Origin: Octopus bimaculoides
Taxonomy: Eukaryota
Direction: 5' to 3'
Length of the DNA: 46,993 nt
Assembly: GCF_001194135.2 (NCBI RefSeq)
Contig: NC_068987.1
Location: 17,914,669-17,961,661 of the forward strand
Every line of letters starts with the position of its first letter. Position 1 is the first letter of the stretch. Under the pieces are notes generated by a model, which made no database searches, had not been told where the DNA came from, and worked only from the letters and a program-made list of their open reading frames with translations. The position numbers were made by a program, and so were the translations under genes. Of this stretch, positions 1 through 46,993 are shown piece by piece.

Positions 1-13039: not shown

Positions 13040-13085
13040 AAATATATATGAACAGCTTAGATGCTTTAAATTCAAGGATTTACGT
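13040..13085 (+). CDS. Candidate 46-nt exon, product unknown
   Basis: Acceptor gttctctactttgcag| and consensus donor |gtaagt. Two frames are open (IYMNSLDALNSRIY or NIYEQLRCFKFKDLR). Confidence 0.3.
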
Positions 13086-13249
13086 GTAAGTATGAACTGG
13101 TGATGAGGTCATGTGTGGGATAATAATTTCCAGCTAATGTTTAATAATTTCTGTCTTTACATTATACATAACCATCTGGTCATTCTTTAATTCTCTTTTG
13201 ATTCACTCTACATCAATGTACCACATATTTTATAAGTTGATTATGTCAT

Positions 13250-13640
13250 TTAAGTATCTTAATTGTTTCAAGCTCAGCCGTTATGAAGTCAGCATCGGAT
13301 TGCTGACAAATAAAGCGACAAGGTTCAACATTCCGATATCAACCCTCTACTTCCCTATCAAGTAGTAATGTCTTCACTACACATAGCTCCTGACTGCGAA
13401 GAAAATGATATCTGTGAAGCTTATTTATTTCATGCGTTAACATAAAATAGGCGGAACTCTTATCAAACAGCTAAATTTAAATGCTACGAGATTTAAGTAG
13501 TAACAGGTTTCTCAGAAGTCTGTTCGTATCTGAGCGAGAAACGTAATGAATAAGTAGTCAAATGATTAAATATTCGCTGAGANNNNNNNNNNCGATGCTG
13601 ACTTCATAACGGCTGAGCTTGAAACAATTAAGATACTTAA
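13250..13640. repeat. Perfect 48-bp inverted repeat (13250-13297 / 13593-13640) bounded by TTAA
   Basis: TTAAGTATCTTAATTGTTTCAAGCTCAGCCGTTATGAAGTCAGCATCG and its exact reverse complement. The right arm starts at a 10-N gap. Confidence 0.85.
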
Positions 13641-14464
13641 GAGAGTGGTTGTTAAACGTTAGTCTTAATGGTGAGAAGTTCAATGGTGTTTCCAATGTGT
13701 GCGTATATTAAGTTGACCAGCGATTCATCTGGGTAATGATACAAACTATTGCTGAGACATTACACAATGACACCGAAGGTAAGATAACATCATGTAGTAG
13801 AGTGCGTGTGTGCGCATGCGTGGGCGCCTATGTATGATTATAGGCAATGAGAAAAGTAAGCATGTTGACGTGAGTTCAATTTCTACGATGAATGCGTTCG
13901 GTGTTTTCGGTGGCCCAACAAAAGGCTTCGTGTTATATATAGTCTCAAATAACGATACTTTTTGATTATCTCACCCCCATTAAAAATAATTGGGTTATCT
14001 CTCCCAACTAAAAAAAATTGTTCAACCCTCAATAAAACAAAAAAAAAGGGGAAAAAATTAATAAACATGAAAAACGAAAAGATTAAACGTCTTATTGAAT
14101 CTGATAATATTTTTATGACAAATTGTACAAAACTGAAAAAGTCAATAAAGATGAAAACTGAAAAAATTAAACATCTTACTATGTCTATTTGAGGAGGCCA
14201 AACGTCAACAATGTGTTGAAGTACTGAGTCAAAAGGATCTAACTCTTTTAATCCAATCACTTGTTGCCACGATAACACGATTTTTTAGTGGGGAGGTAAC
14301 CCAAACAACCAAATAAAATGTGCATACATACGTACTATATTCACACACACATACATATTTATGCCTTATCCACGTGTGTATATATANNNNNNNNNNNNNN
14401 NNNNNNNNNNNNNNNNNNNNNNNNNNNNNNNNNNNNNNNNNNNNNNNNNNNNNNNNNNNNNNNN

Positions 14465-14660
14465 ATATTACAAATGGAGAAGGCCGGTTTATGGTATTAC
14501 CTTAGGTTTACCATCCACAAAAGGTTTAGCTTTATGGCGTATCGTCAGATACCGAAAACCTGTCTTGGTTTTGGTATCTGACGATACACCATAAGCTAAA
14601 TCCTTCATGGACTGCAAACCTAAGTTAATCCCATAAACCGGCCTTCCCCATTTTAAATAT
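14465..14660. mobile_element. Fold-back MITE-like element (~96-bp arms, 6-nt loop)
   Basis: Left arm ATGGAGAAGGCCGGTTTATGG...CGTATCGTCAGATACCGAAAACC pairs with right arm GGTTTTGGTATCTGACGATACACC...CCATAAACCGGCCTTCCCCAT with scattered mismatches. Confidence 0.75.
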
Positions 14661-15079
14661 ATACAGCTCTATATCTTAGAGTGTGCTTCTTTTGGATTTA
14701 TGCTTTTTTACAAACGATATATATACATCCATATGTGTGTGTGAGTGTGCGCGCATATGTATTTGTATAAACCCATGTGAATCAGTATGTTCATTTGTGT
14801 AACTATGAGTGTCTATGGAAAGGAAGAGCGAGATTTAAAACCGTGAAGGTGCTCGTGATAGAATGCATAATATGCTCACTCCGAAATCTTGACATCTTGG
14901 GTTCAATATCACTGCATGGCATCTTGATCAAATGTCTTTTAACATAAATATTCTCTCATCATACCTGAATCCTCGTGTAGGACAGAGGGCAAACTATTTA
15001 GAATTCGTTCGATCTTTCCATTTTAAAATGACAAATCTCTTACACACACCATGTCCCACTGATACTACATTCCTTTTTT

Positions 15080-15283
15080 CTTTTTACTTGTTTCAGTCAT
15101 TTGAATGCGGCCATGATAGAGCACCACATTTTAGTCGAACAAATTGACCCCGGACTTATTCTTTGTAAGCCTAGTACTTAATCTATGGGTCCTTTTTGCC
15201 GAACCGCTAGCTTACGGGGACGTGAGCACACCAACATCGGCTGTCAAGCGAGGTGGGGAGGACAGAGACACACATGTACTACA

Positions 15284-15324
<41 letters not shown>

Positions 15325-15448
15325 CGACGGGCTTCTTTCAGTTTCCGTCTACCAAATCCACTCACAAGTCTTTGGTCAGCCCACAGCTATAGTAGAAGAC
15401 AATTGATCAAGGTATCACTCAGTAGTTCTGAACCCGGAAGCATGTGGT
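15080..15448 (-). mobile_element. Composite SINE, family A, with internal (TA)n
   Basis: Shares GTTTCAGTCATTTG..., CTTATTCTTTGTAAGCCTAGTACTT and CAGTTTCCGTCTACCAAATCCACTCACAA blocks with the copies at 17541, 32635 and 43001. Confidence 0.85.
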
Positions 15449-15649
15449 NNNNNNNNNNNNNNNNNNNNNNNNNNNNNNNNNNNNNNNNNNNNNNNNNNNN
15501 NNNNNNNNNNNNNNNNNNNNNNNNNNNNNNNNNNNNNNNNNNNNNNNNNNNNNNNNNNNNNNNNNNNNNNNNNNNNNNNNNNNNNNNNNNNNNNNNNNNN
15601 NNNNNNNNNNNNNNNNNNNNNNNNNNNNNNNNNNNNNNNNNNNNNGTGT

Positions 15650-15890
15650 GTATTTATTGAGCAAAAATACCTAAAGCTCCACGAGGCTCCGGCAAGGGTG
15701 GGGGGTGACCTCTGTTTATTCTTTCGCCCCAAATTCATCTAACTCTCTCTTCCTGTTTCTTGAGTAAAGCTGCGATGGACTGGCGTCTCGTCCAGCAGGT
15801 GGGGGGGGGGGACACATACACTATAGAAACTGGGAAACGGGGACCATGAGCCTGGCTAGGCTTTAAAAGGGTGCATAAAAAAATAAAAAA
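15650..15890 (+). mobile_element. SINE fragment, family C body plus tail
   Basis: CCTAAAGCTCCACGAGGCTCCGGCAAGG is the reverse complement of a block in the 25456-25758 copy. GCGATGGACTGGCGTCTCGTCCAG tail motif follows. Confidence 0.65.
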
Positions 15891-16944
15891 TAAAAACACA
15901 TGTCCGTGGTATACTCAGCCGCTTGTATGCAAATTGAATGAGTCGGTAATTCAGTTGATTGAACACCTGGAATATTTATTGAGGAAACCAACGATGGAAA
16001 TCTACTTTATTATATCTGTAAGCTCTTTTTAAGTAGATATAAATATTCATATATTCATTAATGTATAGAGCCGGGCGTATATGTGTGTTTGCATGTGTGT
16101 ATATTGGTATTTTTGTATATGTGTTTCTGTGTGTGTGTATTGGTTGCTTGGTGTGACTTGCGAAGGTAAATAAACTCATGTATATATCATTCAATGCATA
16201 TACGATTAAATATGCATTCATACACACATACACGCGCACAGCAATGTACACATGTGCACATACACACACACAGGTACACACATAAGCAATTACATGTAAG
16301 AATATACGTCATATATGAGATTCAACGCAGAGAAAAGAATACAGAAACGCAGACATATTCATACATAAATATGTGTGTATATACGCACACACACACACAC
16401 ACTCACGCGCGGTCACTATTTCTCTCTCTCACACACGCACATACACATGCACGTACGAACACACACACACATATGTATGCACATGCATACACGCATTCAT
16501 GTATACTTACATACATACCTACGTTACGTACATACATACGTACGTTCATGTATGTGTGTGTACATGTCTCTCTACACACACGTGCGTGTGTGCGCCCGCG
16601 TGTATGTGTATGGAATGTGTATGTATGTTCGTATCCTTGTCTATGCCTTTCATTAAATATGCATACGTTATACTTCACCAACAGAGTTGAAAAACATACC
16701 CTGTGATATATAGGAATGCGTAGGAATTCATAGCAATATATTTAATTCACGTTTGTGAACTCTTATAGCATTAAATAAACGTTTTCACTTCTATAATAAT
16801 ATATTTTTATGTATAAATATATATACGTTTCCTCTTTATAATTAGAAAAACATATAACATATAAATATATATTTAAAATATATGCGAAAAACAAATGATG
16901 CTTGTGTTATTTTTGCTGAGAGTTCTTTTTTTTTGTGGTTATAG

Positions 16945-16981
16945 ATTAATATATTTTACAGTTGGCTTTATTTTTGAAATG
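16945..16981 (+). CDS. Candidate micro-exon (37 nt; 20 nt if the 16962 acceptor is used)
   Basis: Acceptors ...ttttgtggttatag| or ...atattttacag|, donor ATG|gtaagg. Reads LIYFTVGFIFEM. Confidence 0.2.
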
Positions 16982-17540
16982 GTAAGGAAGGCGGTTCGTG
17001 TCTTATTAAATGCCCTAGAGGAAGTACCAGTAAAGTCCCAACGGCTTAAATTCAATAATCACATTAATCTACGAACAGCATCTGATTATTGGTGCATGTT
17101 AAAATACAATTTAAATTACCATTTTATTTTTATGAAAAAGAAAAATAGATATTTGATAAATTTACATAACTGAATTTATTTTAATATAAATTTTCCCTTA
17201 AACTGTTTAGATTTATCGTTTTTCACAAATTTAAATAGTATTTTCATATAATATTTTTCCTCCTTTCGTTCTTTTGTTTTTTTCTTTTACGCTTTACATT
17301 TTTATATTTTCTCAGTAACTTTTAATACTGTTTTTCTTTTCTTTTAATTAATTTCGTTTTATTTTACACAATGTTTAATTACTTTAAAGAGACTTTAATT
17401 GCTTTCAGAAATAAAAATATTCATAAATTTTTTCCATAATAATTCTCATTTAGAGGTTACCTTTATACAAAAATGCGTCGCCAAGATAAGTAATAAATAG
17501 TAGCAAGTAAATAATATATGTACTGTGAGATATAAATATC

Positions 17541-17737
17541 TCTTTCATTTTTTAATTGTTTCAGTCATTGGACTGCGCTCATGCTGAAGCACCTCGCCGA
17601 AGTGTTTTAGTCGAAATAATCCACGCTCTTTCTTTTAAAGTTTGGTATTTATTCTATCAATCGTTTATACTGAACAGCTAAGTTACCAGTTTTTGAGCTG
17701 TGGGCAGGGAAAAACAAAGGGACACACACACACACAC

Positions 17738-17786
<49 letters not shown>

Positions 17787-17958
17787 CATATAGACGACAG
17801 GCTCTCACGCAGTTTCCGTCAACCAAATTCACTCACAAGGCATTGGTCGGCCTGGTGCTATAGAACAAGACACTTTTGCAAGAGGTTCTGCATAGTGGGA
17901 CTGAACCCAAAACCACATGATTGCAAAGCGTGCTTTTTAACCACACAACCATGCTCGC
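17541..17958 (-). mobile_element. Composite SINE, family A, with internal (CA)/(TA)n
   Basis: Same conserved blocks as the other family-A copies. Confidence 0.85.
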
Positions 17959-18376
17959 AACTACACCTAGTAGATATAGTCCTCTATTCTGGGATAGTAA
18001 TTATCTCAGCCCACATGATTTACCTATATTTCCTCAAACGTGAATTGAATCTATTATTTTATTTTCTCATGCAACTTTTTTAAATGTTAGCTTAACTGAG
18101 ATTGATCGTTTCATAGTCTAAAATGTTTCGTTTCAAATACTGAAACATTAATACTTTATCATTTAAATCTGAATCACAACAATCTCTAATTCATTCGGAA
18201 GTGTTCTCTGTAGCAGATGTATTTTGTTTCAACAAAAGCCTGATATGTAGTTTTTAACACAACATGTTTATGAAGACATTTTCTCTCAGACGAAACCACA
18301 GCATCATATCTTTTCAATGGTGTGTACTCGTCAGCTATGACACAAAGATGGCTATTTCAATATTATGACGTTGCAA

Positions 18377-18594
18377 AGGCGGTGATCTGCCAGAAACGTT
18401 AGCACGCCGGGCGAAATGCTTAGCAGTATTTCATCCGTCTTTATGTTCTGTGTTCAAATTCTGCTGAGGTCGACTTTGCTTTTCATCCTTTTGGGGTTCC
18501 TAAATTACGTATCAGTTGCGTTCTGGGTTCGATCTAATCAACAGGCCCTTCCCCCAAAATTCCGGGCCTTGTGCCTAGAGTAGAAAAGAATATG
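18377..18594 (+). mobile_element. tRNA-derived SINE, family B
   Basis: AGGCGGTGATCTGCCAGAAACGTTAGCACGCCGGGCGAAATGCTTAG head, GTGTTCAAATTC B-box, tail ...GTGCCTAGAGTAGAAAAGAAT. Confidence 0.88.
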
Positions 18595-19234
18595 ATGTTT
18601 CGATTGCAGCAATATTTCTCTTGCCTTTCCGGTTGTTGATATTACCTGTTGGTGCCACTTTTGACAAAGATATCACGCAATTTTGTTTGCTATTCTTGTT
18701 TTGCTTTTTGTTTTTTTTTTGGGGGGGGGGCTTTTTGTTTATGGCGTGTTTTTCGTAGGTGGAGGTGTCTATCAGGAAGCAGGAATGAACTCACAACGTA
18801 CAAAACCCAATCAGATTTTGCAAGCCATGTCTTTTCTCAGTATAACCCTTCCTTGCATGTCATTGTCTGTTCCCGGTACTTTATTTAATGATTTCAAATT
18901 AAGGAAAAACAATACAATCCTCAATGGGATTTGGACTCAGAGAGTTGGAAGAAACAATGCTTTATATGTTCTGACGTTCAAAAGACTCTGTCGCAGTTCG
19001 CCACTTGAGATTAAACAACAAAAAACGCCATAAATATAAAATGACTACTTTGCTTCTCGTTATAATATGCGAAAGTTACTTGGGGCAATATCCTTCATAA
19101 AAAAATCTATTTTGTTTTACAAGACTCTCACATCGTGTGAGAAAATGATAAATAGATATTGATTTACAACAGTTACATTATTAATAGATGTATTGGAGAT
19201 GGCGGTGGTTGACATTTAAGTTGACTGCATTAGT

Positions 19235-20300
19235 TACTCTGGACTTAGAATAGCCTCTGATTTAGGCTCAACACCAGGAATTATAAGGAGGTCGATACTA
19301 TCGACCCCAGTATTTTACTATATCCACACCGGAGCAATTCAAAGGTAAAGTTGTGTTCGACAGAACGTAAATAGCGGGAAGAAATACGATGAAGCAATTT
19401 TCTGACGCTCTAACGATTCTTCTACCTCACCGCCTAATTCTGGACTTACAATTCTTTCGCACAAGGACAGAAATTCTGAGGCGAGGGGACAAGTCTATAA
19501 CATCGACTCCAATGGTTGACTGGCATTTTATCTTTGAGGCCCAAGAGGGATTAAAAGTAACGTTATCATCAATGAAATTTGAGCTAAGAATGTGAAGATT
19601 CGGAAGAAATTAAGTGAAGCATTTTCTCATTCACGGTTTTCCAGCTCACCATCTTATTCTGAACATATAGTTTTCTCTTCTACGGGCAATATGCTTGAAT
19701 TCAGAGGTGAAACAAGGCTAGTTGATTACATTGACCGCCATTGCTCAAATAATATTTATGTTATCAACACCCGAAATACTGAAAGGCAAAGTTGACTTCG
19801 ATGAAATTTGAACTTAGAATGTAAAGAACCGGAAGAAATACCGTACTATCGAGCATTTATCTAACCATACATCCAGTTCATCGTTTAATTCTGAACTTAT
19901 AATTATTTCTTTATTGCTCACAGGCGGGGCGGCTAAACACAGAGGGGGCAAACAAGGACAGACAAAGGGATTACGGTCGATGTAATCTACCCCAGTGCGT
20001 AACTGGTACTTATTTAATTGACACCCAAATGATGAAAGGCAAAGTCCACCTCAGTGGAATTTGAACTCAGAACGTAACGGCAGACGAAATACCGCCAAGT
20101 ATTCTGCCCGGCGTGCTTACGAATCTGCCAGCTCGCCGCTCTCTACTTCTGAACTTATAATGTCATCATTTGAGAAATGAAAGTCAGAGTCTATTCCAAT
20201 GGGATTTGAACCCAGAGCCAAAGAAGATAATTACTAATTGCCATAGATAATTAATGATCATTTGTCGCTCTTGTGGTTCAGCATTCTGCCCACTTACTCT
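19235..20300 (-). mobile_element. Tandem array of five family-B-type SINE copies separated by a recurring ~18-bp direct repeat
   Basis: SINE bodies at about 19251-19435, 19452-19654, 19671-19886, 19903-20140 and 20161-20300 (partial). Spacer cores at 19237, 19438, 19657, 19889 and 20147. Confidence 0.8.
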
Positions 20301-21275
20301 ATAAATATACATTAATATCGTATAATTGATATGTCAGAAAAATTATCGACTATTTTACGTAGAATTATGAGTGGATATTATATTTAGTAACGTGTTTCCT
20401 CTGATCCGCAACTCCGGGAACACCATTATTCTCTGAAAGGAAATATTAAATTCCTTTATTTTCTTTAGTTATTTTTTTTATCGTTACATAGATAAGAGTC
20501 AGTGAGAAATTTAACACAGTATTATATCCAGCGGATGTGATAATATAATTTTATCCATAACCGCTTAAAACTGAAGAAACGTGTAGGCTGCAATTGATCG
20601 CAATAAATAAAGTGATTTGTTAATATTGTTTTTCATATTGTATTACTTATAAAGATTAACAAAAACATAATGAAATTTTGTTTTTTCATCATACCCAAGA
20701 CTATATATTAAATAAATTGTTTATTTATTACAATATTGATATATTTTTTTCATATACGGAACTCTGATATATAATATTTTAGATAAATAAAGGTACACCA
20801 CATGTGAAAATAATGGCATGACAGATTCAGGGTTTATATCTCAATAGACAAAGATTAAACATCTCTTTTCTCCGGCGCCTTTTATTCTGAGTGCTGTGGA
20901 GAAAATGTTAGAAACAGAAGACATCGGCAAGTTTTCTGTAATTATATGAAGACATACGTGCATACATACATACATACATACATACATAATATTAATGTTT
21001 TGCTTAAGGAAGGTGATACGGTGTTAGAATTCAATACACATATGCTTCAGAGGAAAGCGTTAGTCGAATATATATATATAGCGTAAAAAGAGATTATATA
21101 ACAGAAAAGGAACAACATATTATGTAATGAACTTTATTATAAAAGTTCTCGTTGCCTTGTCATTTATATAATCTTAGATCGATAGATAGATAGATAGATA
21201 GATAGATACATACATACATACATACATACATACATACTTACATGTATATATATACATACATACATACATACATAC

Positions 21276-21276
<1 letters not shown>

Positions 21277-21339
<63 letters not shown>

Positions 21340-21357
21340 CAATAATAATAATAATAA
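21277..21357. repeat. (AAT)n microsatellite, preceded by (GATA)n/(CATA)n
   Basis: Direct reading. Confidence 0.95.
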
Positions 21358-21359
21358 TG

Positions 21360-21795
21360 AAATACCAAGCACTGGTTCTCATGTCTTCTGATTTTAACTG
21401 TCTGGAAGTGTTATCATATACATAGTTTTTCTTGTGCATCTCTGATCACAAGCAGAAATAATGGTGGGGAGGATCATAGCCATATGTTGAGAGGAATTCT
21501 TTGGAAGTTTGAATAATTCACCTCTGAAAATGTGGGTGTTTTGTTCATCATCCTTAAACAACTCTTATTCAGAGTCCTTTTGAGCGGGATGGGCTACTCG
21601 GGCTGAAGAAAATTATAAGTGGGAACTATCTGCAAGGTCATGCGCTGTTTATCTTGATATGAGATCACCATGTGGCACACACATGGTTGTGATGCAGGTA
21701 CCTTTATCAGACGGGTACTTATGATGGGTATATTGAGCTTCGTATATTTGTACTTCAGTGTCATTTTCATGGCATGTGCTGCTCTCACACTCATT
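21360..21795. mobile_element. Unclassified non-coding interspersed repeat embedded in (TAA)n, possibly the UTR of a TAA-targeting non-LTR element
   Basis: Complex, more GC-rich ~435-bp block with TAA runs on both sides; resembles a repeat I recall from octopus DNA (unverified). Confidence 0.45.
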
Positions 21796-21839
21796 AATAA
21801 TAATAATGAGCTTGTTGTTTACAACACTTTGATTCACCA

Positions 21840-22145
21840 TAACTCAACTGAAATTTTTTTAAATAGAGTAAAAATCAACAATACGTCAAAGAAAGAAATA
21901 CAGGAGTGAAAGCTAGAATTACATGCATAGTGTAGAGTATAATACACAAATAAGCAGAAAAGTGAACAATAAAAGACCTATAAAAAGGAAAGGGTGCATA
22001 GGCACATTAAAAATAATGTTGGTGAAGTTAGGGAATCATGGAATTTTTGAAGGTTACAGTGCCCTGATAGCTAGCAACCAATCTGAATAGTTTATTTCAT
22101 GTTTCGACAACTTGGGGCGTGAAAATATTTTTCTAGACATTAATC
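21840..22145 (-). mobile_element. 3' end of a CR1-type LINE
   Basis: Minus strand RKNIFTPQVVET*NK.FRLVASYQGTVTFKNSMIP resembles the CR1 terminal R..FF..RVV..WN.LP..VV......FK motif. Confidence 0.65.
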
Positions 22146-22176
22146 ACCATCACTACTAATACGTCCACCACTATCA

Positions 22177-22479
22177 TCACGCAAGTATTAGTAAATAACT
22201 CCTGCGAAGAGCGAAACCCTTATCAACAAATTCTATCCTAAACGGCAATCGAATATCGAATGTATATCGTATGCTATCAATATAAGTATTTGCATAACTT
22301 TTAGTGTCCGCGGCAGACTTATTAGATTTATGAGTCATGTGAAAGGCGTTACCGATATAATTTATACGAATAGATTGGTATGTATTGATTATTTTGTGAC
22401 TAAGCGGCACAATCGAGAATGCAATAGTTGATGACCATATAAGGAAGAAGCACAGAAAGTCTAATGACAACCGCTTCAT
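22177..22479 (-). CDS. Candidate 100-aa ORF or first coding exon with a signal-peptide-like N-terminus
   Basis: MKRLSLDFLCFFLIWSSTIAFS... in non-repetitive sequence; possible donor ATCG|gtaacg. No homology recognised. Confidence 0.25.
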   Translation of the reverse strand: MKRLSLDFLCFFLIWSSTIAFSIVPLSHKIINTYQSIRINYIGNAFHMTHKSNKSAADTKSYANTYIDSIRYTFDIRLPFRIEFVDKGFALRRSYLLILA

Positions 22480-22991
22480 TTTGAAAAGCATAATTTTAGA
22501 TCAGCAGATTTTTTCTCTTTTCTGTTGTTTTACTGTTTTTCTTTCGTTTTGTAAAAACCGCCATTACATAGTAAATTCTATTTCGAGAATTACTCTCTGT
22601 AGTCGTTGGATTGGGATATAAACCATAGATTACTGCTACTAAATGCAACATCTTGGATACTATATTAATTAAATGATTCCCTTTGTCACATTTTGTAGCT
22701 TGTTTAAACCGCTTTTAAGCTACTAATCTCATTGATCAGTATATTAATCTTCTCATCACCATTTATATCCAGCAATACTTTTACAATACACTGCGTACTA
22801 TTTTTGTACATTGACTAGCTGTACATACAATATGAAACTGTGCAAGAAATAAATGGATGTTGACCTCATTTAAAACATTGTTAATGAATATATTGCTGTT
22901 TGGTTAAGAAATTTGCTTTGCAACCACGTGCTTTTGGTGTCTTCAATAATTGCCCCCGGTCGAATGTCTTCTGAGGGAATTTAGTTGTAGA

Positions 22992-23025
<34 letters not shown>

Positions 23026-23026
23026 T

Positions 23027-23105
<79 letters not shown>

Positions 23106-23128
23106 TGTGTGCGTGCACATGTGTGTGT
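22992..23128. repeat. Long (GT)n microsatellite
   Basis: Direct reading. Confidence 0.95.
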
Positions 23129-23164
23129 TTAGTATACCTTCTACTGCTTAATGACCAATGTTAG

Positions 23165-23877
23165 CGATTTCGGGTGTTTCCAGTCCAATATCTGCCTTTT
23201 GGATTCTGAGTCAAAATGATCGACCCAAGTCATATCTCCTGTGACCATTATCACCATAGAATCTTTGCATTCATCGTAGTAGCATTCGAGTAAGCGCTGA
23301 CAGATTTCCACACGATTGTCTTACGCGCTTCGATAAGCTCTCTTGGAACCCGTTTCGCACAGATTATACGCAAGTGAAACTGGCCGTGAAGGATTTCGTA
23401 TGCAGAGCCATGACTAATTCGCAGAGAACATGCTACCTCATCGAGGGTCTCTCTTCTTCTCACCAGAGCAATCTCACGTGAATTTTCACGTCAGTGGTGG
23501 AAGTTGATGGGCGTCCTGCTCCCTCTTCGTGCTTCACATTTATTAGGCTGTTTTTAAACTTCACGATTCACTGATACACACTTCTAGGCGCTAGTGCGCT
23601 GTTCTTGTACTGTACTGAAAACCTGTGATGAATTTCAGCCACTGACATTCCTTCAGATAGAGAAACTGCATCACTGATCTCAGTTCATCCTTGGTGCACA
23701 CTGCCTGCAGAGTGGCCATGTTTACTCTGCAACAGAAGAAAGAAAACCGAAACGATCAAGTTCAAACCTAGATCACATTACAAGTGTACCAACTCTTATC
23801 ACGCGAGTGCTAAAGTCAGCGCAGCCACAATAAAGAAAATCTTCGCGAAAGTGTGAATAATTTTTGACTTCTTATGC
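23165..23877 (-). mobile_element. Decayed mariner (Tc1/mariner, DD34D-type) transposon, 5' half
   Basis: Minus strand MATLQAVCTKDELRSVMQFL..EGMSVAEIHHR...GAGRPSTST...TLDEVACSLRISHGSAYEILH....IICAKRVPREL...VTGDMTW...DSESKRQILDWKHP contains the GRP, KWVP-like and VTGDETW-like motifs. A TIR-like end lies near 23850-23877. Confidence 0.88.
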
Positions 23878-23924
23878 ATGTATGTGTGTGCTTGTTTATA
23901 TGTATGTGTGTGTGTGTGTGCGTG

Positions 23925-23977
<53 letters not shown>

Positions 23978-24044
23978 ATGTATGTGTGTGTTTTGTAGTA
24001 TGTGTCCTTAAAACTTATATTTTCATGGCTCTATGGTTATGAAT

Positions 24045-24465
24045 TGAGCTTCTCAACTACATGGCTCAGTCCCATTGATTGCTACCTTGCAAAAATGTAT
24101 TCCACTATGGCCTCGGGCCAATCAAAGCCTTGTGGAGTTGTTGTGGTAGACGGAAACTGAAGGTAGCTCGTCGTATATGTGCGTGTGTGTGTATGAATAT
24201 GTGTGTATGTGCATGTGTATATGTGCGTGCGCGTGTGTGTGTGAATGTGTACGTCTTTGTGTCTGTGTTTGTCCTCCACCACCGCTTGACAACTGGTGTT
24301 GGTGTGTTTGCGTCCCGGTATTTAGCAGTTTGGCAAAAGATACTGATAGATTAAATATCAGGCGCTAAGGAAAAGATGATAAAATAAGTACTAGAGTTGA
24401 TTTATTTTACTAAAATTCTTCGATGGCCACAAGTCTAATCACTTAAACAAGTAAAAGTTAAAAGA
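24045..24465 (+). mobile_element. Diverged composite SINE, family A, with internal (TG)n
   Basis: GGCCTCGGGCCAATCAAAGCCTTGTG...GGTAGACGGAAACTGAAG and TGTGTTTGTCCTCCACCACCGCTTGACAAC blocks. Confidence 0.8.
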
Positions 24466-24915
24466 TACTACTGTGTTTTGTTTCTCTTTTTTTTTTTCTT
24501 TGTTTCCGAAAAAGTTTCGTCGTGACGGATCTCAATTTTTAAGTTGGAAATTAATGGAACCATACATTAGGAATTACGGAAATCTACCCCATGCCGAGAT
24601 GCCTAAAAACAAATCATGTATATTTGAGTAAATTTGTTCATGCAGGCACACAAACACATCCCTTCAACTACATACACAGAGACATACGCACACATACATA
24701 CATACATACATACATACATACATACATTAGAGACAGTTCAACCTATACACCAACTCAACCACATATCTACAGACACCGGGAACTCTCTTCACACAAAAAG
24801 TTTTGTCGCTTTGTTAGCGATCGGCTTAAACTCTGTTAAGAATTTAAATAAAACTCAAAGTAAACTTATACATATATATACATACGTACACATACATATA
24901 TACATACATACGCAT

Positions 24916-24982
<67 letters not shown>

Positions 24983-25010
24983 NNNNNNNNNNNNNNNAGA
25001 CAGACAGACA

Positions 25011-25072
<62 letters not shown>

Positions 25073-25455
25073 CACACATATATATGTATATATATATTGT
25101 CAGATGTTCAATTATCTTCTGAAACTTATGTCAATTATTTCACACTGTGATATTTATACTGCTAACGCTTATTCGACAGAAGCTAACATGAGATATATAA
25201 TAAGCTGCAATTAATTTTACTGTACTTTTTAAAGTATATCATGTTGTGTTCACTTGACTAAGTACTAGCATAGTTATATCGTAGTAGACTTCAAAAGATA
25301 CAATCAAATAAATGGAATAATAAATAAGACCACGTAATACCAATGCCATGTTGAGAACTTTTTCAGTTCGTCATATAAATATACACAATACTTATTCCTA
25401 CACACACACCCGTACATATACATACAAATATATATATAAATTAGTACTACTACTA

Positions 25456-25758
25456 CCGCACTTCGTCGGTTACGACGACGAAGGTTCCAGTTGATCCAAT
25501 CAACGGAACAGCTTGTATTCCACAGACACGTAGTTCTCGTGGAGATTCAGTGTGACAAGGCTGGTCCTTTCAAATACAGGTACAACAGAAACAGGATAAA
25601 AGAGTACAGCACAGTTCGCCACCATCCCCTGCTGGAGCTTTGTGGAGCTTTAAGTGTTTTCGCTCAATAAATACTCACAAAGCCTGGTCTGGGAATCGAA
25701 ACCGCAGTTCTATGACCGCGAGTCCGCTATCCTAACCACTGGGCCATTGCTCCTCCAC
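25456..25758 (-). mobile_element. tRNA-derived SINE, family C
   Basis: Reverse-complement head GTGGAGGAGCAATGGCCCAGTGGTTAGG (A box) ...GGTTTCGATTCC (B box); core GTTCCAGTTGATCCAATCAACGGAACA shared with 33905-34283. Confidence 0.85.
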
Positions 25759-25821
25759 ATCTATAAATATGCCCATGTATGTATATGCTTGTGTGTATGT
25801 AAGTATATTTGTATTTATGGC

Positions 25822-26256
25822 ATTATTCAGTTTTATTTCAAGATTTCTTGCCAGTAGAGAAAGAGTTGGTCTCTAACATAGATCCAAGGCTCCTTCATTG
25901 GAATTTCTATATTAGCAACAAGGTATGTATGTATGTATGTATGTATGTATGTATGTATGTATGTGTGCAGATTTATATGCTTTGTTTTATGCATGTATTC
26001 TCATGCATATACTTGCATATCTAGACATGCTCATATATACTTAAATAATAAGCTTCAGGAAAGTTTTACAGATCTTTACAGTTCCAGTGATAGATTGGTT
26101 TTGTAGTCTTCGAATCAGCCTTCTCCTTTCTGGCTTTGAAAAGCCTAATTTTTCAAGATTGGTATTTAGGCTGTGTGTTATATATCCCAGTGCAACAATA
26201 ATTACAGGTATAAGCCTGAACTCGTAGCCTGAAGAGAGTAACTGCAGATTTCTCAA
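25822..26256 (-). mobile_element. 3' end (ORF C-terminus plus 3' UTR) of an R4/Dong-clade RLE retrotransposon
   Basis: LRNLQLLSSGYEFRLIPVIIVALGYITHSLNTNLEKLGFS...LQNQSITGTVKICKTFL*; the same family as 41140-41760 (LRHLQLLYPDYKFRFV). Confidence 0.8.
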
Positions 26257-27697
26257 TAATTCAGCGTATATAAGTATGCATGGATTTATGTATGTATGTA
26301 TGTATGTGTTTATACCACAGTGTAAGTTTTTAACATAAAGGAAATAAGATGTCTTCTCTTACATACTTATCAGAATACGAACACATGAATACATAGAATG
26401 ACGAATTGACTTGTATTCATCTTAGGTAGGAATTACTGTCGGTAAGAATATAGATTTGTTTGTATCCAACTCAATATATTACCGATTCTTCTCCGCATCA
26501 TATTTTAAGGATGGAACCCTGCTAGTGTATCTATGAATATACAAACGTCATGCCATTGTGTAGATACGGTACATCTGCACTATAACCATTTATTGCATTG
26601 TCAGATAAATGCGTTCGCCTTTTTTTTTGTGGTGGAGTTTCCTATTCATCTTAATCCTTTCCAATATTATATGAATTAACACGTAAAATATTTTTATCGT
26701 GGTATTTTTATGGATGGGTTTGTGTAGCTCTGTTCTTTCCCTACAATTTATATTCAGCATTTTGAAAATTTGAGAAGTAATTTTTCCTCTTTTCCGACAT
26801 ATGCCGATTGAGTGTGCCAAGCAGAACAAAACGAAGAAATTTATCTGACAACCCAATACTACCAACTTCATATATATCTGTTGACTTTGTAACTGTATAG
26901 GTAATCGCATTTTCACAATAGTTTTCATTTTAAAAATTTAACCAGGTGTCATCTTCAAGCAAAAGACGTTATATACGAAATTAATCGATATTAATTGCTA
27001 GAATTGAATTTCAGAAACGAGTTAATATCTTTCGAATGAAAATAATTACCACTTAATTCAGTTATACTTTTGAATAAGCAAAAGCCTATTCTTTCTATTA
27101 TATGAATTTCACTTTGGTTTAGCTGTTAAAATCTAATAAAAAATCTATAATTAATTGCCTTTCACACGTCTTTTATTTCCATTTTGTTCATTTGGATTTC
27201 AATGAATTCGTTTGACAGTAGATCTAACTAAATGCATAGCAACATGTAAGAGATACGTTTAGGATGAGATCAAAGCCTTGAGCTAAACTTCTTGAATGCA
27301 GAAACGAATATAAGACTTCGTTACATGATACCACCAATTTAATGATACTGATGATATTAAATCCGATAAAATTCTTAGATCCTTATCCCGGCTATCCATG
27401 GAAACGTTTGCAGTTCATTAGATACTAATTCAACTTTTAGTCCGCCATTGTAGAGCTGAGATTTCCCGCATCTTTCATCTACTTTCAGATTGTTTTGAAG
27501 AATAAGATGTAAATCTCAACGAGTAAAATAATCCACGAAAGTGGTTGTATTGACGTTATGTTCTGGAATGTTGTATGTGATTATATAGCGGGATGATTGT
27601 AATATAATATATTAGGTTATAATGCGAAAGCTACATGTTTGCTATTATGTAAAATTATATCCAGTTCAATGCATAGCGAAGCCAACAGCCTCAGTGC

Positions 27698-27859
27698 ATG
27701 TGTCACTCTTTCTCCAGTGTAACCTTACTTACGAACGTTCTTTTAGGTGCCAGCGTCGTCGTCCTCTACATCATCTATTCGCTTTACAACGTCGTGAATC
27801 GGGGCTCGGTACCGCTAAGCATCAACATGGGACGTGGCCCTGGAATACATTCGAAGTGA
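27698..27859 (+). CDS. Candidate 53-aa single-TM ORF, or a terminal coding exon from the acceptor at 27717
   Basis: MCHSFSSVTLLTNVLLGASVVVLYIIYSLYNVVNRGSVPLSINMGRGPGIHSK*; C-ending codons and high GC against the AT-rich background; acceptor cactctttctccag|. Shorter than any ORF in the track, so not listed there. Confidence 0.4.
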   Translation: MCHSFSSVTLLTNVLLGASVVVLYIIYSLYNVVNRGSVPLSINMGRGPGIHSK

Positions 27860-28002
27860 ACAATGCATTTCCAGAGGAATCTGGAAGAAGAAAACTGTGC
27901 GGAAGCTCCTGGTATACATGTGTGTGAATGGGTGTGTATGTGTGTTTATGCGCATATATATNNNNNNNNNNNNNNNNNNNNNNNNNNNNNNNNNNNNNNN
28001 NN

Positions 28003-28034
<32 letters not shown>

Positions 28035-28138
28035 CATACATACATACAAAAGTAAGAGGAATAACCACCAAAGTGGACTCCTATATGCTAGAAATAGATG
28101 CCAAATCACTTAACCACGAATAGTATGTTCTCAAGAAA

Positions 28139-28188
28139 AAAATTTCACCAAAAACGCCAGACCGGTCTGGCGTTTTTGCTGAAATTTT
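28139..28188. repeat. 50-bp loop-less palindrome with one mismatched pair
   Basis: AAAATTTCACCAAAAACGCCAGACC|GGTCTGGCGTTTTTGCTGAAATTTT. Confidence 0.92.
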
Positions 28189-28401
28189 ATAAATGACTTT
28201 TCTGAACCAGTGGTGATCACTCTTGATTACAAACAGTAAATCAAATAAATATTAAATTTAGATCATTAAATGGAATACAGTTACCTATACATTAGTATAA
28301 ATTTTACAAAGTTCTCAATACTGTACTGTGCTACGCAAGGTACTAGTTTTACAAGGTATCAGTAAACTAGTCCGGTGGTCGCGGGAATTCGAAGTGCTTA
28401 C

Positions 28402-28476
28402 TCGTAAATTACTGTGTAGAATAAGATGTTCTGAAAGTCGGCGTTGCACTTGTATCACATTTGATGAAGAAGACAT
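28402..28476 (-). CDS. Candidate first exon or uORF exon
   Basis: ATG at 28476, MSSSSNVIQVQRRLSEHLILHSNLR, ending in phase 0 at donor CGA|gtaagc. Confidence 0.25.
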
Positions 28477-29779
28477 GAAAGAATTGTTTGTTCGAAGTAG
28501 ATTCGTTTCCTCGTTTATATACTTTTGTGTCTAAAATAAAGTATAATGTTATAAGATTTACTCGGTGCACTCACACCCATTCCGTGTCTGTGAGATGTAT
28601 TCATTATGCTACTTCCACTGGCATGATGGACTATGGGAATCTTTCTAACACACTAATTCGAATTACTTACCATATCAAATTAGGCAAATCTAAATACTTA
28701 ATGAAATTTCATGCATTTTAAATTCGTGGATTTGCTATCTGTAGTTCTACAGTGTTGCTATACACCATAGCTTAATTATTTTCTCAATGAACTACGCATA
28801 TTTAATGCATTCCTTTCTAAAGTCCTCTACAAGCTAATGAGGGGTTCTTCTTTCTACAATCACGTGAGATATATCTGAGCTGAAAGTAGCCACTAAATCT
28901 CCCTCGTTTTTCTCCATACTCGCTTAGATGATATTGTAATCCTAAATACACAATGTATTTTTAGTTTTAAGAATTAGGTATGGTCACTACTACAACGCCC
29001 TTCACCATACGTCTGTTTATTCAATCAGTGCTTACACAGGACTAAATAACAACAGTCTCTTGAATAGTAAACTTGTAACAACAGCTTGAACGTGATTTGA
29101 AGAAAGAAACTAATCTCAAATAAAGACTGAAGAGGTCGCTATTGTTACTAAACAAACCTATTTGGACACACACAGCGACGGATGCCTACCTAGTCCTAAC
29201 AATGAAATTAATTTCAACTGGCTTATATGTTTGAAGAAAAAAACAAGAAGCATAGATGACATCTACAAATGAATTTATAGCAACTAACTCTTATTCAAAC
29301 ACAAATATAAGAAGTAAACAATGCTTGTCTGGACAAACATACTTATAAACTTTACAGCCTTGTATGCCCACATATACGTAATAGAAAATCACCATACATA
29401 TACACATGCACACACCAATACACACATAGGCATAAACAAATGATTTAACAATGCTTTTGTTGAAGTTCACGTAAGCTCATATATGAACTGGCAGGTACAT
29501 AAGAATAATTGCGTTCTTCGATTATGCATAAGGTTATATATTTAAGGGGAAGAAAACGTAGGGGAACATAATTAAATACTGTAATGTGTTTTAACCCATT
29601 CTCTACTGGTTCTACACTCCACTATTCTCAAAAACTGCAGAGTATTGTTTCACAGATGTAGGAAAAGGAGAAAAATGTCCTTTCCTTTAATGCTAGGTTG
29701 GATACTGAGCTACTTCTGAAGGCTGATTTTATTTTTCAACATACAAATACACTCTGGGTTTCTCGGAGTAAATATCGCA

Positions 29780-30600
29780 GGGGCGAGGAATTCAAGTAAA
29801 AACCGAATCTGACTCACGCTGGAAGCTTACAAGCCTTCTATGAGACTCACACTAATATTTCTTCCCTGATCTCAAAGACCAGGGGAGAAATATCCTATCT
29901 AGTAATTCGCTTCTAAAGCGAGGCATTAGATGGAATGTTCCTCCCGAAAAAACATTTTGGGAAGGGACTTGTCCAGACGTGAAAGTTTGCAAAGTTATTA
30001 ACCTATCTCAAATAAAAACCTACGTTTAGACATGATAGATAACCTATACAGCTGTAAACAGAGTTTTCAAAATATATTCTGCACCGACATTAGGGAGTTT
30101 TAATAATTCTCTAAAAGTATTTTATTATCTCGATATAGCCATTACCTTATAGATAGTAGAAAACACTTTATTTATACAAAAGCTTAGCAAGAATATTACT
30201 GATAATCATTGTAAAATGTAAAATAAATGGATTTCCGCCTATTACATCCACTCTATGGTACTCTCACACAAGAGAGATATTCTTCCTTGATCAAAAAAAT
30301 TAAGGGAGAAATATAACATTTACTGCCTCGCTTCAGAAACATAACAAGAGACGCCCTAAATTTGTGCGGTTTATCATGCCTGGTACTGACTCTTGTTATA
30401 CTATTGTTTACCTTCGGGTTCCACAATGTACAATAGCTGAGAGATAATTTGTCTCCCTAAGAGACATCATTGGTCTGAGTAGAGATTGACCTTAGCAACG
30501 CCAGTCACAATATCGCTCATCAAAATCCCCTCCACATAAATTACCGTGTAAGCATCAGACTTGCTGCTATTTACTCGGAAATTTGAGCCACGTTCGATGT
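29780..30600 (+). mobile_element. Possible highly decayed non-LTR (L1/Tx1-like) RT relic
   Basis: Ordered degenerate motifs WKLTSLL, Y*PIS, LDIAITL*IV, NGFPPYYI, QETP* and V*ASDLLLF, compared with WKLN.SLL, YRPIS, LD..KAFD.V, GF, QG.PL and YADD. Spacing is imperfect. Confidence 0.3.
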
Positions 30601-31650
30601 ACTTAGCTTTTAAGAGAGAAATGCTGGGACAACTGATATTTTCCATGACAAACTCAATATCAGAAGACAAATGCGTATATCACTAGTGGAAGAAAAATAT
30701 AACCATAACTGTTATGCATGCAACAGAATAGGACCTGCTAAAGTTATCCATAGATCAACTAATGGTATTAACCCGGATGAAGGACTATGTGCACCACGTA
30801 AGAGCTCATATATTGTATTCGTTCTCTGCACAACCCAATTTCATTGACAGGACTTGTGTCCAATGTCATTCATTGTAGAAAATATGCCAAAGTTATGCAT
30901 AGTGAAATCGGTCAAGGAAATCCGTGACCGCGAAGCGATCTCCTAAGCCACACGATCATATCTAGCAAAGTACTAGTAGGAAATTTAATACTTGTAGGTA
31001 ATTTGATACGATCTAGTCATCTCTCATTAAGTTAGTTCGAAACTTTATCCAACATATCCCCGTGAATCATGACCTCTCGCTGGACAGATACATTCGATCG
31101 AAAACGAACATGGTAAAATTTAGAAGCGCTCAACAACGGATCTATATAAAGACAACTGTCTGCTATAAATGGAAGCAAATTTCGATTAGTGCACGTGTTT
31201 CTGAGGAGAATATCTATTTTAGACAGTAACACAGGAAAATCACATGATTGCCGATTCCAATCGCGAGCAATGGTTTGGTGAAAACTCTTTAGACCATTTT
31301 GTCTACATTCACCAGTCTGTAATGTGATTCGAGTTTATAGTTTAATTAATGTTCTTCGGTGCTTTCAGCTTTCATTTCTCTTTTAAGGAATTTGATATTC
31401 AGTGATAATATACCACATAGTATTATATTCTGTACACGCATACATATATTTCTCTTTCTAACTCTTGATCTCTCTCCCAATCTCCCTCCTACTCTGCCTC
31501 TTCTCCGACTTACCATCTCTTACTTTGATGTTATATAATATGTGTATGCATCTGAGTATGTATATTCAGGCTTCTGTATATGCGTGTTAGTATATACATG
31601 TATGCATAGATTTAAATATTATGTAAATATGTCTTGTATGTACATATGTA

Positions 31651-31690
<40 letters not shown>

Positions 31691-31937
31691 NNNNNNNNNN
31701 NNNNNNNNNNNNNNNNNNNNNNNNNNNNNNNNNNNNNNNNNNNNNNNNNNNNNNNNNNNNNNNNNNNNNNNNNNNNNNNNNNNNNNNNNNNNNNNNNNNN
31801 NNNNNNNNNNNNNNNNNNNNNNNNNNNNNNNNNNNNNNNNNNNNNNNNNNNNNNNNNNNNNNNNNNNNNNNNNNNNNNNNNNNNNNNNNNNNNNNNNNNN
31901 NNNNNNNNNNNNNNNNNNNNNNNNNNNNNNNNNNNNN

Positions 31938-31978
<41 letters not shown>

Positions 31979-32634
31979 CATACATACATACATGTGAAGT
32001 TTTATAAATGTTAGATATACAGAATTACGCATTTCTGCGCATGCGCCGGTGTGTGCTTGTGAATATATATATATATATATATACGCGTGTGTGTGTGTGT
32101 GTGTGTGTGTGTGCCTGTTTGCGTATGTGTATTTGTGCGTGTGTGTGTGTATGCTATATATAAATATACATATACACACATATACTTACACATGTATATA
32201 TAGATAGGCGTGCATACGTATATGTCGATATAAACTCTAGTGACAGGTACATACACGTGCGCGCGCACGGTCAAACACTCATGCACAAACACACACACAC
32301 ACAAACACAAATATACACACACACATACACATGCATACACACATACATACAAGCACAGAATGAGGAAGCGAGACAAAGTATGCATATATATACATATATA
32401 TGCACGTACAACAATTTCAGGCAAACAGAATATAGAGGACTGATGCAAGTGTAATTTCAAGTGTAATTTCAACTTTTGTGAGTAACAAGATATGAGAAAT
32501 TCCTATCGCTTAGAATGGAATGTATGATGGAAGAGAGAACCACACACATACATAGAGAAATACATAGATAGATAGATAGATAGATACATACATACATACA
32601 TACATACATACATACATTGGCGCGTTTTGTGTAT

Positions 32635-33805
32635 AGGCGTAGGAGTGGCTGTGTGGTAAGTAGCTCGCTTACCAACCACATGGTTGCGGATTCAGTCCCA
32701 CTGCGTAGCACCTTGGGCAAGTGTCTTCTACTATAGCCTCGGGCCGACCAAAGCCTTGTGAGGGGATTTGGTAGACGGAAACTGAAAGAAATCCGTCGTT
32801 TATATACATATATATATNNNNNNNNNNNNNNNNNNNNNNNNNNNNNNNNNNNNNNNNNNNNNNNNNNNNNNNNNNNNNNNNNNNNNNNNNNNNNNNNNNN
32901 NNNNNNNNNNNNNNNNNNNNNNNNNNNNNNNNNNNNNNNNNNNNNNNNNNNNNNNNNNNNNNNNNNNNNNNNNNNNNNNNNNNNNNNNNNNNNNNNNNNN
33001 NNNNNNNNNNNNNNNNNNNNNNNNNNNNNNNNNNNNNNNNNNNNNNNNNNNNNNNNNNNNNNNNNNNNNNNNNNNNNNNNNNNNNNNNNNNNNNNNNNNN
33101 NNNNNNNNNNNNNNNNNNNNNNNNNNNNNNNNNNNNNNNNNNNNNNNNNNNNNNNNNNNNNNNNNNNNNNNNNNNNNNNNNNNNNNNNNNNNNNNNNNNN
33201 NNNNNNNNNNNNNNNNNNNNNNNNNNNNNNNNNNNNNNNNNNNNNNNNNNNNNNNNNNNNNNNNNNNNNNNNNNNNNNNNNNNNNNNNNNNNNNNNNNNN
33301 NNNNNNNNNNNNNNNNNNNNNNNNNNNNNNNNNNNNNNNNNNNNNNNNNNNNNNNNNNNNNNNNNNNNNNNNNNNNNNNNNNNNNNNNNNNNNNNNNNNN
33401 NNNNNNNNNNNNNNNNNNNNNNNNNNNNNNNNNNNNNNNNNNNNNNNNNNNNNNNNNNNNNNNNNNNNNNNNNNNNNNNNNNNNNNNNNNNNNNNNNNNN
33501 NNNNNNNNNNNNNNNNNNNNNNTATATATATATATATATAGATGTATGTATGTATGTATGTATGTATGTATGTATGTATGTGTGTGTGTATAAGTTCGTG
33601 TGTCTGTGTTTGTCCCCCCAACATCACTTGACAACCGATGCTGGTGTGTTTACGTCCCCATAACTTAGTGGTTCAGCAAAAGAGACTGATAGAATAAGTA
33701 CTAGGTTTACAAAGAATAAGTCATGGGGTCGATTTCATCGACTAAAGGCGGTGCTCCAGCATGGCCGCAGTCACATGACTGAAGCAAGTAAAAGAGTAAA
33801 AGAGA
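32635..33805 (+). mobile_element. Composite SINE, family A, with its internal microsatellite collapsed into a 705-N gap
   Basis: Head AGGCGTAGGAGTGGCTGTGTGGTAAG...GGATTCAGTCCCA (A/B boxes) before the gap; 3' half ...GCTCCAGCATGGCCGCAGTCACATGACTGAAGCAAGTAAAAGAG after it. Confidence 0.88.
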
Positions 33806-33904
33806 GGCAGTACAGTTCAATGGCTAAGAGTTCGATCCCATTGTGAGGAAAATTGGAGATGGAAACTGCTTATAAATCCACCCGATGGATTGTAGCTCTA
33901 ATTC

Positions 33905-34283
33905 AAAAACCCAGCCGTGTCCCAATGCGTTAACGGTACACGTGCCTGTGAAATTCTCAGCCATCCTGTGTCTGGCACTCTGACGAGTGTTCCAGTTGAT
34001 CCGATCGACGGAACACCCCGCACGTGGAGTTAACGTGTATGTGGCTGAACATTCCATAGACACGCGAACCATTAACGTAGTTCTCAAGGTGATTCAGCGT
34101 GACACAGAGTGTGACAAGGCTAGCTCTTTCAAATTACAGGTACTACTCATTTTCGCCAGCTGAGTGGATTGGAGCAACATGAAATAAAATGTCCTTCTCA
34201 AGAATACAACGCATCGCAAGGTATCGAACTCACGACTATACGATCTTGAGCCGAACACCCTAACCATTTAGCCACTCGCCCTC
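33905..34283 (-). mobile_element. tRNA-derived SINE, family C/D
   Basis: Reverse-complement head GAGGGCGAGTGGCTAAATGGTTAGGG...GAGTTCGATACC; shares the GTTCCAGTTGATCCGATCGACGGAACA core. Confidence 0.85.
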
Positions 34284-35049
34284 ATGTCAGCAACGTTTAT
34301 GCCAATTGAAAGAGCCTGGTTATTCATTTTAACGACCAACTGTAAACTGGTGGCTGGAAATTCTGACCATGAAACGTTTGCTCTTTTTGTTTGCTGATGT
34401 ACGTCTATGCATATTTTCATCGGTTTGTGATTGGCTGCGGTATTTGTATAGATATTTATAAAGAAATGTTTTAAGAGAATTGGATCACTAAGTTACTAGA
34501 CAACCAGTTGACTAATATATGAGTTGTGAATGTTTGAATATACATGAGTGTGCCATCGAGAGTGTGTGAGTATGTTTGGTTGTGTGTGTAAGTATGAGTG
34601 TATGCGCGCGTGTGTGTGTGTGTGTGTGTGTGTTTGTATNNNNNNNNNNGTGTGTGTGTGTGTGTGTGTGTGTGTTTGAGTACATGCGATAGATATAATA
34701 TCATAAATAGCTGCAATAATATTCAGACAGAGTATTGTGTGGAAACCTCATGAAGTTTACATTCACAATCCTTTGAGTTCAGTCGCGCAATTTCACATAT
34801 TAGATACGTTTATTCTTTTTTTAATTTTTTTCCAAAAGCTTCGAGTGGGACCAAGTCTTATGAATATACTTGATTGAATGCTTGCTTATTGAATAGGGTT
34901 GTACATATAATTCAAAACCTCAACCATGTCACACGATGACGTACACCGATGTTGCTAACAGAACGACACCGAGGACAAAATTGTCAGTTTAATCCATTTT
35001 TACACGTTAATTTACTTGGTAAGTCGTTCAAATGAGCAGGCAATTGAGT

Positions 35050-36470
35050 GCACATCGTCGAATTTGACGGAAATCCATTATCTTTAATTTTGCTATGACT
35101 CTTGCTAAGTACTTGTGCATATAAACTATTTTCTGCTTCTTATATGTTATTGACTTTATCGGGGAAAATATAAATATTTTTAGAGATGTCTTAAAATTCT
35201 TAATGTCAGAGCTGAAATTATTCTGAAAATTGGTTATTTACATCCGTATAGGTTGTCTATCGTGTCTAAGACGGAGAGTTTATCTAGAGGAATGTCATTG
35301 ACCCTTTGTAGCCATATCTCTATTGAATTATACTGTTTTTGTTTTAGATAATTTTGAAAATAATAAATTAATTATGTACTAAGCTGATGTTTGTTGCATA
35401 ATTAGCTTGAAATTTTGATATATATTTATAATTTAAATAGTTTTCGAACAGGAATTTTGTATCTTAGGACTGGTGACAGTCTTGAGTATATTATTCCATG
35501 AGTATAATTTACTTCTACTACTGTCGTTCTACACTGCAAATTGTCATGCGTATTTGTCTCACGACTGTGAGTCAGCCACGAACAATATTAGTGTCTTAAA
35601 GTTCTTCAGTCTCAGAGACAAAGTTCCTCAAGTGCTATAATTTTCCAGGTAAATAACAACATACTAATTTATGTGGTGATTTTGCTCACCGATTGTTTGA
35701 CCGGAAGCATCAAGATCAATCTTTCCTCTGACCAACGACATATTCATGGAAAATTAGTTCCTCGACTACTTTCGATTTTGGGACCTGAAGATAAGCAATA
35801 GCGTAACAATCCTCACTACCAGGGAATAAAGGTACATTTATCATCACTGTCTTAATTAACAGGTGCGCTAGGGAAGAGGGAAATTTTCATCCCTTTACAT
35901 GTGTGCAACTTACTCTTTCTCTCCCCCTTATTATGTACCTCAAGCGAGGCTCTAGACCTGCCATTTCTCCGTTATTTTTTGAGATCACGGAAGAAATATG
36001 TCTCTTATGTGAGTACAGCACAGTGGTTGTAATTGACGGAAATCTATCTATATTACTTGTGACTATAAGTGTAAGCGATTTTCTTGTTTGGTAATTGTGT
36101 ACATAAACTATTTTCTGCTTCTTATAGATTATCGCCTTCATCGGAGAAAACAATTGTTTTGGGAGATTTCTTTAATTCTTAATGTCAGAGCTGAATGTAT
36201 TTCAAAAATTGTGTATTGGTTATCTACTATGTCTAAGGAAATATAATAAGAAAATGGCCTACCTCTTTGGAGGTAGGTTATTTTCTTGACATATTTAAAG
36301 TGAAATACACTGCCTTTGCACAATTAATTTTGAAAATGATAAAATATTTAGGAAAATTTTTCCTTATTAAGTTGATATTCGGAGTATAATTCAATATGAG
36401 ATTTTGACGGAAGATTTTATTTTAGATAATTTTTAAGACAAGATATTTGTACTATACAACTAGAGGTGGG
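35050..36470 (+). repeat. Diverged direct repeat, units about 35050-35480 and 36016-36470
   Basis: Collinear shared blocks TTGACGGAAATC, ATAAACTATTTTCTGCTTCTTATA, TTCTTAATGTCAGAGCTGAA, TGTCTAAG and AATTTTGAAAAT. Confidence 0.75.
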
Positions 36471-37456
36471 CTGATATGAAAAGAGCTAAGGTTTGAGAGA
36501 GGGTTCGCCTTTCACTGGTCAGGTATTTATATCATAGTGTTCTGTAGCTGCTTTCGTTTTCTCAACATGGTTAGAAAAACTCTTTCAGCGCATGCGCTTG
36601 CATACATCATCCACATTCGTAATAGCTCCTTTCTGTAATAGCAATGGAGTGTAAATGTTTATTCGAAATAATTCGTATTATAGATCCATATTCAGAAAAA
36701 AAGTGACAGAATCAGTTGAATGACAGACAAAATACCTTCTGGTATTGATTAACGGGTGTTATGGTTTTGAACTCAAATCTCACGAAGCCAAATCTGCCTT
36801 TATAGTGAAACTAAACTCCATTCAGTTTTAGTTGCCAGAGACTTGTACACATATTTCGACTGAGATTTACTTTGATTCTATATCAAAATTACAAGAATTA
36901 AGTTTAATCCATTGGATATACTCGCTGATCTTTAGCCTGTGAAGTTCATGGCATCAGTAATGTCAGCATCACTGCAGCTGAATGCATATAGGTAGCTTTT
37001 TGAGTGAAAATCTGTGTCACAAAACCTGGGTATAAGAGCCAACAGCCGAGTCCACTTATCTGCAGGTAGGCACTGTAGGTGGCATAGTTTTTCAGTTGTT
37101 AACATACTGAGACGTGTTCAATCCCTCGGCCAAGGAAATGTGTCAGACCAGAATATAATCCAGGAAAATATTTGTTCCTCATTTGCTTAACGCCATAACA
37201 ACTGTATTTTAGCAGCGAACGAATGTGCTTTTGCAATTCAGTATAGATTAGCTTCATATACGTCATACGTACATGCATATAAATACATATACATATATAT
37301 ATATATATATATANNNNNNNNNNNNNNNNNNNNNNNNNNNNNNNNNNNNNNNNNNNNNNNNNNNNNNNNNNNNNNNNNNNNNNNNNNNNNNNNNNNNNNN
37401 NNNNNNNNNNNNNNNNNNNNNNNNNNNNNNNNNNNNNNNNNNNNNTATATACATGC

Positions 37457-37458
<2 letters not shown>

Positions 37459-37527
<69 letters not shown>
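37459..37527. repeat. (GATA)n microsatellite
   Basis: Direct reading. Confidence 0.95.
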
Positions 37528-37678
37528 GAGAGTGATCATGGATCATATTTATTTTTATTATGTATGCTAATTACGTAATATGTAAATGATGCTGTTATTT
37601 TACATTGAAACAGCTGTGAGAAACAAACTGTGTATCACATAAAATTTACTCTTTTCTTTAGCTATTCTAAATATGTAC

Positions 37679-37717
<39 letters not shown>

Positions 37718-38169
37718 TATACATTCAAATTTGTATGTGCGTACATATGTGTGTACATATGTTTGTGTGTGCTTATCAACTGCGTAGGAAATTATGTAGA
37801 AATGGCAATTATGCAACAGAAATATTACATTACACTGTTGACAACCAACTTGTTTAAATATTCGTAACTGCAGTAGCAAACTGATTTAATGCAGTCAAAA
37901 ATAAAGGAAAGGGATTATTTGGACTGAAAACTCTATTACCATAAAAACAGATTGTGCAATAAAGCACAATAATGTACTCTTCTCTTAATATTTGCTAAGA
38001 AACAACACCATGTATGCTTGTGTAAATATTCTCTGAAAGTCTTATCCCATAATCGATAGATAAGCTACATATATATGAACCAATAAAGTGACTAACCAGC
38101 AATATACGTCGTAATGTAAAGAAGTGCGGAATCTCAACGGTTCGAATTACGATTAAAATCAAGCAAACT

Positions 38170-38960
38170 TCTTCCAAATTTCACTTGGAATATTTTAAGA
38201 GAATTGCATCATGGAGGTAATAGACACCCATTTGACTGATATATGAGGAGCTGTTCTCAATAATGGCTATCTTGATGAAGAGAAAGCGAAGAAGCCGTAC
38301 ATTACAAATACGTTCCTGCCATGAGTGTCAAAAGCGAACGATTTTATTCCATGATACTGAACACGTTACCAGAACGCTACAGGGGCGTTACAAATGTTTT
38401 GTGATATGAATGAAAAGAAATACTATGCTTGAAGTTATTTGTATATGAAGGAAAAATTGCAATTACAAAAATACTCCCATGGAAAGCGTTAACAAAAATC
38501 TCTTAATGTGATATGGCCTTGTGAAGAAGTAAAAGTACCTTGTCCTTAAAATAGTATTCACGAAATTCATCTCGCGATTCTTCAAATTTAATGCATTTTT
38601 CGAAAGCTATCAGTTTATATTGCGTTTTATCTTTCATTTACTTTTTATGGCCTAGTCGCATGATGAAGTGCGGGTTCTATGATTATTCTGAGAGAGCCTC
38701 CAAGATTGGTTTGAAGCAAGTAACCCTCTATTAAGAGATCGTTCCTAAATACTTAAAACAGAAAGAGTGCCGTTAAAGATACACAGGAGCAAGCTTGCGG
38801 TGTTAAACCGGACGATACATTAAATCTACCATTCTAAGACTTCTATAACCTGAACCCATTAGGGAACTACATATGGCCACATCAGTTATATTGCTGCTAT
38901 TCTTATTTCAGTTATCACGAGTGAAAAAGAAGGCCATAATCCCAACTTAATTCAAGATTC
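38170..38960 (+). mobile_element. Possible decayed Ty3/Gypsy-like integrase
   Basis: ILRELHHGG...W...IRSCHECQKR (HHCC zinc finger), then PMESV...KYLVL...FTKF, LNRTI and W...L...SY..S.HE...P in integrase order, with many stops and frameshifts. Confidence 0.4.
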
Positions 38961-40586
38961 TCACCGAGGAGTAACAGATTTTAACTAAATTTCCCGATCA
39001 GCATATTTTCTCTTTATATCACAGACATTTCCACTGTCCAACGTATGACCTATAATAGGTGAAGCTGTGATAAACATCTTTCAGAAAGATGCAAACTCCT
39101 AGCAAAGGCATTCTTTATAAAAGTCAAATCCTCTTATTTTTAAGTCTACTATAGATCATTCTTATTTGGTTCACTTCCACCGTCGTAACATGTGATGCCT
39201 TTCAGATTTTGTTGATTGTTCATTAAATTCGATACAGAGTACCCAATAGATTTTAGATTATTTTCTCTGCTAGATGTCTTTATGAAAATACCAAATGAAG
39301 TAAAACACGTACCATAATAGCTGCAGAAAGATTACTCGTTAAGATATACTTGTTAATTTTAAACGGGACTTAGCTACTAACGGTCTATATCCCTACATTA
39401 AAAGCAACATTAATGAAATGGAAGATAAATGTAACAATGTTAAAAGAAAAACAAAGACAGTCGTTTACAAGAGACTTTCTAATGTCTTGCTACTAAATTG
39501 AACAGGAGAAAAGGAATGAGAAAATTAATTACTATGATAACAAAATGAATAAATAATAATGTTCTCCTGCTACTTCAAGATCCCACAATCACGCAAGCAG
39601 AATACTGTTGATATCACATTTGTATTATTCAAAGAATTTGGTTTATAATATCCTCGTTGGGAAATTTCCCTTTGTAATACAAATTACCTCTCGAAGATAT
39701 ATTTAACCGATTTCGAGAGATTCTACGCACTGGATACATGACTCATTATATGCACTAATTATATACATTATATACACGCGTTTACGACTAATTATATGCA
39801 TTGTTATACGTCGAATTATTGAGACAGCCTCTAAGTGCTCACTCAAATTGCTAGATGAAGCAGAAAACAAAAAAATATTTTCAGAAAGCCTTCTAGTTTT
39901 TAAGATCACGATCGTTATGTAATCTTCCTAATGAATCCTTAAGTAAACAGATGTATAACTAGGAATCTACTTACAGTGCTACTTCGAAAAATATAATCTC
40001 AATCTCTGAAAAATTCTATCCTTTATTTCTCATTTACCCAAAGTACAAATCATTTTGGATTGCTTTGTAAAGAAATAGCTTAACAAGAAGTGACGAAATG
40101 ATTTATTATTTCGTAAGTTGTGTTCAATATAAATATACACCCCATAATTAAATACGTAGCTCATAAAGTCTTATACGCAAATGAGAAGAGACCGTTTCTG
40201 ATACTTCCGGTTATACAAGTGCAAATACTAACTGGACACATATATATTCATGCGTTTACACCCTACCCCATATATATATATATATATGTATAAATACTTA
40301 TGTGTGTTTGTGTGTGTGTGTATCTGGCCAATACATATTCAAATTGAGAATACAATCAAATATATGTATATATAATTTTACTATATAATTCCAAGGCTGG
40401 GCGATCACAATATATATACAGAAAATTACATCTGATAAAATAAATTAAATTAAAATCACGCGCAGGTGATATGGTTAAAAGATTTACAATACTCTCCGAA
40501 TGAAGTAAAATTAAATAGAGTAAGGCGATTTAAAACTGTTCTCGAATGAAATAAAAATAAACCTGTTCGAATGAAATAAAAATATA

Positions 40587-40616
40587 ATGGAGGGAGCTAT
40601 CTTACGATCGTTTCAG
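40587..40616 (+). CDS. Candidate first coding exon (MEGAILRSFQ)
   Basis: aatATGG start context, phase-0 donor CAG|gtaata; compatible with the exon at 43461. Confidence 0.25.
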
Positions 40617-41139
40617 GTAATACACAATGTTACATCTTTTTTCCGACTTTGGTGGCCGCATTTCCTTCACCAGAGATAAAACTTTTAAAGTTTAGGTTTT
40701 TTAAAAATTTAACTTTTTTTGAAAGAGTTTTTCCACAACAACTGTATGATCTTATAAAAAAAGCCGAAAGAGTTGTAAATGAGTATAAAGGAACAAATAA
40801 GAATGAAAATTCCAAGCGGTCCGGTGTGTATAACATAAATTTCCATGTCTTATGATTACTAGAATTACAAGATTATATCTATACCTACACTAAACTATAT
40901 GCCTGAATAAGGATGAGTGGAGATCAATATAGGAGAACTCAGCATTTAATTTATTTTATCTGATGTAATTTTCTGTATATAGATTGTGATTGCCCAACCT
41001 CGGGGTTATATAATAAAAATATATATGTATATATTTGATTGTATTCCCAATTTGAATATGTATTGGCCGAACTAGAAGGATGATAAACTAAACTGTTTTC
41101 TCTCCCTCCTTGAACTTTGATATTTGCTCAGTATATTGA

Positions 41140-41760
41140 GCCCTTCCGTGTTGTTTCTTGGAATCCACAAATCTGAACTTGTAATCTGGATAGAGTAACT
41201 GCAGATGCCTCAATAGTTTAGTATAGGTGTTCTCTTTTCACTGATTTTCAGTTTTATGTTAACATCAGCAGTTAATTTCCACAACTGTGCACATTTTCTC
41301 TTCTCTGTCCCAAATCATCATATCAGGTCTGTTGTGCTTACATTTTATTGAGGTCTTTCACCAGTATTCCTTTTTATTATGAGTGACTATGGCTTCTACC
41401 ATATTGTGTGTTCTTATTTCTTAGTCCTGAGGATTATCCTTCCGATGGATTTCATTATAGAGTGTCCTAGCTACGTCATGTCTCATCGGTAGATAATACA
41501 GTGATGACATTTGGAGTTCTGTCGTCCAAATTTTCTTAATTCGGCTGTAATATTCTTTAGTGATACGTGTTTTATTACAGGTGCCATTGTAAGATATACT
41601 TTCATCCACCCCTAGACACCTGCAACATTCCTCGTCAGATACAGGGAAAGCGGTCAAATCATTGGTGGAGATGTTACTAGTCTGGTCTATAATTTTCCTC
41701 CATTTCACAACCATATTACAACATTTATCCTGACCAAACTCCAACCTACACCTTTTGAGA
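41140..41760 (-). mobile_element. Internally deleted R4/Dong-clade non-LTR retrotransposon (RT tail, RHD knuckle region and restriction-like endonuclease)
   Basis: MEFGQDKC...C.CLGVDE...KEYYSRIKKIWTTEL, then YYLPMRHDVARTLYNE, then KHNRPDMMIWDREEKMCTVVEI (PD..D/E-type RLE motif), then LRHLQLLYPDYKFRFV. Confidence 0.88.
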
Positions 41761-43000
41761 ATGTTGTAACTAGGTTAAGGCTCTTTTGTATGTATGTATG
41801 TATGTATGTATGCATGTATGTATGTATGTATGTATGTATGTATGTATGCATGTATGCATGTATGCATGTGTGTGTGTGTATGTGCGCGTGCGTGCATGTG
41901 TCTATATTACTCATATATGTTCGTGCTATTGTTGTAATATTGTGTGAATTCATTTTGTAAAGAATTCCTGGTAGAATATCGAATGTTGACCAAGCATTTC
42001 CATGGACAGTTCTGATTCTCATAGCCAGACATAAATATTTATAATTGTTTAGATTAAACCAACACACAGTCAAAGGTTAATAATAAAGTTATATCAGGTT
42101 GCCTGACCTCATACATACACACACAAACACACACACACACACACANNNNNNNNNNNNNNNNNNNNNNNNNNNNNNNNNNNNNNNNNNNNNNNNNNNNNNN
42201 NNNNNNNNNNNNNNNNNNNNNNNNNNNNNNNNNNNNNNNNNNNNNNNNNNNNNNNNNNNNNNNNNNNNNNNNNNNNNNNNNNNNNNNNNNNNNNNNNNNN
42301 NNNNNNNNNNNNNNNNNNNNNNNNNNNNNNNNNNNNNNNNNNNNNNNNNNNNNNNNNNNNNNNNNNNNNNNNNNNNNNNNNNNNNNNNNNNNNNNNNNNN
42401 NNNNNNNNNNNNNNNNNNNNNNNNNNNNNNNNNNNNNNNNNNNNNNNNNNNNNNNNNNNNNNNNNNNNNNNNNNNNATATGTATATTGATATGTATTGAT
42501 ATATACGCTTGCATGCATGTGAGCGCGTATTTATTGTCGTCTATTGATAGTTTATGAATATTATATAGTCTCACTCAGTTAGACGCTTGCGTGATTCTAT
42601 TAACCAGATAATGAAAACGTCCTCAGTTTCAGCACACGGATGGTAAATGAAGGTATGGATGAATGAATGAGTAAATAAATAAATGAATTATAAATGAATG
42701 AATGAATGAATGAATGAATGAATGAACTTATAGATGCCGTAATAAATGACTGTATTCACCTGATATACGTGTCAACATATTAAAACCTAATGTCAGTAAA
42801 CATAGAAATGTAAGACTTCATGCATCTACAATACTAAACCCATATCTGTCTACCTCTCCTTCTCTCTATCTCTATCTCTTCATATATGCGTGTGTTTGTG
42901 TATGTACGCATGTATACATACATATATATGTATGTATACATACGTACATTCATGTATATATACATACACACATGTGTGTCTGTGTGTATGCATGTATTTG

Positions 43001-43201
43001 TCTTTTTTACTCTTTTTATTTGTTTCAGTCATTTGACTGCGGTCATGCTGGAGCACCGCCTTTAGTCGAACAAATCGACCCCAGCACTTATTCTTTGTAA
43101 GCCTAGTACTTATTCTATCGGTCTCATTTACCGAACCGCTAAGTTACAGAGACGTATACACACCAACATCGGTTGTCAAGGGGGACAAACACAGACACAC
43201 A

Positions 43202-43238
<37 letters not shown>

Positions 43239-43400
43239 GACGAGCTCTTTCAGTTTCCATCTACCAAATCCACTCACAAAGCTTTTGTTAGCCCAAGGCT
43301 ATAGTAGAAGACACTTGCTCAAGGTGCCACGCAATGGGACTGAACCCGGAACCATGTGGTTGGTAAGCAAGCTACTTACCACATACCCACTCCTGTACCT
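43001..43400 (-). mobile_element. Composite SINE, family A, near full length
   Basis: Near reverse complement of the 32635-33805 copy, with internal (TA)n. Confidence 0.9.
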
Positions 43401-43460
43401 TGAAGTTTTACAAGAAGAAATGCAACAGTGAAGTTTCGGCTTCTTCTCTACACTACATAG

Positions 43461-43568
43461 GTTGAGACTGCGGAGAGTTTGTTGTTAGTATGGAATCATT
43501 TGAAACAGAAAGCAAATCATCAGAACAGTAGCAATATAGGACATGGCTATTTTGAAGATGCCAGTGAG
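43461..43568 (+). CDS. Probable 108-nt internal coding exon (phase 0-0), product unknown
   Basis: Acceptor ggcttcttctctacactacatag|, donor GAG|gtaacg. Only one frame is open: VETAESLLLVWNHLKQKANHQNSSNIGHGYFEDASE. Confidence 0.5.
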
Positions 43569-44396
43569 GTAACGGTGCCGTGTCCAGCATTGATTTTACG
43601 CGTGTCGAGCATTGATTTTATGCGTGATTCTACGAGGAATCTTTTTCAGGCCGAAGGTTCCAAAGCAATGGTGTTTTAAGCCACCTCGATCTCACGTGTG
43701 ATTTTAGCACTTTTAGATTAGGTTTTCAGTTATATTTTCTCATCAATATGAAGTTGGTGAAAGTGTATTCAGTAATCGTATGTACTGTCATGGCGCAGCA
43801 TATTGAACATACAGTGATGTACATCTTCCTAACCATATAATTTATTGGTGCATAATACGAAGTAAGTTAACTGATATTAGGTAAAAAACAAAAAACATCC
43901 ACGTCTTCACTCTGCAAGAAATCAATGAATGAATAAGCATTTTACAATGAAAATGTGACAAGATTTGCAAGAATACTTGTTATTTTCTTGAAATATGAAT
44001 GGCAATTGTACGAAATCCTATTAACAAAGACAGAAATATACATAAAGAAAACAACGATTTTTCATGAATTCCTACGCATGAACTCCCAGGCGTTTATGTC
44101 AGGATTTTTTAAGTGGATTTAGTATATTTTGTGAATCTCATTCCCCTAAGAGATTATTTATAACATAACAGTGCTAAGAAAATATGAGCATTTTATGGTT
44201 ACCTATATGAGATTCTATTGGCGATAGAAGTAATGATCAGTTAACTCAGTGAGTCGGAATATTCGATACTGTATCGATAATAATGCATGGTACTAGCAAA
44301 AATGTTATTGGTATGTTTCAATAAGTCGTTATTTCTGTATTGTAGACTGTTACATAAAAATTACATATTTATTATATCATTCATCTTTTGTATTTG

Positions 44397-44429
44397 CCTA
44401 CCTACCTACCTACCTACCTACCTACCCAC

Positions 44430-44473
<44 letters not shown>

Positions 44474-44490
44474 TCATCTATCTATCTACC
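44397..44490. repeat. (CCTA)n/(TCTA)n microsatellite
   Basis: Direct reading. Confidence 0.95.
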
Positions 44491-44988
44491 TGTATATATA
44501 TTCAGATGTTTCTCNNNNNNNNNNNNNNNNNNNNNNNNNNNNNNNNNNNNNNNNNNNNNNNNNNNNNNNNNNNNNNNNNNNNNNNNNNNNNNNNNNNNNN
44601 NNNNNNNNNNNNNNNNNNNNNNNNNNNNNNNNNNNNNNNNNNNNNNNNNNNNNNNNNNNNNNNNNNNNNNNNNNNNNNNNNNNNNNNNNNNNNNNNNNNN
44701 NNNNNNNNNNNNNNNNNNNNNNNNNNNNNNNNNNNNNNNNNNNNNNNNNNNNNNNNNNNNNNNNNNNNNNNNNNNNNNNNNNNNNNNNNNNNNNNNNNNN
44801 NNNNNNNNNNNNNNNNNNNNNNNNNNNNNNNNNNNNNNNNNNNNNNNNNNNNNNNNNNNNNNNNNNNNNNNNNNNNNNNNNNNNNNNNNNNNNNNNNNNN
44901 NNNNNNNNNNNNNNNNNNNNNNNNNNNNNNNNNNNNNNNNTATATATATATATATATATATATATGCATATATGTATAAATAAAAAGG

Positions 44989-45095
44989 TTTTTTTTACAG
45001 AATGAAAAACCAAGGCTGTGAAGATTTTAGAACATTTATAAATGTTTCAAAATCTTCACAGCCTTGATTTTTTATCTCATTCTGTAAAAAAAAAA
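44989..45095. repeat. ~105-bp near-perfect loop-less palindrome
   Basis: Centre AACATTTA|TAAATGTT at 45038/45039; arms ACAGAATGAAAAACCAAGGCTGTGAAGATTTT / AAAATCTTCACAGCCTTGATTTTT(TATC)TCATTCTGT. Confidence 0.9.
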
Positions 45096-45590
45096 TTATA
45101 TATACACATGCTGATATATTACCTACATTGGACTCCTTATTCACATAATCACGGAACCTGGAGCTAAACTGGCACTTACTCAGCATTACCTGGTGTCATA
45201 TTGACACCATTACCTCTCATAACCTTTATACATGTATGTATATATATATTCGTGCATATATGTATATGTATGTATGAATATGTATGTGTATATATATATA
45301 TATATGTATATGTATATACATATATACACATACATATGCAGATGAAGGAACAACACACAGGTGTATTAGTTTGACGCTCGGGAAGAATAGAAAAGTCTTT
45401 GACGTTTCAAGCCTATGCTCTTCAAAAGAAAGGGAAGAGAATAAAAAAAACTGGTGAGAGAAAAAAAAGAACGCAGAGAGAAAAATGTGTTGGGATAAAC
45501 GGTTTGGCATATATAGGCATGTGTGTGGGAATGCTTTGAGTATACGTATGTGCTATAATAAATATTCTTCTTTGATTGGATGTGGATCAG

Positions 45591-45641
45591 ATGCAGTCCT
45601 TTTATCGGCGCCAGTACATTCGTCTTCACAACACAAGCTGA
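45591..45641 (+). CDS. Candidate exon: terminal MQSFYRRQYIRLHNTS*, or an internal exon to the donor at 45643 in another frame
   Basis: Moderate acceptor ttcttctttgattggatgtggatcag|; donor ATG|gtaatt; ATTAAA near 45726. Confidence 0.22.
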   Translation: MQSFYRRQYIRLHNTS

Positions 45642-46144
45642 TGGTAATTAGTCTAACCTCTTTTGCCTCTCCTTCTTATTTCTTTCTCGCCGTGTTAATC
45701 TTATCCTTTCTCACCTATAGCCATTAATTAAAAGAAATGATTTAATCTACCATTGATGGTTGATTGTTTTATGAGCTACACACTTTTAAAATCTGACTTA
45801 AATATTGCCATGTCTTCATTGTCTTGCTCTTTACTGAAATGAGACGATCAATCCACATTCAACTTCTTGATGTTTTTGACTCCGTGCCCAATTTTACATT
45901 CTAATTCACCTACCCAAAGAAAGCGGTTTATTTTTTTTCATGAAGTAATCGTGTTATTCATAAATATGAAACATTTCTGAAACAGCTGTAGTGAAACTTA
46001 ACCCATTTGTATTCTTTACTTATGTAAGCAGCATACTTGGAATTTTCTCTATGTTAGATCTGGAACTTACATTGGATCGTGAAACTGCACGCCGATGTAC
46101 ATGAGTATATAATTTCATGTACATGTGCATTGACACGTATGGTG

Positions 46145-46319
46145 GTGTGTGGGTGGCTTAGTGGAAAGGGTATTTGGCTGACAGTGACATGGTAGTGAGT
46201 TCGATTCCTGGCGGTGCATTGCATCCTTGAGCAAGACACTTTATTTCACGTTGCTCCAGTCCACTCAGCTGGCAATAATGAGCTGTACCTGTAATTCAAA
46301 GGGTCGGCCTTGTCATCCT
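46145..46319 (+). mobile_element. 5' part of a tRNA-derived SINE, family C/D
   Basis: GTGGCTTAGTGG (A box), GAGTTCGATTCC (B box), then TTTATTTCACGTTGCTCCAGTCCACTCAGCTGGC, the reverse complement of part of 33905-34283. Confidence 0.85.
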
Positions 46320-46559
46320 TATATATTCTCATCCTTCTTCATACTATGACGAAATTATTATCTCCCTTGTAATACCTGGGACCGATAGTGAAACCAGGTG
46401 TCTTTAAAATATAAATACATAAATTGTTGCAAGATCAGGCGAGCTGCTATAATGTCTTTTCCCAGGATAAACTCAACAAATAAAGTTAATCAGAATAACG
46501 CATCGGATCGTAGAAACTTCTAAGACCATATTTACTGTTATTTTCAAGTATACACGTTA

Positions 46560-46880
46560 TTGATTACCAGAGAGTACATTAATATGTTATTAGATCTTCA
46601 GAGATTCTGCGGTTCAACATAACAATCTAGTGGTCTGATAATTCTAACAAAGCCAAAATAATGCCCCGGGCATTAGGCTTCCTCTTGAAAACCAAAGTGT
46701 ACTTCAGCTTCACAAAATATTTGAATCTCTAGAAAATTCAAGTGGGGCTCTCAACGGAATGTTACTCACCCATCTCGGACAGCTGCCCTGCTACGCAAAT
46801 AAACGTCTTGGAGTCCATCCAAATGAAATCCAATGAGCTGATTAACAAAGACTCACCTATTTATTCCAACTTTTGCCGAC
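46560..46880 (+). mobile_element. Decayed CR1/L2-group LINE ORF2 C-terminal fragment
   Basis: NKAKIMPRALGFLLKTKVYFSFTKYLNL*KIQVGLSTECYSPI...INVLESIQMKSNELI fits A+.LG.L.R.+.YF...LL.LYK.Q+RP.+EY.S....L..L+.IQ.KA..LI. Confidence 0.7.
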
Positions 46881-46947
46881 AGATACCCAGGTCTAACAAT
46901 ACTCCTGTTGGCGAGCAGTGGCGGTCAATCAGACACACATACACACT

Positions 46948-46957
<10 letters not shown>

Positions 46958-46993
<36 letters not shown>
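46958..46993. repeat. (TA)n microsatellite
   Basis: Direct reading. Confidence 0.95.

What the first reader, a model, noticed from the sequence alone, without database searches (positions are those of the whole stretch)
19235..20300. Repeat-spacer-like SINE stack: five SINEs interleaved with a locus-specific 18-bp direct repeat that drifts stepwise
Seen: the motif recurs at every SINE junction. The 14-bp cores are CTCTGGACTTAGAA (19237), TTCTGGACTTACAA (19438), TTCTGAACATATAG (19657), TTCTGAACTTATAA (19889) and TTCTGAACTTATAA (20147), spaced 201, 219, 232 and 258 bp; the wider consensus is AATTCTGAACTTATAATT. The other family-B SINEs in the window (7273, 7511, 12548, 18377) lack the motif, so it is not part of the SINE. 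Copy 4 is much closer to consensus, has a different 3' tail (TTTCTTTATTGCTCACAGG...GGACAGACAAAGGGATTA) and is flanked by two identical cores. Cores 1-2 share GG and cores 3-5 share GA. Known: target-primed retrotransposition duplicates the target site. Inference: SINEs of different ages inserted one after another at the same site and regenerated it each time, giving a polarised record of retroposition. That would imply a sequence-specific partner endonuclease, and RLE-type R4/Dong elements are present in this window.
Basis: partly seen in the sequence, partly recalled or inferred. Interest (0 to 1): 0.75.

Follow-up and report, generated by a model that had tools for sequence, protein, structure and literature searches.

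The report
SINE stack on one target site
Four SINEs plus a fragment of a fifth lie head-to-tail in an octopus-type genome, separated by copies of the 16-18 bp piece of host DNA that is duplicated at each insertion. This is a tidy example of a known habit of mobile elements, not evidence for a special sequence-reading enzyme.

Summary
It occupies every SINE junction on the strand on which the SINEs read (minus). It behaves as a target-site duplication (TSD). It starts at the base after each SINE 3' end and runs up to the 3 bases (TAG/AAG/TAA) that precede the next SINE head. Its 16-18 nt length matches the TSDs of solitary family members. It is absent from the junctions of 19 other copies in this window and in two loci fetched from Octopus vulgaris and O. 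sinensis. Copy 4 belongs to another subfamily and inserted into an existing spacer. Its own TSD (15/15, 17/18) explains the two identical cores. Copies 1-3 are equally old (67-70% to consensus), so there is no age gradient. With 19 copies they no longer cluster (bootstrap 84% falls to 14%) and share at most one exclusive substitution. They are therefore either three insertions into the regenerated TSD (about 0.5) or one insertion duplicated almost at once (about 0.33). Head-to-tail neighbours are a family habit: 5 seen against 0.21 expected outside the array. Nothing supports an 18-bp-specific endonuclease or a chronological record. This is a known kind (double insertion into one target).

The parts
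19237..19252 (-). Spacer copy M1 (SINE sense ATTCTAAGTCCAGAGT), directly after the 3' end of U1; it is followed by unique flank.
   Evidence: 13/14 identical to M2 from the first base after the SINE end, p=0.003. As a 14-mer alone it is at chance level.
19253..19436 (-). U1, an old full-length SINE with internal deletions; head GCGGTGAGGTAG preceded by TAG.
   Evidence: nhmmer E=3e-11; 69% identical to the 16-copy consensus.
19437..19452 (-). Spacer copy M2 (ATTGTAAGTCCAGAAT).
19453..19655 (-). U2, an old full-length SINE; head ATGGTGAGCTGG preceded by AAG.
   Evidence: nhmmer E=5e-19; 67% to consensus; nearest copy in the tree is A7273, 12 kb away.
19656..19671 (-). Spacer copy M3 (ACTATATGTTCAGAAT).
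19672..19887 (-). U3, an old full-length SINE; head ACGATGAACTGG preceded by TAA.
   Evidence: nhmmer E=2e-21; 70% to consensus.
19886..19903 (-). Spacer copy M4, which is also the downstream TSD copy of copy 4 (ATTATAAGTTCAGAATTA). Its last two bases (19886-19887, the TA of TAA) overlap the U3 feature.
   Evidence: 17/18 identical to 20144-20161, with 15/15 over the core; p=0.001.
19904..20143 (-). Copy 4 (U4), a SINE of another subfamily with a different 3' domain (...TAATCCCTTTGTCTGTCCTTGTTTG...GAGCAATAAAGAAATA). It inserted into a pre-existing spacer.
   Evidence: Clade with L005:17726, L006:5495 and L006:16461 at 99% bootstrap; 88% identical to the majority of those three; 14 CpG retained against 6-10 in U1-U3.
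20144..20161 (-). Spacer copy M5, the upstream TSD copy of copy 4 (ATTATAAGTTCAGAAGTA).
20162..20300 (-). U5, a remnant of an older related SINE (5' half only: part of the head and the B-box region). It is the pre-existing flank upstream of the spacer.
   Evidence: nhmmer E=0.002 for model positions 90-131 only; local alignment to consensus positions 63-111, p=0.002.
7272..7749 (-). Comparison locus: two family copies head-to-tail (A7511 then A7273), with ATT-rich direct repeats before, between and after them. This is the same spacer-SINE-spacer-SINE-spacer architecture.
   Evidence: TRF period 235, 76%. TSD of A7511 is 17/20, p=0.001. The two copies share no derived base. A7511 groups with A18377, not with its neighbour: 88% bootstrap with 8 copies, 50% with 19 copies.
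12550..12925 (-). Comparison locus: a 5'-truncated family copy (12856-12925), then (CTT)n and (ATG)n microsatellites, then the full copy A12548 (12550-12793), all head-to-tail.
18371..18598 (+). Comparison copy A18377, solitary, flanked by a candidate TSD AATATTATGACGTTGCA / AATATGATGTTTCGATTGCA. The alignment is weak on its own (score 8, shuffle p=0.19); it is read as a TSD because it starts at the first base after the SINE 3' end.

Best explanation
The region is a head-to-tail stack of short retroposons (SINEs with a tRNA-like B box) on the minus strand. It was built on one genomic target site. The 'locus-specific repeat' is that target. Target-primed reverse transcription duplicates the 16-18 nt between the two staggered nicks, so every insertion into the site leaves one copy on each side and the site stays available.

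Shown: the site was used at least twice, by events far apart in time. One use was an old family member. The other was copy 4, a member of another subfamily, whose own TSD is the whole spacer.

Inferred (about even odds against the duplication rival): the three old units U1-U3 are also separate insertions. They would have been made in a short burst by one old subfamily, each landing in a TSD copy left by the one before.

The re-use does not need an enzyme that reads the 18-mer. The family inserts at A/T-rich sites that start ATTAT/AATAT or lie in (ATT)n runs, and it very often inserts right beside an existing family member. The stack is the extreme case of that habit. It carries no readable chronology.
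For: (1) Anatomy. In all eight window copies, a direct repeat begins at the first base after the SINE 3' end in six (U2 starts 4 bases in; A7511 3 bases in) and ends at or within a few bases of the SINE head. Length is 14-24 nt. The spacer is 16-18 nt and fits this exactly. There are n SINEs and n+1 spacer copies, and the stack's edges coincide with SINE ends.
(2) Copy 4 is independent. It has a different 3' domain. It forms a 99% bootstrap clade with copies from O. vulgaris and O. sinensis loci. It is 58% identical to its neighbour U3. Its TSD is 15/15 (17/18).
(3) The motif is not part of the SINE. It is absent from the junctions of 19 other copies.
(4) U1-U3 are no closer to each other (57-62%) than to unrelated copies (up to 68%).
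(5) The {U1,U2,U3} grouping falls from 84% with 8 copies to 14% with 19 copies. U2 then pairs with A7273, and U1 with two O. vulgaris copies.
(6) Of the rare bases shared by all three, all but one also occur in unrelated old copies. Sharing between pairs (8/8/6 sites) is at chance level. All large indels are private.
(7) Family habit. Outside the array there are 5 same-strand neighbours with gaps of 70 nt or less among 20 copies in about 85 kb, against 0.21 expected; none of 5000 random placements reached 5. Neighbours that differ include A7511/A7273 (no shared derived base) and L006 5495/5729 and 16461/16687, which pair the copy-4-type subfamily with the B-type.
(8) The mechanism is established elsewhere: tandem TE dimers separated by a TSD arise by double insertion driven by insertion-site preference (PMC5932611).
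Against: The three old spacers all have the same length (16 nt before the TAG/AAG/TAA that precedes each head). Duplication gives this for free, whereas independent events should vary by a few bases, as copy 4 does (18 nt).

U1-U3 have the same age within error.

No solitary copy of the same old type was found in the 43 kb of non-gap sequence in the window.

The spacer offers only a 5-nt ATTAT start. There are 6 such sites in the 883-bp stack before copy 4 arrived. Three successive hits on spacer copies is roughly a 5% outcome (my arithmetic) even if all the insertions fell in this kilobase.

The four intermediate-age copies in the window did not use the site.

Subfamily structure rests on only 19-21 copies.
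Confidence: 0.5

Rival explanations
1. One old SINE inserted once. Its two identical 16-nt TSDs, and afterwards the near-identical 200-bp units, then mediated replication slippage or unequal exchange almost immediately. That produced SINE-plus-TSD tandem copies (U1-U3). Much later copy 4 inserted into one spacer.
For: It gives the same architecture: n units, n+1 spacers, edges at SINE ends. It explains at no cost the equal ages, the constant 16-nt spacer and the lack of solitary copies of the same old type in the window. Slippage between TSDs needs them intact, so it must happen early, and that fits the star-like relationship. Expansion of TE dimers by unequal exchange is documented (PMC5932611).
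Against: There is no positive signal of common descent: 14% bootstrap with 19 copies, at most one exclusive shared substitution, and no shared large indel. The duplication would therefore have to fall within about the first 1% of the units' lifetime. Heterologous head-to-tail neighbours elsewhere show that independent insertion does produce such junctions in this family.
Confidence: 0.33
2. A sequence-specific (RLE-type, R4/Dong) endonuclease recognises the 18-bp motif, and SINEs of successively different ages were laid down in order, leaving a polarised chronological record.
For: Copy 4 re-used exactly the same nick positions. LINE-like ORF tails in the window are related to an RT-domain protein of O. 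sinensis whose only solved relative is an R2 protein.
Against: The motif is at 0 of 19 other SINE junctions. The only other motif-like sites lie inside a LINE-like ORF, not next to SINEs. TSDs of other copies are unrelated beyond an ATTAT/AATAT start. There is no age gradient among U1-U3, and the later unit is internal. The LINE-like repeat ends in (ATAC)n and shares no 3' end with the SINE. TSDs of 15-20 nt do not point to any particular endonuclease type (own knowledge).
Confidence: 0.05
3. The motif is the 3' tail of an old SINE subfamily. Each old unit (U5, U3, U2, U1) brought its own copy, and the array formed by duplication of SINE-plus-tail units.
For: Four old units are each followed by one motif copy. 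The 3' flank of A7273, the window copy closest to U1-U3 by HMM score, reads ATTATTATTTTTGTTCAGTAG and shares ATTAT, GTTCAG and TAG with the motif.
Against: There is no motif after any of 19 other copies, including six old ones. The A7273 flank matches its own upstream TSD copy better. U5 lacks the whole 3' half of the SINE, yet it is followed by the motif. The motif also lies upstream of copy 4, which belongs to another subfamily.
Confidence: 0.04
4. One retroposition event produced several units at once, either from a multimeric read-through transcript or by template switching between SINE RNAs.
For: Two composites in O. sinensis (L006 5495-5914 and 16461-16845) are a full copy-4-type SINE abutting a 5'-truncated B-type SINE. 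For 5495-5914 a single TSD pair flanks the whole composite (15/17); for 16461-16845 a weaker candidate pair does (about 10/13 by eye). This is what template switching would give.
Against: Those composites have no spacer between the elements. In the array every junction carries a full copy of the target sequence and every unit is full length, which template switching does not produce.
Confidence: 0.03
5. Assembly artefact in a gapped draft.
For: The window has 16 runs of N.
Against: There is no gap between 15646 and 24982. The units differ by about 40%, so they cannot be collapsed or duplicated reads.
Confidence: 0.01

Closest known systems
Tandem TE dimers and arrays formed by double insertion into one target site (McGurk & Barbash 2018, PMC5932611; for example R1 elements separated by identical 33-nt rDNA duplications, and P-element dimers separated by the 8-bp TSD)
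   Same: Complete elements lie head-to-tail with exactly one TSD copy between neighbours. The cause is insertion-site preference. Later growth by unequal exchange is possible.
   Different: Here the element is a non-autonomous SINE in an octopod. The target is a unique 16-18 nt sequence rather than rDNA or a promoter hotspot. The units are ancient (about 30% diverged). A member of another subfamily was added much later.
Alu elements inserting into the A-rich tails of older Alus (own knowledge: Jurka 1997; Levy et al. 2010)
   Same: A loose endonuclease or priming preference makes the 3' end of an existing SINE a favoured landing place, which gives head-to-tail SINE clusters.
   Different: The preferred sequence here is ATTAT/(ATT)n rather than poly(A)/TTAAAA. 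In this array the insertions re-use the TSD itself, so the spacer is unique sequence.
Microsatellite-targeting non-LTR retrotransposons (own knowledge: Dong in (TAA)n; Kibi/Koshi, Mino, Waldo; Kojima & Fujiwara 2004)
   Same: Family copies in this data set often start their 3' flank with (ATT)n-type triplet repeats and sit inside such repeats, sometimes in tandem.
   Different: No autonomous partner was identified, and no shared LINE/SINE 3' end was found. The array's spacer is not a microsatellite.
TE-derived tandem repeats or young satellites made by unequal exchange
   Same: A regular period of about 200-230 bp made of SINE-plus-spacer units.
   Different: The units show no private shared mutations and no supported monophyly. 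There are only 3-4 units, and the boundaries coincide with element ends.
CRISPR-type repeat-spacer arrays (the resemblance in the finding's title)
   Same: A short repeat alternates with longer segments.
   Different: The long segments are homologous copies of one SINE family, not unique spacers. The short repeat is duplicated host target DNA. The genome is eukaryotic. The resemblance is only visual.

Membership tests
SINE (non-autonomous non-LTR retroposon) | Short (under 500 bp) dispersed repeat present in many copies | tested here: met
   24 HMM hits of about 200-240 bp in the window and in two loci from O. vulgaris and O. sinensis.
SINE (non-autonomous non-LTR retroposon) | Flanking target-site duplications | tested here: met
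   Direct repeats of 14-24 nt start at or within 4 bases of the SINE 3' end in all 8 window copies (at the first base in six), though only five reach shuffle p<0.05. One repeat is 15/17 in L006.
SINE (non-autonomous non-LTR retroposon) | Internal Pol III promoter or a small-RNA-derived head (tRNA-like) | tested here: inconclusive
   A B-box-like GAGTTCAAATTCC is conserved in all copies. ARAGORN and Rfam find no tRNA.
SINE (non-autonomous non-LTR retroposon) | 3' end shared with a partner LINE | tested here: not met
   No SINE-HMM hit at the LINE-like repeats (25.9-26.4 kb, 40.9-41.5 kb, L005 about 10 kb, L006 about 11 kb). Those repeats end in (ATAC)n. A partner may exist elsewhere in the genome.
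TE tandem by double or multiple insertion into one target | Complete elements head-to-tail with exactly one TSD copy at each junction and one at each outer edge | tested here: met
   Spacer copies at 19237, 19437, 19656, 19888 and 20144 bracket U1, U2, U3 and copy 4.
TE tandem by double or multiple insertion into one target | Neighbouring elements are of independent origin (different subfamily, truncation or age) | tested here: inconclusive
   Met for copy 4 against U3/U5. For U1-U3 there is only negative evidence: no shared private mutations, 14% bootstrap.
Tandem duplication / satellite-like array | Units form a clade with private shared mutations | tested here: not met
   84% bootstrap with 8 copies falls to 14% with 19 copies. 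There is one exclusive shared site, and pairwise sharing is at chance.
Tandem duplication / satellite-like array | Units more alike to each other than to dispersed copies | tested here: not met
   57-62% among U1-U3 against up to 68% to copies at other loci.
Site-specific non-LTR system (R2/R4/Dong-like, RLE endonuclease) | The same target sequence at independent insertions genome-wide | tested here: not met
   0 of 19 other junctions carry the motif. The sample is only 89 kb.
Site-specific non-LTR system (R2/R4/Dong-like, RLE endonuclease) | An RLE-bearing autonomous element that shares its 3' end with the SINE | tested here: inconclusive
   The window ORF 41424-41774 is 62% identical to an O. 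sinensis RVT_1 protein whose only PDB relative is R2 (E=0.002). No RLE domain, no RT motif in the window, and no shared 3' end.

The most novel reading that the evidence does not exclude
The stack grew purely by accretion. In this octopod SINE family the junction left by an insertion (SINE 3' end plus the regenerated target) would itself be the preferred landing site. One unique 16-18 nt site would then have been hit four times or more over roughly 10^8 years by members of at least two subfamilies. The 20-fold or greater excess of head-to-tail neighbours seen in three loci would be a family-wide, self-reinforcing insertion bias. Such stacks would be datable insertion series and natural seeds of new tandem repeats.
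Probability: 0.3. Interest if true: 0.5.

Novelty: new member of a known kind. Interest (0 to 1): 0.3.

Why it matters
SINEs make up about 11.6% of the O. vulgaris genome (PMC13282606). How they pile up shapes local genome structure and can seed tandem repeats. This locus, with the family-wide excess of head-to-tail neighbours, shows that octopod SINEs follow the 'double insertion into one target' route described in Drosophila. It also gives a concrete locus where orthologue comparison could date each step. It does not point to a new enzyme or a new class of element.

Tried and rejected
No population or cross-species view of this locus was possible.

(2) Same-locus look-ups. Three window ORFs were not on record.

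(3) More SINE copies through spurious SINE peptides. The profile search gave 0 hits.

(4) Pattern scans of viral and metagenome contigs. They found only tRNA-like bacterial matches.

(5) A SINE consensus in the literature. None was found.

(6) 'U1-U3 share TTTCTTCC, so they are tandem duplicates' was my early reading. I rejected it. The state also occurs in the neighbouring U0. One of the two bases (T at alignment column 92) recurs in L005:3690, and the associated small insertion recurs in L005:3690 and L005:10601.

(7) The spacer is the best conserved 18-nt window of the unit: 0.82-0.86 against a mean of 0.53. I rejected this as a discriminator. Both models predict equal divergence of spacer and body. 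The spacer also has no CpG and was picked out because it is conserved.

(8) 'U5's missing 3' half lies beyond M1' was rejected (p=0.1-0.2; no HMM hit).

(9) 'The stack sits inside an old LINE because the spacer resembles ATTACAAGTTCAGATTT in a LINE-like ORF' was rejected. The flanks do not align and the LINE HMM finds nothing in the array.

(10) 'Copy 4's re-use of the site is very improbable' was softened. Only 6 ATTAT sites exist in the 883-bp stack. However, another member of the copy-4 subfamily has a TSD that starts AGAAGT.

(11) Pfam on ten ORFs and PDB searches on two gave nothing.

Full report
OBSERVATION. With up to two mismatches the 14-mer has 5 matches in the window against 1.06 expected. 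Four of these lie within 710 bp on one strand. With three mismatches the count is at chance (14 against 12.6). Core 1 is therefore meaningful only because it lies exactly at the 3' end of the last SINE and extends to 14/20. Tandem Repeats Finder misses the array because the units are only about 60% alike. No assembly gap lies within 3.5 kb of it.

WHAT THE UNITS ARE. BLAST and a family HMM built from the four other copies in the window plus copy 4 show that the units are SINE copies reading on the minus strand.
- The head is GGCGAGCTGGCAG..., followed by a B-box-like GAGTTCAAATTCC and a central ...GGGGTCGATGTAATCGAC box.
- U1, U2 and U3 are full-length but old: E = 3e-11, 5e-19 and 2e-21, and 69, 67 and 70% identical to a 16-copy consensus.
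- Copy 4 has a different 3' domain ending GAGCAATAAAGAAATA.
- The 'fifth SINE' (20162-20300) is only the 5' half of an older relative.
- ARAGORN and Rfam do not recognise a tRNA, so 'tRNA-derived' is an inference from the B box.

WHAT THE MOTIF IS. In SINE sense the motif reads ATTATAAGTTCAGAAT.
- It begins at the first base after each SINE 3' end and ends 3 nt before the next head. These 3 nt (TAG/AAG/TAA) also precede the head of nearly every copy elsewhere.
- I aligned the 33 nt upstream and downstream of each of the eight window copies. Each gives a direct repeat of 14-24 nt that starts at or within 4 bases of the SINE end, at the very first base in six of the eight. Examples are A18377 (AATATTATGACGTTGCA / AATATGATGTTTCGATTGCA, a weak alignment on its own, p=0.19) and A7511 (17/20, p=0.001).
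- The array's spacer has the length and position of a TSD of this family.
- There are n SINEs and n+1 spacer copies, and the stack ends at SINE boundaries.

COPY 4. Its flanking repeats are 15/15 identical, or 17/18 if extended by GTA/TTA. In the tree it forms a 99% bootstrap clade with three copies from O. vulgaris and O. sinensis. It is 88% identical to their majority sequence and 58% identical to its neighbour U3. It is therefore an independent, later insertion into an existing spacer, with the same nick positions. That alone explains why cores 4 and 5 are identical. It also means the 'consensus' and the 'drift' are biased, because one sequence is counted twice.

GETTING OUTSIDE SEQUENCE. 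Two LINE-like ORF tails in the window did find annotated proteins.
- P0001 (O. vulgaris) gave locus L005, 20.3 kb.
- P0009 (O. sinensis, RT domain) gave locus L006, 21.7 kb.
- These loci hold 14 more copies of the SINE family, so the window is from an octopod. That is an inference, and the species was not determined.
- None of the 14 copies, nor the five window copies outside the array, carries the motif at a junction.
- The only other motif-like sites (window 41168, L005 10209) lie in a conserved stretch of the LINE-like ORF. Neither the array nor its flanks match that repeat. I treat this as chance.

SERIAL INSERTION OR TANDEM DUPLICATION FOR U1-U3?
- With only the eight window copies, U1-U3 grouped at 84% bootstrap, and ten substitutions plus two small indels looked shared.
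- With 19 copies the grouping falls to 14%. U2 pairs with A7273, and U1 with two O. vulgaris copies.
- Of the five rare states shared by all three units, four are also present in unrelated old copies. One exclusive site remains.
- Sharing between pairs (8, 8 and 6 sites) equals the chance expectation. All larger indels are private.
- The units are no closer to each other (57-62%) than to copies elsewhere (up to 68%).
Any duplication must have followed the founding insertion almost at once.
- Against serial insertion: the three units are equally old, and the three old spacers have the same 16-nt length whereas copy 4's TSD is 18 nt. No solitary copy of the same old type is in the window. The spacer offers only a 5-nt ATTAT start, one of six such sites in the 883-bp stack.
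- I cannot separate the two models with the sequence at hand. I put serial insertion at about 0.5 and immediate TSD-mediated duplication at about 0.33.

A FAMILY HABIT. Head-to-tail neighbours recur.
- A7511/A7273 have ATT-rich repeats before, between and after them. The two copies share no derived base, and A7511 groups with A18377 rather than with its neighbour (88% with 8 copies; 50% with 19 copies).
- A 5'-truncated copy, then microsatellites, then A12548.
- L005 3471/3690, with (ATT)n spacers.
- Two composites in L006. In each, a full copy-4-type SINE abuts a 5'-truncated B-type copy. For 5495-5914 a single TSD pair flanks the whole composite; for 16461-16845 only a weaker candidate pair does.
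- Outside the array there are 5 such neighbours among 20 copies, against 0.21 expected under random placement. None of 5000 simulations reached 5.
- Independent insertion next to an existing copy is therefore common in this family. This raises the prior for accretion. It also matches the mechanism documented in Drosophila: double insertion into one target, a TSD between the elements, and optional later unequal exchange (PMC5932611).

THE ENDONUCLEASE INFERENCE.
- TSDs of other copies share no more than an ATTAT/AATAT-like start, or lie in (ATT)n-type microsatellites. One member of copy 4's subfamily has a TSD starting AGAAGT.
- The motif is not a recurrent target (0/19).
- The window contains no RT active-site motif in any frame and no Pfam hit in ten candidate ORFs.
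- The LINE-like ORF tails (26044-26358, 41424-41774) are related to an O. sinensis RVT_1 protein whose only solved relative is an R2 protein at E=0.002. An RLE-type LINE lineage may therefore be present.
- That repeat ends in (ATAC)n and shares no 3' end with the SINE. A partner relationship is unsupported.

VERDICT. This is a real, neat, TSD-separated SINE stack. Two independent uses of one target site are shown, and more are possible. There is no chronological polarity and no evidence for long-sequence specificity. It is a new member of a known kind.

Noticed in passing
L006:5495-5914 and L006:16461-16845 (O. sinensis): Two composites, each a full copy-4-type SINE directly abutting a 5'-truncated B-type SINE (starting at about position 18 and about position 52) with no spacer. 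The first is flanked as a whole by one TSD pair (AATATATTTGACTTACG / AATATATTTCACTTAGG, 15/17); for the second only a weaker candidate pair was seen (about 10/13, by eye). This looks like template switching between SINE RNAs, or very precise insertion at a 5' junction.
   Followed up: partly
window 7272-7749 (-): Two family copies in tandem with ATT/GTT-rich direct repeats before, between and after them. The copies belong to different lineages: they share no derived base, and A7511 groups with A18377.
   Followed up: yes
window 12550-12925 (-); also L005:34-215 and L005:3471-3945: The 3' ends of B-type copies are very often followed by triplet microsatellites that start with ATT: (ATT)n, (CTT)n, (ATG)n, (ACT)n, (ATC)n. 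Either the family has an (ATT)n tail that mutates and expands, or it targets such repeats.
   Followed up: partly
window 41168-41185 (-), 26215-26235 (-), L005:10209-10226 (+): A conserved coding stretch of a LINE-like repeat reads ATTACAAGTTCAGATTTG / ATTACAAGTTCAGGTTTA, 15/18 identical to the array's spacer. The array flanks do not match this repeat. Probably chance, but unexplained.
   Followed up: partly
window 25985-26358 (-) and 40950-41774 (-): ORF tails and 3' end of a LINE-like repeat ending in (ATAC)n. Relatives are an O. vulgaris hypothetical protein (84% identity) and an O. sinensis RVT_1 protein (62%). The latter's only PDB relative is an R2 protein (E=0.002).
   Followed up: partly
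window 23144-23490 (-): A frameshifted remnant of a mariner-type transposase. Its relatives carry PF17906 (HTH_48) and PF01359 (Transposase_1).
   Followed up: partly
window 18680-19030 (-): An old SINE-like element ('U0') whose head and B box resemble the family (E=4e-7), but whose body differs and whose tail is C-run/A-rich. It shares three rare bases with array units (two with all of U1-U3, one with U1 and U2). Its head lies about two unit lengths (403 bp) from the head of U1. The 205 bp in between show no SINE similarity.
   Followed up: partly
window 7250-7272 (-): The 3' flank of A7273 (ATTATTATTTTTGTTCAGTAG) shares ATTAT, GTTCAG and TAG with the array's spacer. A7273 is also the window copy closest to U1-U3 by HMM score. 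Borderline significance, noticed after the fact.
   Followed up: partly
window 20144-20182 (-): In U5 the spacer lies at exactly the offset (15 nt after TTTCAT) where the SINE has its internal box AAATTAAGTACCAG, with 8/16 identity (10/16 with one gap). The original target may have been that box of an older SINE, but the rest of that SINE is not detectable beyond M1.
   Followed up: partly
window 33689-33744 (+), 43063-43120 (-): Weak HMM hits to the central ...CTGGGGTCGAT... region, inside copies of a different SINE family. The two families may share a core domain.
   Followed up: no
whole window: Sixteen runs of N (10-947 bp) and dense di- and tetranucleotide microsatellites. This is a gapped draft assembly of repeat-rich, apparently non-coding DNA.
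   Followed up: no
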